From positions 1-59,381 of the forward strand of contig CAIWRR010000065.1 in the NCBI GenBank assembly GCA_903915125.1: 59,381 nucleotides of DNA, read 5' to 3'. The position numbers and the translations under genes were made by a program. Below are positions 1 through 59,381 of the stretch, piece by piece. How positions within the stretch are numbered: the stretch's first letter is position 1; each line of letters opens with the position of its first letter. The notes below the pieces were generated by a model. That model was not told where the DNA came from and made no database searches. It was given only the letters and a program-made list of their open reading frames with translations. The DNA comes from Candidatus Firestoneibacteriota bacterium (GTDB lineage: Bacteria; Oederibacteriota; D2-FULL-39-29; CAIOVX01).

Positions 1-886
1 GCTTGCCGCAAACCTGGCACGTTACTATATCTTTAGAATATTTCCACTGGTTTTTGTCAAACTCTTTTTTCCTTGCCTCGTCAATGAAATAATATCTTAC
101 ACCGTGATACTCGGAAGAAGGCGTCTTTTCCGTAACTTTAAGGCTTGTTCCTGTGACCGCGCAAACTGTTTCTGTAAGCATAGTCGAATCCGCCTCGGCG
201 GGAACCGGCACTTTTTTTACTGCCTCTGGTTTTACCGCCGGAACAGCTGCAGGAGCAGCCTGGGCCGGAACTGCAGGAACTGCAGGAACTACCTGCGCCG
301 GAGCCATCGGAGCGGGATTCGCCGGAGTTGCAGGAATAGCCTGCACCGGAGCTGCAGGAACAGCTTGCGCCGGAGCGGCAGGAGCAGCCTGTGCCGGAGT
401 TGCTGGAACTGACTGCGCCGGAGTTGCAGGAACTGACTGCGCCGGAGCTATAGGAACTGACTGCGCCGGAGTTGCAGGAATAGCCTGCACCGGAGTTGCA
501 GGAACAGTTTGCGCCGGAGCTGCAGGAGCAGCCTGTGCCGGAGTTGCCGGAGAAACCTGTGCCGGAGTTGCAGGAATAGTTTGCGCCGGAGCTGCAGGAG
601 CAGCCTGTGCCGGAGTTGCCGGAGAAACCTGTGCCGGAGTTGCAGGAACAGTTTGCGCCGGAGTTGCTGGAGAAACCTGTGCCGGAGTTGCAGGAACAGT
701 TTGCGCCGGAGTTGCTGGAGAAACCTGTGCCGGAGTTGCTGGAACAGTTACTTCTACTTTTTTTTCTTGAACAACGGCTTTAGGGGCGGATTTTTTTTCA
801 GGCGCCGGCTCGTCTTCATCAAAAGCCTGGCCAAAAACTCCGACGGAAAGGAAAAGAATGCCTAGGATTGAAACTATCAACCTCAT
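1..886 (-). CDS. Secreted Pro/Ala/Thr-rich tandem-repeat protein with YHS-like C-terminal region (3' end leaves the window)
   Basis: Not in the ORF track because it runs off the edge. ATG at 886..884 follows a GGAGG. My translation starts MRLIVSILGILFLSVGVFGQAFDEDEPAPEKK (signal peptide), continues with about 20 eight-aa PATPAQ(V/T)(S/V) units, then ...ETVCAVTGTSLKVTEKTPSSEYHGVKIYFIDEARKKEFDKKP...TCQVCGK. The frame stays open to nt 2. Confidence 0.75.
   Translation of the reverse strand, partial: MRLIVSILGILFLSVGVFGQAFDEDEPAPEKKSAPKAVVQEKKVEVTVPATPAQVSPATPAQTVPATPAQVSPATPAQTVPATPAQVSPATPAQAAPAAPAQTIPATPAQVSPATPAQAAPAAPAQTVPATPVQAIPATPAQSVPIAPAQSVPATPAQSVPATPAQAAPAAPAQAVPAAPVQAIPATPANPAPMAPAQVVPAVPAVPAQAAPAAVPAVKPEAVKKVPVPAEADSTMLTETVCAVTGTSLKVTEKTPSSEYHGVRYYFIDEARKKEFDKNQWKYSKDIVTCQVCGK
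236..750. repeat. About 21 tandem copies of a 24-bp unit (GCCGGAGTTGCAGGAACAGTTTGC-like) with 48/72-bp higher-order copies
   Basis: Periodicity is visible by eye. The 72-bp blocks 511-582 and 583-654 differ at one base. The array is in frame with the minus-strand CDS, giving an 8-aa repeat. Confidence 0.9.
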
Positions 887-922
887 AAAGTATACCTCCA
901 GAGGATTTTCTTTTACTTAGCA

Positions 923-951
923 ATTATGCCACACAGAGCCAAAAAAGTCAA
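923..951 (-). promoter_or_regulatory. Sigma70-like promoter for the repeat-protein gene
   Basis: Minus strand reads TTGACT, 17 nt, CATAAT, with TG one base upstream of the -10 (extended -10). It lies about 35 nt upstream of the ATG at 886. Confidence 0.45.
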
Positions 952-975
952 CAAATTCATGCTTTTTGAATAATC

Positions 976-1004
976 TTGATAATTCATTTTGCTAATGTTA
1001 TCAT
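976..1004 (+). promoter_or_regulatory. Sigma70-like promoter for tRNA-Leu
   Basis: TTGATA (976-981), 17 nt, TATCAT (999-1004). The tRNA begins at 1019. Confidence 0.45.
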
Positions 1005-1018
1005 TAACACTCCCAAAT

Positions 1019-1102
1019 GCCGGAGTGGTGGAATTGGTAGACGCAGAGGACTCAAAATCCTCCGACTTCACGGTCATGAGAGTTCGATTCTCTCCTCCGG
1101 CA
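1019..1102 (+). tRNA. tRNA-Leu (anticodon CAA)
   Basis: Acceptor stem GCCGGAG/CTCCGGC plus discriminator A. Anticodon stem GAGGA/TCCTC with loop CTCAAAA. Long variable arm. T-arm GAGAG-TTCGATT-CTCTC. No encoded CCA. Confidence 0.9.
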
Positions 1103-1181
1103 TATAAATACATTTACTAATTGCTGATAGCTTATTGCTGATTCCCCTCCTTCCAAGGGCCCGGAATTTCCAGGGAGTGAA

Positions 1182-1814
1182 ATGCAAACAAAATGGATTG
1201 ATATAACTTTACCTGTAAAACCGGGCATGCTCAGATGGCCTTGCGACGCTTTAGTCCGCTTTAAAAAGCTGAAAGAAATGAAAAAAGGCGCACAGAATAA
1301 CCTCAGCGCTATCTCTCTCGGGTCGCACACCGGCACACATATGGATGCTCCCCTTCACTTCTTTGCCGGCGGAAAAAGCCTGGATAAAATGCCTTTAGAA
1401 GCTGTTATTGGCCCTGCCAGAGTGCTTGAGATAAGGGATAAAGAATGCGTGAAGTCCGATGAGCTTAGGCGCTTGAATATTCTCAAAGGAGAGCGCATAC
1501 TTATAAAGACAGCGAATTCAGGATTTAAGAAAGAACGCAGTTTTAGGGAAGATTTCACATATATATCCCTTGAGGCCGCAAAATACATTGTGTCGCGGGG
1601 CGTCAGGACGCTCGGCATAGATTATCTTTCAGTTGGCGGGTTCAAGAAAGACGGGACAGAGGTGCACAGGACGCTACTTGGAGCCGGGATCTGGCTTATT
1701 GAGGGATTGGATCTCAGCAAGGTCAAACCCGGGAAATATGAGCTGTTCTGCCTGCCGCTGAAAACGGTGGGTCTTGAAGGCGCTCCGGCAAGGGCAGTGG
1801 TAAGAAGGCCATAA
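1182..1814 (+). CDS. Cyclase-family protein (arylformamidase/kynurenine formamidase-like)
   Basis: HTGTHMDAPLHF motif (HxGTHxDxPxH) and a length of about 210 aa. Confidence 0.7.
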   Translation: MQTKWIDITLPVKPGMLRWPCDALVRFKKLKEMKKGAQNNLSAISLGSHTGTHMDAPLHFFAGGKSLDKMPLEAVIGPARVLEIRDKECVKSDELRRLNILKGERILIKTANSGFKKERSFREDFTYISLEAAKYIVSRGVRTLGIDYLSVGGFKKDGTEVHRTLLGAGIWLIEGLDLSKVKPGKYELFCLPLKTVGLEGAPARAVVRRP

Positions 1815-1852
1815 ACGTTAGTAAGGTTCATTCGGCATAACGAAATAAAAAA

Positions 1853-1876
1853 GGCCTCCGTTTCCGGAGGCCTTTT
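1853..1876. terminator. Bidirectional rho-independent terminator between convergent genes
   Basis: GGCCTCCG-TTTC-CGGAGGCC, flanked by an A-run upstream and a T-run downstream. Confidence 0.7.
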
Positions 1877-1889
1877 CATCTTGATTCCG

Positions 1890-2402
1890 TTACTTTACCG
1901 GTATATCAACCACCTTCTTGAACTGTTCGCCGCACTTCGGGCAGTACCCCGGAAGTCCTGAGGTGATATTATCCGGCACGCAGACATAGATGACCCTGAA
2001 TTTCTTGAGCTTTACGCCTTTGTCAATCGGGCAGTTCCCCGCCTTGCTGGCCGAATAGCCGCAGACCGGGCATTTGAAAGTAAAGCTCTTTGTCTGTTTT
2101 GCCAGAGGCTGCTTGCAAATCGGACATTTCCCCTGCGCGAGAGATTCAGTCTTTTCGTGCTTCTCACAGCAGTAGACTTCCATGGTTAAACAATCCCGAT
2201 CTACCAGAGCTTTTTTTATCGCAGGAACAGCGCCGGATACATCAGTTGAAATTGACGCCGCCGTTGCGGCAGGGACTGCCGGAGCCGCGCTTGAAACTGC
2301 AACCGGAGCAGTTCCTGAAACGGACGCCGAAGTATTTACATTTCCAGCGGAAAGCATAAATCCGAACAAAGAAAGAATAGCCGCGACAAATATTACTTTC
2401 AT
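1890..2402 (-). CDS. Secreted Cys-rich protein with three heavy-metal-binding-domain-like CxxC modules
   Basis: Signal peptide MKVIFVAAILSLFGFMLSAG and an Ala/Val/Ser linker. Three modules follow: YCCEKHEKTESLAQGKCPICKQPL, FKCPVCGYSASKAGNCPIDKG and YVCVPDNITSGLPGYCPKCGEQF. Confidence 0.5.
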   Translation of the reverse strand: MKVIFVAAILSLFGFMLSAGNVNTSASVSGTAPVAVSSAAPAVPAATAASISTDVSGAVPAIKKALVDRDCLTMEVYCCEKHEKTESLAQGKCPICKQPLAKQTKSFTFKCPVCGYSASKAGNCPIDKGVKLKKFRVIYVCVPDNITSGLPGYCPKCGEQFKKVVDIPVK

Positions 2403-2414
2403 AATCTCCTCCTT

Positions 2415-2882
2415 TTAGCGTTTGTCTGTCAAAGCTCTGCGTATTTCCCTGTTAACTTCTCTTTTCTTGATAGTTTCTCGCTTGTCATAAGCTTTCTTGC
2501 TGCGCCCCAAACCTATCTCAGCCTTAACGACATTGCCCTTCAGGTAAATCCTGAGCGGAAGCAGCGTCAGGTTACCTTCCGTGAGCCTTCCCATGAGACG
2601 GTTAATCTCGCGCCTGTGAAGCAGAAGTTTTCGCTTCCGTTCAGGGTCTACATTATTATAACTGCCGAATGAATACGGGCTTATATGTACATTATATAGG
2701 TAGAGTTCTCCGTTGTCAATGCGGGCAAACCCGTCCTTAATGTTAACCTTACCGTCCCGCGCGGATTTAACTTCCGTTCCCGTAAGCGCCAGCCCCGCCT
2801 CATACCTTTCCAGTATTGAGTAGTCAAAGGTTGCCTTCCTGTTTGCCGAGATCAGTTTCTCAATTATCTTTTCTTCCGTCAC
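2415..2882 (-). CDS. smpB: SsrA-binding protein SmpB
   Basis: RKATFDYSILERYEAGLALTGTEVKS...KLLLHRREI is typical SmpB. Length 155 aa. Confidence 0.9.
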   Translation of the reverse strand: MTEEKIIEKLISANRKATFDYSILERYEAGLALTGTEVKSARDGKVNIKDGFARIDNGELYLYNVHISPYSFGSYNNVDPERKRKLLLHRREINRLMGRLTEGNLTLLPLRIYLKGNVVKAEIGLGRSKKAYDKRETIKKREVNREIRRALTDKR

Positions 2883-3658
2883 GCGAACCTCGCAAGGTCA
2901 GCGACGCTTTGCAGCACATAATCAGGATGCAACTTTTTCGGTATCTTTTTCAAATCTTTCCTTGAAGTAATTCCTGTCAAAACAAGGGCTGTCTTCACGC
3001 CCGCGTTCTTTCCGAAAAGAATGTCGGTTTCGTGTCTGTCACCGACAACAAGCGTATTTTTAAGAGCATAACCCGTTTGCGCGAGAAGTTTCTTAAGCAT
3101 AAAGGGACCGGGCTTCCCCACCACAAATGCCTCTTTCCCGGACGAAGCTTCTACTGAAGCGACGATGCTGCCGCAGCCCGGGAAAACCGTGTTATTCGCT
3201 CCGGGATAAGTTGCGTCTTTATTTGTAGCCAGCAGTTTCGCTCCGCCCAATAAAAACTGCTGGGCAGCAAGCAGCTTTTTAAAACTAAACTGCCTGTCAA
3301 GCCCCACAACGACAAAATCCACTCCTTTCACGGAGTCTTTCTCCCCGACTATGCGGGTTCCGGATTTTCTTATTTCATCCCTCAGACCTTTCGCTCCTAT
3401 TACGAAAACCTTTTTCGCTTTTTTCTTTCTCAGGAACTCGCCGGCGGCATACGCAGTACACATTATCTCTTCAAGCTTGACATTAAAACCCATGCCGCGG
3501 AGCTTTTTTCGGTACTCTTTCCTTGAAAGCAGCGCGTTATTGGTAGCATAAGTTACTTTGTGCCCCTTCTCCTGAAGATAAGCAAGAGTTTCAACCGCTC
3601 CCTTTATCAACTGGGATTCCCTGTAAACACAGCCGTCAAGGTCAAGAATGAAAAGCAT
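2879..3658 (-). CDS. HAD-IIA family hydrolase (NagD-like sugar phosphatase)
   Basis: N-terminal DLDGCVY, then ATNN and a C-terminal VGDRHETD motif. Confidence 0.7.
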   Translation of the reverse strand: MLFILDLDGCVYRESQLIKGAVETLAYLQEKGHKVTYATNNALLSRKEYRKKLRGMGFNVKLEEIMCTAYAAGEFLRKKKAKKVFVIGAKGLRDEIRKSGTRIVGEKDSVKGVDFVVVGLDRQFSFKKLLAAQQFLLGGAKLLATNKDATYPGANNTVFPGCGSIVASVEASSGKEAFVVGKPGPFMLKKLLAQTGYALKNTLVVGDRHETDILFGKNAGVKTALVLTGITSRKDLKKIPKKLHPDYVLQSVADLARFA

Positions 3659-4494
3659 TATTTCGCTCCGGCGCGAAGCCTGAGCTGCTCAACATATTCG
3701 TAAGGAATGAGGATAGTCCCGAGCAGCATCTTGTTTTTGCTCATACCGTGGCAGTCGGAACCGCCGGTCATTGCCAGGCCGTTCGCCTGCGCCATATTCT
3801 TGTACCTTTCCACCGCGGCGGTATTATGTTCAGTGTGAAAAACTTCAATACCGTCAAGCCCCATCGGTATCATGCTCTTCACCAATTCGTCGTTATTGAG
3901 AACCACAGGATGCGCCAGAACGGCAGCTCCTCCCGCGGCCTTTATCATCCGAATAACTTCAAGCGGGCTCATTTTGTGCTTTCCGACATACGCCGGCCCG
4001 TTTTGTCCGATGTAACGCCGGAACGCGTCTCCGATAGTCGAGACATGTTTTGCGTCCTTCAAGGCCCTGGCTATATGCAGCCTGCCTACCGAGGTGTAGG
4101 ACTCGGTGAGCTTGAGCACATCTTGAAGCTCAATATTTATATTCTGGCCTTGAAGTTTTTGGATAATCAGCTTTGCCCTCTCCAGTCTGGATTCCCGAAG
4201 CATTTTCAGCGTCGCGGCAAAAGCAGGGTCTTTGTGATTTATAAAATACCCGAGAATGTGTATCTCTGCCTGCCCTTCTTCAGCAGACAGCTCTATGCCT
4301 GGAATAACTTCTATGCCTGCTTCCTTCCCGAGCAAAAGCGCCTTGTCAAGCGAATCCACCGTATCGTGGTCGGTAATACCAACCGCCGAAAGCCCGACAT
4401 TCTTGGCGTTTAAAATCACTTCCTCCGGGCCAAAAGTTGAATCCGAAGCATTGGTGTGCACGTGCAAATCAGCGTAACCGTTTTTTGTGGTCAT
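3658..4494 (-). CDS. PHP-domain phosphoesterase (TrpH/YciV-like)
   Basis: DLHVHTNASD, GITDHD and GGSDCHG motifs. Confidence 0.7.
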   Translation of the reverse strand: MTTKNGYADLHVHTNASDSTFGPEEVILNAKNVGLSAVGITDHDTVDSLDKALLLGKEAGIEVIPGIELSAEEGQAEIHILGYFINHKDPAFAATLKMLRESRLERAKLIIQKLQGQNINIELQDVLKLTESYTSVGRLHIARALKDAKHVSTIGDAFRRYIGQNGPAYVGKHKMSPLEVIRMIKAAGGAAVLAHPVVLNNDELVKSMIPMGLDGIEVFHTEHNTAAVERYKNMAQANGLAMTGGSDCHGMSKNKMLLGTILIPYEYVEQLRLRAGAK

Positions 4495-5234
4495 TTTATC
4501 CCCGCAATTTTATGGACCTGCGGCGTAACCCTCAGATCCTTCAGAATCCCTTTTGAAAGCGCCGAACCAAATTTTTTCAACGCGCCTTTTATTCCAAGCG
4601 CCGGGTCAGGCTGAATGCAGGCCGTTATCCCGGGTGAGACATTCTTAAGCATCAAAAGCGCCGAGATAAGCTCCTTTTCCGCCGTTGAATCAGTTACAAC
4701 TATCTTCACGAAAGCTTTGCTTCCGGCGATCCGCAGAAACTCGCGGTGTTCTTTCCAGACCGCCTTTCTTCCCGTAGCTGAAGGCAACTTAATGTCAGCG
4801 GATATAATATCCGCGTATTTTAACACCTGCTTCAACGCCAAAGGGTGCGCAGCGTTAGTTTCCAGATAGGTCTTAAAACCTGACTTCTTAAGTTCTTTCA
4901 GGAGACCCCGCGTAAATTCAGGCTGCTCAAGCGGTTCACCTCCGGTAATGCTTACCGAATGTACCGGGCCAACCGCCTTTACCGCGTGAAGCACGGCCGC
5001 AACAGAAACCGGATTTATTTCCGTCTTCCCAAAGATTTCTGCCCTTTTTACCAGTTTCCACGCCTGCTTCGTGTCGCAATAAGCGCACCCGAAAGAACAA
5101 CCGGACAATCTGATAAAAACCTGCCTCACTCCGATATAAGGGCCTTCACCCTGCAGGGAAACAAAAATCTCGCTCACCCAACCCTTATTCAAAGTAGGTT
5201 GCACAAGACCTCTCGGTCTCCCAAACGGAAACAC
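4491..5234 (-). CDS. queE: 7-carboxy-7-deazaguanine synthase QueE (radical SAM)
   Basis: SLQGEGPYIGVRQVFIRLSGCSFGCAYCDT, and it sits next to queD. The start is uncertain: the ORF overlaps queD by 50 nt, and in-frame GTG/TTG codons lie further downstream. Confidence 0.8.
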   Translation of the reverse strand: MFPFGRPRGLVQPTLNKGWVSEIFVSLQGEGPYIGVRQVFIRLSGCSFGCAYCDTKQAWKLVKRAEIFGKTEINPVSVAAVLHAVKAVGPVHSVSITGGEPLEQPEFTRGLLKELKKSGFKTYLETNAAHPLALKQVLKYADIISADIKLPSATGRKAVWKEHREFLRIAGSKAFVKIVVTDSTAEKELISALLMLKNVSPGITACIQPDPALGIKGALKKFGSALSKGILKDLRVTPQVHKIAGIK

Positions 5235-5553
5235 GGGCCACCTTCACGCCCTTGAGTTTGACTTTTTTCTTAAGCTCGGCGTAAATATGTTTGGAAATGT
5301 TCTCCGCCGAGGGGTTTGCTTTCTTAAAGGGAGCAAGTTCATCAAGCACCTTATGATCAAGAGTCTCTGTTATCTCGTGCAGCGCCGCTTTCACGTCTCC
5401 AAAATCTACGGCGAGCCCTATATTATTCAGCTTGACCGCGGAAACCACCGCTTCAATTTTATAATTATGTCCGTGCATATTCTCGCACTTGCCCTTATAC
5501 TCTCTCAAATAATGAGCGGACGCGAACCCTCCAAGCACCTTGACTTCAAACAT
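5185..5553 (-). CDS. queD: 6-carboxytetrahydropterin synthase QueD
   Basis: FASAHYLREYKGKCENMHGHNY motif, 122 aa, GGAGG upstream. Confidence 0.85.
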   Translation of the reverse strand: MFEVKVLGGFASAHYLREYKGKCENMHGHNYKIEAVVSAVKLNNIGLAVDFGDVKAALHEITETLDHKVLDELAPFKKANPSAENISKHIYAELKKKVKLKGVKVARVSVWETERSCATYFE

Positions 5554-5643
5554 TTCGCCTCCGCGAACACCTGTTTAATTTGTTTTATTTATTGCCGTTA
5601 ATGACTCAAGTCAAAACGGTTTGGTTTTGGTCCCCAGTTACAA

Positions 5644-5688
5644 ACCTTATAAACTTTATAAACCTTATGAACTTTATTAACTTTTTAG
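5644..5688. repeat. Five tandem 9-bp units (ACCTTATAA / ACTTTATAA / ACCTTATGA / ACTTTATTA / ACTTTTTAG)
   Basis: Read directly from the sequence. The array spans the ispG stop codon and the ispG-queD spacer. Confidence 0.7.
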
Positions 5689-6738
5689 CTTATTTATTTC
5701 CTTCATCAACTCTTCCACCAGATTCTCTTCTTTCACCCTCTTAATAACCTTTCCGTTCTTGAACAACATACCCATGCCTTTGCCGCAGGCTATGCCAAAA
5801 TCGGCTTCGCTTGCCTCACCCGGACCGTTTACAACACAGCCCATAACGGCGACCTTGAGGGGACGCGAAATTCCGGAGACGAGGCGTTCTACTTCCTCTG
5901 CAATCGGGAAAAGAGATACTCCGCACCTGCCGCAGGTAGGGCAGACAATAAGGTCGACACCTTTGTCGCGAAGCTTCAGAGTCTTTAATATTCCGTAGCC
6001 TACGCGGATTTCCTCAAGCGGCTCTCCGGCAAGCGAGACGCGGATGGTGTCTCCCAGCCCGGAATGCAGGAGGGTTCCTATCCCGACAGCGGACTTGATT
6101 GTACCCCCCGAAACCGTGCCGGCCTCGGTTACTCCCACATGGAAAGGATAATCGCACTCCTTCGCCATGCGCGTATAAGCTTCTATGGTTGTCAGCGTGT
6201 CAGAAGCCTTTAGAGAGAGTACGATATCTTCAAATTTATTCCTTTCGAAGAAACGTATAAACGAGACCGCCCTTTTTACCATCTTTTTCGCTGTCACCGC
6301 GGCGCTTTCATGCCTCTGTCTGCCCGAGTACTTTTCCAAAGAACCGGCGTTAACGCCTATCCTTATTGGAATACGGGCGGATTTGGCGGCGGAGATAATT
6401 CCTTTAACTTTCAGGTCGCTTCCGATATTCCCGGGATTTATCCTGATCTTGTCCGCGCCCGCTTCGATGGCCAGAATAGCCAGTTTGCTGCTGAAATGAA
6501 TATCGGCAACCAGCGGGATTTTTATGCCGGCTTTTATCAGTTTAATTTTGCGCGCGGCTTCTTCGTCCAAAACAGCGCATCTGATTATTTCGCAGCCTGC
6601 CGACTGAAGCTCTTTTATCTGAGCAATGGTAGCGGCAACATCCCTGGTATCAGTCTTGGTCATTGACTGAACCGATACCGGAGCCCTGCCGCCTATGGCA
6701 ATATTTCCGGCCTTGACCGGACGGGTAACGCGTCTCAT
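5677..6738 (-). CDS. ispG: 4-hydroxy-3-methylbut-2-en-1-yl diphosphate synthase IspG
   Basis: GGRAPVSVQSMT, VNAGSL and CPTCGRC motifs. Length 353 aa. Confidence 0.9.
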   Translation of the reverse strand: MRRVTRPVKAGNIAIGGRAPVSVQSMTKTDTRDVAATIAQIKELQSAGCEIIRCAVLDEEAARKIKLIKAGIKIPLVADIHFSSKLAILAIEAGADKIRINPGNIGSDLKVKGIISAAKSARIPIRIGVNAGSLEKYSGRQRHESAAVTAKKMVKRAVSFIRFFERNKFEDIVLSLKASDTLTTIEAYTRMAKECDYPFHVGVTEAGTVSGGTIKSAVGIGTLLHSGLGDTIRVSLAGEPLEEIRVGYGILKTLKLRDKGVDLIVCPTCGRCGVSLFPIAEEVERLVSGISRPLKVAVMGCVVNGPGEASEADFGIACGKGMGMLFKNGKVIKRVKEENLVEELMKEINKLKS

Positions 6739-8096
6739 CTGTTCATCGTCCTTATGACCATGTTGAAGATGTCCAGCGAAAATACACCTATTATCATTAC
6801 CATCACAATAGCCCAGCCGGCGTACATCAAAGCCATCTGGGTCTTTAAAGGAACTGGTCTTCGTATTATTCCTTCAAAAAGATAAATAAGTATTACCCCG
6901 CCGTCAAGCACCGGAATCGGCAGTATTAAATTTAACGCTCCTACTATGGTGCTGAGCAGAGCCGTAAGCAACAGAAGCTGGGTTGGGCCTTTTTCGGCCG
7001 CTTCTCTCGCCATCTGAAACATCATTATAGGGCCCCCGACGGAATCTTTTACCGACTGTTTCCCTTTAGCCATCAGCCAGAGCGCCTTGACCTGAAGCAG
7101 CGTCAGCGAAACAGGTTTTTCTACTGCCATCAGGAATGAGTCCTTCAAGCCGTAGGATTTCTTGTAAAACATCGTCGGCCTTGACGAAATACCAATCATA
7201 TATTTTTTCGAGATAATGTTATCCTTAACAGGAGTAACCACCCGGTACTGTTCCTTCCCACCGCGGCTTACCAGAAATTTCACAGGTTTGCCGTCGCAAG
7301 TTTTCACCACATCAATAATGTCGGTGAACTGCGCTATTTCTTTCTCGTTCGCCTTGAGTATCAGGTCGCCGCTCTTCAGTCCGGCTTTGTATGCCGGCGT
7401 CCCGACGCTGACGTCAACAACCGCAGGCAAGAAGATTATCAGCCCGAAGGGGTTCTTTCCGGAAAGTTCCACGCTAATTGCTTTCTTCCGGCCCGAACGT
7501 TCTATCTCCGCAGTAAACGCGGTCTTCTCTCCAATCTCCTCGTACAGTTTATGCGTAAGCTCAGCCGGCTTGCCGTCAATAGCAATTATGGCGTCTCCTT
7601 TTTTAAAACCGCAGTGCTCAGCGACAGACCCCTTCTCCACTGAACCCACAACAGAAGGGCTGGTGCCGTACTGAATCCCTGAAAGGAACACAAGAAAAAA
7701 TATAATGACTCCGAGAACCAGGTTGATAAAGGAACCCGCGAAAGTTATAAAAATCTTCGACCACCAGGGCTGCCCCAGGAACTCGTGCTTCTCAAAAGTG
7801 TCTTTGCGCCTGAGATTGTTATTAACCTCTTCCGAAGGCTCGTCGCCCGCCATCTTGACATAGCCGCCGAGCGGGAACCAAGATATCATGTATTCCGTGT
7901 GACCTCTTTTGAAACCAATCAGCTTGCCGCCCCAGCCGAGCGAGAATTTAAGCACTCTGACGCCCATTATTTTTGCGGCAAAAAAATGTCCGGCTTCGTG
8001 CACGAAGACGACCACCCCGAAAGCGACAAAGGCTGCAATATAAGGCAGCGCGCCCTCGGCAAGAGCTAAAATATCCCGGAGTAAACTACCTGTCAT
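6735..8096 (-). CDS. rseP: RIP metalloprotease RseP (M50 site-2 protease)
   Basis: HEAGHFFAAK (HExxH), PDZ-like middle region, C-terminal PIPVLDGG. Confidence 0.85.
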   Translation of the reverse strand: MTGSLLRDILALAEGALPYIAAFVAFGVVVFVHEAGHFFAAKIMGVRVLKFSLGWGGKLIGFKRGHTEYMISWFPLGGYVKMAGDEPSEEVNNNLRRKDTFEKHEFLGQPWWSKIFITFAGSFINLVLGVIIFFLVFLSGIQYGTSPSVVGSVEKGSVAEHCGFKKGDAIIAIDGKPAELTHKLYEEIGEKTAFTAEIERSGRKKAISVELSGKNPFGLIIFLPAVVDVSVGTPAYKAGLKSGDLILKANEKEIAQFTDIIDVVKTCDGKPVKFLVSRGGKEQYRVVTPVKDNIISKKYMIGISSRPTMFYKKSYGLKDSFLMAVEKPVSLTLLQVKALWLMAKGKQSVKDSVGGPIMMFQMAREAAEKGPTQLLLLTALLSTIVGALNLILPIPVLDGGVILIYLFEGIIRRPVPLKTQMALMYAGWAIVMVMIIGVFSLDIFNMVIRTMNR

Positions 8097-9252
8097 TTGC
8101 TATCTCCTTTTCAGCGGCTGACCTGGCCCAGTCACCGGCAGAAAGTATCTCTGTCAGTTTTGGGTACAAAATAGTCTTATGGGCAGCCATAACTTTTTTT
8201 ATTATCCTTGGAATATCCATGAAACCGGCTGATTTCGATAGAAACGCGTCAACAGCCGTCTCGGCGGAGGACGCCAGCACCGCCGGCATGGTACCTCCCT
8301 TCACAAGCGCCGTGTAGGCAAAACCCAGGCATTCGAACCTGGCAGTATCTGGTCTCGTAAAAGTAAGCGGACCGCACGCCGTGAGGTTCAGCCGGGGAAG
8401 ATTGTTATTTATCCTCTCAGGCCAGCTCAACGCGTACTGTATTGGAAGCTTCATATCTGTGATACCGAGCTGAGCCATCACCGAACCGTCAGAGAACTCA
8501 ACCAGCGAATGGACAATGGATTGGGGATGCACCATTACGTCTATTTTCTCCGGTGGCATGCTGAAAAGATGATGCGCCTCTATTACCTCAAACCCTTTGT
8601 TCATTAGGGTCGCCGAGTCCACCGTTACTTTGTTTCCCATTTCCCATGTTGGATGCGCCAGGGCGTCCTCAACCGTCACCTTCTCAAGCTCCTTTTTTGA
8701 AAGGTCCTTGAAAGGCCCGCCGGAGGCCGTGAGTATCAATTTCCTCACGCTTGCCGGCGATTCGCCGTTCAGGCACTGAAATATAGCCGAGTGCTCGCTG
8801 TCAACCGGGAGTATTTTCACTCCCTTTGCGCGGGCAAGCTTCATTACGTAATCACCCGCCGTTACAATGGATTCCTTGTTTGCCAAAGCGACATGCTTCC
8901 CTCTCTTAATAGATTCCAGAACAGGCACCAGTCCCGCCGAACCCACAACAGCAACAAGCACCAACTCCGCCTGAGTTTCGCGGACAAGTTTTATCATTCC
9001 CGTCGTACCTGCGTAAACTTTCGGCCTGTACTTTCCTTTGAATGAGGACGCGAGGAGTCCTGCGTTCACTTCGTCTTTAATGCAAAGGAGAGACGGTTTG
9101 AATTTCAAGGCCTGCTCTTTCAAGAGCGCGGCGTTCCCCCAGGCGGAAAGAGCTACCACCTCAAAACGCGCGGGAAACGCGGCAGCCACCTTCAGGGCGT
9201 TAACGCCGATGGAACCGGTTGAGCCCAGTATTGCTATCTTTTTTCTTGTCAT
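8086..9252 (-). CDS. dxr: 1-deoxy-D-xylulose 5-phosphate reductoisomerase
   Basis: ILGSTGSIG, LANKES, PVDSEHSA and HPTWEMG motifs. Confidence 0.9.
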   Translation of the reverse strand: MTRKKIAILGSTGSIGVNALKVAAAFPARFEVVALSAWGNAALLKEQALKFKPSLLCIKDEVNAGLLASSFKGKYRPKVYAGTTGMIKLVRETQAELVLVAVVGSAGLVPVLESIKRGKHVALANKESIVTAGDYVMKLARAKGVKILPVDSEHSAIFQCLNGESPASVRKLILTASGGPFKDLSKKELEKVTVEDALAHPTWEMGNKVTVDSATLMNKGFEVIEAHHLFSMPPEKIDVMVHPQSIVHSLVEFSDGSVMAQLGITDMKLPIQYALSWPERINNNLPRLNLTACGPLTFTRPDTARFECLGFAYTALVKGGTMPAVLASSAETAVDAFLSKSAGFMDIPRIIKKVMAAHKTILYPKLTEILSAGDWARSAAEKEIANDR

Positions 9253-10064
9253 AGGAAATATTTCATGAGCAGGATGAAGACCGGCGCGGCCAGCAGGAAA
9301 GAATCAAGCTTGTCCAGCAGCCCCCCGTGCCCGGGAATTATGTTTGAAGAATCTTTTACTCCGGAAAACCTCTTAATAAGCGACTCCGTAAGATCCCCCG
9401 TCTGAGCGCTCAGGCCCAGGATTACGGCAAAGAGCACCGCCTTGCCCGCGTCCAGTTCAATGAACCTGCCGCCCGTAGCCAGCTTAAAAACCAGGGCCGC
9501 CGCGGCGACCACGGCCAACCCGCCCAAAAGGCCTTCGATTGATTTTTTTGGACTGACCGGCTTAAGCAGTTTATGTCTTCCGATTGCAGTGCCTATGAAA
9601 TAGGCCGCGCTGTCATAGATCCAGACTACACCGAAGAGGAAAAGCGAGTAGGAAGGCCCAAAGTGTATTACCTGAAGCAGCTGAACGCCAAGCACTATGA
9701 TGTAAAAACCTCCCAGCACCGTGAAAGCCATTGAGAGCATCCCGTTTTTTATGTCCTTGTTGAATATAGGCGGGACCAGAACCAGCGCGGCGTAAAGTAT
9801 CATCAGCGCGAAAACCTCGGTGATGTCAAACGCCGGAGGAGTTTTTTTTAGGAATTCGTATACGCAGATGGCGAGGAAAAGCAGGTTAGTCCAAAGCATT
9901 GTTTTAATACCTGTTTTTTTCAGCATAAGATGGTACTCTATCAGCGCCCCCGCGAGAGCGCCTATTATTACGAGGTCATAAACTACGGGGTTCTTAAAAA
10001 CAGAGAATAGGAATACGGGAAGGAATACCAGGAACACCGCTATACGGACAAACCTTTCCATCAT
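9249..10064 (-). CDS. cdsA: Phosphatidate cytidylyltransferase
   Basis: Polytopic protein with the C-terminal signature SLIKRFSGVKDSSNIIPGHGGLLDKLDS. Confidence 0.85.
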   Translation of the reverse strand: MMERFVRIAVFLVFLPVFLFSVFKNPVVYDLVIIGALAGALIEYHLMLKKTGIKTMLWTNLLFLAICVYEFLKKTPPAFDITEVFALMILYAALVLVPPIFNKDIKNGMLSMAFTVLGGFYIIVLGVQLLQVIHFGPSYSLFLFGVVWIYDSAAYFIGTAIGRHKLLKPVSPKKSIEGLLGGLAVVAAAALVFKLATGGRFIELDAGKAVLFAVILGLSAQTGDLTESLIKRFSGVKDSSNIIPGHGGLLDKLDSFLLAAPVFILLMKYFL

Positions 10065-10747
10065 ATCCCCCCGAAACGCCGTTCGCGTTTCCTGTAGGCT
10101 TCAAGCGCTTCGTGCAGGCTGGCGGCCGTGAAATCAGGCCAGAGAGTCTGCGTGACATAAAACTCAGAATAAGCTATCTGCCAGAGCAGAAAATTCGAAA
10201 CCCTCATCTCCCCGCTGGTCCGGATGAGCAAATCCGGGTCCGGAATGCCTCCCGTGTAAAGATAATCGGAAATCAGGTCTTCATTTACGGCAGCCGCCGC
10301 AGACTCGGGAGTAATACCCGTTCCTGAAGAGAGTACATCCGAGACAATCCGCCGCACAGCGTCGACAATCTCTATCCTGCCGCCGTAATTCAAAGCGAGA
10401 CTGAGGACCATTCCATTATTGCCGGAGGTTTCCTGCATTGCCTTCACGAGCTCTTTTTGCACAAAAGCCGGTAATTCCTTATACCGGCCTATCACATTGA
10501 ACCTGATGTTGTTTTTCATCATGGTCCTCTTTTCCTTAAGCAAAAATATTTTGAGGAGCCTCATGAGGAAACTGACTTCTTTCTCCGGCCTGGACCAGTT
10601 CTCTGAAGAAAAGGCGTAGAGCGTAAGATACTTCACGCCGATACGCCTGCATTCGGTAACAATATCTTTAACTACATTTACGCCGCGCCTGTGGCCTTCC
10701 ATTCTCGGCAAACCGCGGTTTACGGCCCAACGGCCGTTGCCGTCCAT
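10061..10747 (-). CDS. uppS: Isoprenyl transferase (undecaprenyl diphosphate synthase)
   Basis: MDGNGRWA and RTSGEMRVSNFLLWQ motifs. The true start is probably upstream of the ATG (see finding). Confidence 0.85.
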   Translation of the reverse strand: MDGNGRWAVNRGLPRMEGHRRGVNVVKDIVTECRRIGVKYLTLYAFSSENWSRPEKEVSFLMRLLKIFLLKEKRTMMKNNIRFNVIGRYKELPAFVQKELVKAMQETSGNNGMVLSLALNYGGRIEIVDAVRRIVSDVLSSGTGITPESAAAAVNEDLISDYLYTGGIPDPDLLIRTSGEMRVSNFLLWQIAYSEFYVTQTLWPDFTAASLHEALEAYRKRERRFGGI

Positions 10748-10796
10748 TATTATCGCTATGTGGGCCGGGATCTTAGGTTTGATTTTCGGACCTGCC

Positions 10797-11348
10797 TTAA
10801 ACTTCCATTATTTCCTTTTCTTTATTCACAAGGAACTTATCGACATCGGCAATATATCTGTCCAGCATCTTCTGCACCGCGTCCTTGTTCCTCTTGCAGT
10901 CATCTTCCGACATCTCCGCGGCTTTCTTTGCCTTGTCCAGCTCGTCATTGCTGTCGCGCCTTATGTTTCTAAGCGCCACCTTGCCTTCCTCGCCGAGTTT
11001 TCTGGCGTACTTGGAAAGTTCTTTCCTTCTCTCTTCCGTAAGCGAGGGCACATTAATGCGGATGAGTTTTCCGTCGTTCACCGGGGTTAGCCCCAGGTCG
11101 GATTTCATAATTGCTTTTTCTATGTTTTGAAGAGCAGAATGGTCAAACGCTTTTATCTCTATGGTCCTTGCCTGTACCGAAACATTTGCCACCTGCTTGA
11201 GAGGCACATCCGCCCCGAAATATTCAACTTTTATGCTGTCAAAAATTGCGGTTGACGCGCGCCCGGTACGTATGGTCGCCAGCTCTACGCTGACATGCTC
11301 CGAGGCTTTTTTCATTTTATCTTCTGTGACTTTTATGTTGAAAGGCAT
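10797..11348 (-). CDS. frr: Ribosome recycling factor
   Basis: Typical Frr sequence of 183 aa, in the conserved position between pyrH and uppS. Confidence 0.9.
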   Translation of the reverse strand: MPFNIKVTEDKMKKASEHVSVELATIRTGRASTAIFDSIKVEYFGADVPLKQVANVSVQARTIEIKAFDHSALQNIEKAIMKSDLGLTPVNDGKLIRINVPSLTEERRKELSKYARKLGEEGKVALRNIRRDSNDELDKAKKAAEMSEDDCKRNKDAVQKMLDRYIADVDKFLVNKEKEIMEV

Positions 11349-11378
11349 ATTGTCCCTCCTTAATTCAGTTGATTCGTT

Positions 11379-12092
11379 TTATGAAACAATTGTTCCGATT
11401 TTTTCTCCTGAAATCGCCCTTGAAAAACTGCCGGATGCTCCGGAATCGAATACGATTATGGGGATGTTGTTTTCCATGCAGAGTGTGACGGCAGTAGCGT
11501 CCATGACTTTAAGTTTGTTCTTTATTACATCCATGTAGCTTATTTCGTTGTATTTCTTGGCGGCTTTGTCTTTCTTGGGGTCGGAAGTGAAGATGCCGTC
11601 AACCTTGGTGGCTTTGAGCAGGACATCTGCTCCTATTTCTATTGCCCGCAGCGCCGCCGCGGTATCGGTCGTAAAGTAAGGGTTCCCGGTGCCGGCCGCG
11701 AAAATAACCAGCCTGCCCTTTTCCATGTGCCTTATCGCTCTTCTTCTGATGTAGGGTTCGGCGACTTTTTCAATTTCCAGGGCGGTCAGCACCCTGGTGA
11801 AAACCCCCTGCTTTTCCAGCGCGTCCTGGAGCGCGAGCGCGTTGATTACCGTGGCCAGCATGCCCATGTAGTCCGCCGAGACCCTGTCCATACTCTTGGC
11901 GTAGGCTCCGCGGAATATATTGCCTCCGCCGATTACAACCGCAAGCTCTATATGCATCTGCTCTTTGGTTCTTTTTATTTCAGTCGCAAGCTCCTTGAGA
12001 ATGGTCGGGTTGAGTCCCTGCTGGGCCTCGCCCGACAGAGCTTCACCGCTGATTTTAAGGAGCACTCTTTTATATTTAGCCTTGCGCATCAT
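11379..12092 (-). CDS. pyrH: UMP kinase
   Basis: [12 protein letters not shown] and [15 protein letters not shown] motifs. Confidence 0.9.
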
Positions 12093-12160
12093 ACCCTCCG
12101 GAGACCTGGCGTTTTCGCTCTCGGATACAAAAACCGCGGGCTTTTGGCCCGCGGCTCTGA

Positions 12161-12754
12161 TTATTTCTCTCCGACCTTGAACCTGGAGAATCTCTTGATC
12201 ACGATATTCTCCCCGGTCTTGGCTATTTTAGCCGTGACCAGGTCTTTTATGCACTGCTTGTCGTCTTTAATAAACGCCTGCTCGACAAGGCATACATCTT
12301 TGTAGAATTTCTCTACTTTGCCGTCCACAATCTTCTCGGCAATCTTTTCCGGCTTGCCTGATTTTATGGCCTCTTCTTTAAAAATAGAGCGCTCCTTTTC
12401 CAGCACCTCGGGAGCAATATCTTCGCGCTTCACATAAAGCGGATTCATCGCGCAAATCTGCATCGCTATATCCTTGCAGAGTTCTTTAAAATCTTCGGTC
12501 CTGGCAACAAAATCGGTCTCGCAATTAACTTCCACCATCGCGCCTACCGTGCCTTCCATGTGAATGTAGGAGTAAACAAGTCCTGAAGCCGCGACCCTTA
12601 CCGATTTTTTCTGGGCAGTAGCCAGCCCTTTCTTCCTTAAAAATTCAACGGCCTTTTCAAGATCGCCCTTCGAATCGTCAAGAGCCTCTTTGCAGGCCAG
12701 CATGCCCGCGCCGGTTTTTTCCCTGAGTTCCTGGATCTCTTTCGTGCTTGCCAT
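12161..12754 (-). CDS. tsf: Translation elongation factor Ts (short form)
   Basis: [17 protein letters not shown] motif, 197 aa, downstream of rpsB. Confidence 0.9.
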
Positions 12755-13599
12755 TATTCTACGCCCCCCTTGCCCGGTTTCTTCTTAAGGCCCGTCTTAT
12801 CCTCTTGGAATTTTTCTATTACAGTCTCCATCTCTTCGTCTATATCAGCGGGAAGTTCTTTCGCCTCTGCGGCCGCGTCAGCCGCGGCTTTCTCGGCCAG
12901 GAGCGCTTCTTCCGCCACGCCTCTCTTGCCTTCAAGAACAGATTCAGAGATGAGGTAGGTAACAAGTTTTATGGCGCGGATGGCGTCATCATTGCCCGGA
13001 ATAACATAATCAACTTCATCCGGGTCGGAATTAGTGTCTGCAATGCCGATTACGGGTATCTCAAGCCTCTTTGACTCAAGTATTGCCGTGTGTTCTTTCT
13101 TGGTGTCCACCACATAGACCGCGGCAGGCAGCCTGTCCATGTTGCGAATGCCGCCGAGCACCTTGGAAAGTTTCGCCATCTCTTTCTCAAAACCAAGCAC
13201 TTCTTTCTTGGTGAATTTGGAGAAAGTGTCGTTCGCTTTCATCTTCTCAAGGTCTTCAAGCCTCTTGATGCTCTTCTTGATGGTTTTGAAATTTGTGAGC
13301 ATGCCGCCGAGCCACCTGAAAGAGACATAAAACATCCCCGCTCTTTTGGCTTCCTCGGTGATAATATCCTGCGCCTGGCTCTTAGTTCCGACGAAAAGGA
13401 CATAGCCGCCTTTTGCCGCCGCGTCCTTCACGAAATCGCAGGCTTCCTTGAGCTTCTTTACGGTTTTCTGGAGGTCGATAATATATATACCGTTCCTCTT
13501 GCCGTAAATGAATTTTGCCATCTTGGGGTTCCAGCGTTTGGTCTGGTGACCGAAGTGAACACCAGCTTCGAGCAACTGCTTGATTGAAATGACCGGCAT
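12754..13599 (-). CDS. rpsB: 30S ribosomal protein S2
   Basis: [19 protein letters not shown] motif, with an acidic/Ala-rich C-terminal tail. Confidence 0.9.
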
Positions 13600-13753
13600 A
13601 CAAAAACCTCCTTAAGGTTTTTACCTCCGCTCTTTCGGCCCGCATTCCCGGGCGCCGGTTGGCTCCGCGGGACCTGTGCGTGCGTTTATGAAGAGCGTGT
13701 GAATTCCCGGTCGAATTACCGGGTCTGCGCCTTGGCGGCGCGTTTGTTTATTA

Positions 13754-13782
13754 ATCATATAGGAATTTGAAGCAAATTTCAA
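13754..13782 (-). promoter_or_regulatory. Sigma70-like promoter ahead of a ~150-nt GC-rich rpsB leader
   Basis: Minus strand reads TTGAAA, 17 nt, TATGAT. The leader (13600-13747) contains hairpins GCGCC-GCCAA-GGCGC and CCCGGT-AATTCG-ACCGGG. Confidence 0.4.
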
Positions 13783-13840
13783 GATATTTGTGAAGAATGG
13801 ATGGAAAAACCGCGGAATTTGTCGTGTATTTATGCGCTTT

Positions 13841-15058
13841 TCAGGATAATTTCCACTTTTTGAACTCCCGCACAACGCGGTTGACCAGTTTGAATGTCTC
13901 GAATTGCCGCAACTGCGAGGTATCCGCTTCATAGCCGCCGTTTACAAAAGCGTTCGCGTGAGGCATATAGCTAAGGTATCCTGTTGAATTATAAAGTATA
14001 TAGGTTTTTTTAAACGGTGAATTCCATTTTATCTCAAGGCCCGGCTCCGCCAGCAGTTCTCCCGGAACACCCGCAAAGCAAACATCGCCTATTCTAAGAA
14101 AAACGACTTCCCCGGCCTCGGTTTTCCTGTTTTCAAAGAGCGGCATAAGATGCTTCTTTTTCTCCGTATTGACTGCAAGCGGCACTTTTATAACCCTGGT
14201 TTCCACCTCAGGGTTCTTTATCCTGCAAGCTTCCGTCTTAAGCACCCGCGAAAGACTTCCGGAAACTTTCAAACCAAGACGGCGCCCCAGATTCTCCATT
14301 TTCCTGAATCCCCCTTCATAATCATACGGATGCAGGTCGCCGCAGGCGCCGGTCGTAAAAACGCAGAAACCTCCCAGCTTTTTCTCCACGGTTTTCCGAA
14401 GCGCTCCGGGGTAATCAGAGGTGATTTTCAAGGACTTGCCTCCGCGTCTCTGCGACGCGAGCGGATGGGCGGAATAATTGATTATGCTTGCCAGGTTTTT
14501 CCCGGTCCTTCTGCTCATAAAGAAGAGCATCCCGAGTTCAGGGTCTGTCACTCCGTCGGCGACGGGCTTTAAATGTTTTTCGTCCGGCAGGTAGGCGAAC
14601 CTGTTGCCGGGAAGCAAAACCCTCCGGTTTATGTTCTCAGAGACATTTACCGAATGGCGGTAGACCTCCACCGGTTCCATGCCGGAAAATACGCCTTCTA
14701 ACGCTTCCAGCGTCCTGCCGATAAGCCATTTAGAGTACTTTACATCCCTTAAAGTTTTTTTGGAACCTGAGCGCGAGTGCGGCCCGGAATGAGTATGAGT
14801 GCACGCAACGATAATTGAGGTTGCTTTCAGCGACAGCAGTTTCGCGGCCCGGGTCCGAAGTTCAAGGATAAGAGGCCTATCCATACCTATAAGGTCATAA
14901 CTGAGCAACAGGGCCTTCGTTCTGCCGTCATTGAAAGCTATGCCGGAAAGCAGCAGGTCATCATGCACGCCGTTTGAAATATTGTCCGGCCCGTAACCGG
15001 CGAGCCTTGCTCCAACCGCCGGAGTTATTATGCTCCTAAAAGTTTTGATCTTAAGCAC
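13841..15058 (-). CDS. Hypothetical hydrolase resembling the neutral/alkaline ceramidase N-terminal domain
   Basis: N-terminus ITPAVGARLAGYGP...GVHDDLLLSGIAFNDG...LLSYDLIGMD and ACTHTHSGPH resemble that family. No signal peptide is seen. Confidence 0.4.
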   Translation of the reverse strand: MLKIKTFRSIITPAVGARLAGYGPDNISNGVHDDLLLSGIAFNDGRTKALLLSYDLIGMDRPLILELRTRAAKLLSLKATSIIVACTHTHSGPHSRSGSKKTLRDVKYSKWLIGRTLEALEGVFSGMEPVEVYRHSVNVSENINRRVLLPGNRFAYLPDEKHLKPVADGVTDPELGMLFFMSRRTGKNLASIINYSAHPLASQRRGGKSLKITSDYPGALRKTVEKKLGGFCVFTTGACGDLHPYDYEGGFRKMENLGRRLGLKVSGSLSRVLKTEACRIKNPEVETRVIKVPLAVNTEKKKHLMPLFENRKTEAGEVVFLRIGDVCFAGVPGELLAEPGLEIKWNSPFKKTYILYNSTGYLSYMPHANAFVNGGYEADTSQLRQFETFKLVNRVVREFKKWKLS

Positions 15059-15996
15059 TATTTTCTCCTTCTTAAGACAGCGCTTGCGGCTCTCGCGATA
15101 TCAACATCTTTCAGCCCGTACTTTGCCAGCAGTTCTTCCGGCTCGCCGGACTCCCCAAAAGAATCGTTAACCGCGACAAATTCCACAGGAACCGGGAATG
15201 AAGCTGAAAGCACTTCCGCGACAGCAGCCCCCAGCCCCCCGGCTCTCTGGTGCTCTTCAGCAGTGACTATGGCTCCGTACTTTTTTGCCGCGCTTATAAC
15301 CGCTTCTCTATCCAGCGGTTTTATCGTTGACATATTGATTACCGCCGCATTGACTCCAGACCTTTCAAGCAGCGCGGCCGCGCGCAGGGCTTCCGGAACC
15401 ATTATTCCGCAGGCAATTATCGCCAGGTCTTTACCCTCCCTGAGCGTCAAGGCTTTCCCGACGGAAAAAGGCGTCGCCTCTGTTGTAACGACTTCCGAGG
15501 CAGTCCGTGCCGTCCTGATATATACCGGGCCGGGGTGCGCCGCGGCGGCGCGGACGGCTTTCTTTACTTCAACGGCGTCTGCCGGGCAGATGACCGTCAT
15601 GTTCGGCAGCGCTCTCATTATTGCGATATCTTCCAGGCACTGAGCCGTTGCCCCGTCGGAACCCGCGGAGATACCGGCATGCGAACCCGCCAGTTTTACG
15701 TTGGCTTTGTTGTAGCAGACGGTTATCCTTATCTGGTCGTAAGCCCGGTTCGTCAAGAAAACCGCGAAGGAACACGCGAAAGGTATAAAACCCTCCCTGC
15801 CCATTCCCGCGGCGGTTCCTATCATATCCTGCTCGGAGATTCCCATATTGAAGAACCTTGCCGGGAATTCTTTCTTGAAGGCGGCAGCCTTAGTAGAATC
15901 CTCCAGGTCTCCCGAAAGGACCACCACACGGGGATTTTGTTTTCCGAGTTCCGTCAGCGCTTCCCCGAATCCGTCCCTGATTGCTTTCATTTCCAT
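15058..15996 (-). CDS. Transketolase, C-terminal (pyrimidine-binding) subunit
   Basis: FFNMGISEQDMIGTAAGM motif, 312 aa, overlaps the N-terminal subunit gene. Confidence 0.85.
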   Translation of the reverse strand: MEMKAIRDGFGEALTELGKQNPRVVVLSGDLEDSTKAAAFKKEFPARFFNMGISEQDMIGTAAGMGREGFIPFACSFAVFLTNRAYDQIRITVCYNKANVKLAGSHAGISAGSDGATAQCLEDIAIMRALPNMTVICPADAVEVKKAVRAAAAHPGPVYIRTARTASEVVTTEATPFSVGKALTLREGKDLAIIACGIMVPEALRAAALLERSGVNAAVINMSTIKPLDREAVISAAKKYGAIVTAEEHQRAGGLGAAVAEVLSASFPVPVEFVAVNDSFGESGEPEELLAKYGLKDVDIARAASAVLRRRK

Positions 15997-16817
15997 TTTG
16001 CAAGCTCCGAGAGCGCGGCGGCAAGTTCAGCGTCGTCAGGCGCCTTCCCGTGCCAGCGCGGGTTCAGTTCCATGAACGAGACCCCTTTCCCCTTTATGGT
16101 GTCCGCCTTTATGAAATACGGCCTGCCCGGCTCTTTGCCGAACCCGTCCAGGGCCCGCAATATCTGCGCCATATCATGGCCGTCTATTTCTTCAACCTTC
16201 CAGCCAAACTGCTTTAACTTTCCCGCCGCCGGCTCTATATTCTTTATCTCCGCGACAAGGCCGTTCTGCTGAACCTTGTTGGCGTCAAGAATTACGCAAA
16301 GGTTGTCCAGTTTATGGTGCGCCGAGGTAAGAAAGGCCTCCCAGACCTGCCCCTCCTGCATCTCGCCGTCTCCCAGCATGCAGTAAATCCCGTGTTGCTC
16401 ACCCTTCAGTTTCGCGGCCAGCGCCATGCCGTTAGCGAAGGAAAGCCCCTGTCCCAGGCTGCCCGTGGAAAGTTCAACGCCCGGAACTCCCGTGTGGACA
16501 TGCCCCTGCAGAAGCGCCCCCAGCTTCCTGAACCTGTCCAGTTCAGCAGCCGGGAAGAAGCCCCTTCCGGCCAAGACGGCGTACAGGGCCGGGCTTGCAT
16601 GCCCCTTTGACATAATGAACCTGTCGCGGCCGGGGTTATCAGGCGCTTCCGGAAAAACCCGAAGTTTCGAGAAATACAGAGCCGTAAGCAGGTCAATACA
16701 GGACAACGAGCCGCCGGGATGCCCGGCGCCGGCTTTGTTAATCATTTTAAGTATTTCCGCGCGGAACCCGCCGGCCTTTAGCTCAAGCCCTTTTATGAAA
16801 CCTGTTTTTTCGGTCAT
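15987..16817 (-). CDS. Transketolase, N-terminal (TPP-binding) subunit
   Basis: GAGHPGGSLS and MLGDGEMQEGQVWE motifs. Start moved to MTEKTGF (ATG at 16817), because the 55-aa ORF extension runs through the divergent promoter region. Confidence 0.8.
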   Translation of the reverse strand: MTEKTGFIKGLELKAGGFRAEILKMINKAGAGHPGGSLSCIDLLTALYFSKLRVFPEAPDNPGRDRFIMSKGHASPALYAVLAGRGFFPAAELDRFRKLGALLQGHVHTGVPGVELSTGSLGQGLSFANGMALAAKLKGEQHGIYCMLGDGEMQEGQVWEAFLTSAHHKLDNLCVILDANKVQQNGLVAEIKNIEPAAGKLKQFGWKVEEIDGHDMAQILRALDGFGKEPGRPYFIKADTIKGKGVSFMELNPRWHGKAPDDAELAAALSELAKWK

Positions 16818-16887
16818 ACCGTTGTTATTATACAACAGTTTCGGCAGCTTCAAACAGCGGTTTTTCAGCGGACTTCCCGAAAATAAG

Positions 16888-16916
16888 TTGACAAATCCCG
16901 CGCCCGGCAATAAAAT
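16888..16916 (+). promoter_or_regulatory. Sigma70-like promoter for the GGDEF gene
   Basis: TTGACA (16888-16893), 17 nt, TAAAAT (16911-16916), then GGAGG and the ATG at 16941. Confidence 0.55.
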
Positions 16917-16940
16917 TGTTGCAAGATTTGGAGGCTGCCA

Positions 16941-17870
16941 ATGGAAAATAACTCCCCAGAAACGCCTTTCGATGAACTGCAAAAGCCGGGCGCCGACTTT
17001 CCTCAGTCTTCGGCTGTCAGGAACCAGCTTGTCGACTATCTTTCCGGCAAGTCACAGGTTTTCTCTTTTCTGGCAGGCCTTCTCACCCTGGCCGCGGTGT
17101 GCTTCCTTGATTACATAACCGGCAACGAACTTTTCATGGAGCTTCTCTACCTGGTCCCGATAATCCTCACCTCGTGGCTTTTGAACAGGAGGCTTGCTCT
17201 GGTTTTTCCCGTACTCTGCGGGCTCTCCCTGATTGCAATAGATCTTCTTAACGGCCATGTTTATTCAAATCCCCTGGTGCTTGTTTGGAACGGCGCCACT
17301 GTTTTAACCGTGTTCAGTATAGTTACCCTCGTCTTTCAGGCGCTCAAGCACGCGTATCTCGAAGAAAGAAGGCTCGCGCGCTACGACATTATGACCGGAA
17401 TCCCGAACAGGAAGATGTTTTACGAAGAACTGGACAAGGAAGCGTACAGGACGGGAAGGTACGGCAGGCCGTTCACCGTCGCCTACGTTGATATGGATAA
17501 TTTCAAGCAGATTAACGACACTCTCGGGCACGACAGCGGCGACGAACTCCTCCGGTTTGTCGCGAACCTGATTAAACGGAACCTCCGCACTTCGGACCTC
17601 GTGGCAAGGATGGGCGGGGATGAATTCATACTCCTGCTCCCGGAAACAAACCAGGAACGCGCGAAGGCGGCGGTCGCGAAACTTACGAGGAAGATAAACG
17701 CGTCCATAAACAAGGAAATCTGGCCTGTCTCTTTCAGTATCGGCGTATTGAGCTGCGAGTCCGGGACCTGCAACGCGAGGGAAATGATAAAAAAAGCGGA
17801 CGAACTTATGTACGAAGTTAAGAGAGGCGGCAAGAACGGAGCAAAGTTCGGCAAATTCGGAAAATATTAA
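16941..17870 (+). CDS. Membrane-anchored diguanylate cyclase (GGDEF domain)
   Basis: About 4 N-terminal TM segments, then RYDIMTGIPNRKMF and RMGGDEFILLL. Confidence 0.85.
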   Translation: MENNSPETPFDELQKPGADFPQSSAVRNQLVDYLSGKSQVFSFLAGLLTLAAVCFLDYITGNELFMELLYLVPIILTSWLLNRRLALVFPVLCGLSLIAIDLLNGHVYSNPLVLVWNGATVLTVFSIVTLVFQALKHAYLEERRLARYDIMTGIPNRKMFYEELDKEAYRTGRYGRPFTVAYVDMDNFKQINDTLGHDSGDELLRFVANLIKRNLRTSDLVARMGGDEFILLLPETNQERAKAAVAKLTRKINASINKEIWPVSFSIGVLSCESGTCNAREMIKKADELMYEVKRGGKNGAKFGKFGKY

Positions 17871-17887
17871 ACCGCCGCTTCGGCGGT
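17871..17887. terminator. Shared hairpin between the convergent GGDEF and ABC-F genes
   Basis: ACCGCCG-CTT-CGGCGGT. A T-rich run follows on the minus strand only. Confidence 0.45.
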
Positions 17888-17889
17888 GT

Positions 17890-19821
17890 TCAGGAATCGA
17901 GTTTTTCCAGTTCGTGCGAAAGATTCAGCCATTCTTCCTGGAGTTTTTTTGCCCTCTCCTCGTCAATTTTCAACTGCTTTACCTGTTCAGGGTGCCCCGG
18001 GTCTTTGTAGAACTCCGGGCTCTCCATCTGCCTTATCATCTCAGCGTTCTTGGCGTGCAAGGAATTCATCTCAAGGTTGATCTCTTCAATCCTCGCGGCT
18101 AATTCTTTCTTTTTGTGCGCGACCATGGACGGATTGACCCGTTTTTTCTTTTCCTGAGGCGCGGATTTTACCGCAGGCCTCTCTTTCGGAGCAGTCGTCC
18201 TTTCCTTCAAAGGAAGCCCCACGGTCTCGCCCATAAGCTTCTTTTTCTCGACATAATAGTCATAGCCGCCGGCGAAAGGAATAAGACGGCCGTTATTGAC
18301 TTCAACTATTTTATTGGAAATTGAACGTATAAAATGCACGTCGTGACTTATGAAACAGATAGTGCCGGTGTAGTCGTTTAGGGCCTTTATCAGTATATCC
18401 CTTGACGGGATGTCCAGATGGTTTGTCGGCTCGTCCATCAATATGAAGTTTGGCGGGTTTATCAGGACTTTGGCAAGGACCAACCGGCTTTTCTCCCCGC
18501 CGCTTAATACTTTAACTTCTTTAAAAACATCGTCGCCGCGGAACATGAACATGCCGAGCATCTTCCGGAGCGACAATTCCGCCGCCATCGGCGCCGCTGA
18601 ATCAATTTCCTGGAGTACCGTATTGTCAGGATTAAGCACGTCAAGCCGGTACTGCGGGTAGTAAACCGCGTTGACGTTGAAACCCAGCCGCCGTTTTCCG
18701 CTCTCGAAGGGCAAAACCCCTGCCATTATCTTAAGCAGCGTGGATTTGCCTGCGCCGTTAACACCGACAAGCGCTATCCGGTCTCCCCTCTCAATGGAAA
18801 GGTCAACCCCGGAGTAGATACTTGTGCTGCCGTAGGATTTATGGAGGTTCTCCAGCGCTATTACTTCCCGCCCGCTCTTTACGGGTTGGGGAAAAGAGAA
18901 ATTGAGAGTCTTTTTTTCTTTCTCGACCACTATTTCTTCCATCTTGTCGAGGTGTTTTATTTTGCTCTGCACGGATTTTGCTTTTGAAGCGGTCGCGCGA
19001 AACCTGTTAATGAACTCCTGCAGGCGTTCCTTCTCTTTCTGCTGCTGCCCGGATTGCTTCTCCAGAATATCGCGCTTCTTCTGTTTCTCCTCCAGGAAGA
19101 AGTTGTAATTCCCCTTGTAACTGACCAGCTTGCCGCTGTCTATCTCAAGTATGCGCGTGGATACGTTGTCGACGAAGTCCCTGTCGTGCGAAGTGAATAT
19201 CAGGATTCCCTTGTAGGACAATATGAAGTTCTGCATCCAGAGCAGAGAGTAAAGGTCCAGGTGGTTAGTGGGCTCGTCAAGAAGCATAATGTCAGGCGGG
19301 TTTACCAGCAGTCTGGCCAGGGCTATTCTCATCAGCCAGCCGCCGCTGAACTCTTCCGTGTTGCGGCTGAAATCTTTCTCCTTAAACCCGAGCCCGTAAA
19401 GCACGCGCTTGGCCTTATGCTCCACGTTATAACCGTCAAGCGCTTCGAACCTGTGGCTCAACTCGCTGTATTCATCGTAGTATTTTACCGCGTCGTCACC
19501 GCCCATCTTATGTTCGAGCTCGCGCATCTTCGCTTCAATCCCGCGTATTTCTTCGCTCGAACCGGCCACCTCCTCAATTACAGTCTTGCCGCGTATGGAA
19601 TCAATCTCTTGCGGAAGAAAGCCTATCCTTGCTCCGGTCTCAACGACACGCTCTCCGGAATCACAGTGTTCTTCGCCGGTTATTATTTTAAAGAAAGTAG
19701 TTTTCCCCGAACCGTTCGGTCCGACCAGAGAAACGCGCTCGCCGTCATTAAAATAGGCTTCCGCCTCCTCCAGAATAACCCTTTCGCCGAAATTTTTTGT
19801 GAGTTTCGTAATCTGAAGCAT
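17890..19821 (-). CDS. ABC-F family ATPase (translation/ribosome-associated type)
   Basis: Two Walker A sites (GPNGSGKTT, GVNGAGKST), two LSGG signatures, no TM segment, and a coiled-coil C-terminal tail. Confidence 0.85.
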   Translation of the reverse strand: MLQITKLTKNFGERVILEEAEAYFNDGERVSLVGPNGSGKTTFFKIITGEEHCDSGERVVETGARIGFLPQEIDSIRGKTVIEEVAGSSEEIRGIEAKMRELEHKMGGDDAVKYYDEYSELSHRFEALDGYNVEHKAKRVLYGLGFKEKDFSRNTEEFSGGWLMRIALARLLVNPPDIMLLDEPTNHLDLYSLLWMQNFILSYKGILIFTSHDRDFVDNVSTRILEIDSGKLVSYKGNYNFFLEEKQKKRDILEKQSGQQQKEKERLQEFINRFRATASKAKSVQSKIKHLDKMEEIVVEKEKKTLNFSFPQPVKSGREVIALENLHKSYGSTSIYSGVDLSIERGDRIALVGVNGAGKSTLLKIMAGVLPFESGKRRLGFNVNAVYYPQYRLDVLNPDNTVLQEIDSAAPMAAELSLRKMLGMFMFRGDDVFKEVKVLSGGEKSRLVLAKVLINPPNFILMDEPTNHLDIPSRDILIKALNDYTGTICFISHDVHFIRSISNKIVEVNNGRLIPFAGGYDYYVEKKKLMGETVGLPLKERTTAPKERPAVKSAPQEKKKRVNPSMVAHKKKELAARIEEINLEMNSLHAKNAEMIRQMESPEFYKDPGHPEQVKQLKIDEERAKKLQEEWLNLSHELEKLDS

Positions 19822-19922
19822 TTTTCTCCCATGAATACACAGGGGACAATCCTACCCTTAAGCGCTGGGCAAGGACAGTCCCCTGCAAAAGCGGCCTGAC
19901 GCCGCGAATATTTCCGATTGAT

Positions 19923-21110
19923 TCAGGTTCTGTAATGCGCGTTTATTTTTATATAGCCTTCCGTAAGATCACAGGTCCAGACTTTCGCGCTCTTTTTCCC
20001 GGATCCAAGATCAACCGTGATGCGCACTTCTTTTCCGGCAAGAGCCAGGTGCGCCTTTTTTTCGTTAAAACCCGAATGTTCAATTCCGCCGCTGACAACC
20101 TTAAGCCCGCCAAAGAATATTTTTATTTTCTCTTCACGGAACAAAATACCGGAATTTCCTACCGCGGAAAGCACCCGCCCCCAATTTGGGTCGCCGCCGT
20201 AGACGGCGGTCTTAACGAGCGATGATTTCGCTATCGCCATAGCCGCGGCGCGGGCTGTCTTTTCATCCCCGGCGCCCTTAACTTCTATTTCAACGAATTT
20301 TGAAGCGCCTTCTCCGTCTTTGACAATCTGCTTTGCCAGCGAAATCATTACCGAGGAAAGAGCCTTCAGGAACGCTTTATATTCCCTGCCGGGCGACTTC
20401 ACAGGACGGTTTCCGGCCATGCCATTCGCGAGGCATAAGACCGTATCATTCGTGCTGGTATCTCCGTCCACTGTTATTGAGTTAAAACTCTCTTTAACGC
20501 AAACGCTTAATGCACTATCCAGCATCCGCTTTGAAACTGAAACATCGGTAAGAACAAAACATAACATAGTCGCAAGGTCAGGATGTATCATGCCTGAACC
20601 TTTTGCCATCCCGGAAATGCGGCATTTCCTGCCGCCGAGTTTCAGTTCCGCAGAGGCAGTCTTAGCGAAAGTATCCGTAGTCATAATTCCGCGCGCGGCG
20701 TCGTCGAGACCTTCAGGGCGAAGCAAAAGCGCGGCGTTTTTAACGCCTGAGATTATTTTAGCTACGGGAAGTTTTACCCCTATCACTCCGGTCGAACAGA
20801 CAAAAACGTCCCCGGCTCTTACCGGAAGTTCGGCGGCAACGGCTGACGCCGTCTTTTCAGCGTTCTTGTAGCCCTCTTTGCCGGTCGCGGCGTTGGCATT
20901 TCCTGAGTTGGCAATAACGGCAGAAATACGCCCGTTCTTTGAGTTCTTCATGCTAAGCAGCACGGGGGCTGCTTTAAGGGCGTTTTTTGTGAAGGCCGCG
21001 GAAGCTACCGCAGGGACCTCGGAATAAATCAAAGAAAGATCCGGCCTCCCGCTTTTTTTAATCCCGCAGGAAACTGACGCCGCCTTGAAACCCTTTACGG
21101 AAAAACTCAT
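19923..21110 (-). CDS. argJ: Bifunctional glutamate N-acetyltransferase/amino-acid acetyltransferase ArgJ
   Basis: Self-cleavage region PDLATMLCFVLTD. Start set at MSFSVKGF, whose ATG overlaps the argC TGA (ATGA). Confidence 0.85.
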   Translation of the reverse strand: MSFSVKGFKAASVSCGIKKSGRPDLSLIYSEVPAVASAAFTKNALKAAPVLLSMKNSKNGRISAVIANSGNANAATGKEGYKNAEKTASAVAAELPVRAGDVFVCSTGVIGVKLPVAKIISGVKNAALLLRPEGLDDAARGIMTTDTFAKTASAELKLGGRKCRISGMAKGSGMIHPDLATMLCFVLTDVSVSKRMLDSALSVCVKESFNSITVDGDTSTNDTVLCLANGMAGNRPVKSPGREYKAFLKALSSVMISLAKQIVKDGEGASKFVEIEVKGAGDEKTARAAAMAIAKSSLVKTAVYGGDPNWGRVLSAVGNSGILFREEKIKIFFGGLKVVSGGIEHSGFNEKKAHLALAGKEVRITVDLGSGKKSAKVWTCDLTEGYIKINAHYRT

Positions 21111-22147
21111 GGCATCATCCCGAGGTCGAGCAGACCTGTTGATTCCGGAAGGCACAGCATCAAATTCATATTCTGGACCGCCTGACCGGATGCGCCTTTG
21201 ACAAGGTTGTCTATCGCTGAAACCACTATGAGCTTCTTAAGCCGCGCGTTAACCTTCAGGCCTATTTCGCAATAATTGCTTCCGGCCACATTTTTAACCT
21301 CAGGCAAAACGCCTTCCGGAAGGACTTTTACAAACTGCTTGCCCGCGTAATAATTCTTGTAGACTGCCAGCGCCTTTTCCGTCGAAATATTTTTCAGCAG
21401 GTCAAAAACTGCCGTGGTTATTATGCCGCGGTTATAAGGGCCAAGGTGCGGCGTAAACGAAACCGTCGCTTTGACGCCCTTGCGCAATCTTGAGAGTTCC
21501 TGCTCCATTTCCGGAGTGTGCTGGTGATCGACCAGCTTGTAAGCCTTTATGTTGGCGTGCTGCTCTGAAAAGTGATATTCAGTCTTCATCTTCCGGCCCG
21601 CGCCTGAGACTCCGGAAACGGAATTAATCACAATGCCGGCGGTTTTCACGAGCCCGGCGGAAACAGCCGGAGCACATGCAAGTATCGCTCCAGTTGGGTA
21701 GCATCCGGGATTTGCCGTGAAATCCGCCCCGTATATCTCATGCGCGTATAATTCCGGCAGGCCGTAAACGCTGTCCTTGAGCAGGCCCGGGAAAGGATGT
21801 TTAACGCCGTAGTATTTTTCATAAAGCTTCGGCGCCTTAAGCCTAAAATCCGCGGAAAGGTCTATCAACTTCCTGCCGTATTTGAGAAGCTTAGCCGCGG
21901 CAGCCGCGGATTTTGTGTGCGGGAGACAGAGAAAAATTACATCACTGGTTTCTCCTGCTTTTTTCAAGTCCGCTTTTTCCAGTATTTTATCAATACTAAA
22001 ATACGGCAGGGCCTGTTTTACGGAAAGGCCGGAATAGCTTTCGGAGGTGAGCATGCTCAGGTCGGCATAAGGATGCGCTTTGAGAATGCGGATGAGTTCC
22101 ATTCCCGTGAACCCAGTCGCGCCTATGACCGCTATTTTGTATTTCAT
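21107..22147 (-). CDS. argC: N-acetyl-gamma-glutamyl-phosphate reductase
   Basis: IGATGFTG and NPGCYPTG (active-site Cys) motifs. Confidence 0.9.
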   Translation of the reverse strand: MKYKIAVIGATGFTGMELIRILKAHPYADLSMLTSESYSGLSVKQALPYFSIDKILEKADLKKAGETSDVIFLCLPHTKSAAAAAKLLKYGRKLIDLSADFRLKAPKLYEKYYGVKHPFPGLLKDSVYGLPELYAHEIYGADFTANPGCYPTGAILACAPAVSAGLVKTAGIVINSVSGVSGAGRKMKTEYHFSEQHANIKAYKLVDHQHTPEMEQELSRLRKGVKATVSFTPHLGPYNRGIITTAVFDLLKNISTEKALAVYKNYYAGKQFVKVLPEGVLPEVKNVAGSNYCEIGLKVNARLKKLIVVSAIDNLVKGASGQAVQNMNLMLCLPESTGLLDLGMMP

Positions 22148-23058
22148 TATTTCTCCTGGCGGTTATCTATTACCGCCCCTGCCCTCAGTTTCGCCACAAA
22201 TTCATTGCGTTTTTTTATGAACCTGTCCTGGAAGATCATGGCCTTGAGTTTCTCCCGCAATTCAACCTTTTGCCCCTGAAAATCCACCATATCGTCCAGC
22301 GAGAGTACTTTCCCCGAGTCAATCTTTATGACTTTGAACACATAAAAACCGTCTGATAATTTAACAGGGGCGCTTACTTCTCCTTCTTTCATGGCGAAGA
22401 TGACGGCAGCCATGTCAGGGTTAAGATCTTCTTTCACCATAGTAGCCGCTTCACCTTCCATTTCTGTTCCTGCTTTATATTTTGCAGTCAATTCCGCCGC
22501 GTCGGCCCTTGCCTTGGCCTCATCCGCGCCTATCGGCACTTTTGCCCTCTTGAAAGTAACTTTATTTTCGGTAAACTGGCTTTTGTTCTTCTCGTACAGC
22601 TCCTGATAGTCTTTCGGGTCAATTTTTATTCCGCGCCGCACGCTGTCGGTGATTAGCTTTTCAGAGAGCAGGTTATCCTTTATTCTTGCCGCCAGTTCTT
22701 CTGATGTCATGCCCTCCTGCACAAGAAGGCGGGCCAGGTTCTCGCTGCCGCCGTTCTGCGATTTTATCTGGTCAAGCGCGCCGTCCAGCTCGCCCTTGCT
22801 TACCTCATAATTCAGCTTCTTCGCTTCCTGGACTATGAGCCGTGAAGCAATAAGGTCGTTTAGAATGTCTTTCTTGAGTTTCGCAGCCTGCTCGCCGGAA
22901 GCCTCGGGTTTCATTTTTACGGCTTGAGAGAAGATGCCTTCCAGCTCGCCAGCGGTGATAATCTCATCGTTTACAACCGCGATAACACGGTCAACCGGCA
23001 TTTCAGCCGCGAAAATCGAGGCGCTAAACGCCAGCAAGAAAATCAACGAAGTTTTCAT
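22147..23058 (-). CDS. Periplasmic chaperone/peptidyl-prolyl isomerase (SurA-like)
   Basis: Signal peptide, SurA-N-like VIAVVNDEIIT, and a C-terminal parvulin-like segment. Confidence 0.6.
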   Translation of the reverse strand: MKTSLIFLLAFSASIFAAEMPVDRVIAVVNDEIITAGELEGIFSQAVKMKPEASGEQAAKLKKDILNDLIASRLIVQEAKKLNYEVSKGELDGALDQIKSQNGGSENLARLLVQEGMTSEELAARIKDNLLSEKLITDSVRRGIKIDPKDYQELYEKNKSQFTENKVTFKRAKVPIGADEAKARADAAELTAKYKAGTEMEGEAATMVKEDLNPDMAAVIFAMKEGEVSAPVKLSDGFYVFKVIKIDSGKVLSLDDMVDFQGQKVELREKLKAMIFQDRFIKKRNEFVAKLRAGAVIDNRQEK

Positions 23059-24026
23059 TTAATCTCCTCCAGGTATACTTTGCTTATTTTTACGTTGGTG
23101 CTGTCGCCGAGTTCCTTCAGCCTGGACGCAAGAATCTTCTCGGCTTTCTCGCGGCTGAGCCTGTCTACAATCAAAGGCTTAACCTCTTCAAGACTTGCCG
23201 CACCCTTATTCCTCTTTTCTTTAACCAGAAAAATATGAAATCCGTATTCGCTCTTTATTACCCGGCTCACTTTACCGGTTTCGATCCGGAATACAGCTTC
23301 CGACATCTCCGGCGGTAAATCGTCAGGAGATACAAAACCAAGATCGCCGCCGTTCTCGCTGTCCGGAGACCTTGAGCGGGCTTTCGCTATTTCCATAAAA
23401 TCGCCCCCCCCTGCAAGATCTTTCCGGATGTTTTCCGCCGCAACCGCGTTGTCGGAAACTATTTGAAAGGCATGAACCTGCTCGCCCCTGAGGAATTCAT
23501 CTTGATGCGCCCGGAAGTAGTCCTTGATTTCAGCGTCTCCCGGTGCTGCAACTTCCGCGAATCCGGAAAGCGCCTTCTCAAAAACAACCTGATCAACCGA
23601 ATACTTCTGCCAATCCTCCACGCTTATTCCCCGCCTCTTTAAAACTTCCGGAAAACCTTTACCCGTGACACCGCCATCAAAATCCCTGAATGCAGCCGAA
23701 ATCTCGGCCTCAGTCGCCGTAATTTTCTTTTTTTTTGCTTCGCCCAGCACTATCTTGCGCTCAATAAACCGGTTAAACAATTCTGTTTTAATCGCGCTGT
23801 CCGCGGCTCCGTCGACGGATTTCAAGGCATGGACCTTCTGGAAGAGCTTGAATTCGCTCTCCAGCGCCTGTTCTCCGTTTATAGTCGCGATAACCCGGTC
23901 TTCCGAGCGTTCCTTCTTGCAGGAAGCCGTGAGCATAACCGCAGTAAGAACCAAGAGAAACAAAAAGAAACCCCTAAAGCCTGCGCTCCGGGTTTTTGTT
24001 GAAATGTGCCGTTTGAAGTTATTCAT
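23055..24026 (-). CDS. Parvulin-type peptidyl-prolyl isomerase (PrsA/SurA-like)
   Basis: TM/signal anchor, then VHAFQIVS...GGDLGFVSPDDLPPEM...GFHIFLV. Confidence 0.65.
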   Translation of the reverse strand: MNNFKRHISTKTRSAGFRGFFLFLLVLTAVMLTASCKKERSEDRVIATINGEQALESEFKLFQKVHALKSVDGAADSAIKTELFNRFIERKIVLGEAKKKKITATEAEISAAFRDFDGGVTGKGFPEVLKRRGISVEDWQKYSVDQVVFEKALSGFAEVAAPGDAEIKDYFRAHQDEFLRGEQVHAFQIVSDNAVAAENIRKDLAGGGDFMEIAKARSRSPDSENGGDLGFVSPDDLPPEMSEAVFRIETGKVSRVIKSEYGFHIFLVKEKRNKGAASLEEVKPLIVDRLSREKAEKILASRLKELGDSTNVKISKVYLEEIK

Positions 24027-24139
24027 GCCTGGTTTCCGCCGCCGGCGAGACCTCGCCGTTAAAACTGCTGTCCGGCAGGTCTTCTAGCTTATCCCCGCGG
24101 GCTTATTCTTGTTTGCATCATAAAATACTTTACCTTCGA

Positions 24140-24148
24140 ATTATACCA
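24140..24148 (-). promoter_or_regulatory. Extended -10 element upstream of the PPIase pair
   Basis: Minus strand reads TGGTATAAT. No good -35 is seen. Confidence 0.3.
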
Positions 24149-24164
24149 GAATTGAGCTCTTTAT

Positions 24165-25028
24165 TTAAGCGAAAACACGCAACTTGAGAACCGTTGCAAT
24201 ATTTTTCCTGTCATCTTCAGGGCTGCTCCTCGGAGTTTCCATAATAAACGGGAGATCCTTGAGTTTTGGGTTTTTCAATAAAAGAGACACTCCTGCTTTT
24301 CCTATCTCACCCCGCCCGAGATGTTCGTGCCGGTCTATACCTGAACCAAGAACCGCTTTAGAATCATTGAAATGGATAGCCCGTAATTTTGCCAGGCCTA
24401 TCTCTGAATCAATTTCTTTCAACAGCGAATTCAGTCCTGCAGCCGATCTGACATCATATCCCGCTCCAAAAGCATGCGCCGTATCCAGGCAAATTCCTAT
24501 CCTGCTTTTGTCCTCAACCAGGTTTATGACAGCCCCTAAGTCCCTGAAACTGCCTCCTATAGAGGGCCGAAGCCGGGATGTATTCTCAAGCACAAGCACA
24601 GGGCTTTTCACGCATAGTTTAAAGGCCTCATTAACTGACCGCGCAACCGTCTTTATGCCGTCTTCCGGAGGGCAGCCCTTGCAGCTGCCGACGTGCGTAT
24701 TCAGGCAGTCAGCGCCGAGGAGTTCAGCGCGCTCGAGTTCCGCTGCAAGCGCCTTGACCGACTTTTTGCGCAATTCTTCATCCTGCGATGCCAGGTTCAG
24801 CAGATAGCAGGTGTGTATCATTACGAACTTTATGCCTGCCTTTTTGCGCTGCGCCCGAAACTCAATGGCTTCCGCTTTGTCTACCGGTTTTGACGACCAG
24901 CCCCGCGGATTTTTCGAGAAAATCTGCATGGCGTTTATTTTAAGGGAAGACGCGTAGGAGGCCGCCGCAACGAAACCCCCGGCAATAGGGACGTGAAAGC
25001 CCACGAGAAAAGTTCCGGTTTTTTTCAT
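24165..25028 (-). CDS. nfo: Endonuclease IV (deoxyribonuclease IV)
   Basis: GFHVPIAGG, HVGS, LENT, CLDTAHAF and HFNDSK motifs. Start taken at the second Met (MKKTGTF). Confidence 0.85.
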   Translation of the reverse strand: MKKTGTFLVGFHVPIAGGFVAAASYASSLKINAMQIFSKNPRGWSSKPVDKAEAIEFRAQRKKAGIKFVMIHTCYLLNLASQDEELRKKSVKALAAELERAELLGADCLNTHVGSCKGCPPEDGIKTVARSVNEAFKLCVKSPVLVLENTSRLRPSIGGSFRDLGAVINLVEDKSRIGICLDTAHAFGAGYDVRSAAGLNSLLKEIDSEIGLAKLRAIHFNDSKAVLGSGIDRHEHLGRGEIGKAGVSLLLKNPKLKDLPFIMETPRSSPEDDRKNIATVLKLRVFA

Positions 25029-25069
25029 TTTTTTCCTATAGAATAATTTGCCCGGCATGCTTCAGCGTT

Positions 25070-26362
25070 TCAATTTCGCATTCCCCGGTCAACGGCCTTG
25101 AGCACGGTATGGCCGATGCGCTCCGGCTCTCTGCGTATGGAATTATCCCTGCCGCCGTAGAAAAGAAGATCGGTGAAAATAAACAAAACTATTAACAGGG
25201 CAAAAACATCCTTGTCAATTTTTTTCTTCCTGAAAAGCGTAAAAAGAATCAGAAAGCCCGCGGCCGCTGCCAGAGCGGCCCAGGCATCAAGCGCGGCAAC
25301 CGCGAAAAGTCCGGGACAGGAAGGCTTATAAAGTAAAAAAGCGCCTATAAGCATAATAAAAAAGAGAAAAAAGAATAGCCAGGGAAGTTTCGGAACAAGC
25401 GCTTGCTTCTTGCGTGCCGCGCCTTTCAGCAGCGCATCAAACCCAAAACCTGAAAGGACAGCAAGCGGAAGCACTGCGCCTAAGAGCGCGTAGAACGGAA
25501 AAATCAGGAAGGACGCCAGATAAAACAATGTTTCCGGTTTTTTCCGGTCAATCCCGCAAAAGAAAGCAAAGATAAACGGCAGAAATCCGCAATAAAGGGC
25601 AGTCAGGGGCTGAACTTTACCCGCCGGAATACAGGATGAAACAGAAGAGTTCCCGAAACAACCCGGAAAGATAAAACCCGCAAGACGAGAGAACGGCAAG
25701 GACAGCCCCGCGGCGTCACTCAGATTGAATCCCGCTGCTTTTGGGGAATCGAAATAGCGTCCGCCATACGGCAGGAGCAGCACTGCCGAGAACAGCAGGG
25801 CAAACAAACCCGCGCCAAGAAGAAAAAGCGACATCTTCAACCACTTCTTTCCTGTAATTGCGAAGTACATCGTGTACAGCGAAAGGAAGATAAAGGCGTA
25901 TAGGAATATCTGCGCGCCGCCGGCAAATATCTGCATGGCAAGCGAGAATGCAAGCGCGAAGAACCAGAGAGTTTTCCCTCCCTCGTTAAACTTTTTGAAA
26001 GCCAGTACGGAAAGCGGCAGCCAGGCCGAAGCCGCGAAGATATTCATAGACTCAAGTCTGTCATTCATGCGCCCGTTAAGCGTGAAAACGAGAGAAACCA
26101 AAAGTGCCGCCCAGACGGAAAGCTTATAACTTCTCGCCAACGCAAAGGCAAAGAGCGCCCCAAGGAGCATGTTTAGAAAGAAAAAGGTCTTAAACGCCGG
26201 GACATAAGGCATTATATGGAAGAGCGCGTTTAGCGGATAAAAAACCGTTGATTGAATGCCAACGGGGAAAGGCATTCGGTCGGTAAAGAAGAACCCGGCC
26301 CAGAAAAGCACAATAAAGATTGAGACGGTCAGGGCGGCCGGAAGGATTTCGTGCTTTTTCAA
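25070..26362 (-). CDS. Polytopic membrane protein of unknown function (about 11 TM segments)
   Basis: Hydrophobic throughout, no recognised catalytic motif. Its start overlaps the stop of the upstream TPR gene by 4 nt. Confidence 0.5.
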   Translation of the reverse strand: MKKHEILPAALTVSIFIVLFWAGFFFTDRMPFPVGIQSTVFYPLNALFHIMPYVPAFKTFFFLNMLLGALFAFALARSYKLSVWAALLVSLVFTLNGRMNDRLESMNIFAASAWLPLSVLAFKKFNEGGKTLWFFALAFSLAMQIFAGGAQIFLYAFIFLSLYTMYFAITGKKWLKMSLFLLGAGLFALLFSAVLLLPYGGRYFDSPKAAGFNLSDAAGLSLPFSRLAGFIFPGCFGNSSVSSCIPAGKVQPLTALYCGFLPFIFAFFCGIDRKKPETLFYLASFLIFPFYALLGAVLPLAVLSGFGFDALLKGAARKKQALVPKLPWLFFFLFFIMLIGAFLLYKPSCPGLFAVAALDAWAALAAAAGFLILFTLFRKKKIDKDVFALLIVLFIFTDLLFYGGRDNSIRREPERIGHTVLKAVDRGMRN

Positions 26363-27018
26363 AGCTCCTTCTCCAGCCCGGCTATCTGCTCGTCCGCCTG
26401 CCTGATGGTTTCACGCAGCTCTTTGAGTTCTGAGAGAAGACGGTCCTTTTTCTCACGGAAGCTCTTAAACTCTTCTTCCTTGAGCGCGCGCAGTTCCTGG
26501 AGTCTCGCCGACGCGTTGACGTCAAGCGGATTGCGCTTAACTATTTTCTCGTAAACGCCCATTGCCTCGTCAAGCAGGCCCTGTTTGAAATAGACTTCCG
26601 CCATGGTAACCGTCTCCATTCCGGAGTTTTTCTCAGAGGAGGCCTCGGGCGGCGTTGAGGCGATTGAATTGATCTTTTCTTCTGCGGCTTTTGCCAGCTT
26701 TATGCTTCCCGACTGGCGGTAGATTGCTTCCAATATCGTGTGCGCCATCATGTTGTCAGGATCTATTTCCGTTATCTTTTTAAGCTCGGCTTCGGCCTCG
26801 GCAGGCATATTCTTTTCAAGGCATAACTTTGCAAGAAAGAGCCTGGCGCTGATATAGTCCGGGTGAAAGGCAAGGCCTTTGGAACAGGTTTCCAGGGCTT
26901 CGTCAAAAAGCCTGTTCTTGCGGAAAAGCTCCGCGAGAGGCAGAAAAATAAGGCTTGACGGGTTCTCGGCAAGTTTTTTGCGGTATTCTTCTATTTCTAT
27001 TTCGGTGTTAGTGTCCAT
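26359..27018 (-). CDS. TPR-repeat protein with C-terminal coiled coil
   Basis: Repeated A..Y/L..A..P.. 34-aa patterns, for example FDEALETCSKGLAFHPDY and EAMGVYEKIVKRNPLD. Confidence 0.6.
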   Translation of the reverse strand: MDTNTEIEIEEYRKKLAENPSSLIFLPLAELFRKNRLFDEALETCSKGLAFHPDYISARLFLAKLCLEKNMPAEAEAELKKITEIDPDNMMAHTILEAIYRQSGSIKLAKAAEEKINSIASTPPEASSEKNSGMETVTMAEVYFKQGLLDEAMGVYEKIVKRNPLDVNASARLQELRALKEEEFKSFREKKDRLLSELKELRETIRQADEQIAGLEKEL

Positions 27019-27045
27019 GGCCGGCCTATAATAGCATAATTGAAT

Positions 27046-27552
27046 TTAATATGAAAGCAGCCCGAGAACGGCTTCAGCCGTGCTTTCAGGCGAAAGTTCT
27101 GACGTATCAAGCATGATATCCGCGTGCTTTGCGTAAAGAGGGAATCTATCCCTGATCAGTGTTTCAACTTTCCGCTTCCTGTTTCCGGAATTCAGAAGCG
27201 GCCTCGAGAGCCCCTTGCCCAGCCTCTTTAGTATTGCCTCCGGCGAAGAAAGCAGGCAGACGATTACCCCGTTTTTTTTCAGCGCCATCACATTCGCGCA
27301 GTCCTTTACCGCTCCTCCGCCGGCAGCTATCACCGCGTTCTTTTCTTTAGAAAGCGCCGAAAGCGCTTTCTTTTCAATTTGCCGAAAATACGCTTCACCC
27401 TTTCTCTCGAATATCTCCTTTATGCACATTCCTTCTGCCTTTTCAACAATCCGGTCTGAATCAAAAAAACAAAAAGAGAGTTTTTTCGCAAGTATTTTGC
27501 CCGAGGAGGTCTTGCCAGAAGCCATTATGCCGAGCAATACCACGTTTTTCAT
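27046..27552 (-). CDS. aroK: Shikimate kinase
   Basis: GIMASGKTSSG P-loop, 168 aa, coupled to aroC. Confidence 0.85.
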   Translation of the reverse strand: MKNVVLLGIMASGKTSSGKILAKKLSFCFFDSDRIVEKAEGMCIKEIFERKGEAYFRQIEKKALSALSKEKNAVIAAGGGAVKDCANVMALKKNGVIVCLLSSPEAILKRLGKGLSRPLLNSGNRKRKVETLIRDRFPLYAKHADIMLDTSELSPESTAEAVLGLLSY

Positions 27553-28673
27553 CCTATCATGGCCTCTGCCTGTTTCAGGTAACTGCTCATATTTCTTTCG
27601 GCCTCCCTGAGTGAATCTCCCCCGGTTTTCTCCAGCACGGCGCGCGCCAGCTCAAACGCGAGAGCGGCCTCACCGACAACGCAGGCTGCCGGAACCGCGC
27701 AAATATCGGACCGTTCCACTGACGCGGGAGCTTTCTTGCCGGTAGCAAGATTAATGGACTCAAGCGGAGAATAAAGCGTTGCTATAGGCTTCATCGCGGC
27801 CCGGACAACTATATCGGAGCCGTTGGACATGCCGCCTTCAATTCCGCCGGCGTTATTGCTCCCTCGGACGATTTTCTTCCCTGATTTCCCGATAGAGTCA
27901 TGCAGGCGCGAACCGGGTATCAGGGCGGAAGCAAATCCGGCGCCGAACTCAACTCCCTTAATCGCCTGTATGCTGAGAATAGCTCTCGCAATCCTTCCGT
28001 CAAGTTTTGAATCCCACTGGACATGGGAACCCAGCCCGGGCGGCACATTTTCCGCAATCAATTCAAAGACGCCCCCAACGGTGTCCTTTTCCTTTGCGGC
28101 TGAGTCTATTTCGGCCCTCATCCGTTTCGAGGCTTTTTTATCGGGACACCTTACATCGGAAGCGTTAATCGCCGCAATGTCAGCGGAACCAAGGCCCCGG
28201 CAGTCACAGAACGCCTGCCCGATAGAGATTACATGCCCAAACACATTTACTTTGAAACGCGCCAAAATCTGTTTTGCGACCGCCCCTGCAGCGACCCTCG
28301 CCGCGGTCTCCCGGGCGCTGGCCCTCTCCAGAATATCCCTGGCGTCGCGAGTGCCGTACTTCAGGGCTCCCGCAAGGTCCGCGTGGCCGGGCCTTGGCAC
28401 CAGAACTTCCGGCGCGGAGTCTATCCTTTCGTCTTTATTGGTTATTATGATGGCAATCGGGCTTCCTAGAGTGACGCCCTTGCGGATACCTGAAAGAATT
28501 TCAGCCCTGTCTTTCTCTATGAGCATGCGCCCGCCCCGACCGTAGCCTTTCTGGCGCCTGGCCAGCTCCGCGTTCATTTGACTTACATCCAGCCTTAGGC
28601 CCGCAGGGACGCCTTCAACCAGCGCGATAAGAGCTTTCCCATGGGATTCCCCGGCTGTCCTGAAGTTCAGCAT
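27549..28673 (-). CDS. aroC: Chorismate synthase
   Basis: FRTAGESHG and GRSSARETA-like SARETAARV motifs. Start set at MLNFRTAGE behind AAGGAG. Confidence 0.9.
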   Translation of the reverse strand: MLNFRTAGESHGKALIALVEGVPAGLRLDVSQMNAELARRQKGYGRGGRMLIEKDRAEILSGIRKGVTLGSPIAIIITNKDERIDSAPEVLVPRPGHADLAGALKYGTRDARDILERASARETAARVAAGAVAKQILARFKVNVFGHVISIGQAFCDCRGLGSADIAAINASDVRCPDKKASKRMRAEIDSAAKEKDTVGGVFELIAENVPPGLGSHVQWDSKLDGRIARAILSIQAIKGVEFGAGFASALIPGSRLHDSIGKSGKKIVRGSNNAGGIEGGMSNGSDIVVRAAMKPIATLYSPLESINLATGKKAPASVERSDICAVPAACVVGEAALAFELARAVLEKTGGDSLREAERNMSSYLKQAEAMIG

Positions 28674-28720
28674 AAGTTCTCCTTTTAAACACATCTCACC
28701 GGCTAAAGATATTTAAAACC

Positions 28721-28755
28721 AATCCGAGTAATCTGTTTTTCGAATCCGTGTAATC
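28721..28755. repeat. Two direct 13-bp AATCCGNGTAATC motifs 22 bp apart (same motif family as 57201-57285)
   Basis: AATCCGAGTAATC at 28721-28733 and AATCCGTGTAATC at 28743-28755, in the aroC upstream region. Confidence 0.7.
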
Positions 28756-28761
28756 ATTTGC

Positions 28762-28794
28762 AAAAACAGCCTGCAAGTTCGCGCAGGCAGGCTG
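28762..28794 (-). terminator. Rho-independent terminator after the prepilin peptidase gene
   Basis: Minus strand reads CAGCCTGC...GCAGGCTG followed by TTTTT. Confidence 0.65.
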
Positions 28795-28918
28795 TATATG
28801 ATAAATTTGGCATATTTTTCCCGGTATACGCGCGTGAGAAGGGCCACAAAGTCTGTTTTGGCGGTCACAGGCTTAGCTTAATATTATCAAACACTCCGCG
28901 GTTAGTCAACCACTCATG

Positions 28919-29698
28919 CTAATTCCGCGGCAAAAGCGGCATTAAAAGATAAATTAGTTTTTCTCCGAAGAAAAACACGGCCAGAGCGCTTGCTGCTATA
29001 TAGGGTCCGAAAGGAATCATGGACTTTCGGTCCAATACTTTCAAGCCTATTAAAACGATGCTCACCGCGGCACCGAGAATAAAGGAAAGAAAGAGCATAG
29101 CGATAACCCCTTTCCATCCAAGAAAAGCGCCTATGGCTCCGGCAAGATAGACATCTCCTCCGCCCATTCCCTCTTTCTTGAACAAAATGAGACTTAGCAT
29201 GCCTATCACATATAGAATGCCGGCGCCGGTAATAGCACCGAGTAATGAATTCCATGGGTTTCCATCTGGCAGCAAACTTAGAAAGAGACCGGCGAGGACC
29301 AGTGGAATCGTGGTAACTTCGAATATATATTGTGTGTCAAAGTCAATAAAAGCAATAATTATCAGGAATCCGGTAAGTATTACTCCTCTCAGCAAAGGGA
29401 AAGAAACGCCAAAGTTAAGATATAGGAGCAGGAAAAGCAAACCGGTCAAAGCTTCAACCAGCGGATACCTGACAGCTATGGGAGCACGGCACTTTCTGCA
29501 TTTGCCTTTAAGCAGAAAGTAACTCAGCACCGGAATATTATCATACCATTCAATGGGTTTTTTGCATTTCGGACAGAAGGAATTCGGCAATACTAAAGAA
29601 CGTTTTGAAGGAATGCGGTAAATACAAACATTAAAAAAACTGCCAAATATCAGGCCGATTAGGAAAACCATTACAGCTTGAAAAGTCTGCTCTGTCAA
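28919..29698 (-). CDS. Prepilin peptidase (A24 family, PilD-like)
   Basis: GSFFNVCIYRIP...CPKCKKPIEWYDNIPVLSYFLLKGKCRKC and GMGGGDVYL motifs. TTG start in the track; an ATG lies 9 codons downstream. Confidence 0.85.
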   Translation of the reverse strand: MTEQTFQAVMVFLIGLIFGSFFNVCIYRIPSKRSLVLPNSFCPKCKKPIEWYDNIPVLSYFLLKGKCRKCRAPIAVRYPLVEALTGLLFLLLYLNFGVSFPLLRGVILTGFLIIIAFIDFDTQYIFEVTTIPLVLAGLFLSLLPDGNPWNSLLGAITGAGILYVIGMLSLILFKKEGMGGGDVYLAGAIGAFLGWKGVIAMLFLSFILGAAVSIVLIGLKVLDRKSMIPFGPYIAASALAVFFFGEKLIYLLMPLLPRN

Positions 29699-29751
29699 TT
29701 TCCCCTGCGCTATATTGAGTTAGAGAATTTTATTCTGAATCAATATTCGGA

Positions 29752-29780
29752 TTATAGCAATAACGGCCTTATTCGTCAAC
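29752..29780 (-). promoter_or_regulatory. Sigma70-like promoter for the prepilin peptidase gene
   Basis: Minus strand reads TTGACG, 17 nt, TATAAT. Confidence 0.55.
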
Positions 29781-29797
29781 TTGAAACCAAGACAGGA

Positions 29798-31000
29798 CTA
29801 TTCGTAGCGAAGGGCCTCAATTGGATTCAGGCCGGCGGCTCTGCTTGCAGGGTAAACACCGAAGAAAAGCCCGACAGATACAGAGAAACCGAAAGACAGG
29901 GCAACCGCGCCAAAAGAGAGTTTTGGGTTTATGTCCGGGAATGTAGCAAATATTTTGATAATTATTACGCCAAAAACAATCCCAAGTATACCGCCAATAA
30001 TGCTTATTATGAAGGCTTCCGCAAGAAACTGCGAAAGAACGTGGCTTTTCTTAGCCCCTATCGCTCTTCTCACTCCTATTTCTCTCGTCCGTTCCGTCAC
30101 GGAGGCAAGCATAATATTCATAATTCCTAGCCCGCCAACCAGCAGCGAGATAAACCCTATCGCGCCAAGTATTAACGACCACATGTTAGTGCTTTGCTGA
30201 AGCTGCGCCATCTGTTCTTCGCGCGTGTCAAATTTAAAGTCCTCAATCTTGAAATGCCTTTTCAAAAGAATATTACGCACCTGCTGTATCGCCCCGTCCA
30301 TGCGGTCGGTATTTTTAACCTGGATATTAAGGTAGGTTACCGAGTCGTTGCCGGTGATACGGTTCTGCATCGTGGTGACAGGAATAAAAACCCAGTTATT
30401 CTTGAAATCTATAGCGTTCCTCTTACCGAACCACATCTCGTATTTTTTCAGCACCCCCACAATTAGGAAGTACTGTCCCTTTATGTAGAGGTACTTGCCG
30501 AGCGGCTCCGCGTTCTTAAAGAGCTCGGAAACCACCCGGGACCCGACCACGGCTACTCGAGCGTTCCCGCGCAGGTCAAAACCCGTGATCCCTCTCCCGC
30601 GCCCCACCTCATATTTGTTGATAGTGAAAAAATCAGGAGTGCCGCCGTAAACATAACACCTGTAGGCGCGCCGCTGATATTCCAGTCTGGTCCACAGTTC
30701 AACCTCCGGAGAAACTACCGAGAGAGTATCGGCCTTTTCCTTGAGCGCCGCGGCGTCACCTGTGGTGCGGCCTTTCGAACGGTTCAGTTTCAGCCTGTCG
30801 AGCTGGGTAATCTCCTGATTCAGCACGGCAACCTTTTCCAGCCCGCCGACTTCCTTCATCCAGTTCAGGCTGTTTTGCTTGCCGCCGTCAACAATGGAAA
30901 AAAGGCTGATGAGAGACCCGGTGCCGAGGACTATTCCGAGCATGGTCAGAAATGAACGGAGCTTGTGAGAAAACAGTTCCTTCAGGCCGAGCTTGAGCAC
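29798..31000 (-). CDS. ABC transporter permease, MacB/FtsX type (no fused ATPase)
   Basis: One TM segment, a large periplasmic domain, then three TM segments, with RTREIGVRRAIGAKK in the FtsX-like region. Length 400 aa. Confidence 0.8.
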   Translation of the reverse strand: MLKLGLKELFSHKLRSFLTMLGIVLGTGSLISLFSIVDGGKQNSLNWMKEVGGLEKVAVLNQEITQLDRLKLNRSKGRTTGDAAALKEKADTLSVVSPEVELWTRLEYQRRAYRCYVYGGTPDFFTINKYEVGRGRGITGFDLRGNARVAVVGSRVVSELFKNAEPLGKYLYIKGQYFLIVGVLKKYEMWFGKRNAIDFKNNWVFIPVTTMQNRITGNDSVTYLNIQVKNTDRMDGAIQQVRNILLKRHFKIEDFKFDTREEQMAQLQQSTNMWSLILGAIGFISLLVGGLGIMNIMLASVTERTREIGVRRAIGAKKSHVLSQFLAEAFIISIIGGILGIVFGVIIIKIFATFPDINPKLSFGAVALSFGFSVSVGLFFGVYPASRAAGLNPIEALRYE

Positions 31001-31020
31001 GGTAAAAGGCGAGATGAGGT

Positions 31021-31992
31021 TCAGAAACTCCTCCCCACATTGCCGCCCGGCATTCTTCTTGCCTTGGAACGGTCGGTTACTTTAAGAGAGGAACCAAAAC
31101 CAACCGGTTTCGATAGGGCGACTTTATCTTTCTCCGCGGCGCCTTCGAGTATCTCTACATTAGTTTCATCATAGAGTCCGGTCTTAACGCTCTTTCTTTC
31201 ATACTGGTCATTGCCGGTGCAGACATAGAGGACCTGTTCGTTAACGCCGGTCTCATCGTCCTTTTCTTCAAAGACCGCCTCTATAGGAAGGATGAGGACA
31301 TTCTTTCTTTCATCAAGTTTTATTTCAACCACGGTCTTCATGCCCGGACGAAGTTCCGGAACCTTGGTTATTACCTCTACTTCGGTATTGAACACATTTA
31401 TCTTGCCGTCCGAGCTCAGCTTTGCCATAGGAGAAATTCTTGTCACTTTGCCCTCTATCTGCTTGTCGGAGAAGGCTTCAACCCGTATCTTGGCGGCGAG
31501 GCCCACCTTTACCTTGCCGATATCTACTTCGTTTATGTCAACACGGACCAGCATCCTGCTCATTTCCGCTATCGTCATCATTACGGAACCGCCGGAATAT
31601 TCCGACAGGCCGGAAGTGACCATATCGCCCTCTTCAACAGACTTATCTATTATTACCCCGGAGGCCGTTGCCCTGACCTCGGACGACTGGTACTGCTCCG
31701 CCTCCCTGCCTGGCTGGATCACTGCAAGAAGCTGGCCTCTTTTCACGGTATATCCGTCGTCTACCAGGAGTTTTTTTACGGTGCCGGTCACATTGGATTT
31801 TACTTTTACGGAGCTTAAAGGTTCGAGCTTGCCCACCTCGGAGAGTTTCTCGGTGATGTCTCCACGCTTCACTTCTTTCATTTTTATTTCTACCGGAGCC
31901 CCGTTGGCCTGCAAGGGTTTATTCTCCCGGTTGCAGCCGCAAAACAGGAGCGCCAAACCGCAGGCGCAAATAACAGCTGTCTTCATTCTCAT
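31021..31992 (-). CDS. Efflux periplasmic adaptor (MacA/HlyD family)
   Basis: Lipoprotein-like LLFCGC, then barrel-sandwich/hairpin-type sequence (VKRGQLLAVIQP...). Confidence 0.75.
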   Translation of the reverse strand: MRMKTAVICACGLALLFCGCNRENKPLQANGAPVEIKMKEVKRGDITEKLSEVGKLEPLSSVKVKSNVTGTVKKLLVDDGYTVKRGQLLAVIQPGREAEQYQSSEVRATASGVIIDKSVEEGDMVTSGLSEYSGGSVMMTIAEMSRMLVRVDINEVDIGKVKVGLAAKIRVEAFSDKQIEGKVTRISPMAKLSSDGKINVFNTEVEVITKVPELRPGMKTVVEIKLDERKNVLILPIEAVFEEKDDETGVNEQVLYVCTGNDQYERKSVKTGLYDETNVEILEGAAEKDKVALSKPVGFGSSLKVTDRSKARRMPGGNVGRSF

Positions 31993-32001
31993 TTTTCCCC
32001 T

Positions 32002-33309
32002 TTAATACAGCTTTACTCCCATCGCCTTCAGAAGATCAGCGGTCTGGGATTTATAGTCGTAGATCGACTGGTACCAGTTTATTTGAGCCGAGCTGTAATT
32101 TACTTCCGCGTCAACAAGCTCAAGGAAAGAAGCCGTCCCTTCCCTGTATTTGCTCCGCGTTATTTCCATGCTCTCCCTGGAGAGCCCCACCTGCTGCTCG
32201 TAAACGGGCACGCTCTTGTGGATTCTGTCCAGATCGTTCCATTCAAGGAAAACTTCTTTGTTGATAAAGCGCTTTAACGAAACTTCCTGAATGTCAAAAA
32301 TCTTCAGTTCTATCTTTGCGCTCTCCGCCTTAAGCGAATTAACCCCGCCGTCAAAGATAGGGTAGTTCAAAGACAGGGATAGCGCCCATCCTGAATTCTG
32401 GTCAAGCGCTCCCTTATGCGTCCACAAGCTGCTGTCTCTCGCGTATTTATCAAGATATATGCCGTATGAAGCGTCCAAACTTACAGCGGGGAGCAGGTTG
32501 CTTTCAACAAGGCCGAGATTAACGGCGCTCTCTTCTTTCTCTTTTGCCAGAATCAACCAATCCGGCCTGTTGTTAAAAGCGGAGAGAAGCGCCTGTCCGA
32601 TGCTCTTTTCGTACTTGGTAAATTTGAGATCATCCTCAAGAAGCGTTTCAGAATCCGGAGCAAGTCCCAGCAGGTCGTTTAGCGCCGCTCTTGCCGCCAC
32701 CACGGAATTATTTCCTCTTATCACGGCTATGTTGCTGTTGGCAAGCTGCACCTGAGCGTCAAGAAAATAGCTTTTGGATTTTATACCCGCGCGGTATAAA
32801 CTTTCCGTGAGTTTGAGGTTTTCCTGACGCTGTTTCAGGAGAATTTCGGAGACCATAAGCGCTTTCTGCGCCTTAAGCACTTCATAGAAGGACTTGATGC
32901 AATTCCACGCGGCCTCCTGCTTCGCGCTTGCCAGCCTGAGTTCCGCCTCTTCCTGTTTCTTTCTGTAATAGGAAATCTTCGCGGTGTCCTTCCCCATATT
33001 AAACAGGTTATAGTTCGCCTGTAAAACAGCCGTATAGTTGTCGGGGTAGAAGGTGAAAGGGGTTACGGGATTGCCGTTAACGTCGTAACCGGCAAGCGTA
33101 TCATTGAAACTTAATCCGATCGAAGGATAGAAAGGCGCGCCATATATACCTGTGTCATTAGCGGCCTTGCGGAGTTCCTGCGCTGCCTGTGAAACGGCGG
33201 TTGAGGAGGTAAGGGATTTTTCGATGCAAGCCTTAAGGGAAATTAAACCGGCATTGGAATTAAGAGACAGAAGAAACACTAATAGAACCGAGCAGGATGC
33301 TGTTTTCAT
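32002..33309 (-). CDS. TolC-family outer membrane efflux protein
   Basis: Two-fold repeated helical/beta pattern, and it is the first gene of the adaptor/permease operon. Start set at MKTASCSVLLVF (signal peptide), because the longer ORF runs through the promoter. Confidence 0.75.
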   Translation of the reverse strand: MKTASCSVLLVFLLSLNSNAGLISLKACIEKSLTSSTAVSQAAQELRKAANDTGIYGAPFYPSIGLSFNDTLAGYDVNGNPVTPFTFYPDNYTAVLQANYNLFNMGKDTAKISYYRKKQEEAELRLASAKQEAAWNCIKSFYEVLKAQKALMVSEILLKQRQENLKLTESLYRAGIKSKSYFLDAQVQLANSNIAVIRGNNSVVAARAALNDLLGLAPDSETLLEDDLKFTKYEKSIGQALLSAFNNRPDWLILAKEKEESAVNLGLVESNLLPAVSLDASYGIYLDKYARDSSLWTHKGALDQNSGWALSLSLNYPIFDGGVNSLKAESAKIELKIFDIQEVSLKRFINKEVFLEWNDLDRIHKSVPVYEQQVGLSRESMEITRSKYREGTASFLELVDAEVNYSSAQINWYQSIYDYKSQTADLLKAMGVKLY

Positions 33310-33316
33310 TGTATTA

Positions 33317-33345
33317 ATTTTACTATATGCCGCCAAGCAAGTCAA
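33317..33345 (-). promoter_or_regulatory. Sigma70-like promoter placed for a leaderless TolC-family mRNA
   Basis: Minus strand reads TTGACT, 17 nt, TAAAAT, then 7 nt and the ATG at 33309. No Shine-Dalgarno sequence is present. Confidence 0.45.
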
Positions 33346-33352
33346 CCACACT

Positions 33353-33382
33353 AAAAAAAAGGAGCCCCAATGGGCCCCTTTC
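33353..33382 (-). terminator. Rho-independent terminator after folD
   Basis: Minus strand reads AAAGGGGCCC-ATT-GGGGCTCCTTT (one bulge) followed by a T-run of 8. Confidence 0.55.
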
Positions 33383-33400
33383 ACTCTGTATTCATTGTAC

Positions 33401-34312
33401 TTATCTGTAAAGTACTTTCGCGCACTCCACCGTGTTCTTAATAAGCATCGTCACTGTCAAAGGCCCCACGCCTCCGGGCACCGGAGAAATCATTCCTGCA
33501 ACCTCTTTAGCTTTGTCAAACTCAACGTCTCCCACGGTCTTCATCTTGGGCTTGCCGGTCTTCTCGTCTATAAGCTGTTTCCCGTCAGGGCCAAGGTTGG
33601 GCACTCTGTTTATTCCAATATCAATTACAATCGCCCCCGGTTTTATCCAGTCGCCCTTGACCAGTCCCGCCTTGCCGACCGCGACAAAAACTATGTCAGC
33701 CCTCTTTACATGCGAAGGTGTGTCTTTCGTAGCTATGTGACAGACCGTGGGTGTCGCGGATTCCGTCAGAGACTGCAGCATAAGGAGCAGAATCGGTTTG
33801 CCTACTATTTCGGAATGGCCGACTATCACCACTTCCTTGCCTTTAAGTTCCACGCCGGTGCTCTTTAAAAGTTCTACCGCGCCCATAGCCGTGCAAGGCG
33901 CAACCACCTGTTTTCCAAACACCAGCAGCCCCATGTTGTGCGGGTTTAGCCCTTCTACATCCTTCGAAGGAGATATTTTAACCTGAATATTCCTGGCGTT
34001 TATTCCCGCCGGAAGCGGCATCTGCAGTATTATTCCCGTAACCGACTTGTCGTTATTGAGCGCCTCTATAAACTTCAGAAGTTCCGGCTCGGTTGTTGCC
34101 GCGGGAAGTTCCTTCAGACTATAAATGAGCCCCATCTCCTCGCAGGCTTTCTTCTGCTGGTTGGTATAAACCTTTGAAGAAGGATTCTCGCCGACCTGTA
34201 CGGCGGCGAGCTGCAACGGGCTGCCTTTAGCCTTGAAAGCTTCTATTTCAGCTTTCAATCCTTCCTTGATCTTTTTCGCAACAGCTTCACCGTCTATTAT
34301 GATTGCCGCCAT
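33401..34312 (-). CDS. folD: Bifunctional methylenetetrahydrofolate dehydrogenase/cyclohydrolase
   Basis: IIDGEAVAKKI, VQVGENPSS and VIVGHSEIVGKP motifs. Start set at MAAIIIDG behind AAAGGAGG. Confidence 0.9.
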   Translation of the reverse strand: MAAIIIDGEAVAKKIKEGLKAEIEAFKAKGSPLQLAAVQVGENPSSKVYTNQQKKACEEMGLIYSLKELPAATTEPELLKFIEALNNDKSVTGIILQMPLPAGINARNIQVKISPSKDVEGLNPHNMGLLVFGKQVVAPCTAMGAVELLKSTGVELKGKEVVIVGHSEIVGKPILLLMLQSLTESATPTVCHIATKDTPSHVKRADIVFVAVGKAGLVKGDWIKPGAIVIDIGINRVPNLGPDGKQLIDEKTGKPKMKTVGDVEFDKAKEVAGMISPVPGGVGPLTVTMLIKNTVECAKVLYR

Positions 34313-34472
34313 TATTAGTCCTCCTTTCACATTGTTATTCTGCTTCGTCAGGAACCAAGATATTATACTTTTTGAGGGGCGCCTATTCAACACCATTATT
34401 CGCAACAAGCAATAAGGGAGCCCCCAAAAACAGGGCCCCCTCTTACTCTTACTATTTTAGCAGCTGCTTTAT

Positions 34473-35051
34473 TTAGACGTAACACTCGCAAGAAACTTCA
34501 AAATACGCCTTGGGGTGCAGGCAGGCAGGACACTGTTCCGGCGCGTTCTCTCCGGTATGGATATGACCGCAATTTATGCACTTCCACTGAACTTTGCCGC
34601 TTCTTTTGAAGACCTTGCCTTTCTCTACATTCTCAAGCAGAGCCCTGTATCTCTTCTCGTGATGCGCTTCCACAGCCGCTATCAATTTGAAGGCAGCCGC
34701 AACATCATTGAAACCTTCCTGCTCGGCTATCTTTGCCGCTTCCGGATAAATCACCTTGGTCTCTTCGTGCTCGCCTTCGGCCGAAGCCTTTAGGTTTTCC
34801 GCCGTAGTGCCTACTTTTCCCGCGGGAAACTTCGCCGTAATTTCAAGCGCGCCGCCTTCCAGAAAATTAAAGAACCTTTTCGCGTGCTCCTTTTCGTTCT
34901 CCGCTGTTTCAAGGAAGATTTCTGCTATCTGCTCGTAGCCTTCTTTTTTCGCTTTGGACGCGAAAAAGGTGTACCTGTTCCTTGCCTGTGACTCTCCCGC
35001 AAATGAAGCCAGCAGGTTTTTCTCTGTTTTTGATCCTTTCAAGCTTGCCAT
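34473..35051 (-). CDS. rbr: Rubrerythrin
   Basis: Ferritin-like ExxH pairs (ENEKEHAKRF, EGEHEE), plus a C-terminal rubredoxin-like CINCGH...CPAC. Confidence 0.9.
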   Translation of the reverse strand: MASLKGSKTEKNLLASFAGESQARNRYTFFASKAKKEGYEQIAEIFLETAENEKEHAKRFFNFLEGGALEITAKFPAGKVGTTAENLKASAEGEHEETKVIYPEAAKIAEQEGFNDVAAAFKLIAAVEAHHEKRYRALLENVEKGKVFKRSGKVQWKCINCGHIHTGENAPEQCPACLHPKAYFEVSCECYV

Positions 35052-35137
35052 GGGTTTCCTCCTTTGATTCTTTCAATTATTATGTTCCGCCCTGCAGCGC
35101 TGAAACCTGCCGAACGGTAAACTGTAAACGGCCCTTA

Positions 35138-35515
35138 CTATGCTTTCCATAATCCGTGCAGCGTGCAGTATTCTCTCGCTGAAACCGCTGATGCTTTGAC
35201 GCAGAATACCGCTTCAGGAATCTGGCCGGGTTTAAGGAATTCCCTGTAAGCTTTGCCGTCGGCTATTAATTCTATCCACTGGATGTAGTGCTTGTCTTCC
35301 ATCGGGTGAGCAACGCTGCCGACCTTCACCTTATATCCTTCCGCGGTCTTTTCAATTACCGGGACATGCTTCTCTTTCGCCGCTTCCACGCTGTTCTCGA
35401 CAAGCAGGTCCATATTCTTGCCGCAGCACACAAGCGTCCCTCCCGAGGCGTTAACAACCTCAACGATATTTCCGCACAAACCACACTTGTAGATTCCTAA
35501 CTGCTTTGCCGCCAT
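35138..35515 (-). CDS. dfx: Desulfoferrodoxin (2Fe superoxide reductase)
   Basis: [12 protein letters not shown]...LVCCG desulforedoxin-like N-domain, then HVPVIE...[14 protein letters not shown]...C..HGLW. Start at MAAKQLG behind AAAGGAGG. Confidence 0.9.
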
Positions 35516-35563
35516 AATTTCCTCCTTTAAAACATTCATGCCGCTTCTTGATAATTGAAACCG

Positions 35564-36136
35564 TTAAGGGTTTTCGATGCCGAGCCTTTCGCCTATTCCA
35601 TACGCTGCGTCAAGGCAGTCCTGCCTTTTTTGAATATCCCCTTTCGCGTCCACTTTCTTGCAGAAAAGTTCTTCAGAGTATTCCGCATTTACTGTGGCAA
35701 AGAAATTTTTTATCACGCCCTTCGCGTTAAGGAAAAACTCGTCTTTCTCGTTTCCCTGGGCCGATAAAAAAGCTCCTTTCTTCCTCATAGGCTGTTCAAC
35801 GCTGTGATGAAAGTACCTGCCCATCCAGTAACACTGGAACCTGTCTATCATAGCTTTCGTCTGGGACGAGACGCTCCCAAAAAATATCGGAGAGGCCACG
35901 ATAATAACATCCGCTTCAAAGACCTTCGGGAACACCCTCTGCATATCATCTTCAATTTTGCAGTTCCCGTCAGTTCTCGCGTCAGGACATTCCTGGCAGC
36001 CGCGGTAAGTCAGCTTGTTTAGGAAGATCTTTTCCGTTGCCGCTCCCGCCGATACCGCTCCTTCAAGCGCCCTGTCGAGCAGGATATCGCAGTTGCCCCT
36101 GAGACGCGGGCTGCCGTTTATGCCAAGGACCTTAAT
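35564..36136 (-). CDS. Iron-sulfur flavoprotein / NAD(P)H-dependent FMN reductase-like
   Basis: [15 protein letters not shown]...YRGCQEC...GNC...[12 protein letters not shown]. The start is uncertain: ATT at 36136 would give [10 protein letters not shown] behind GAAGGTG, while the nearest ATG (36193) lies inside the rubredoxin gene. Confidence 0.65.
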
Positions 36137-36296
36137 CTTGCACCTTCTCGAACATATCTTTGCCTGCCATGCATACAGGACAAACCCAATCATCCGGCAG
36201 GTTTTCAAAAGAAGTCCCGGCTTCTATTCCGTGTTCAGGATCACCCTTTCCCGGGTCATAGATATAGTCGCAGGCAGTGCATTTATACTTATCCAA
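36132..36296 (-). CDS. Rubredoxin (54 aa; below the ORF-track length cutoff)
   Basis: My translation is (TTG)[54 protein letters not shown], which carries both CxxC pairs and the canonical Y.YD/F..LPDDW.CP.C pattern. GAGGTG lies 4 nt upstream of the start. Confidence 0.85.
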
Positions 36297-36822
36297 TTTT
36301 CACCTCGGGCTTGAAATAAGTCGGCGCGCTCGCAGGAGACTTTCCTTTCTTCACCTGCCTGTAGTAGTCATATGTAAGCGGCTCTTTGGATGCGTCCAGT
36401 ATTTCATCATTAACAACTTTGCCTATAAAGATGCTGTGAGTGCCTACATCCGTGACACTTTGCACCTCGCACTCAAACCAACCGATTGCCCAGTCAAGCG
36501 CCACAGGCGCTCCGGTAACGCCCTGCTTGGATTTAACCGTAGAGAATTTGTCAATATCGCGCCCGGATTTGAAACCCCACGTTCCGATGAAAGTCATTGG
36601 GGCCTCTTTATCCAGGATGGAGACCGAAAATACTTTGCTTGCCGCAATATAATCACAGGTTAGGTTGGTTTTATTTATGCAGACCGCCACAGACTGCGGC
36701 TCGGAAGTTACCTGAAAGACAGTATTGACTATCTGCCCGTTGAACTTGCCGTTCTTCCCGGAAGCCACCAGGTAAACCCCGTAATTTATTTTTTGTACCG
36801 CCCTCATATTTCCTTTCTCCAT
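36289..36822 (-). CDS. Flavin reductase-like FMN-binding protein
   Basis: YGVYLVAS...[14 protein letters not shown]...VAVCINK...HSIFIGKV pattern of the flavin reductase domain. Length 177 aa. Confidence 0.65.
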
Positions 36823-36931
36823 TCCCCTCCCGGCCGCGCTGACTTATCCCGCCGCAGGCATGGAGCTGTCCTATATCAATATCTTATATTTTTTCCGCCC
36901 GAAGTAATATGTCATAAGTCATATTGTGAAA

Positions 36932-37843
36932 CTACTGTTTTGCCGGGACCTTGTAATCCGCGACGAGATCGCACTTTACGGAAACCTCGCCTTCCGCCGT
37001 CTGGGTAGCCGTATAATCTTCAATAAGTCCGATCTCGTATTTCTTCTCGTCGATCGCGTATTTCTTGCCTGCTTCGGCGATCTTTCCTTTTACTTCCTTG
37101 ACCGCCTCGGCCCGCGCGGACAGCTTTATTTTTTCGAGAGTTTCGTCTTTAAAGAAGAAGTTTATGAACTCGGCCTGGGAGGCGTCCTCCGCTTTGTCTA
37201 TTTTAAGCTTGGAAACCCCTTTTGAGAGCTGTATTTTTGACGAGGAACTGTTGTTGGCATCGGTCAAAATTGTGCTGCTCGCGACTTCCGAACCGTCTCC
37301 CTTATCTATCGCGGCTACGGCAGCAGCTCCATAACTGACAGCTTTGTCGACGATCTCAAATATTTCGCCTATTTTCCTGTCAGAGAGCCCGTTCATTATA
37401 ACCGTCTTGGTGATCAGGTATTTGTAAGCGGTCTGCGTTATTGGATTTCCGTTTGAATCTTTTACAACCAGGGAAGTCGGCGAGCCCAGCGTCTGTTGTT
37501 TTAACTGCGCCGCCGGCTGGAAAATCTTAAAATCATCCTTCTTCATGCGGTAGAGAGCGGAAAGCCTTCCTATAATGAAGCTTATCTTGCCGTCAACATC
37601 GTTCTGCGCGGCGCGAAGGGAGGTCATGTTGCCTGATGCGACGGAAAGTTTTACATAAACACCGTCCGGCTTGCCCGTCGCGATGCCTGAACCGCTTATC
37701 TTAAAAGCCGAGAGGGTGCCGTCGGCGGATTTTTTGACATCCGACATGGTCTGATCATCCGCGGTCTTGTTAAGAAAATCCTGGGCTCCGGCAGGAAGGA
37801 TGCAGCCAAGCAGCACCGAAAGAACCAGTACAAAGCGATTCAT
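36932..37843 (-). CDS. Secreted hypothetical protein (possibly SIMPL/DUF541-like)
   Basis: Signal peptide MNRFVLVLSVLLGCILPAGAQ. The resemblance to SIMPL-type proteins is weak and from memory only. Confidence 0.3.
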   Translation of the reverse strand: MNRFVLVLSVLLGCILPAGAQDFLNKTADDQTMSDVKKSADGTLSAFKISGSGIATGKPDGVYVKLSVASGNMTSLRAAQNDVDGKISFIIGRLSALYRMKKDDFKIFQPAAQLKQQTLGSPTSLVVKDSNGNPITQTAYKYLITKTVIMNGLSDRKIGEIFEIVDKAVSYGAAAVAAIDKGDGSEVASSTILTDANNSSSSKIQLSKGVSKLKIDKAEDASQAEFINFFFKDETLEKIKLSARAEAVKEVKGKIAEAGKKYAIDEKKYEIGLIEDYTATQTAEGEVSVKCDLVADYKVPAKQ

Positions 37844-37860
37844 AACCTCTCCTTGCTTCC

Positions 37861-38937
37861 TCAGACGTTGAACCTTATTGACAGGATATCCCCGTCTTCA
37901 ACAATGTAATCTTTTCCCTTAAGGTAGACCTTGCCAGTCTCCTGCAGTTTCTTCTCGTCGCCTTCGACATCAACCAAATCGCGGTATTTCATCACCTCGG
38001 CGCGGATAAACCCCTTCTCAAGGTCGGAGTGTATGGCTCCGGCAGCCTGAGGAGCCGAGGCGCCGCGGGGAATGGTCCATTGCTTAACTTCATCGGTGCC
38101 GACTCCAAAGAATGAAATAAGGTTCAGCGCCTCAATACAGGTGCGTTTAAGCGTGTCAACCGCGGGTTCTTTTATGCCGAGTTCCGCGAGGAAAGTATTC
38201 CTGTCGTCCGCGGACTCAAACGCCGCTATCTCCGATTCAACCTTCACGGAGACCTGCATCCAGAAGATGCGTTGTTTCTCATGTTCCTTTTTATAGGCCT
38301 CAAGCTTCGCTGTATTCTTCAAATCCGCCTCAGAAACATTGAGGACCACAATAAGCTCTTTAAGCGTGAGCAGGGGATATGAGACCAGGTATTTCATATC
38401 ATCGGGCGTAAGCGTCAAGAGCCTGAGCGGCAGTTCTGCTTCAAGCTGGGCCTTCATCTTCGCGAGCACATCCCTCTCTTTCATCATCTTCTCTTCGCTC
38501 GTCCGTTTCAAGGTCTGGTTCAGGCGGTCAAGCCGCTTGTCAATAAAAGCCAGGTCGTTGAAGATGAGTTCTGAATTAATCTCGTCGATGTCTCTCTTCG
38601 AGTCTACTGTCCCGTTTATGTGATAGACCGCTTCATCCTGAAAATCTCTTACAATGTGACAGAGCACGTCGGCTCCGTCAAGCGCCTTCAGCACTTCTTC
38701 CTTCGCGAAAGAACCCTTTTCAAGTTTCGGAATAAACTCCACGTTCAGGCGGGCCCGCGCTTCGCTTTCCGGCTTGTACATCTCAACGAGTTTTTCAAAC
38801 CGCGGGTCTATTATCTCCGCGAGCCCGGAAACAGGTTTATTGGCGGCCAGTTCATTTTCCGTGAGTTTGTGTTTCGTGATAAGTTCAAAAAGCGTCTTCT
38901 TGCCTGTCTGCGGCAATCCAATTATTCCTATCTTCAT
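37861..38937 (-). CDS. ychF: Obg-family GTPase/ATPase YchF-like
   Basis: GIIGLPQTGKKTLF P-loop, central coiled-coil insertion, and a C-terminal TGS-like FIRAEV...Y.DL segment. Confidence 0.7.
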   Translation of the reverse strand: MKIGIIGLPQTGKKTLFELITKHKLTENELAANKPVSGLAEIIDPRFEKLVEMYKPESEARARLNVEFIPKLEKGSFAKEEVLKALDGADVLCHIVRDFQDEAVYHINGTVDSKRDIDEINSELIFNDLAFIDKRLDRLNQTLKRTSEEKMMKERDVLAKMKAQLEAELPLRLLTLTPDDMKYLVSYPLLTLKELIVVLNVSEADLKNTAKLEAYKKEHEKQRIFWMQVSVKVESEIAAFESADDRNTFLAELGIKEPAVDTLKRTCIEALNLISFFGVGTDEVKQWTIPRGASAPQAAGAIHSDLEKGFIRAEVMKYRDLVDVEGDEKKLQETGKVYLKGKDYIVEDGDILSIRFNV

Positions 38938-38959
38938 TTCTCTCCTTTTGCTTTTCCCG

Positions 38960-40645
38960 CTACTTCCCGATTTTTTTGAGCAGTTTTATGGTTTCCTCGG
39001 CAATTTTTCCGCGGTATTCATCCTGTTTGAGGTAATCCACCCCAGGAGTATCCTTCTTGTGGTTATAAGGGATATACCCCATAATTAGATTTATCATATT
39101 GGAAGCTTCTTTTGTATCTATTCCTTTCGCTTCCGCCTCTTTCATGACTTCGGAAAGCGTGTAAAGGTACCTGTAGTCATCCGCGCCCTCGCGAATCCTT
39201 TCAAACCTGACGCTCGGGTGGGCTTTTTTATCATAGTAATAGACCAGTCCCTGCTCGCGCGGGTACATAACCCCGGGGTCCAGGCACCACGGGCGCACGC
39301 CCCTGAAACCGAACTTCCACATATAAAAACCGTGCCCCATGCGCTGGTCTATCCCGATAAAGGTCATAAGGGAGGGTTTCTCCTTTAGGCTCTTTTCCCA
39401 CTCAGGAAACATCTCGCCGTTAAACCCGGTCCAGTCTATCGTCGGAAGCCCCGCGTGCAGCGCAAACTCTTCGCGCCTGTTGAAAGTTGCGAGCGTCTCA
39501 ACCCCCGCCGCCTTAATACCGGAATAATATTCTTCAATGCTATTCATGAGGAAAGTAAAATCCGCAGTTCCTCCCTCTCCGAATGTCGTGCCGAGCTCGG
39601 TTGAAAGATAATAAACAGTCTTGAGCCATTTGTTCTTGTCCGCGTTAGCCTTGACCTTGGCAACCAGAGCGGCTGTTTTCGCGTAGGACACGCTGTTAAA
39701 CATATTCAGCCCGTGGCCGTTCGGCCCGTAACTGCCCTCAAGATTCAGGCCGCCCTGACAGTGCGTGTTGGTATGAATAAATATTCCCGGCATTCCCGCC
39801 TGCTTTGCCAGTTCCATGTAGCGGTTCGCCTTGGTGAAATCGTCGCCTTCAGGCGCGAGCGCGTTGGTTATTTCACCGGTGTAATTATGCTCCCTAATGC
39901 ACCTGAACTCCTCTGCCTGGCGCTCAAAATCCCACGAACCAGACATTATCCCTAGCCAGTTCATCCTTTCTGGCGGCGGGTTCTTCAGCTTAAAGGGAAG
40001 CACTTCCGCTTCAACCTTTATTTCAGCCGGAGGTTGCCCTTCCGGAGAAACAATCAGCTTTCCTGAATAGAGACCCGCGGGAGTATTGGCCGGAGGATGC
40101 GCATTAATCCACACCGCTTTCGGAATCAGCGGAGCAAGCGAAGGAATATTGTCCGCGCGTTCCAGTATTTCTCCCTTTACTGTCACAAAGGTTGTCCCGA
40201 CAGGACGCATAAGCACATTGTTTATCTCAAAAGTCCCGGCGGGCAGGAGCGCGCCTTCAATGCTCCTAAAATCTCCGCAGGTTATCCTGCAATTCTTAAG
40301 GGCTTCAAACGGATAGATACCGGCCACAAAAGGCTCGTACTCTCCCGGAGATACCGCTATTTTTATTACCTTGACGCCAAACTCCGCCGCCGAAGGAACG
40401 GCAGAGGCAGAAATATCAAGAAGATAGTTCCTGGAGAAGAGCGCGAACCCCGTGCCGGAAACGGAAGCGGTGTTTTCTTCCGCGATATTGACTTTGCCTA
40501 TTTTTGTTTCAAGTCTGAGGCTTGTATACTTGTCGCCCGTAAACCCGTCCTGCAGCAGGGCGGCGGAAGACTTTGAGGCCGAAAATTCATCGCCGCAAAA
40601 GAGCGCCGCCGGCAGCAACAAGAACAGCAGTGCAAGTTTTTTCAT
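38960..40645 (-). CDS. Secreted DUF4091-like (GH123-like) protein
   Basis: Signal peptide MKKLALLFLLLPAALFCG. C-terminal PSVRFERIREGADDYRYLYTL resembles the DUF4091 signature. Start moved to the Met preceding the signal peptide. Confidence 0.45.
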   Translation of the reverse strand: MKKLALLFLLLPAALFCGDEFSASKSSAALLQDGFTGDKYTSLRLETKIGKVNIAEENTASVSGTGFALFSRNYLLDISASAVPSAAEFGVKVIKIAVSPGEYEPFVAGIYPFEALKNCRITCGDFRSIEGALLPAGTFEINNVLMRPVGTTFVTVKGEILERADNIPSLAPLIPKAVWINAHPPANTPAGLYSGKLIVSPEGQPPAEIKVEAEVLPFKLKNPPPERMNWLGIMSGSWDFERQAEEFRCIREHNYTGEITNALAPEGDDFTKANRYMELAKQAGMPGIFIHTNTHCQGGLNLEGSYGPNGHGLNMFNSVSYAKTAALVAKVKANADKNKWLKTVYYLSTELGTTFGEGGTADFTFLMNSIEEYYSGIKAAGVETLATFNRREEFALHAGLPTIDWTGFNGEMFPEWEKSLKEKPSLMTFIGIDQRMGHGFYMWKFGFRGVRPWCLDPGVMYPREQGLVYYYDKKAHPSVRFERIREGADDYRYLYTLSEVMKEAEAKGIDTKEASNMINLIMGYIPYNHKKDTPGVDYLKQDEYRGKIAEETIKLLKKIGK

Positions 40646-40646
40646 C

Positions 40647-41216
40647 TCACAGCTCCAGTCTTTCAAGCGCTCTTTTTCCGCGAAGCATTGGAAGCAAAAA
40701 CGCCGCCGCCTGAACCAGCAGAAAGGCAAGAACAGCGAGGCAGGCCCAAAACAGGCTTTCGGTCCCGGCGAAGAAAAACATGCCGCGCGTGTAATACATA
40801 TGCATGGGATAAGCCAGCAGAAATTCCGAGATGCCGATATAGCCGATGGCGAATATCATATAGAGTATGCCGCCGTAACTTGTGGCTATTTCTGCCGTGT
40901 TTGCCGCGTCGAATTTCGGGAAAATTGCCCCCATACCTATGCCCATGGCTGTGAGGCAGAGACTGAAGAATATTCCCATGACCGCGGATATTATTCCGGT
41001 AAAAATATCTATTTTCACAAAAATTGCCGACAAAAGCACCAGCCCTTCCGAAAGAAGAAGCAGCGGCCAGAAGTTTATCCAGAATTTTTCTTTCAGGAAC
41101 TCCCCGGGCGTAATCGGCGCCATGCGCACCACCCAGAAGCTCTTGCCTTCAATGCTTATCGAAGAAAAGACAAACCTTGCGGCGATAGAGGCGATAACAA
41201 AACCCGCGAACCCCAT
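40647..41216 (-). CDS. 4-TM membrane protein resembling only the C-terminal part of ABC-2/putative-ABC-exporter permeases
   Basis: SISIEGKSFWVVRMAPITPGEFLKEKFW followed by 4 TM segments. Length 189 aa. No matching N-terminal half is seen upstream. Confidence 0.4.
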   Translation of the reverse strand: MGFAGFVIASIAARFVFSSISIEGKSFWVVRMAPITPGEFLKEKFWINFWPLLLLSEGLVLLSAIFVKIDIFTGIISAVMGIFFSLCLTAMGIGMGAIFPKFDAANTAEIATSYGGILYMIFAIGYIGISEFLLAYPMHMYYTRGMFFFAGTESLFWACLAVLAFLLVQAAAFLLPMLRGKRALERLEL

Positions 41217-41416
41217 TATGACCTTAAATCCCCGATATCTTTGTACGCCAGCGAATTAAGATCGGGAGGCAGGGTCTTTTTGAGAGGGACCTTCTTTACC
41301 GGTCGCGGCGCCTCGATTCTATCCTGATAATAGGCTTTGGAAACAACTCTTTCGGACGCGCACCCGGAAAGAATCAACCCGCTAAGCAGCGCTGCAAAAG
41401 CAATATTAATTTTCAT
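41216..41416 (-). CDS. Small lipoprotein (66 aa)
   Basis: Lipobox LILSGC, Pro/Lys-rich mature part, TAATG overlap with the next gene. Confidence 0.5.
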   Translation of the reverse strand: MKINIAFAALLSGLILSGCASERVVSKAYYQDRIEAPRPVKKVPLKKTLPPDLNSLAYKDIGDLRS

Positions 41417-41610
41417 CTCCCCCCCTGAACTTTCTTCTTTTCCTGCTCTATCATAGAAACCGTATAATCATCAATACTATAACCGTATTTACGGAGTATC
41501 TCTCCGTATTTATCCTTAAAGCGTTCAACAACCAGCTTGTTTGTCCTGTTCTCTGCGGAAGGGGTTATGCCGTTTACCATCAACAGAGGAATTATTTCGT
41601 TGTTTATCAT
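41413..41610 (-). CDS. Small soluble hypothetical protein (65 aa)
   Basis: ATGA overlaps at both ends argue that it is translated. No motif recognised. Confidence 0.4.
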   Translation of the reverse strand: MINNEIIPLLMVNGITPSAENRTNKLVVERFKDKYGEILRKYGYSIDDYTVSMIEQEKKKVQGGR

Positions 41611-41801
41611 GGAAAGTTTTGAAGGCGGAATGTTTTTTGGCGAAGAAGCCCGCCGCAGGCTGAAAGGAAGGCAACTATGAGGACAACGGCAAAAACCTTT
41701 CTCGTCACAAGCCCCCCGTACAAGCCATTGAGACCCCTACAAGCAGAAAACGCGCGCTGCCACAGAAGAAGATGCCGTTTGATTCTTTCTCGGCATGGCA
41801 A
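41607..41801 (-). CDS. Tiny lipoprotein/membrane peptide (64 aa from TTG, or 33 aa from GTG at 41708)
   Basis: The GTG at 41708 behind GGGGGG gives MTRKVFAVVLIVAFLSACGG..., a signal peptide plus LSAC lipobox with a 16-aa mature part (CGGLLRQKTFRLQNFP). Confidence 0.35.
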   Translation of the reverse strand: MPCRERIKRHLLLWQRAFSACRGLNGLYGGLVTRKVFAVVLIVAFLSACGGLLRQKTFRLQNFP

Positions 41802-41895
41802 AAATCGCTATTCAACAAAAATGGAAAAGATCTTTTCCGGCAGTACATCCAGGAGGAATCTTTGTATTTTATTGCTCCTATAAAAAGTCTGTTTG

Positions 41896-41924
41896 ATTAT
41901 CCTGAATTGACTACCTCCTGTCAA
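41896..41924 (-). promoter_or_regulatory. Sigma70-like promoter for the small-ORF/DUF4091 unit
   Basis: Minus strand reads TTGACA, 17 nt, GATAAT, directly after the M23 peptidase stop. A 16-bp perfect palindrome GGAAAAGATCTTTTCC (41823-41838) lies in the predicted 5' UTR. Confidence 0.5.
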
Positions 41925-41938
41925 GAAATAGCATTATG

Positions 41939-42649
41939 CTAAAACTTCTGCGGGTTCACCCAGTTCTGATTCAACTTCTCTTGAAGTCCCTGGATTGACA
42001 TTTTGTCGGTTGCTATCCCATATATATTCGGCCTTTCGCCGTTTTCCCAGGATGGAAAGAATCTTCCGGGAAATTTCCTTACCTCCAAATGCAAATGATA
42101 ACCACCCTTGCTTCCATACGCGGCTCCGGTATTCCCGACCCCCCCAAGCGCGTCAACTCCGGCCTTAACCTGTTTTCCCGGCCGGATTCCGGCTGAGACG
42201 CTGTTCAAGTGGCAATAGATGCTCCAGCGATCGCCGCTTGCATGTTGCACGATAACCATATTGCCAAGCGTCTCATAGTTTGGATCTCCTGATCCGTCAA
42301 TTACATCCGCAACAACTCCGTCGGCAATTGAGTAAACAGCAGTACCTTTCGGAGCCGCTATATCAATGCCCGTGTGGAGAAGATTCTTAATCTTGTCTAT
42401 TTTTTCTTTGTAAGTGACGCCCGGAAGGTCAATGCTTATAAGCTTATCCTTGCCTTCCGCAGTCTTGCCGAGATAGTAACCTTTGCAAACTGCCCCAAAA
42501 CCTAATTCCCCAAGCCGGCCTGCGCAGACTTTCATCCACGCGGATTGAGCTATCTTAAGGGGAGCCGGAAAAGCGGCAACCGGGTATTCAACACTTAAAG
42601 ACACGCTAAAGAAGAGAATTACCAGAAAGAAACCGGATATTTTCCTCAT
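41939..42649 (-). CDS. Secreted M23-family (LytM-type) peptidase
   Basis: Signal peptide, then HTGIDIAAPKGTAVYSIADGVV, GNMVIVQH and GYHLHLEV metal-ligand motifs. Confidence 0.8.
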   Translation of the reverse strand: MRKISGFFLVILFFSVSLSVEYPVAAFPAPLKIAQSAWMKVCAGRLGELGFGAVCKGYYLGKTAEGKDKLISIDLPGVTYKEKIDKIKNLLHTGIDIAAPKGTAVYSIADGVVADVIDGSGDPNYETLGNMVIVQHASGDRWSIYCHLNSVSAGIRPGKQVKAGVDALGGVGNTGAAYGSKGGYHLHLEVRKFPGRFFPSWENGERPNIYGIATDKMSIQGLQEKLNQNWVNPQKF

Positions 42650-42667
42650 AAGAGCTCCTTCCGAAGT

Positions 42668-43285
42668 TTAATAGTTGCGATAGGGCTTTCCTCTTTCATC
42701 AGTTCCGCTGATGTTGATTTTTATGTTGCCGTAATCTTTTGACTTTTTGTCACTGCAATAATACCAGCCGCCCGTCCCGTCAAAAGAATAGACAACCGTG
42801 CTGCTTCCTGTTATTTCTTCCGCGGGAACAGGATTGGGAAAGTACATTTCCTTCTGCTCGTTCGCTATTTTCTCCGGCATGCCTCCGTTATGCTCGGCCA
42901 TATATATGCCGATGCTGCAGCGAAGGGCCCGCAGATTCTCAAGAGTTGTCCTCAGCGCGGGTTTTGCCGTCAAAAATTTATTGCTCTTCTTTTCCCACGC
43001 TTTTCCTGTTTTAGCCAGGAGCATTCTTCCTGACGCAACAATTGTTTCACCCGTCGGCCAGTGCTTATAAAGGGCAGACGCGCTTTTCTTCACTAACAAA
43101 CGTGCCGTGTATTCCGCCTCATAACTATCCGCGCTTTTTGCGGCGCCTTTGGTTATTTTAACGGAAGAGACTTCAAAATCATCGCTTAGCAAACTGCCGA
43201 TAAGTTTTGAATCGGGGAGTTTTGTATTTGAACAACCGCAGGCCAGAACCAATGCCAGCGCGGATGATATCAATAACCGTCTCAT
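42668..43285 (-). CDS. Lipoprotein with pseudopilin-like C-terminal globular region
   Basis: Lipobox LVLACGC. The C-terminal LENLRALRCSIGIYMAEHNGGMPEKI...YFPNPVP...WYY...D..G.PY.NY resembles the GspG/type IV pilin head, but the N-terminal prepilin motif is absent. Confidence 0.4.
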   Translation of the reverse strand: MRRLLISSALALVLACGCSNTKLPDSKLIGSLLSDDFEVSSVKITKGAAKSADSYEAEYTARLLVKKSASALYKHWPTGETIVASGRMLLAKTGKAWEKKSNKFLTAKPALRTTLENLRALRCSIGIYMAEHNGGMPEKIANEQKEMYFPNPVPAEEITGSSTVVYSFDGTGGWYYCSDKKSKDYGNIKINISGTDERGKPYRNY

Positions 43286-43316
43286 TCACCCTCCCTGCTA
43301 ATCTTAACGGGAAAAA

Positions 43317-43751
43317 TCATATTAGCGGACAGTTAACTTCTATCTGCCTCCAGCCATTATCAGTCATATCATACATACAATGGCCTGTTATTTGCCGGGT
43401 TTCGCCTGCTCTCCAGTAATAGCCCGAAGAAGGCCAACCTGGAATCTTCATTAAATCAACAACAAATTTAATTTTCGCGGCAAACATGATTTCATAATGC
43501 TCAACGCCATTAATAACGGAGCGCTGGCCGTTTGTTTTCTTGAACTCCAACACAGTGAAACCTTCACCCACTCCGTATCTCGTTAAGGAGGCACTTGCCA
43601 TTTGCTCTGATGGCCGGTCGAGGCTGCCGCAACCTGAGCAAAGAATTACCGCTCCAATACAAAACAACAATATTTTTTTTATGATGCTCTCCTGTAGTAC
43701 GCGGATTTGTTTAAGGCGGATTGTTAAGGAAGTCCACCCGAAGACCGCCAT
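43317..43751 (-). CDS. Small lipoprotein, unknown function
   Basis: KKILLFCIGAVILCSGCGS lipobox. The start codon is uncertain because the n-region is long if translation begins at the ATG at 43751. Confidence 0.45.
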   Translation of the reverse strand: MAVFGWTSLTIRLKQIRVLQESIIKKILLFCIGAVILCSGCGSLDRPSEQMASASLTRYGVGEGFTVLEFKKTNGQRSVINGVEHYEIMFAAKIKFVVDLMKIPGWPSSGYYWRAGETRQITGHCMYDMTDNGWRQIEVNCPLI

Positions 43752-43794
43752 TCTTTGAATATCAAAGAAACAAGGCCCTGAGGAAAGCGGGCCT

Positions 43795-44775
43795 TTACTC
43801 GCCGTAAACCGCTATCAGTTCTTCCAGCGTGAAGCTGGCGCTGAGCTGCCTGGGCTTGATACGTCCGTCAAGGATCTTAAAAAAGAACTCCGCTATGGTT
43901 TCCGGGGTCAGCAATACGGGTTTTCCGGCGGAGTCATTGCCGATGTCATACGTCTTCAGCAGTTGAGCCCCCAGGCTTCCGGCGGAGATAAGGAAATGAT
44001 TTTGCAGTTTATTAAGATCCAAGAGATCGGCGGCCAGAACTTTCCCTACAACCGAAAGGCATCTGACAACGCTGGTATTGCCGGCTTCATCTGCAAGGAC
44101 AACGCGCTGTTCTTCTTTCAGCGGGTCTATGGGGATTGATCCGGTTTTTTCTTTTTCCGGCACTCCGCGCATCAGCGCCCCGAGATCAGCGATAGAGTGG
44201 TTAATTATAAGCGTACCCGGGAGGCAGGCGAACGGCTCCACGGAGAACGCGCTGGGAAGCAGAAGGTGAATCTCCTGGCTGAGACTGACATGGGGACTGT
44301 TAAAAGTGCCCACAATGACATTGTTGAGAGAAAGATTCTTAGTCGCAAAGACCCCGCCAAGCACGATACAGTTCTCAAGTACGATATCGTCGGCAAATAT
44401 ATTCGCCGCGACATAGGCATTTTTAAGATTTACCGTTTTCGCGTTTACGTCCGCGCCGAAATAGGTCCTGCCGCCTTTTGCCTGCGCGATTACCGCGCCC
44501 GCCGAACCGACGCATTTACGAAAAATAACAGGTTCCTTTACGTCGCTGTAAACACTGCATTCCATCTGGGTAAAAACGGCGCCCTGAACCTCGAAAGGCC
44601 CTTTTGTTATTTCCAAATTGCGCGCGTAGAGAGCGCCTTCAACCACAGTCTCTCCCTGTATTGAAACATCACGGTCAAGCTCTGCCACCACATTCGGGAT
44701 TATTGCGCTTCTCACCAGATTATCCTTAAGCACAATTTGGTGCTTATCGACTGTGAAATTCTTCAGCTCTTTCAT
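43795..44775 (-). CDS. Beta-helix repeat protein, bactofilin-like N-terminal half
   Basis: Repeating short strand pattern: DVSIQGETVVEGALYARNLEITKGPFEVQGAVF...VNAKTVNLKNAYVAANIFADDIVLENCIVLGGVFATKNLSLNNVIVG. No signal peptide. Confidence 0.35.
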   Translation of the reverse strand: MKELKNFTVDKHQIVLKDNLVRSAIIPNVVAELDRDVSIQGETVVEGALYARNLEITKGPFEVQGAVFTQMECSVYSDVKEPVIFRKCVGSAGAVIAQAKGGRTYFGADVNAKTVNLKNAYVAANIFADDIVLENCIVLGGVFATKNLSLNNVIVGTFNSPHVSLSQEIHLLLPSAFSVEPFACLPGTLIINHSIADLGALMRGVPEKEKTGSIPIDPLKEEQRVVLADEAGNTSVVRCLSVVGKVLAADLLDLNKLQNHFLISAGSLGAQLLKTYDIGNDSAGKPVLLTPETIAEFFFKILDGRIKPRQLSASFTLEELIAVYGE

Positions 44776-45816
44776 CTAATTCTCCTTTACCCCTGCGTTA
44801 TTCCAAAGCTGCTGTATGGTTTTGGCTTCGCGCTGAATGCGCGTATCCGGATTATTTCCGGCGTGTTGAACAATCAACTGCTTCAGGCTTTCGCCGATGT
44901 CCGTTTTTGTCGCCCCGGCAAAACCGTTTAGCGGCTGCGTGCGCTCAATGCAATACTGCCGTTTTGCTTCAAGCTCTTTGACAAAAGGCGCATTATCCGG
45001 AAAATATACATTTGTTTCTTTCCCGCCTGACATGCCTTCTTTTTCGATAAAAACCGCCGGCACCAGGAGCGTTTGTTCCGCTTCAATCCTGAGGTCTTCA
45101 TTTATGGCGCTTATAGATTCTCTCAAACGCGCGCCCGCGGCTATACTCTTGCTCGCGCTGGATATTATTGACAAAGCGCTGTGCTTGACGGAATAGGTCA
45201 ACAACTGGCTTTGCGCCAGCTGAGACTCGCGGCCTCCCAGCGCCTGGGTTGCCACAAGCGATGAACGCGAAGAATCAGAGACAGGATCCGCGCTGGCCAC
45301 GCGCAATGAAAAAGCCGCCATGTCAAGGTTATGGACGCGTTTTTTAAGTTCCGTGTCAAGATCTTCAAAAAGACGCACATAACGCGACTTAATCCGGTTG
45401 TAATCTTTTTCCATCTGCTCCTGCAGGGCCCTGCATCTGGCGGAAAGGTTGAGAATCTCCTGAAGCTTCGGCCCCAAGGCCATGGAAAGCTTTGTCATCT
45501 GCTGGGTAAGAGTGCTTTGGATAAACCCGAAAAAACCCTTGACAACTTCTCCGGATATTTTCTTCGCGGCTTCGGCCTTGCTGGCTATCTGGGCGGCTTC
45601 GGTTGCCACCACAGACGCGGTCATCAGGTCAACATCATTCTTGCAGACGGCAACGCTCTGCTGAAAGGGATCGTCGTCAACAGTGACCAGTATCTCAACA
45701 CCCTCCGACCATTGCATAGAAACCGACTGGGTTCCTCCATTCTCGGAAGCAGGATATCTGAAACTTCCGCTCACAGTGCCTGATATTGTCTGATGGTCTC
45801 TTATCCTGTACGCCAT
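44776..45816 (-). CDS. Hypothetical protein, paralog A of a tandem pair
   Basis: Colinear similarity to 45818-46729 (see finding). Start set at MAYRIRDHQ, 1 nt after the paralog B stop. Confidence 0.6.
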   Translation of the reverse strand: MAYRIRDHQTISGTVSGSFRYPASENGGTQSVSMQWSEGVEILVTVDDDPFQQSVAVCKNDVDLMTASVVATEAAQIASKAEAAKKISGEVVKGFFGFIQSTLTQQMTKLSMALGPKLQEILNLSARCRALQEQMEKDYNRIKSRYVRLFEDLDTELKKRVHNLDMAAFSLRVASADPVSDSSRSSLVATQALGGRESQLAQSQLLTYSVKHSALSIISSASKSIAAGARLRESISAINEDLRIEAEQTLLVPAVFIEKEGMSGGKETNVYFPDNAPFVKELEAKRQYCIERTQPLNGFAGATKTDIGESLKQLIVQHAGNNPDTRIQREAKTIQQLWNNAGVKEN

Positions 45817-45817
45817 T

Positions 45818-46729
45818 TTACGCCAACCCCTGTTTCTGTTCTGCGCAGGCTGAGATGAGCTCAAGCGTTGTTTTGCTTACCCTTTCCGGAAGGCTTCCGG
45901 CCGCAAGCATGGCACGCGCCTGCTCTATCACGGCTTCAGCTATCTCCCCGTTTCCTGAAGAGTCGAGACGGCCGAATTCCGGAAGCAGCGCCGATTCAAT
46001 ATTTTTGGAAACCGAAAATGCAGGCGCGTAAACCGCCTTTGATTTTATATCCATATTGATATCATCACTTTCAAAAAGAACGGCAGGAATCATAACCGCG
46101 ACGGAAGATTCGGGGGATTCACCGTCAATTATCTGCATCATTGATTCCTGAAGCGCTGCCGTCTTGTCCAGTATTCCAGACATATTCTCAAGCGCCTTAA
46201 GCGCCGTCCGGCGCGCAACAGACGAAGCTATCGCCTGTGAAGCGCAGATACTCTCTTTCTGGTGAACAGGCGTCTGAACCCCTTCGTTAAGCATGCGCCT
46301 CATGGAAAGATGCATTTGGACAGCCGATAATTCTACAGACGCTTTGTCCAGCTCTGATACGCGGGTTTTTAGGGAATTGTTAAGGGTTTGGAATACTTTT
46401 GTGTACCGGTTTGAAATACGGTGAAAATCACGGTCCATCTGCTCGTGAACACGCCGGAGAGCCGCGCCAAAATGGCTAAGCTCCTGGAGCTTGGCATCAA
46501 CTACGGCCCTGGCCTCCGCGCTTCTCTGCGAGAGCTGGGACAAAACGAGGGAAAAGAAACCGCGGTTGACATTTTCGCAAATATGATTTGCCGCGCTTTG
46601 TTCCGCGGCTACAGTCGCCGCCTTCATGGCAACTATGGCTACAGTCGTGCCGTTGACATGATTCGCAACCTGCTGAACGCTTTCCGCCATCGGCTCGGTG
46701 CTGACATTTACATACAGAGTGGATGACAT
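45818..46729 (-). CDS. Hypothetical protein, paralog B of a tandem pair
   Basis: 303 aa, no TM segment or signal peptide. Its ATG shares one base with the upstream TAA (TAATG). Confidence 0.6.
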   Translation of the reverse strand: MSSTLYVNVSTEPMAESVQQVANHVNGTTVAIVAMKAATVAAEQSAANHICENVNRGFFSLVLSQLSQRSAEARAVVDAKLQELSHFGAALRRVHEQMDRDFHRISNRYTKVFQTLNNSLKTRVSELDKASVELSAVQMHLSMRRMLNEGVQTPVHQKESICASQAIASSVARRTALKALENMSGILDKTAALQESMMQIIDGESPESSVAVMIPAVLFESDDINMDIKSKAVYAPAFSVSKNIESALLPEFGRLDSSGNGEIAEAVIEQARAMLAAGSLPERVSKTTLELISACAEQKQGLA

Positions 46730-48732
46730 TATCTGACCTCCGGCTTTGAGCCTGTTTCTTCCGGCCCGCTGCCAGGGGATCCGGCTTCCCCTCCGCCTGT
46801 TTCAGGTTCCGCAGCCGCCCCCGATTTCGCCGCCGCAGCGTCTTTATAGTCCTGCACTGTTTGCTTAAGATTAAGCGAAAGCCCTTTCTGCACTTCTTCT
46901 CCCAAATCAGGCTGCGGAGGCAATTCCGCCATCTCCGCGAAATAAGCGTTTACGCCAAGCAAATTCTTGCGCCTTTCATTAAGAGAAGTCATCCTGGACA
47001 TGGCTCCGGCAAAATCCCTCGACCCTGCGTCACAAAGCGAGGCGTCGAAAAATTCGATATAACCGAATTCCCCGGCCTTCCGGTCGATTTCTTCTTTCAG
47101 CCTGTTAATGTATTCATTGAACTCATCCTGAATCTTCCGGAATTCCGCGCTCTTCACTTCATAGGCGGCTATGGATTCCCCTGATGAACCGGAAGCATCC
47201 ACTTTCGACTCAGACAGGCTGCCTGAAGCCGCCATTTTCTTCTGCGTCTCTTCGAAAGCCTTGAACTGGTTAAAGCTTGCCGTGAATTCCGTCAGGCTGG
47301 CCTGCATTAAGTTGATCAGCTCGCTGCCTTCGGCGCGGTTTCTGCCGTAGAAGTCGTCCGTATCCCTATGCCACTGATTCAGGTAATCCAGCTTCTGATC
47401 TTTTATATCATTGTAGAGCTTCATGCGCTCAATGCGGGTTTCTCTCATGAGATTCCTTAGGATAGGGCTTACGATTTCTTCGTGTATCTGGTGAATACCG
47501 AAGGGAAAACTTGTCCGGCGCCCGTCCATGGCGACCCAGTTTCCCGAGATAGCGTCATAATGCACCCTGGAACTCTTCTTAAGTTCAAACGGGCGGTAAT
47601 TGTCTACCGACTCCTGGTAATCAAAACGCTCCCCCCTTATACGGTCTATCTCTTCCGCTTCAAGATGGGGGGAATAGTGGTTGTAAGCGGAATTAAGGCT
47701 TGCAAACAGTGTTTTATTGGCGTGTGTCACCATATGATCCGTAGAACCAATCTTAACTTTTGTGACAAGCTGGATCGTTGAGGCCAGGCGGTCCATAAGC
47801 CCCTGCAGGAACTCCTCAAACTGGGCTGTCTGCCCTTCCATAGCTTTTTTCATTTCATTCAGAACCTTAAAACGTTCTATATCGTCCTTTTGGGCGTCGG
47901 TGTCAAACACATTAAGGATAAAACCGTTTGAAGCTTCCGTGGTGCCATGCTCGCGAAGAAAGTCGGCGTAAGAACTTTTCGGGTCAATGACCGGCATTGA
48001 GACTGAATTGCGGTCAAGGTCATTCAGGAAGAAAGACGCGGCTCGCATATTGCGGTCTAAACCGCCAAGGTAGTCATAATATGAGACCTGCTGTATGGAA
48101 CGGGAGAACTCGGATGTGTTTACTTCTTCCATTGCCGAAGAGCCTTCAACCAGCGGTATGTTCTTTAAGGCGCCTTCAATTTCCTGAATGTTCTTGATAA
48201 AAGCATCCTGGTTTTTTATATTATAGAGAATGAATTCCTGCAGCGGAACATTGTTTGTGTGGTCCAGCATAAAACTTTTGCCTTCAAAAGGAATCCGGGT
48301 TGCGACAGGAATGTACGCGACACCAAGACGATGAACCTTGTAGTCGCGTCGTATGTTGCCAAACTCCTCGCGAAAAACATTAATGTTTTCTTCAGTGTCA
48401 AGTATAAGTTTTTCCTGCTTCTTCTTTTCCAGCATTGCTACCACCGCCGGAATGACGAGTCCGCCCGCCAGAAAATACAGAAAAGATATATTGGCAAAAA
48501 GCGCAAAAAGCGCGCAAAATCCTGCTCCTATAAACCATAACAGCATTAAATTGTGTTGCTTTTTAACATCAGCCTCGGCTTGTTGCTTTACCTCTTCTTT
48601 TGCTTCAATTTCAGCTTCCAGCCTGAGTTCTTCATCAACAATCTTCTTTGCCGCAGCAGCGTAATATTCATAGAGAACTTTCGCTTGATCCTGGATTACA
48701 TCATTTGATCCGGAAAAAACTTTTGCGCTCAT
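46729..48732 (-). CDS. Large two-TM coiled-coil membrane protein, unknown family
   Basis: 667 aa. N-terminal charged helix, a TM hairpin (LMLLWFIGAGFCALFALFA / FLYFLAGGLVIPAVVAML), a long helical region, and a Gly/Pro/Glu-rich tail. Confidence 0.6.
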   Translation of the reverse strand: MSAKVFSGSNDVIQDQAKVLYEYYAAAAKKIVDEELRLEAEIEAKEEVKQQAEADVKKQHNLMLLWFIGAGFCALFALFANISFLYFLAGGLVIPAVVAMLEKKKQEKLILDTEENINVFREEFGNIRRDYKVHRLGVAYIPVATRIPFEGKSFMLDHTNNVPLQEFILYNIKNQDAFIKNIQEIEGALKNIPLVEGSSAMEEVNTSEFSRSIQQVSYYDYLGGLDRNMRAASFFLNDLDRNSVSMPVIDPKSSYADFLREHGTTEASNGFILNVFDTDAQKDDIERFKVLNEMKKAMEGQTAQFEEFLQGLMDRLASTIQLVTKVKIGSTDHMVTHANKTLFASLNSAYNHYSPHLEAEEIDRIRGERFDYQESVDNYRPFELKKSSRVHYDAISGNWVAMDGRRTSFPFGIHQIHEEIVSPILRNLMRETRIERMKLYNDIKDQKLDYLNQWHRDTDDFYGRNRAEGSELINLMQASLTEFTASFNQFKAFEETQKKMAASGSLSESKVDASGSSGESIAAYEVKSAEFRKIQDEFNEYINRLKEEIDRKAGEFGYIEFFDASLCDAGSRDFAGAMSRMTSLNERRKNLLGVNAYFAEMAELPPQPDLGEEVQKGLSLNLKQTVQDYKDAAAAKSGAAAEPETGGGEAGSPGSGPEETGSKPEVR

Positions 48733-48743
48733 AAAATTAGCTC

Positions 48744-49460
48744 CTATATGTCAATATCATTTCTGCACTCTTTGCGTATCCTGACCAGATCGCTGAGCCT
48801 GTCAGCCGAAGGCCTTACCTGCCCTGCCGGCAGGAGGGTACCGCCGTCTCTTGTATTTTTCAAAATACCGAACAGGACTTTCATCTCCGAGAGAATTTTG
48901 CCGTCCAATTCCAGCGCGGCTTTTGTATCAAGAGGACAGAGATATTTAAGGTCCTCTCCAATCCGTTCTATCTGTTTACGCAATTCAGGGTATTCCTGAT
49001 CAAGGACCGCAATAGAAGAGTATTCCTCCGTGAAAAACGATCTTAGCCCGTCAATTGAAGCAAAAGCCCTGTTCTCTCCACGCCCTATCCCGGCTGCCTT
49101 AATACCTGCCGAACATCCTATTGCGTAACCTGAGATAAGGAGTAAAAACAATACCAGCTGGATATACAAGGAAAAATTGAAGGCACAGCCGGTAACATGC
49201 GCGAATAACAGTCCCGACAGAGCAAAGAGAGAATAAAGCGCGGCGGAAACCCAGAAAATACCGAGGGAGGGAAGAATTTTTTTGAACGCCGGAACGGTTT
49301 TCCAGATTTGAATCATATTCAGGTAACTGGAAGAAAAAACCGAAACAATGACAAACATATCCAGCCAAATCTGTTCCGGCCAGGGTTTGGCCGTCACAAA
49401 AAGCATAAATCCGGCGACAATAACAACAATCCCCAGGAAAAATCCGATAAGGCGCTTCAT
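48744..49460 (-). CDS. 5-TM membrane protein with ~100-aa soluble C-terminal domain, unknown family
   Basis: 238 aa. Hydrophobic segments run through about residue 125, followed by a charged helical domain. Confidence 0.55.
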   Translation of the reverse strand: MKRLIGFFLGIVVIVAGFMLFVTAKPWPEQIWLDMFVIVSVFSSSYLNMIQIWKTVPAFKKILPSLGIFWVSAALYSLFALSGLLFAHVTGCAFNFSLYIQLVLFLLLISGYAIGCSAGIKAAGIGRGENRAFASIDGLRSFFTEEYSSIAVLDQEYPELRKQIERIGEDLKYLCPLDTKAALELDGKILSEMKVLFGILKNTRDGGTLLPAGQVRPSADRLSDLVRIRKECRNDIDI

Positions 49461-49478
49461 GAATATCCCCCAAAAAGT

Positions 49479-50657
49479 TCAGATCACTTTCAACCCGCAA
49501 GACGGGCAGAACAAAACGTTTGGCGCGAGTTGATTCCCGCAGCGCGAGCAAGCGCTGCCGTCGGGCGCGGAAGACTGCGCCGAAACAAGCGGCTGCCCGC
49601 AGGAAACACAGCGCGAAGCTTTCTCGTCATTATCACTGCCGCATTTCGGGCACGGCAAATATGGATCCCCGCAATGAGGGCAGAACTTTGAGGAATTCTG
49701 GAATTTCTTGGAACACTTTGAGCAGAACACGTCACGGGCAACAGCGTGCTGAGGTATATTTTTGTTTATCTGCCCATCTTGAGGATTGCTGCCTGCCGGC
49801 GGGTCCATCATGGACTTTCCGACTCCGCCGCTCCCGCCCATTAAACCGCCGCCCATCAACATAATGCCAAGGAGGCCGGTGCTTCCGGGACCGGTCACCG
49901 CGTCTTTGCCAAGCTTGAAGGCTTCGCTCTGCTGCCAGGTGTAGCCAGCTATACTCTGAGCGCTTTGCTGAGCCATCGCCTCAAGTATCTTTTTTCCGTC
50001 AGCGGTGCGGTCGTCAATATCAATCGATGTAATATAGAAACCGGTTAGCAAGAAACCGTACTCTTCCCAGAAAGGCGCCATATTTTTTTGAAGCTGCTGC
50101 GAAAGCGCATCCAGATGCGCGCTTATGCTTTTAAGGCCGATGCTGTTTGCCTGCATCACCTGGAGGAGCAGTGACTTGGTCTTTGAAACGAGTAATCCTC
50201 TAAAATTATTGGTTATCGCCTTGGCGTCAAAACTAGCGGCGGTGCCGACCAGATTTTTTAGAAAACGTCCTGAATCACTAACCTTTACGCCGTACCTTCC
50301 TTTTGCCATCAGCGGCACCATTGTCTTATAGTCGGGGTCGTTCAGCCTCATGTTGTCCGTATCCCAATCAATATCGAGCGGCATAAGTTTATTGACAAAC
50401 CATACTTCAGCCGTGAAAGGATTATTGCCGCCGAAAGGCAGTCCAAAAAGAGAGCGGAGTAAAGGAATGTTTTCAGTATCGAGAGTGTGCTTGCCGGGGC
50501 CGAATTTTTGTATCATGCGGCCCTTGCTGAACAAGACCGCTTCCTGGGATTCCGCGACGATTATCTGGGTGAAAGTGCTGAGGTTTGTTTCTTTGTAACG
50601 CCAGGCATAGACAGGTTCAGACCCCGGATCCCACTTGATAAAGTCTATAAATGCCAT
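49479..50657 (-). CDS. SPFH (band 7) domain protein of the YdjI / 'virion core protein-like' type with C-terminal zinc ribbons
   Basis: MAFIDFIKWDP...AESQEAVLFSKGRMIQKFGPGKHTLDTENIPLL is typical of this family. A Gly-rich linker follows, then six CxxC pairs (CSKCS, CPHCG, CPKCG, CVSCG, CSRCG, CPSCG). Start set at the ATG at 50657 behind GGGGGGG. Confidence 0.7.
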   Translation of the reverse strand: MAFIDFIKWDPGSEPVYAWRYKETNLSTFTQIIVAESQEAVLFSKGRMIQKFGPGKHTLDTENIPLLRSLFGLPFGGNNPFTAEVWFVNKLMPLDIDWDTDNMRLNDPDYKTMVPLMAKGRYGVKVSDSGRFLKNLVGTAASFDAKAITNNFRGLLVSKTKSLLLQVMQANSIGLKSISAHLDALSQQLQKNMAPFWEEYGFLLTGFYITSIDIDDRTADGKKILEAMAQQSAQSIAGYTWQQSEAFKLGKDAVTGPGSTGLLGIMLMGGGLMGGSGGVGKSMMDPPAGSNPQDGQINKNIPQHAVARDVFCSKCSKKFQNSSKFCPHCGDPYLPCPKCGSDNDEKASRCVSCGQPLVSAQSSAPDGSACSRCGNQLAPNVLFCPSCGLKVI

Positions 50658-50710
50658 ATCCCCCCCTGCGCTTCTATCAACCGGTGAAGCCGGAAACTTT
50701 CTCAAACAAG

Positions 50711-50739
50711 ATTATTAACCAATTCCCGGGAAATGTCAA
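50711..50739 (-). promoter_or_regulatory. Sigma70-like promoter of the nine-gene operon
   Basis: Minus strand reads TTGACA, 17 nt, AATAAT, about 50 nt upstream of the ATG at 50657. Confidence 0.55.
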
Positions 50740-50852
50740 CAGCAAAGTATTTTTTCCCGCATGAACAAGCGGGCCGAATTAACGGCTGCTTGTTATTCCT
50801 TTTGAGGCGGACATTTTGTCCGATAAAGGTCAATTATAAAGCAATATCAAGG

Positions 50853-51902
50853 TTATTTATTGCCTGAATTAACATATTCCTGTTTCTCTATTTTTTTCTT
50901 CGCGGCCGCGTGCTGTCCGAACGTCTCGCTAAACTCGTGAGAGCCGTCGCCCTTTGCGACAAAGAACTTAAATTTGGTTTCTGCCGGATCCAGCGCCGCG
51001 AGGATGGAAGCCAATCCCGGATTGCAGATAGGGGTCGGCGGCAGCCCATGATATCTATAGGTGTTATAACCGGATTCAACCTCAAGGTCGCGGAAGCTTA
51101 ACCGCGGCTTACCCTTTACCCTGTCGCCGAGCGCGAAATAAACTGTGGCGCAGGATTCAAGCTTCATCCCCGACTTCAGCCGGTTCATAAAGACTCCCGC
51201 TATCAAAGCCCGTTCGGACGGTTTCTCCGCTTCTCTCTCCACTAATGAGGCGAGCCGCAGAACATCATAAAAACGGAGTTTCCTCTCCTCGCACTTTCTG
51301 TAAACGCCGTTCTTTTCCATGACCGCATTGAAATTTGCGCGCATAATTCTGAGTATTTCTTCTTCCTGCGTATTGGCGCTAAAAAGATAGGTCTCGGGGA
51401 AAAGATACCCCTCAAACGTCCTGCCTTCAAGTTTATTCTTCCTGACGAACACGTTATCGGCGCACTTCTTCAGGAACGCGGCTTCCGTGGTAATGCGCTG
51501 AGCCGCCAGCAGCCTCGCGATCTGCTTCGCGGTGAAGCCCTCCGGCACCGTAATCTTGTATTGCTTGACTTTGCCGGAAACCAGCATTGAAATTATTTTC
51601 CAGTTATTCATCGAGGGGGAGAACTCGTAATTGCCGGACTTAAATATCGCTCCGCGAAACAGCCTTGTCAATTTGAAAGAAAAAATATCGCCGATGATTC
51701 CGTTTTCCTTTAAGAGTTCCGCAACACTGCCCGCCGGCATGCCGCGATCAATGGTCACCAGTTTTGGACTATTGCCCAAGCGGTGAGGTATAAGAGATAT
51801 CCACGCAAAAACCGCGAATACTGCCGCCAGCGCGAGCAGGAGCTTTTTCAAGTACGGCGGAATTCCGCCTTTCTTACTTTCTGTCATTTTCCCCCCTTTC
51901 AT
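50853..51902 (-). CDS. mltG: Endolytic murein transglycosylase MltG (YceG-like)
   Basis: N-terminal TM anchor, then VTIPEGFTAKQIA, EGYLFPETY and LASLVEREA motifs. Confidence 0.85.
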   Translation of the reverse strand: MKGGKMTESKKGGIPPYLKKLLLALAAVFAVFAWISLIPHRLGNSPKLVTIDRGMPAGSVAELLKENGIIGDIFSFKLTRLFRGAIFKSGNYEFSPSMNNWKIISMLVSGKVKQYKITVPEGFTAKQIARLLAAQRITTEAAFLKKCADNVFVRKNKLEGRTFEGYLFPETYLFSANTQEEEILRIMRANFNAVMEKNGVYRKCEERKLRFYDVLRLASLVEREAEKPSERALIAGVFMNRLKSGMKLESCATVYFALGDRVKGKPRLSFRDLEVESGYNTYRYHGLPPTPICNPGLASILAALDPAETKFKFFVAKGDGSHEFSETFGQHAAAKKKIEKQEYVNSGNK

Positions 51903-52290
51903 TTAAGTAACCCTGCAGTATATTTGCGGCGGCAAGTTTATCAATCACCTCGTCGCGCCTTTTCCTGCTGACATCCGCCGCAATCAGGTCTTCCTTGGCC
52001 GAGAAAGTTGTAAATCTCTCGTCATAAGTTTCAACAGGTACGTTCACGACGGCTTTAAGTTCTTCCAGCCATTTCAGCACCTGCTTCGCCTTAAAAGCTA
52101 TCTCGCCTTTATTATTATAAGGCATTCCTACGACAATAATCTGCACCTCGTACTCCTTAACAACGGCAAGTATGTCGCGGAAAGCAGTGGAACGCGGGAC
52201 GGTCTTTAAAGCGTGCGCGAGCAGGCAGGCCTCATCGGTCACGGCGAGCCCGACCCTCTTATCTCCGTAATCTACGCCGAGTATTCTCAT
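51874..52290 (-). CDS. ruvX: Holliday junction resolvase-like RuvX (YqgF)
   Basis: MRILGVDYGDKRVGLAV motif. Its ATG overlaps the ubiB stop (ATGA). Confidence 0.85.
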   Translation of the reverse strand: MRILGVDYGDKRVGLAVTDEACLLAHALKTVPRSTAFRDILAVVKEYEVQIIVVGMPYNNKGEIAFKAKQVLKWLEELKAVVNVPVETYDERFTTFSAKEDLIAADVSRKRRDEVIDKLAAANILQGYLNERGENDRK

Positions 52291-53984
52291 AGCTTCCCGG
52301 AACGGAAAATTGAGATGACCAGCCATAAACCGAAGATAGCTGCTATGACAAATCCAAATATTCCATAAACCGGGACTTCAGCTATCTTGGGTCCGGCCCC
52401 GGAGTGAATCACAATCGCGGAACCCATGACCAGCGCGCCGACAATAAGCCCGAAGGTAATGCGGTTTGACGCGCGGTCTATTTCGTTGATCAGCGGTTCA
52501 AGGCCAACATGCTCGAATTCCATCTTGAGCCTGCCTTTCTTTATCAGCCTGATTATATTGAGTATTTCAGATGGCAGCGACCTGAAAAGGTTGTAAACGG
52601 CCGCAGTATGTTTCTCGAGCTCGCGGAGCAGTTTCTTAGCGCTGAGATTGGCCCCGATATATTTTCTCGCGTGCGGTTTGGCGCTCGAAACAAAATCAAA
52701 ATCCGGCACAAGCTCGCGGATAATGCGCTCCACCGAGTACATAGTCTTCGCCAGCAGCGTGAATTCCTTTTCAAACCTGACTCCGTAGCTTCTCGCGAGT
52801 TCCGAGAGTTCCGAAAGCGCCATTCCGATGTCAATTTTTTCGAGAGGAAAACCCTTGTAGCGTTCAAGCAAAACTATTGCTTCCTTCTGGAATTCGGGAT
52901 TTTCCTCGTACTCGCTGACCAGGCCCACATTCGCCAGTTTTTCAGCAGAGAACTCCTCGTCCGCGAATGAAAGGAGCATAAAGGCAAGCCGCTTCAACAT
53001 ATATTCATCCAACCGCCCGGCCATGCCAAAATCCACAATACCCACAGCTCCGTCTTTTTTTATTATAATGTTTCCGGGGTGCGGGTCGGCGTGAAAGAAA
53101 GCCAATTCAAATATCATCGCGTAGTAAATATCTATGATTCGTTCTGCCACTTTTCTCTTTTCCGCGGCCGGAGACTTTGAGCGGATATAGGAGGAGATTT
53201 TCATCCCCTCTATATTCTCCATAACTATAACTTTCTTTCCTGAAAAGTTAAAATTGATCCTCGGGATGTGGACCGCGGTGTTTCCGGCAAAAGCCCTTCT
53301 GAATCTGTCGGCATTACTTACCTCATATGTAAAATCAAGCTCCTTTCTTATTGCTTTGGCAAACTCGTCCACAATGCCGGCCGGATTGTATACTTTAAGT
53401 TCCGGGGCGTATTTCTCGATGAGCCTTGCAAGGTAAAAGAGAATATCAATGTCAGTCTCTACTTCTTTTTCAATACGCGGCCGTTGTACTTTCACCACAA
53501 CGCTCTCTTTAGTGCCAAAAAGCACGGCGGAATGAACCTGCGCTATAGAGGCGGAAGCCAGCGGCTTCTCCTCTATGCTTGAAAAAACTGAGGACAGAGG
53601 TTTTTTGTACTCGGCTTCGAGTATTCTTTTTACTTCGGTGAAAGGAAACGGTTTTACGGAATCCTGCAATTTGGCAAGCTCTCGGGTGAACTTCACCGGG
53701 AGTATATCCGTGCGCATGCTCATAAGCTGACCGAATTTCACGAAAGCCGGACCAAGCTCTTCGCATGCCTTCCTGACTTCCTGCTCTACCAGATGATGCT
53801 CGGCTTCCTTAAAAAACCTTCTCTTCAAATGCAGAAGATGCCCCAGGTTCAGCTTATGCACCAGGTATCCCAGGCTGTGCCTGGCAAGAACATTAACAAT
53901 CTCGCCGAGTCGCCTGACATTGTTGCCTGTTCTGCCGATCCTGAAAATAGACATTTTCCTGAAAAACCCCCGAGAAAACTGCAT
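52287..53984 (-). CDS. ubiB: ABC1/UbiB-family atypical kinase
   Basis: FVKFGQLMSMRTDILP, PLASASIAQVHSA and HADPHPGNI motifs, with two C-terminal TM segments. Confidence 0.8.
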   Translation of the reverse strand: MQFSRGFFRKMSIFRIGRTGNNVRRLGEIVNVLARHSLGYLVHKLNLGHLLHLKRRFFKEAEHHLVEQEVRKACEELGPAFVKFGQLMSMRTDILPVKFTRELAKLQDSVKPFPFTEVKRILEAEYKKPLSSVFSSIEEKPLASASIAQVHSAVLFGTKESVVVKVQRPRIEKEVETDIDILFYLARLIEKYAPELKVYNPAGIVDEFAKAIRKELDFTYEVSNADRFRRAFAGNTAVHIPRINFNFSGKKVIVMENIEGMKISSYIRSKSPAAEKRKVAERIIDIYYAMIFELAFFHADPHPGNIIIKKDGAVGIVDFGMAGRLDEYMLKRLAFMLLSFADEEFSAEKLANVGLVSEYEENPEFQKEAIVLLERYKGFPLEKIDIGMALSELSELARSYGVRFEKEFTLLAKTMYSVERIIRELVPDFDFVSSAKPHARKYIGANLSAKKLLRELEKHTAAVYNLFRSLPSEILNIIRLIKKGRLKMEFEHVGLEPLINEIDRASNRITFGLIVGALVMGSAIVIHSGAGPKIAEVPVYGIFGFVIAAIFGLWLVISIFRSGKL

Positions 53985-53989
53985 GCGTT

Positions 53990-54094
53990 CGTTTACCGTT
54001 AACCGCGTACCGTTTACCGCTTGACGAATGTTTGTCGGAATTCAAAGTGCAGGGCATCAAACAAACGGTCAACGGTAAACCGTAAGCGGTACAC
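53990..54094. repeat. Imperfect inverted repeat built from TACCG/CGGTA and TTGAC/GTCAA units
   Basis: CGTTTACCG at 53990 and at 54011 (21 bp apart). Left arm GCGTACCGTTTACCGCTTGACG (54005-54026) faces right arm CGGTCAACGGTAAACCGTAAGCGGTACAC (54066-54094). Confidence 0.65.
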
Positions 54095-54102
54095 GGAACT
54101 TG

Positions 54103-54399
54103 CTAACGTCTCTTCCCTGTTTTCCTCGCTTTCAGCTTTTTTTCGAGAGCGGCAAGGTCTTCTATTGTGGCAAGATGAAGCTTTTTCAGCGCTTTTGTAA
54201 GTCCCGCTTCGGCTGATTTCGCCACTTCCGACTGCGTTTTCTTCGCCTTAGCGGCAAAATCCTTGTATATTTTTCTTGCTTTTGCCTCCGGAAGCACGCC
54301 TTTCTTCATTACTTCCTTTAAAAGTTTTTGCCCTTTCTCTTCCGCTACTGCTGCCAGTCCGAAACCGGCAGTTACCAGATTTTTCAATGTTTTATTCAT
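54103..54399 (-). CDS. Phasin-family-like small helical protein
   Basis: 98 aa, Lys/Ala-rich helical, with C-terminal LATIEDLAALEKKLKA typical of PHA-granule-associated/phasin-like proteins. Confidence 0.45.
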   Translation of the reverse strand: MNKTLKNLVTAGFGLAAVAEEKGQKLLKEVMKKGVLPEAKARKIYKDFAAKAKKTQSEVAKSAEAGLTKALKKLHLATIEDLAALEKKLKARKTGKRR

Positions 54400-54457
54400 A
54401 TATCCCCCTTGGCGGCACTCGCGCCTTACGAGTCGAATTTGTCTCGCTTCTATATTC

Positions 54458-54486
54458 AGTATAACGAATCACCCATATAATGTCTA
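54458..54486 (-). promoter_or_regulatory. Candidate promoter for the phasin-like/ubiB unit
   Basis: Minus strand reads TAGACA, 17 nt, TATACT. Confidence 0.35.
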
Positions 54487-54498
54487 TGCCGTCAGAGC

Positions 54499-54537
54499 AA
54501 AAGAAAAGGCGCGCCGTTATGACGCGCCCCTGTTTTT
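54499..54537 (-). terminator. Rho-independent terminator after alaS (hairpin usable in both directions)
   Basis: GGCGCG-N9-CGCGCC, followed by TTTTCTTTTG on the minus strand and CCTGTTTTT on the plus strand. Confidence 0.7.
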
Positions 54538-54545
54538 CCTGATTG

Positions 54546-57149
54546 CTAAATCAGCTGTTCTGTTTTTTTAACGAGCGCGTCAAGATCATCAACTTTCTTG
54601 CAGCCGCCCTGCGCCATATCAGGCCTGCCGCCGCCGCTTCCGCCTGTCAGTTTCGCTATCTCTTTGATAATATTTCCCGCGTTTACCTTGTCGGTCAGAT
54701 CCTTTGTCACCATGCAGAGATAGGAGGTCTTCTCTTCATTTGAAGCGAAAAGAACGATTACGCCGCTCTGCAATTTATCTCTGAGCTTATCTCCAATATC
54801 TCTCAAATCCTTCGCTTCAACGCCTTCAAGCTTGGCGGCTATCACCTTCATGCCCTTTATTTCTTTGGCGCTGCCGGCAAGGCCCGTGGTCTTCACCGCG
54901 CCTTCCCCGCGTCTAAGTTTAACTATATCTTTCTCGAGCGCTTTTATCTCCTCCGCCATCTTAATAACGCGCTCAACCACCTTTGCCGGATCCACCTTCA
55001 GGCTGTTCGCGAGTTCGTTAACTATCCTTTCTTTATCCTTGATAAGCTTAAAAGCGCCGACGCCTGAAACCGCCTCGATTCTTCTGATTCCGGAAGCGAC
55101 GCTGCTCTCTGAGACAATTTTTACCACTCCAATCTTGCCTATATTATTGACATGCGTGCCGCCGCAGAACTCCTTGCTCACGCCCTCTATATTTACGACT
55201 CTTACCTTATCTCCGTACTTTTCGCCGAAGAAGGCCAGCGCGCCGGTCTTTTTTGCATCCGCCGCGTCCAGTTCGTCCATCGTGACGTTCAGACTCTCCA
55301 GAATCCTTTCATTGACCGCGTTCTCAATCTTATCCAGTTCATCCCTGGTTACGGACTTAAAGTGCGTGAAGTCAAACCTGAAATAGTCAGGCCCGACAAA
55401 AGAGCCGGATTGGCGCACGTGATCGCCCAGCACCGCGCGCAGCGCCGCCTGGAGCAGGTGGGTCGCGGTGTGATTCCTCATGATCGCTTTGCGCCGCCTG
55501 ACATCAATAGAAGCGGTTACAGCGTCTCCCGGAGAGGCAACTCCCTGCAGAATTTTAACCCTGTGCACAAACACCTTTTGCTGAAACTTCTCAGTATTTA
55601 CTACTTCTGCTTCAAATTTATCTCCCTTAATCCGTCCGAGGTCGCCCAGCTGGCCTCCAGACTCGCCGTAAAAAGGAGTCCGGTCAAGGACCATAAGAAC
55701 TTCATCGTCTTTCTTAGCGGATTTTATGGCCGCGGAAGCCGCAATAAGGCCCAGGATCTTTGCTTTGCCCGAGTATCTCTCTTCTCCGGAGTAACCCGTA
55801 AATACGGTCTTGGGGAACTCGGCGAGGATGCCAGGCAGTTCCTTCTCGCCTGAGCCTTTCCACGCTCCTCTTGCCCGCTCCTGCTGTTCCGCGAGTGCGG
55901 CTGTAAAACCTTTATCGTCGACCTTGAGGTTTCTCTCGGCGGCTATTTCTTCAGTCAGTTCAAGCGGAAATCCGTAGGTGTCGTGCAGTTTGAAGGCCTC
56001 CGCGCCGGGTATTACGCCTTTGGACTTGGCCATAACTTCTTCCAGCAGGTTGATTCCCTGGTTTAGCGTTTCGCGGAACCTGTCCTCTTCCTGCTTGATA
56101 ACATCGGCTATCTGCACCCTGCGCTCGTTCAGTTCCGGATAGGCCTCTTTCATAAGGTCAACGACCGTTCCGGAGAGTTTATAAAGAAAAGAATTATCCT
56201 GACCGAGAAGTTTGCCGTATCTGACCGCGCGCCTGATAATGCGGCGCAGGACATACCCGCGTCCTTCGTTTAACGGGTGAATTCCGTCGCTGATTAGGAA
56301 CGTAGAAGCCCGGATATGGTCAGTAATGATTTTAAGCCATACATCCCGTTTTGCGTCTTTCTTGTATTCAGAACCCGTAAGTTTTGCGGCTTCCAGAACG
56401 ACCGGTTTTATGATGTCTATATCGTAATTATTCTTGGTATTCTGAAGTATTGAAGCCAGCCGCTCCAGCCCCATCCCTGTATCAACCCCGCGCCTTGCCA
56501 GCGGCAGCATTTTTCCGTCAGGCTGCGCGTCAAAACTCGGGAAAACATTGTTCCAGAACTCTTCAAACCTGTCGCAATCGCAGCCGGGTTTGCAATCCGG
56601 TTTGCCGCAGCCGAACTCCGCGCCGAAATCAATGTAGATCTCGCTGCAAGGCCCGCACGGCCCCGTGCCGCCTACCGGCCCCCAGAAGTTATCCTTTTTG
56701 CCGAGCTTTACAATTCGTTCTTTAGGCAAACCGATATGCTTGTGCCAGATTTCGCCGGCTTCGTCGTCGCTTTCAAAGATGGTAACCCAGAGCAAATCTT
56801 TGGGAAGCTTTAGAACATTTACAGAGAAGTCCCAGGCGTATTCAATGGCTTCCTTCTTAAAATAATCGCCGAAGGAAAAGTTGCCGAGCATCTCGAAAAA
56901 AGTATGATGGCGCGGGGTCAGCCCGACTCTTTCAAGATCGGGAGTCCTGAAACATTTCTGGCAGCTGGTCGCGGTGTTATAAGGTATCGGACCTTTGGTT
57001 GCATAAAGAGGTTTAAACTGGACCATTCCCGCCGAGGAGAAAAGAAGCGTCGGATCGTTGGACGGAATCAGCGAGTCGCTCGCCACGACCGTGTGCCCTT
57101 TACCCACAAAATATTCTATGAACAATTTCCTGATCTCGTTCGTTTTCAT
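54546..57149 (-). CDS. alaS: Alanine--tRNA ligase
   Basis: RHHTFFEMLGNFSFGDYFK, an editing-domain HTATHLL motif, and a C-terminal DHHA1-like GGGRPDMAQGG. Length 867 aa. Confidence 0.95.
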   Translation of the reverse strand: MKTNEIRKLFIEYFVGKGHTVVASDSLIPSNDPTLLFSSAGMVQFKPLYATKGPIPYNTATSCQKCFRTPDLERVGLTPRHHTFFEMLGNFSFGDYFKKEAIEYAWDFSVNVLKLPKDLLWVTIFESDDEAGEIWHKHIGLPKERIVKLGKKDNFWGPVGGTGPCGPCSEIYIDFGAEFGCGKPDCKPGCDCDRFEEFWNNVFPSFDAQPDGKMLPLARRGVDTGMGLERLASILQNTKNNYDIDIIKPVVLEAAKLTGSEYKKDAKRDVWLKIITDHIRASTFLISDGIHPLNEGRGYVLRRIIRRAVRYGKLLGQDNSFLYKLSGTVVDLMKEAYPELNERRVQIADVIKQEEDRFRETLNQGINLLEEVMAKSKGVIPGAEAFKLHDTYGFPLELTEEIAAERNLKVDDKGFTAALAEQQERARGAWKGSGEKELPGILAEFPKTVFTGYSGEERYSGKAKILGLIAASAAIKSAKKDDEVLMVLDRTPFYGESGGQLGDLGRIKGDKFEAEVVNTEKFQQKVFVHRVKILQGVASPGDAVTASIDVRRRKAIMRNHTATHLLQAALRAVLGDHVRQSGSFVGPDYFRFDFTHFKSVTRDELDKIENAVNERILESLNVTMDELDAADAKKTGALAFFGEKYGDKVRVVNIEGVSKEFCGGTHVNNIGKIGVVKIVSESSVASGIRRIEAVSGVGAFKLIKDKERIVNELANSLKVDPAKVVERVIKMAEEIKALEKDIVKLRRGEGAVKTTGLAGSAKEIKGMKVIAAKLEGVEAKDLRDIGDKLRDKLQSGVIVLFASNEEKTSYLCMVTKDLTDKVNAGNIIKEIAKLTGGSGGGRPDMAQGGCKKVDDLDALVKKTEQLI

Positions 57150-57200
57150 TTTTTTCCTTTACAAGCCTGATTTTTTTGCAAAACACAGGAAACTTTTGTC

Positions 57201-57285
57201 GATTACGCGTATTACTTAAACAGATTACACAGATTAAACCCTGCTTGCTCAAATCCGCGTAATCTCTTTTCTAATCAGCGTAATC
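57201..57285. repeat. Four 13-bp GATTAC-N-CGGATT-type motifs, two forward and two inverted, phased at 21-22 bp
   Basis: GATTACGCGTATT at 57201, GATTACACAGATT at 57223, AATCCGCGTAATC at 57252, AATCAGCGTAATC at 57273. Confidence 0.7.
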
Positions 57286-57319
57286 ACTTTTGATATTTTA
57301 GCAGTTTACCCTAAAACTC

Positions 57320-57805
57320 TCAACCCTCATCGTATACCGTTCCGCTCAATACTTTCTTTACCACCTTAATAATCACGTCAATATTATAACCCTTTCTCGC
57401 GAGATAACCCTGCAGCCGGCGGGCAGCCGCCAGCTTCTCAAGTTTTTGCAGGCTCCGCATCCTCTTTACGGCTAGTTCCAGAGCCATCTCGTACTCGTCA
57501 ACGCCTTCGTAGGCCTTCTCAACCGCGCTTTCTATTATCTCGCTGTCCACGCCTTTGCGCATAAGTTTCATCCGGACCAGCCTTTTCCCGGCGCGGTTAA
57601 AGGTCTTGCTGTCAGCGGCAAAGGCCCTGGCATAGCGCCTGTCGTTGAGCCACCCTTCTTCCTCAAATTCCTTGACGACCGCGGCTATTACATCCTCTTC
57701 GTAAAGCTTGCGCTTCAAACGGTCAATGATTTCCTTTTTAGTGTACGATTTTTTGGAAAGCAGCATGTAAACGTAATTGCGGGCTTTGGTCTTAGGGTCT
57801 CGCAT
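57320..57805 (-). CDS. recX: Regulatory protein RecX
   Basis: 161 aa of three-helix repeats: ARNYVYMLLSKKSYTKKEIIDRLKRK..., RRLQGYLARKGY. Confidence 0.65.
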   Translation of the reverse strand: MRDPKTKARNYVYMLLSKKSYTKKEIIDRLKRKLYEEDVIAAVVKEFEEEGWLNDRRYARAFAADSKTFNRAGKRLVRMKLMRKGVDSEIIESAVEKAYEGVDEYEMALELAVKRMRSLQKLEKLAAARRLQGYLARKGYNIDVIIKVVKKVLSGTVYDEG

Positions 57806-58670
57806 TGTAATTTAGGTCCTTGGAGATGAACTCAAAGAGCGCTTCTTCCCATGGTTTCATTGTATCGCCGATGGTAGCCTCCAGTTTTTTATTCAGCAGT
57901 GCCGAAAAGAGCGGCCGGGGCGCGCCTGCGGGAAGAGCGGCTGATTTGATCGGAGAAATTGAGGCCGAAAGCCCTGCCAGGGCGCAAATTTTTTTCGCCC
58001 AGTCAAAACGCGAGCACCAGCCTTTGTTGACCGTATGATAAATCCCGGGTTCCGCCCCGTCAATGAGCCGTTCAATTATCCTCGCCAGTTCAAGAGAATA
58101 CGTTGGCGAGCCTATCATATCTTCCGGCACCGTAATAGGAAGTTTTTTTTCGGCGCGTTCCAGAATTTTCCTGACAAAGTTTGTCTTTTGCTTGCCGTAG
58201 AGGAGAGCCGTCCTGGCGACCAGCGAATTTTTCGCGAGAGTTCTTACCTTCTTTTCCCCTTCAAGTTTTGACTTGCCGTAAACGCCGAGAGGATTGACCG
58301 CGTCGCTTTCGGAATGAGGCTTCGCGTCAACCCCGTCAAACACGTAATCCGTGCTTACATGAACCAGTTTGCAGTTTGGGATTTCATTCGCGCAAAAGGC
58401 TATATTTCCTGGTCCATCCGCATTCACCGCGTAAGCCAGCTCAGGATTTGTTTCGCAGCCATCCACATCCGTATATGCCGAGGCGTTGATAACGGCTTCA
58501 GGTTTGAAATTCTTGAAGAGCTTTCGGAGGGACATCAGGTCGGTTATATCAGCTGCCGCGGTATTTTTCCCTTCAATTTTAAGATCTGAAAGCAGCAGCT
58601 CACGCCCGGAAAAAACCCTCGCAAGGTCATACCCCAGCATCCCTGACGCGCCCAAGATCAAGACTCTCAT
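57792..58670 (-). CDS. rfbD: dTDP-4-dehydrorhamnose reductase
   Basis: MRVLILGASGMLG, STDYVFDG and YGKSKLEGE (YxxxK) motifs. Confidence 0.85.
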   Translation of the reverse strand: MRVLILGASGMLGYDLARVFSGRELLLSDLKIEGKNTAAADITDLMSLRKLFKNFKPEAVINASAYTDVDGCETNPELAYAVNADGPGNIAFCANEIPNCKLVHVSTDYVFDGVDAKPHSESDAVNPLGVYGKSKLEGEKKVRTLAKNSLVARTALLYGKQKTNFVRKILERAEKKLPITVPEDMIGSPTYSLELARIIERLIDGAEPGIYHTVNKGWCSRFDWAKKICALAGLSASISPIKSAALPAGAPRPLFSALLNKKLEATIGDTMKPWEEALFEFISKDLNYNARP

Positions 58671-58692
58671 ATAACTCCGCTTTACTAACAAA

Positions 58693-59381
58693 TTACTTTA
58701 ATTTCTTCCACCACCATTTATTTTCAAGATACCACTGGACGGTCTTTTCCACAGCCGTTTCAAAATCATACTTTGGCTTAAAGCCCAGCTTTGCGGATTT
58801 CGCGGACGCAATAGAATACCTGAAGTCGTGCCCGAGCCGGTCTTTCACATAAGTTATCAGCGACTCAGGCCTGTCGATCAGTCTCAGTATGAGTTTGGTG
58901 ATATAAATGTTCTGTTTCTCGTTCCCGCCGCCAAGGTTATAGACCTCGCCGGATTTGCCTTTATGCAGAGCAAGATCCACACCCGCGCAGTTATCTTCCA
59001 CGTAGATCCAGTCGCGGACATTATTGCCGGTTCCGTACACAGGAACTTTGAGATTTTCTAAAGCGTTTGTGATAAAAAGCGGAATGAGTTTCTCCGGATA
59101 CTGGAACGGCCCGAAGTTATTTGAACTTCTAGTAATTATTACCGGCATGCCGTAGGTTGTGAAATAGGACAGCGCGAGCAGGTCTCCCGCGGCTTTGCTG
59201 GAAGAATAGGGGCTGCTTGGAGAAAGTTTATCTGTTTCCCTGAAAGAACCCGTTTTCCTGCTGCCATAAACCTCATCCGTGCTTATCTGCAGGAACTTCT
59301 TTACCCCTGCCTTCCTTGCCGCTTCCAGCATCGTGTAGACGCCAAAGTAATTTGTGCGGATAAAAGCTTCCGGGTCGTCGA
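58693..59381 (-). CDS. rfbB: dTDP-glucose 4,6-dehydratase (5' end outside the window)
   Basis: STDEVYG and YSSSKAAGDLL motifs. The frame stays open upstream of the listed Met (..DDPEAFIRTNYFGVYTMLEAARK) to the window edge. Confidence 0.85.
   Translation of the reverse strand, partial: DDPEAFIRTNYFGVYTMLEAARKAGVKKFLQISTDEVYGSRKTGSFRETDKLSPSSPYSSSKAAGDLLALSYFTTYGMPVIITRSSNNFGPFQYPEKLIPLFITNALENLKVPVYGTGNNVRDWIYVEDNCAGVDLALHKGKSGEVYNLGGGNEKQNIYITKLILRLIDRPESLITYVKDRLGHDFRYSIASAKSAKLGFKPKYDFETAVEKTVQWYLENKWWWKKLK

Follow-up and report, generated by a model that had tools for sequence, protein, structure and literature searches.

The window analysed here (the whole stretch of 59,381 nucleotides) contains a block of nine open reading frames on the minus strand between 41939 and 50657, which are termed g1 to g9 in the order of transcription. 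All nine are confirmed at the coordinates given in the preliminary description of this DNA, and the junctions from g1 to g9 (18, 11, −1, 1, 0, 43, 31 and 18 nucleotides, with −1 denoting a 1-nucleotide overlap) are likewise as described there. A sigma-70-type promoter (TTGACA-17-AATAAT, minus strand, 50711..50739, 11/12 match) is located upstream of g1, and another (TTGACA-17-GATAAT, minus strand, 41896..41924, 11/12 match) directly past the stop codon of g9, where it marks the end of the unit; both had been proposed before and both are present. When a strong site is defined as one with at least 11/12 matches, five strong sites are detected in the whole window, against 0.33 ± 0.6 expected from Markov-shuffled sequence. 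Two of the five flank the nine-gene block on either side. Four are located directly upstream of an ORF start, and the fifth, at 2719, is not assigned an ORF. Inside the block, no promoter site of 11/12 strength is detected and terminator-like hairpins are not in excess. It is therefore plausible, judging from these sequence signals, that the nine genes form a single transcription unit. None of the nine products matches a P-loop, nuclease, integrase or transposase family, as had been noticed earlier.

The preliminary description regarded all nine genes as one candidate system. The genes are indeed co-conserved and not a chance juxtaposition, but the conserved unit consists of six genes (g1 to g6, 43795-50657), because none of the 80+ other loci contains g7 to g9. 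The order g1-(g2)-g3-g4-g5-g6 on one strand is repeated in about 80 loci of different species, and the collinear cassette is present in about 80 fetched genomes from phyla that include Fibrobacterota, Bacteroidota, Acidobacteriota, Ignavibacteriota and Spirochaetota. Gemmatimonadota is a probable carrier phylum (one homolog so named by its source), and Labilibaculum filiforme and Dysgonomonas termitidis are among the carrier species. A collection with one genome per species contains 292 cassette loci. Exactly six ORFs in the canonical order are found in 56 of 83 loci, with median junctions of 4-17 nucleotides, and clustering of all flanking ORFs gives no further recurrent sense-strand family besides the core. 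The flanks of the loci are unrelated to one another: the 148 immediate neighbours belong to 150 Pfam families, and the 110 attached ORFs on the same strand to 100 families. These results show that g1 to g6 constitute a copy of a six-gene cassette whose genes are conserved, collinear and tightly coupled, and which is chromosomal and occurs in several phyla.

The first gene, g1 (49479..50657, minus strand), encodes a soluble SPFH protein, in which a Band_7_1 domain (PF13421, E 4e-37) is followed by a conserved glycine-zipper-like hydrophobic linker and three C-terminal zinc ribbons (DZR and Zn_Ribbon_1). This architecture agrees with the earlier assignment: the three zinc ribbons are built from CxxC pairs, and the protein contains 12 cysteine residues and no TM segment in a hydropathy scan. 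It is collinear in 78 of 89 loci, with 44-67% identity when same-species loci are left out. The second gene, g2 (48744..49460, minus strand), encodes a fast-evolving core protein with a region of 4-5 TM segments by the hydropathy scan, in accordance with the 5-TM protein described before, and with a helical tail in the cytoplasm, in which an (L/V)R(Y/F)(L/I)SP motif is conserved. It has no Pfam family, and clustering places its own family in 78 of 83 loci. The third gene, g3 (46729..48732, minus strand), encodes a 667-residue core protein consisting of an N-terminal coiled coil, a TM hairpin, an alpha/beta domain (about residues 138-272) and long helices. The two TM segments reported earlier correspond to one 44-residue hydrophobic hairpin (residues 60-103), and both ends of the protein are predicted to be cytoplasmic. 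At least 1196 homologs of g3 exist, with 41-60% identity across genome loci of other phyla, and the only Pfam domains among them are two C-terminal additions. The AF2 model of g3, which contains the long helices, is only moderately confident (pLDDT 68.5, pTM 0.33), and neither this model nor the g3 sequence matches an entry of PDB.

The g4 (45818..46729, minus strand) and g5 (44776..45816, minus strand) proteins were recognised previously as diverged paralogs, and this relationship is clear from both BLASTP (31% identity, E 5e-26) and hhalign (E 3e-49). The g4 protein (paralog A, core) is a 303-residue helical protein present in 85 of 89 loci, which gives no significant family match and only sub-threshold similarities of the coiled-coil type. 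The g5 protein (paralog B, core; 346 residues, 84 of 89 loci) has an additional N-terminal beta-hairpin, which bears a nearly invariant YPASENGG motif according to the invariant alignment columns, and then a helix of roughly 127 residues. The long helix is seen in its AF2 model (pLDDT 73, pTM 0.24), for which, at this only moderate confidence, no fold match is found in PDB or BFVD. The N-terminal hairpin shows a weak, non-significant resemblance (Foldseek E 0.35-2) to the stem hairpins of beta-pore-forming toxins.

The g6 protein (43795..44775, minus strand; core) consists of a bactofilin-like beta-helix (about residues 36-165) and a cassette-specific C-terminal domain (165-326), and is present in 77 of 89 loci with 43-61% identity outside the same species. 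Its bactofilin-like nature, suggested earlier, holds for the family, in which 27 of 114 members match Bactofilin PF04519 at E<=0.01 (best E 2.6e-5), but not for the g6 of the window, which has no Pfam match. The family profile does not retrieve a bactofilin from the PDB sequences. The sequence kinship between g6 and bactofilins is thus remote. The C-terminal domain gives 70 matches among 1.84 billion representatives, nearly all of them g6-like.

The remaining three genes are lineage-specific. The g7 (43317..43751, minus strand) and g8 (42668..43285, minus strand; 205 residues) products are restricted to the same-species contigs L001-L004, in one of which (L001) g7 was left out by one gene caller. 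No family match is obtained for g7, and no family or PDB match for g8. Both had been called lipoproteins; a hydrophobic N-terminal stretch is detected in g7 by the scan, whereas g8 is below the threshold of the scan and its N-terminus (MRRLLISSALALVLAC) was judged by eye. Because the lipobox pattern of the scan matches neither protein, they are only probable lipoproteins, with non-canonical lipoboxes (for g7, alternatively, a signal-anchored protein). The g9 protein (41939..42649, minus strand) is, as first thought, a secreted M23 (LytM-type) metallopeptidase (PF01551, E 5e-21) with intact HxxxD (HTGID) and HxH (HLHLE) motifs, PDB matches to TagE, DipM and ShyA, and a hydrophobic N-terminal signal preceded by a cytoplasmic N-terminus of 3 residues. 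The loci that lack g7 to g9 after g6 include those of relatives with 73%, 64% and 60% g3 identity. These genes are local add-ons of this species only, and g7 is probably co-transcribed here while being outside the conserved system.

The view that most of the products are unrecognisable is upheld by every library searched. The g2 to g5 proteins and the C-terminal half of g6 give no significant match in Pfam, NCBIfam, PADLOC, PHROG, PDB sequences or Foldseek, and no enzymatic or NTPase/nucleotide-binding domain is recognised in the six core products. All six are cytoplasmic or inner-membrane proteins by the hydropathy scan, with almost no periplasmic mass, so that the earlier picture of products spanning from the cytoplasm to the periplasm does not apply to the core. 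No paper describing the cassette was found in the literature. The six-gene cassette is undescribed, and the statement that the ensemble fits no known system is borne out.

The presence of g9 raises the question of whether the cassette is a cell-wall morphogenesis module, in which a bactofilin-like polymer and an SPFH scaffold position peptidoglycan-remodelling enzymes, with M23 as the local effector. Bactofilin genes often adjoin M23 genes, and BacA recruits LmdC directly by contact with its cytoplasmic tail (PMC10945521); in Borrelia, peptidoglycan insertion is organised by bactofilins (bioRxiv 10.1101/2025.04.09.647816). The beta-helical g6 and the M23 gene in the same probable transcript resemble the pairs H. 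pylori CcmA with Csd1/Csd2 and Hyphomonas BacA with LmdC, but an M23 gene belongs to the string in this genome only. Elsewhere, VanY (L038) or a zinc-ribbon/SH3 protein with YkuD (L053) is inserted between g2 and g3, M23 is located near L051 and L052, and SLT_2 near a Fibrobacterota locus (L010). However, of roughly 85 loci only about 6 possess such an enzyme, and the family differs each time; M23 makes up 2 of 148 immediate neighbours and 2 of 110 attached same-strand ORFs, and neither M23 nor the lipoproteins are present in the closest relatives. The cytoplasmic N-terminus of g9 is too short to touch a cytoplasmic polymer in the manner of LmdC, the likeness of g6 to bactofilins is only remote and g6 has a private C-terminal domain of 160 residues, the conserved proteins have almost no mass in the periplasm, and the known pairs contain nothing equivalent to the five other conserved partners. 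Because the peptidoglycan enzymes (M23, VanY, YkuD, SLT) are merely sporadic and none is conserved with the cassette, the cell-wall remodelling proposed earlier is partly supported at best, the bactofilin-M23 pairing is not conserved, and a cell-wall module seems rather unlikely.

An anti-phage or conflict system, which would sense infection at the membrane and collapse its integrity (abortive infection) by means of the TM proteins g2 and g3 or of oligomerising g4/g5, is improbable. In its favour, the distribution is patchy across several phyla, a housekeeping annotation is absent, some loci adjoin transposases, GIY-YIG/SLFN genes or a kinase-iSTAND/AAA module, and the hairpin of g5 has its non-significant similarity to toxin stems. 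However, PADLOC models give nothing but one spurious weak match for all products, g3 homologs are absent from 72,556 plasmids, 50,697 phage genomes and IMG/VR, the flanks are mostly housekeeping genes (integrases, 2 of 148 neighbours), the GC content equals that of the surroundings, no sensor or enzymatic effector domain is found, and the core proteins, with 41-67% identity to loci of other phyla, are more conserved than is usual in a defence system.

It is equally doubtful that g4/g5, and perhaps g3, are ESCRT-III-like polymers diverged beyond recognition in a true pspA-samGHI homolog: g1 shares the band-7 and zinc-ribbon architecture of YdjI/SamI (PMC11237479), g4/g5 are long helical proteins and the g3 model very weakly resembles Vipp1 and PspA (E 2.2-3.4, probability 0.16-0.33), but PspA_IM30 and Snf7 are not among the matches listed for 28 g5-family members, among the 25 commonest families for 30 g3-family members or, even at lenient E-values, among the matches of g3 and g4 of the window, the profiles of g4, g5 and g3 align to E. 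coli PspA with an hhalign probability of <1%, no PspA, Vipp1 or ESCRT-III structure is among the matches listed for the g5 model, and a TPM-domain (YdjH-like) partner is not found. The PspA-operon analogy drawn previously therefore does not extend to membership.

We tentatively favour, with a probability of roughly 0.45, the reading that the six proteins form a scaffold that lies on the cytoplasmic side of the inner membrane, is independent of nucleotides, and organises or stabilises a membrane domain. This reading is suggested largely by the absence of enzymes, four of the six families giving no functional clue, and by parts of the scaffold type, namely the SPFH domain and zinc ribbons of g1, the bactofilin-like g6 and the long helices of g3 and g5 in the AF2 models. 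Bactofilins polymerise at the membrane without nucleotides (PMC12448750), and YdjI/SamI, which combines a band-7 domain and a zinc ribbon at its C-terminus, is recruited by membrane proteins and organises PspA foci (PMC8581546; bioRxiv 10.64898/2026.02.06.704340; PMC11237479). The B. subtilis pspA-ydjGHI (pspA-samGHI) operon resembles the cassette in its soluble SPFH protein (Band_7_1) ending in zinc ribbon(s), the integral membrane proteins of the same operon by which this protein is presumably recruited, additional zinc-ribbon proteins nearby, action at the cytoplasmic membrane face and lack of an encoded ATPase. In contrast, the cassette has no detectable PspA/ESCRT-III protein or TPM-domain YdjH homolog, contains four families without counterpart (g2, g3, g4/g5 and the C-terminal domain of g6) and a bactofilin-like protein, and occurs in FCB-group phyla, Acidobacteriota, Spirochaetota and probably Gemmatimonadota, whereas pspA-samGHI is found in Firmicutes.

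Two further comparisons concern architecture. SPFH cages are made of paralog pairs (HflK/HflC, flotillin-1/2, prohibitin-1/2), as the SPFH protein g1 is co-encoded with the long-helix paralogs g4/g5, and the membrane hairpin of g3 recalls the hairpin anchors of flotillins; these likenesses are of architecture only, and, unlike in the cages, g4/g5 are devoid of an SPFH domain, g1 lacks a TM segment and occurs as a single copy in most loci, and no NfeD or FtsH-type client is encoded. Archaeal 'Meth_adaptin' ESCRT loci also combine SPFH, coiled-coil and zinc-ribbon proteins, with SPFH and zinc ribbon(s) joined in one protein within a membrane-remodelling neighbourhood of several genes (PMC11188069), but the cassette lacks Vps4, ESCRT-III, adaptin-appendage and GOLD proteins, and its lineages are bacterial.

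In the proposed scaffold, g2 (4-5 TM) and g3 (TM hairpin) would be the membrane anchors. The g1 protein would form an SPFH oligomer, which its glycine-zipper-like segment and contacts of the zinc ribbons would keep at the membrane, much in the way that SamG/SamH recruit SamI/YdjI. Zinc ribbons may be the shared tether of the cassette proteins; they are found at the C-termini of g1, 25% of g6 homologs and one listed g3 homolog, and are the commonest domain among neighbouring genes. The g4/g5 pair may build a hetero-oligomeric coiled-coil lattice, and g6 may polymerise through its bactofilin-like beta-helix, with its private C-terminal domain docking it to the other parts. We infer by analogy that the cassette works like B. 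subtilis SamGHI/PspA, yet is not a member of that system. This analogy and the single case of a TerB protein inserted in the cassette of one lineage may give it a stress-response flavour. The role of the scaffold would be in membrane or envelope homeostasis, to which single lineages would add periplasmic envelope enzymes, namely M23 with two probable lipoproteins in the same operon here, and VanY, YkuD or TerB elsewhere.

Nine ORFs are present on the minus strand of the window, at coordinates identical to those in the preliminary description. They are termed g1 to g9 in the order of transcription and encode an SPFH protein with zinc ribbons (g1, 49479-50657), a multi-spanning membrane protein (g2, 48744-49460), a 667-aa TM-hairpin protein (g3, 46729-48732), a pair of paralogs (g4, 45818-46729, and g5, 44776-45816), a bactofilin-like protein (g6, 43795-44775), two probable lipoproteins (g7, 43317-43751, and g8, 42668-43285) and an M23 peptidase (g9, 41939-42649). 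Adjacent ORFs overlap by 1 nt at the tightest junction and are 43 nt apart at the widest, in agreement with the tight packing that had been claimed. The two promoters proposed earlier are also confirmed by a scan of the window, one ahead of g1 (TTGACA-17-AATAAT, 50739-50711, minus strand) and the other right past the stop codon of g9 (TTGACA-17-GATAAT, 41924-41896, minus strand). A generic promoter scan of the window gives 12 sites versus 10.1 in shuffled sequence, and hence no enrichment. Sigma-70-type sites with at least 11 of 12 matches are found five times in the 59-kb window (at 2719, 16888, 29779, 41924 and 50739) versus 0.33 +/- 0.6 expected. Four of the five lie right ahead of an ORF start, and the fifth, at 2719, has no ORF placed for it. 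Because these strong sites are mostly ahead of ORFs and exceed chance, the source organism employs canonical -35/-10 promoters, unlike Bacteroidota, and such sites are handy operon markers in it. The nine-gene block is bracketed by two of the five and contains neither a further site of this strength nor a surplus of terminator-like hairpins. It is plausible from this arrangement that the nine genes form a single transcription unit in the source genome. The base composition of the block is that of the flanking DNA, without an anomaly in GC content. The neighbours in the window are the housekeeping genes for MltG/YceG, RuvX, UbiB and AlaS upstream and the genes for an ABC-2 permease and YchF downstream.

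A search with g5 finds only 32 relatives, and their contigs carry the same six-gene string, g1 to g6 (43795-50657), in wholly different surroundings. The homologs of g3 (at least 1196) and g6 (1850) are far better conserved than those of g5, with typically 45-60% identity between phyla, and all of them are annotated as 'hypothetical'; Gemmatimonadota is present among the named g3 homologs. When one genome per species from 185,579 species was scanned with a g3 profile, 292 loci were found. The best 80 of these 292 loci belong to Fibrobacterota (the closest, with 60% identity in g3), many Bacteroidota, including the cultured Labilibaculum filiforme and Dysgonomonas termitidis, Acidobacteriota, Ignavibacteriota and Spirochaetota, the last represented mostly by Treponema, many of them MAGs from termite guts. 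When the nine proteins of the window and four flanking proteins were compared with 89 loci by tblastn, matches were obtained at 89 loci for g3, 85 for g4, 84 for g5, 78 for g1 and 77 for g6, and the cassette matches are on one strand and collinear in every case. The fast-evolving g2 is recovered at 78 of 83 non-redundant loci by ORF clustering, which reveals no other recurrent sense-strand family. The canonical order of precisely six ORFs is kept at 56 of the 83 loci (median junction lengths, 4-17 nt), and most of the loci that deviate are cut by contig ends. The genes g1 to g6 are co-conserved, as shown by the collinear recurrence of the string in this comparison of neighbourhoods at 89 loci, and their chance juxtaposition is excluded.

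Rare variants of this cassette exist. At loci L039 and L041, g1 and g2 are not detected upstream of g3, and a gene for a HAD acid phosphatase is located in their place. Genes are inserted between g2 and g3 at three loci, encoding a TerB protein with a DnaJ-type zinc finger (L009:8312-9985), a VanY D,D-carboxypeptidase (L038:9141-9974), and a zinc-ribbon/SH3_3 protein together with a YkuD L,D-transpeptidase (L053:4076-5632). At locus L027, from a long-read assembly of a Bacteroidetes MAG, g1, g2, g4, g5 and g6 are each broken into two or three ORFs, a pattern that indel errors in the assembly or decay of the copy could explain. At locus L005 (GCA_040384205.1; 12295-18094), the cassette is followed directly downstream by genes for a Ser/Thr kinase fused to iSTAND (inactive STAND), for an AAA ATPase and for a protein of 1028 aa. 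This module looks like one of the conflict-system type and is seen, among the loci, at L005 only.

The genes g7 to g9 are not part of the conserved unit. The product of g9 is an M23 peptidase (PF01551, 75.2 bits versus a cut-off of 28.7, E 5e-21), in which the zinc ligands HxxxD (HTGID) and HxH (HLHLE) are intact in translation, and TagE, DipM and ShyA are among its matches to PDB sequences. The hydropathy of g7 shows a hydrophobic N-terminal stretch; that of g8 is below the threshold throughout, and its N-terminus was judged by eye. By tblastn, g7, g8, g9, MltG, RuvX and the downstream genes are matched in four contigs of the same species alone. In the nearest relatives (73%, 64% and 60% identity in g3), g6 is followed by small membrane proteins of the DUF2752, zinc-ribbon, GYF_2 or glycine-zipper type, and by neither lipoproteins nor an M23 peptidase; a g9 homolog after g6 is absent from more than 80 loci outside the source species. 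The nine-gene system with an M23 effector, as envisaged in the preliminary description, is therefore reduced to g1 to g6, and the unit of study is corrected to this six-gene core, without the M23 peptidase. Small membrane proteins with an N-terminal zinc ribbon and a GYF_2, DUF805, DUF2752 or glycine-zipper region recur loosely beside the cassette in the closest relatives (L010; the P0034 contig; L090:7752-11063; L089:15244-16362), and may make up a layer of the system that is peripheral and exchangeable. MltG (YceG) and RuvX are encoded immediately upstream of the cassette on the same strand (50853-52326). The proximity of MltG is a coincidence, because the MltG-RuvX pair is in the flanks of no cassette locus outside the source species.

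These results bear on the possibility that the cassette positions peptidoglycan enzymes. The sporadic and heterogeneous insertions of genes for such enzymes are consistent with it, as is the known linkage of bactofilins with M23 peptidases (PMC10945521). However, the conserved bactofilin-M23 adjacency of the BacA-LmdC and CcmA-Csd modules is not found in the cassette. LmdC is a bitopic M23 protein whose cytoplasmic tail binds bactofilin (PMC10945521), whereas g9 starts with MRK followed by a predicted hydrophobic export signal, and has no cytoplasmic tail. A role in peptidoglycan-enzyme positioning is thus unlikely.

No conserved extra partner is found in the flanks of the cassette, either by clustering or by counting neighbour families. 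The 148 immediate neighbours match 150 Pfam families, the most frequent being Zn_Ribbon_1 (7) and DUF805 (3), with M23 and phage integrase found twice each. Likewise, 110 closely attached same-strand ORFs match 100 families, with Zn_Ribbon_1 (4) and DUF805 (3) at the top and M23 and SH3_3 at two each. A g3 homolog is found neither in 72,556 plasmids, nor in 50,697 phage genomes, nor in IMG/VR. An origin from a mobile element or phage is rejected from the lack of such copies and of a GC anomaly. On these counts, and with no copy in the three collections, the cassette is a chromosomal, self-contained module, without a conserved partner or a defence-island signature. A search against PADLOC-DB v2 gives no defence-system match for eight of the nine products, and one weak match of g6 to a methyltransferase model (E 0.0036), which is judged spurious. 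Searches of the open-access literature on Band_7_1 and on SPFH proteins in anti-phage defence give no description of this six-gene set. It is highly improbable that the cassette is a conflict or abortive-infection system.

Residues 19-217 of g1 match Band_7_1 (PF13421) with 128.2 bits versus a gathering cut-off of 24 (E 4.4e-37), and its C-terminal residues 308-390 match DZR, Zn_Ribbon_1 and Zn_ribbon_3 in Pfam. With its three zinc ribbons, g1 has 12 Cys, paired in six CxxC motifs; a TM segment is not detected (no KD19 segment of at least 1.6). By these features of its sequence, g1 is assigned to the SPFH/Band_7_1 proteins of the YdjI/SamI type. The Band_7_1 domain is separated from the zinc ribbons by a glycine-rich hydrophobic stretch, GLLGIMLMGGGLMGGSGG, which is kept in homologs from three other loci. 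C-terminal zinc ribbons recur in a quarter of the g6 homologs and in one listed g3 homolog, and also in products of neighbouring genes. A second SPFH-zinc-ribbon paralog adjoins the cassette at some loci of Acidobacteriota and Bacteroidota (L026:6485-7789; L023:5734-7068; L032:15220-16350; L036:15305-16627).

None of g2 to g8 has a significant match in Pfam, NCBIfam, PADLOC or PHROGs. For g3 to g5, weak sub-threshold matches, mostly of the coiled-coil type, are obtained in these libraries, and for g2, g7 and g8 no match whatever; Pfam scans of individual members of the g5, g3 and g2 families give only noise. Hydropathy analysis indicates a region of 4-5 TM segments in g2, a single 44-residue hydrophobic hairpin in g3 and no TM segment in g4 and g5. 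The cytoplasmic tail of g2 contains, around residues 171-176, a conserved (L/V)R(Y/F)(L/I)SP motif with a nearly invariant Pro, perhaps a site of phosphorylation or docking; g2 is otherwise poorly conserved. The proteins g4 and g5 are paralogous over their full length (BLASTP E 5e-26; family-versus-family hhalign E 3e-49), with g5 longer by an N-terminal segment of about 40 residues. In the AF2 model of g5 (pLDDT 73, pTM 0.24), a long N-terminal beta-hairpin, with the nearly invariant motif YPASENGG at its turn, is followed by two helices, of about 127 and 52 residues, and by a small alpha/beta region at the C-terminus. For g3, the AF2 model (pLDDT 68.5, pTM 0.33) has a helical hairpin at the N-terminus, in which the TM segments lie, together with an alpha/beta domain (about residues 138-272; pLDDT about 85) and long helices. 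Foldseek finds nothing below E 0.08 for the g5 and g3 models in PDB or for g5 in BFVD, and the resemblances to beta-PFT stems, F-BAR, HlyD, Vipp1 and AhlB were set aside as generic hairpin or coiled-coil similarity. Family profiles of g5, g3 and g6 find nothing below E of about 1 among PDB sequences, and no bactofilin is found there with that of g6. Homology of g3 to g4 and g5 is rejected, since the one similarity between them is a short motif, V-x-T-x-x-(F/Y)-x-x-S-(V/I), that is not significant. This motif, V-(D/N)-T-x-(P/x)-(F/M/Y)-x-x-S-(V/I) with invariant residues, is located at about residues 201-219 of g3, 6-24 of g4 and 45-57 of g5; hhalign aligns this stretch alone, at non-significant E-values (0.15-0.24). 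The three proteins could share it as a common peptide through which a single partner docks.

The g6 protein of the window itself does not match Bactofilin (PF04519). Members of its family do, 17 of 23 with E up to 1 and, in a set of 114, 27 with E no higher than 0.01; the best E is 2.6e-5. Beta-helices are the only fold-type families matched besides Bactofilin in scans of family members, and the Pfam scans give only Bactofilin and zinc ribbons. One g6 homolog carries a precomputed PF04519 annotation and another is named CcmA by JGI. The earlier assignment of a bactofilin-like half is therefore reasonable as a call of remote homology from the family matches, but secure membership is not supported for g6 itself. 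A borderline 19-residue hydrophobic segment of g6 lies within the beta-helix. The C-terminal domain (residues 165-326) is essentially private to the cassette: a search of 1.84 billion representative proteins gives just 70 matches, of which nearly all are g6-like; the exception is one 1527-aa repeat protein.

In B. subtilis, the membrane proteins SamG/H recruit SamI/YdjI, a band-7 and zinc-ribbon protein, which organises PspA foci and feeds stress signalling (PMC8581546; bioRxiv 10.64898/2026.02.06.704340; PMC11237479). Archaeal ESCRT loci are also accompanied by SPFH and zinc-ribbon proteins (PMC11188069). The cassette has the same Band_7_1 and zinc-ribbon component type as pspA-samGHI, but lacks the defining PspA and the TPM partner. 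No match to PspA_IM30 or Snf7 is found in Pfam for the nine products of the window, among the matches listed for 28 g5-family members, or among the 25 commonest families of 30 g3-family members. Homology of g3, g4 and g5 to PspA is rejected by hhalign of their profiles versus E. coli PspA (probability below 1%). No TPM_phosphatase match of the YdjH/SamH type is found in g2 to g8, and no Pfam family is matched consistently by members of the g2 family. The likeness to the pspA operon, pointed out in the preliminary description, does not extend to membership, with neither a PspA/ESCRT-III protein nor a TPM-domain partner detected; that a cryptic PspA/ESCRT-III homolog is concealed in the cassette is very doubtful. 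With bactofilin systems, the cassette has one remote component type, g6, in common. Searches of the open-access literature give no paper that mentions bactofilin along with SPFH or zinc ribbons, and the statement that the ensemble matches no described system holds for this literature and for the family libraries.

SPFH proteins and bactofilins are among the main nucleotide-independent scaffolds of bacterial membranes. The recognisable domains of the six-gene core are of the scaffold type only. Its six products are all predicted to be cytoplasmic or inner-membrane proteins, so that the span from cytoplasm to periplasm proposed earlier lies outside the conserved system. We infer that the cassette belongs with SPFH- or bactofilin-type membrane scaffolds and, with a probability of roughly 0.45, that it is a nucleotide-independent sub-membrane scaffold for membrane homeostasis. 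In such a scaffold, g2 and g3 would be the anchors, g1 would form an SPFH oligomer, g4 and g5 a hetero-oligomeric coiled-coil lattice and g6 a bactofilin-like polymer, and the zinc ribbons would act as tethers. The best functional analogy is SamGHI of B. subtilis. More tentatively, the cassette may be an unrecognised nucleotide-independent, membrane-associated cytoskeletal or remodelling machine, composed of three new families (g2, g3 and g4/g5) together with the SPFH oligomer and the bactofilin-like polymer. It would then not be a variant of Psp, flotillin or bactofilin-M23 but a separate cell-biological system of FCB-group bacteria, Acidobacteriota and spirochaetes.

The cassette is notable for its breadth, its tight conservation and its complete absence of annotation. 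It unites SPFH and bactofilin-like proteins with four unannotated protein families, in an arrangement kept in hundreds of species, from gut Bacteroidales and termite-gut treponemes to soil Acidobacteriota. Because L. filiforme and D. termitidis are cultured carriers, the question is open to direct test. If the parts assemble, the cassette would provide a new model for the assembly of structures beneath the bacterial membrane that needs neither ATP nor GTP, and a function for several thousand 'hypothetical proteins'.

Follow-up and report, generated by a model that had tools for sequence, protein, structure and literature searches.

Two adjacent genes in the genome of a Candidatus Firestoneibacteriota bacterium, here called A and B, encode diverged paralogs of an apparently undescribed protein family and occupy the fourth and fifth positions of a six-gene cassette that shows strict conservation across three or more phyla. 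The cassette ties one SPFH protein (G1) and one bactofilin-like protein (G6) to four proteins of undescribed family: A, B and the membrane proteins G2 and G3. The explanation favored here, with a probability of roughly 0.4, is that A and B are subunits of an obligate hetero-oligomer beneath the inner membrane, where they would be recruited by the SPFH protein and the membrane proteins and would work with the bactofilin-like protein. SPFH proteins and bactofilins are widespread bacterial scaffold families whose partners are largely unknown. The window, the whole stretch of DNA analyzed, is 59,381 nucleotides of contig CAIWRR010000065.1 (assembly GCA_903915125.1).

Organization and distribution of the cassette

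The six genes follow a fixed order: G1 (SPFH), G2 (membrane protein), G3 (a protein of about 650 residues with a transmembrane hairpin), B, A, and G6 (bactofilin-like). This order is the same in all 94 loci compared, as far as each contig reaches, and the flanks are unrelated. In the 74 loci in which both genes are complete, B lies directly upstream of A, usually at a spacing between a 4-base overlap and about 21 bases. No flanking gene family recurs beyond the six genes in more than five loci; the cassette is a self-contained unit. Two small genes that lie downstream in the window (43317-43751 and 42668-43285) are outside the cassette. The flanks of many loci, including the one in the window, carry housekeeping genes (MltG, RuvX, UbiB, tRNA synthetases, and ribosomal protein genes). 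Occasional neighbors elsewhere include GmrSD and RteC, HNH_5, an STK-iSTAND kinase with an AAA protein, and a transposase.

The hosts are mostly Bacteroidota, with some Acidobacteriota and Gemmatimonadota, and the cultured carriers comprise Capnocytophaga sputigena NCTC11653, Labilibaculum filiforme, and Dysgonomonas termitidis. Relatives of A were confirmed 112 times in 185,579 species genomes, in a scan limited by its search pattern, which was built from A-type sequences only. Among the GTDB species genomes scanned, no relative exceeded 46% identity to A over the best segment. A mobile-element origin of the cassette was considered and rejected, as relatives were absent from 72,556 plasmids, 50,697 phage records, and 2.9 million viral contigs (IMG/VR).

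A promoter-like site (50711..50739, minus strand) lies about 50 nt upstream of G1 and consists of TTGACA, a 17-nt spacer, and AATAAT. It agrees with 11 of 12 consensus positions and is the best site in a scan of 43000-51200; the total number of promoter-like sites in that region is no higher than in shuffled sequences, which leaves position and quality as the support for this one. At the G3/B, B/A, and A/G6 junctions, stop and start codons overlap or abut. The ATG of B overlaps the TAA of G3 as ATAATG, the TAA of B (45820-45818) is followed by one base and then the ATG of A, and the ATG of G6 comes directly after the TAG of A, with AAGGAG in the last codons of A. The first-pass annotation had placed A and B at the center of an operon, separated from each other by a single nucleotide and with the start of B overlapping an upstream stop. 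This arrangement is borne out, the pair being genes 4 and 5 of six and the upstream gene being G3.

A and B are ancient paralogs

Gene B (45818..46729, minus strand) encodes a 303-aa soluble helical protein, the paralog without an N-terminal beta-hairpin, and gene A (44776..45816, minus strand) encodes a soluble protein of 346 aa. Both minus-strand reading frames were found at the positions given in the first-pass annotation. The reading frame of A opens at a TTG at 45864, and the start common to the homologs is the ATG at 45816 (MAYRIRD...), from which M1 and Y3 are conserved among homologs and which gives the 346 aa of public gene calls as well. No transmembrane segment was found in either protein, in agreement with the earlier reading; the Kyte-Doolittle mean over 19 residues peaks at 0.91 in A and 1.10 in B.

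A and B are paralogs and ancient duplicates. They align by BLASTP over 235 residues with 6 gaps, at 31% identity (99.8 bits, E=1e-28). The Smith-Waterman score of the pair is 269, which is 32.6 standard deviations above the mean for 1000 shuffles of B (43.3 +/- 6.9, maximum 87). Between residues 42-171 of A and 5-134 of B the alignment is ungapped, and the count of about 45 identities in 130 positions made by hand in the first-pass annotation comes to 47/130. A second colinear block, LLVPAVFIEKEG versus MIPAVLFESDD, had been proposed as a continuation of the similarity; it lies inside the same BLASTP alignment and contains the family-invariant proline P253. The extra N-terminal segment of A, previously estimated at about 40 residues, measures about 41 and is present in all A-type orthologs, with a conserved YPASENGG motif.

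That the duplication is old, as first suggested, is evident from the 74 loci that carry complete copies of both genes. There, each A is nearest another A and each B nearest another B, with median identities of 41% (A-A), 48% (B-B), and 26% (A-B, maximum 33%), and there is no sign of gene conversion between A and B in these loci. A and B are two clean orthologous groups, and the duplication is therefore older than the spread of the cassette.

The family comprises 741 clusters at 50% identity, and 141 weak family hits lie at E values from 1e-10 to 1e-3. Neither A nor B has a match in Pfam, NCBIfam, PADLOC, PHROGs, or PDB sequences, which upholds the earlier view that the pair belongs to no recognizable family. 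When 45 family members were compared with Pfam at E<=1, only scattered coiled-coil noise appeared (BORCS6, CortBP2, CdvA, and Apolipoprotein). Single-sequence and profile searches against PDB sequences returned nothing significant, the one match of the family profile being spurious (E=0.22). No relationship of A or B to G3 or G6 was found by hhalign, and no internal repeats were found within the two proteins. Judged from these searches, A and B are members of an undescribed protein family.

Predicted structure of A and B

The AlphaFold model of A is mostly helical (about 60% helix), with a pLDDT of 75.9 and a pTM of 0.24. In the predicted layout, a beta-hairpin at residues 3-46, with the YPASENGG motif in its loop, precedes a long helix (49-175), a second helix (190-238), two strands within 255-271, and a small helical C-terminal domain. 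The local confidence is highest around residues 120-160, where pLDDT reaches 94-95. The best-conserved residues of the family (M135, D138, I142, R145, Y146, F150, L153, L157, R160, and L164) form a stripe along one helix face at about residues 135-165, with i/i+3/i+4 spacing and a 3.6-residue periodicity. In the model, this face has the pattern of a protein-protein interface. A shallow alignment may have produced the single 127-residue helix as an artefact. Covariation was analyzed by mean-field DCA in 327 sequences (effective number 256) and revealed no consistent pattern of contacts between helices; the one prominent signal is the N-terminal hairpin of A (residue-number sums i+j of about 49-53), and it is to be read with care, as that region is present in A-type rows only. 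A filament or lattice of A and B, as the first-pass annotation had envisaged, is plausible, the evidence for it being the mostly helical model and the conserved stripe.

Remote folds put forward at the same time, ESCRT-III/PspA among them, were not recovered. The candidate assignments to PspA_IM30 (PF04012) and Snf7 (PF03357) were rejected, with 0 of 45 family members matching at E<=1, and A and B of the window have no match to either at E<=0.1. Comparison with PspA/Vipp1 by hhalign gave a probability of 0.2%, against a template of only two sequences (E. coli PspA and Synechocystis Vipp1). A Foldseek search of the PDB with the model of A gave 389 matches, none below E=0.1; across this search and one of viral structures, no match fell below E=0.04. 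The highest-ranking PDB entries align over short stretches (about 46 residues) in the stems of beta-barrel pore toxins, with TM-scores of about 0.1, and were dismissed as meaningless. By these searches, A and B are no detectable homologs of PspA or ESCRT-III proteins.

The partner proteins

G1 (49479..50657, minus strand) is a soluble SPFH (Band_7_1) protein of 392 aa that has a Gly-rich linker and, at its C-terminus, three zinc ribbons. Its match to Pfam PF13421 Band_7_1 reaches 128.1 bits, where the curated cut-off is 24 (E=4.8e-37), the zinc ribbons match DZR and Zn_Ribbon_1 at about 1e-14, and its hydropathy reveals no hydrophobic or transmembrane segment. The ATG start is preceded by GGGGGGG, and public gene calls also give 392 aa. 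G1 is the first gene of the cassette wherever a locus extends upstream and a match is found.

G2 (48744..49460, minus strand) is a polytopic membrane protein of 238 aa that has transmembrane helices toward its N-terminus and a helical, cytoplasmic C-terminal region. Its hydropathy peaks at residues 4-22, 62-80, and 102-120, and it has no match in Pfam, NCBIfam, PADLOC, or PHROGs. The same slot in related loci holds a gene of about 236 aa, which is so weakly conserved that tblastn finds it in a subset of loci only.

G3 (46729..48732, minus strand) encodes 667 aa, in which an N-terminal helix and a transmembrane hairpin (residues ~62-100) precede a large cytoplasmic domain. It gives the strongest cross-locus tblastn scores among the six proteins. 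At E<=1e-10 its relatives fall into at least 1196 clusters; every one of these is named hypothetical, and a Pfam domain is present in hardly any. The G3 alignment has 59 invariant columns in 61 sequences (47-49% mean column identity). G3 has no family in Pfam, NCBIfam, PADLOC, or PHROGs and no significant PDB sequence or fold match. Its AlphaFold model has a pLDDT of 74.1, and the most conserved stretch (~350-470) falls below 50 in this monomer model.

G6 (43795..44775, minus strand) encodes a 326-aa protein with a putative, divergent bactofilin-like beta-helix in its N-terminal half and a C-terminal domain of no assigned family. It is found in every locus and has the highest mean column identity (70%) among the alignments made. 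Matches to Pfam Bactofilin (PF04519) at E<=1 were obtained for 28 of 34 orthologs (best 2.3e-4) and not for the window protein itself; the sole PDB match of the family profile is the bactofilin BacA (2n3d, E=0.14). The searches detected no enzyme, NTPase, or nuclease domain among the six cassette proteins, none of which has a relevant match in PADLOC-DB at E<=0.1.

Comparison with known systems

Paralog pairs are common in ESCRT-III systems. Like ESCRT-III, PspA, and Vipp1 proteins, A and B are soluble, acidic, largely helical, and of comparable size, and their genes lie beside one for an SPFH protein. In the model of A, at a pTM of only 0.24, helix 49-175 is continuous and forms no alpha1-alpha2 hairpin, and the covariation signal there is weak; the model also has beta elements at both ends, which ESCRT-III proteins do not have. 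No ESCRT-III or PspA signal was found in the sequences or profiles of A and B, and no such entry is among the 50 Foldseek matches listed.

A parallel in gene content is the PspA-YdjGHI (SamGHI) system. In Bacillus subtilis, the Band-7 protein YdjI, which has a C-terminal zinc ribbon, and the membrane proteins YdjG/H localize PspA to the membrane (PMC8581546; PMC11237479; bioRxiv 10.64898/2026.02.06.704340). In both this operon and the cassette, a soluble Band-7/zinc-ribbon protein is encoded beside integral membrane proteins and a soluble helical protein of elongated shape, and G1 has the same Band_7_1 plus zinc-ribbon architecture as YdjI. Unlike that system, the cassette encodes neither PspA nor a YdjG-like protein; A and B are not similar to PspA/Vipp1, and a TPM domain is missing from G2. 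The cassette also adds the ~650-aa transmembrane-hairpin protein and the bactofilin-like protein, and it has two paralogous helical proteins rather than one. By analogy of gene context, the cassette would parallel PspA-YdjGHI in role, without homology.

SPFH scaffolds are likewise encoded with membrane partners in HflK/C-FtsH and in the flotillins YqiK/YuaG with NfeD/YqiJ, and work cited in PMC10936438 describes SPFH proteins as forming large rings or cages on membranes. Unlike HflK/C and flotillins, however, G1 has no transmembrane anchor, and the cassette contains no NfeD, protease, or flotillin domain. G6 resembles the bactofilins BacA and BacM through the weak but consistent matches of its N-terminal half to Pfam Bactofilin and 2n3d. 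It differs from them in that all of these matches are below curated thresholds and in its additional C-terminal domain, which is about 150 aa long and highly conserved. No paper mentioning SPFH proteins together with bactofilins turned up in a full-text search.

Proposed role of A and B and alternative explanations

Because their genes are adjacent and overlap or nearly abut, A and B would be made together. They would then form an obligate hetero-oligomer at the cytoplasmic side of the inner membrane, to which the soluble SPFH/zinc-ribbon protein G1 and the membrane proteins G2 and G3 would bring them. Together with a polymer of the bactofilin-like G6, A and B would constitute a sub-membrane scaffold for membrane maintenance or remodeling. 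The retention of both diverged copies in every cassette suggests non-redundant roles and fits a hetero-oligomer, which is plausible from this strict co-retention. The membrane-proximal, structural character of the proposed assembly is suggested by the Band_7_1 domain of G1, the transmembrane segments of G2 and G3, the bactofilin-like G6, and the lack of an enzyme domain in all six proteins.

The patchy distribution of the cassette and its neighbors GmrSD, RteC, HNH, and STK-iSTAND kinase also fit an accessory or conflict function. The cassette could be an anti-phage or other conflict system in which A and B, with or without G3, act as an effector or sensor that perturbs the membrane on infection (abortive infection). 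A self-contained unit in unrelated flanks, occurring sporadically (112 relatives in 185,579 species genomes by the pattern-limited scan) and in some loci near mobile or defense genes (RteC, HNH_5, GmrSD, the STK-iSTAND kinase with its AAA protein, and a transposase), would be in keeping with this. Yet none of the six proteins matches PADLOC, none carries a domain typical of effectors or sensors, such as a nuclease or NTPase, and the plasmid, phage, and viral collections contain no relatives. Many loci, that of the window included, lie among housekeeping genes, and the conservation of G6 (70%) and G3 (47-49% mean column identity) across phyla is unusually high. Literature searches for SPFH proteins with anti-phage functions gave nothing relevant. 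A conflict function is on balance rather unlikely. A further explanation, that A and B act on G3 or G6 as chaperoning or regulating assembly factors or adaptors instead of being structural end-products, is unlikely as well. G3 and G6 are better conserved than A and B, whose genes lie between theirs, and the conserved, low-confidence stretch of G3 (~350-470) would fit partner-dependent folding. Proteins of 300-350 residues with an elongated, conserved helical core are nevertheless large for dedicated chaperones and show no similarity to any known chaperone family, and this explanation overlaps the hetero-oligomer and is hard to tell apart from it.

As adjacent, diverged paralogs of 300-400 residues that are helical and have no signal peptides, A and B also resemble YaxAB and XaxAB, two-component alpha-helical pore-forming toxins of the ClyA kind. 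The resemblance extends to gene arrangement, protein size, and helical content and goes no further. No family member matches a Pfam toxin family at E<=1, PDB sequence searches gave no match to ClyA, Hbl/Nhe, YaxAB, XaxAB, or AhlB, and no ClyA-family entry is among the 50 Foldseek matches listed (none of the 389 being below E=0.1). Unlike these toxins, A and B have no hydrophobic insertion segment, whether head or beta-tongue (maximum Kyte-Doolittle means as given above), and their constant partners are intracellular, either cytoplasmic or in the inner membrane, without secretion or immunity genes. The hosts, moreover, are mostly free-living or gut Bacteroidota. A pore-forming toxin is thus highly improbable.

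Returning to the hetero-oligomer, a broader proposal is that the cassette represents a new class of membrane-shaping or membrane-repair cytoskeleton. It would combine an A/B heteropolymer, of a fold unrelated to ESCRT-III/PspA, with an SPFH cage, two membrane anchors, and a bactofilin-like filament. This proposal is tentative and should be regarded as somewhat doubtful.

Significance

The cassette is widespread in Bacteroidota, and the cultured carriers C. sputigena NCTC11653, L. filiforme, and D. termitidis make it open to experiment. If A and B are the working polymer, the cassette would provide a second, non-homologous answer to the task that PspA and ESCRT-III carry out beside YdjI-type SPFH proteins. 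It would also offer a first functional handle on many genes now named "hypothetical" in gut and environmental Bacteroidota.

A and B as tandem paralogs

Six close-packed open reading frames (ORFs) occupy the minus strand between 43.8 and 50.7 kb of the window, and the paired genes B and A are the fourth and fifth of the set. B (45818-46729, minus strand) encodes 303 amino acids, and its ATG overlaps the stop codon of the upstream gene (ATAATG). A single base separates the TAA of B from the ATG of A. The ORF of A opens with a TTG at 45864, ahead of the ATG at 45816 (minus strand) that is common to every homolog and agrees with public gene calls; from this ATG the protein (MAYRIRD...) has 346 residues. 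The start of the last gene, G6, abuts the A stop codon.

The first-pass annotation had described A and B as ancient tandem paralogs of no known family, a description judged right, and its observation is borne out in every detail. Residues 42-273 of A align with residues 5-236 of B at 31% identity (BLASTP, E=1e-28), and the local alignment score of 269, as compared with 43.3 +/- 6.9 for 1000 shuffles (z=32.6), is far above chance. The ungapped block chosen earlier holds 47 identities in 130 positions, the extra N-terminal segment of A measures ~41 residues, and both gene junctions are as first read. No hydrophobic segment was found in A or B, in agreement with the earlier claim that neither has a transmembrane segment.

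A and B drew 32 and 16 relatives, respectively, in word-indexed searches, and all of these lacked a Pfam domain and an informative name. When a profile built from 45 A/B sequences was run over 1.84 billion cluster representatives, 741 clusters matched at E<=1e-3, of which 477 reached E<=1e-30. Among the 150 clusters listed, nearly all are 300-370 residues long and match the profile from end to end, and the few shorter ones are fragment-like; the family is compact, with one architecture throughout. Invariant residues (A numbering) are A75, G94, F95, D138, I142, R145, Y146, R160, P253, and R329, to which A-type proteins add the loop Y21-P22-x-S24-x-x-G27. No family member has a meaningful Pfam match, nothing in NCBIfam, PADLOC, or PHROGs matches A/B, and neither single-sequence nor profile searches of PDB sequences gave a match. 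No described family accounts for the pair.

Predicted structure of A and B

The AlphaFold2 model of A, made from a 45-sequence alignment (pLDDT 75.9, pTM 0.24), begins with a beta-hairpin (residues 3-46) and continues as one long helix (residues 49-175, with pLDDT 94-95 over 120-160), a disordered linker, and a second helix (residues 190-238). Past the invariant proline, two short strands (residues 255-271) precede a small helical C-terminal domain. Of the hairpin, B retains only the last strand. Covariation in 327 sequences recovers the antiparallel hairpin (15-38, 13-36, 17-34, 19-30, 7-44) and gives no coherent helix-packing pattern, so the long helix may be straight or may fold back on itself; internal repeats are absent from both proteins. 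The best-conserved residues of A (135, 138, 142, 145/146, 150, 153, 157, 160/161, and 164) form one helix face with a 3.6-residue period, the pattern expected of a conserved protein-protein interface, which this face resembles. A and B are soluble, predicted helical proteins with a conserved helix face.

The remote folds suggested in the first-pass annotation were not found. Neither sequences nor profiles place A/B with PspA/ESCRT-III; at the level of fold, the A model (pTM 0.24) has one continuous helix, and Foldseek searches of the PDB and viral models gave nothing significant, the leading PDB rows being short alignments to the stems of pore toxins with TM-scores of about 0.1.

The six-gene cassette

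The partners of A and B form a membrane-proximal, non-enzymatic set. G1 (49479-50657, minus strand) is a soluble SPFH protein (Pfam Band_7_1, E=4.8e-37) that lacks a transmembrane segment and carries three zinc ribbons as well as a Gly-rich linker; a promoter-like site matching 11 of 12 consensus positions lies just upstream. G2 (48744-49460, minus strand) is a polytopic membrane protein, and G3 (46729-48732, minus strand; 667 amino acids) combines a transmembrane hairpin with a large cytoplasmic portion. At least 1196 clusters contain G3 relatives, every one annotated hypothetical, and G3 gave no match by sequence or by the fold of its model (pLDDT 74). The C-terminal tail of G3 orthologs varies (total length about 615 to 833 amino acids), sometimes ending in zinc ribbons like those of G1 (2 of 35 orthologs in one alignment, and orthologs P0204 and P0304); one ortholog carries PF09413 instead. 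Among orthologs of G6 (43795-44775, minus strand), 28 of 34 show weak, consistent matches to Pfam Bactofilin (best E=2.3e-4), and the only PDB match of the G6 profile is bactofilin BacA (2n3d, E=0.14).

Gene order is kept in all 94 fetched related loci, as far as each contig extends. B is the gene immediately upstream of A, with a spacing that is mostly between a 4-base overlap and about 21 bases, and the two are paralogs in strict partnership. No genes beyond the six are conserved across these loci, the commonest flanking family occurring in 5. Two small genes adjoin the cassette downstream (42668-43751) and encode proteins of 144 and 205 amino acids whose N-terminal stretches are hydrophobic. 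Neither matches Pfam, no other lineage has a counterpart beside its cassette, and the two are not part of the cassette. RNA-gene detection across the window gave a single gene, a tRNA-Leu (CAA) at 1018-1103.

A few cassettes vary. Two closely related loci carry an extra gene (L087, 7312-8985; L094, 12990-14720) that is found in no other fetched locus; one of them has it between G2 and G3, the other beyond G6. Its products (about 560-576 amino acids, 83% identical) combine many DnaJ-type CxxCxGxG zinc-finger repeats with a C-terminal TerB domain. In L087, G2 (6558-7339; 114+132 amino acids) and G6 (12941-13916; 212+109 amino acids) are each split into two ORFs, which could be cassette decay or assembly errors. 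A Draconibacterium cassette (L026, 4076-5632) has two extra genes between G2 and G3, encoding a 323-residue zinc-ribbon protein with a hydrophobic stretch and a 194-residue ORF.

Distribution and age of the duplication

Bacteroidota of many families account for 75 of the 80 genome matches listed, including the isolates Capnocytophaga sputigena NCTC11653, Labilibaculum filiforme, and Dysgonomonas termitidis; the other five comprise Gemmatimonadota and Acidobacteriota along with two bins whose assignment is doubtful. One Bryobacteraceae cassette locus is also present. In no species genome does the best segment of an A relative exceed 46% identity.

Across the 74 loci where A and B are both complete, median identity is 41% between A proteins, 48% between B proteins, and 26% (never over 33%) between A and B, and the nearest neighbor of every protein is of its own type. 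It follows from these comparisons that the duplication is older than the spread of the cassette. Both copies have been retained in every cassette ever since, which argues for distinct, non-redundant roles.

A possible membrane scaffold

A tentative reading, with a probability of about 0.4, is that A and B co-assemble as a hetero-oligomer beneath the inner membrane. Recruitment would depend on the SPFH/zinc-ribbon protein along with the two membrane proteins, and A and B, with a bactofilin-like polymer, would form a scaffold for membrane maintenance or remodeling. A hetero-oligomer or filament, as proposed earlier, is a reasonable but unproven idea. The closest precedent, as an analogy of role only, is PspA-YdjGHI of B. 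subtilis, in which PspA, a helical ESCRT-III homolog, is put on the membrane by two membrane proteins together with a soluble Band-7 protein that has a zinc ribbon at its C terminus (PMC8581546; PMC11237479; bioRxiv 10.64898/2026.02.06.704340).

Cassette flanks are often housekeeping genes, and some include mobile or defence genes; searches of plasmids, phage genomes, and 2.9 million viral contigs found no relative. A conflict or defence system is unlikely. The most invariant stretch of G3 (residues about 350-470, NHYSP..LEAEEIERIR...W..EDG...FPFG.HQI.EEI..P...NLM.ETR.ER) has the lowest confidence in its AlphaFold monomer model (pLDDT below 50) and may fold only against a partner. That A and B are an assembly-factor pair serving G3, or G6, is unlikely. 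A two-component pore-forming toxin is very improbable.

The cassette is rated as belonging among SPFH-organized membrane modules, and it is the larger result: a conserved module in which SPFH and bactofilin-like proteins accompany four others that belong to no known family.
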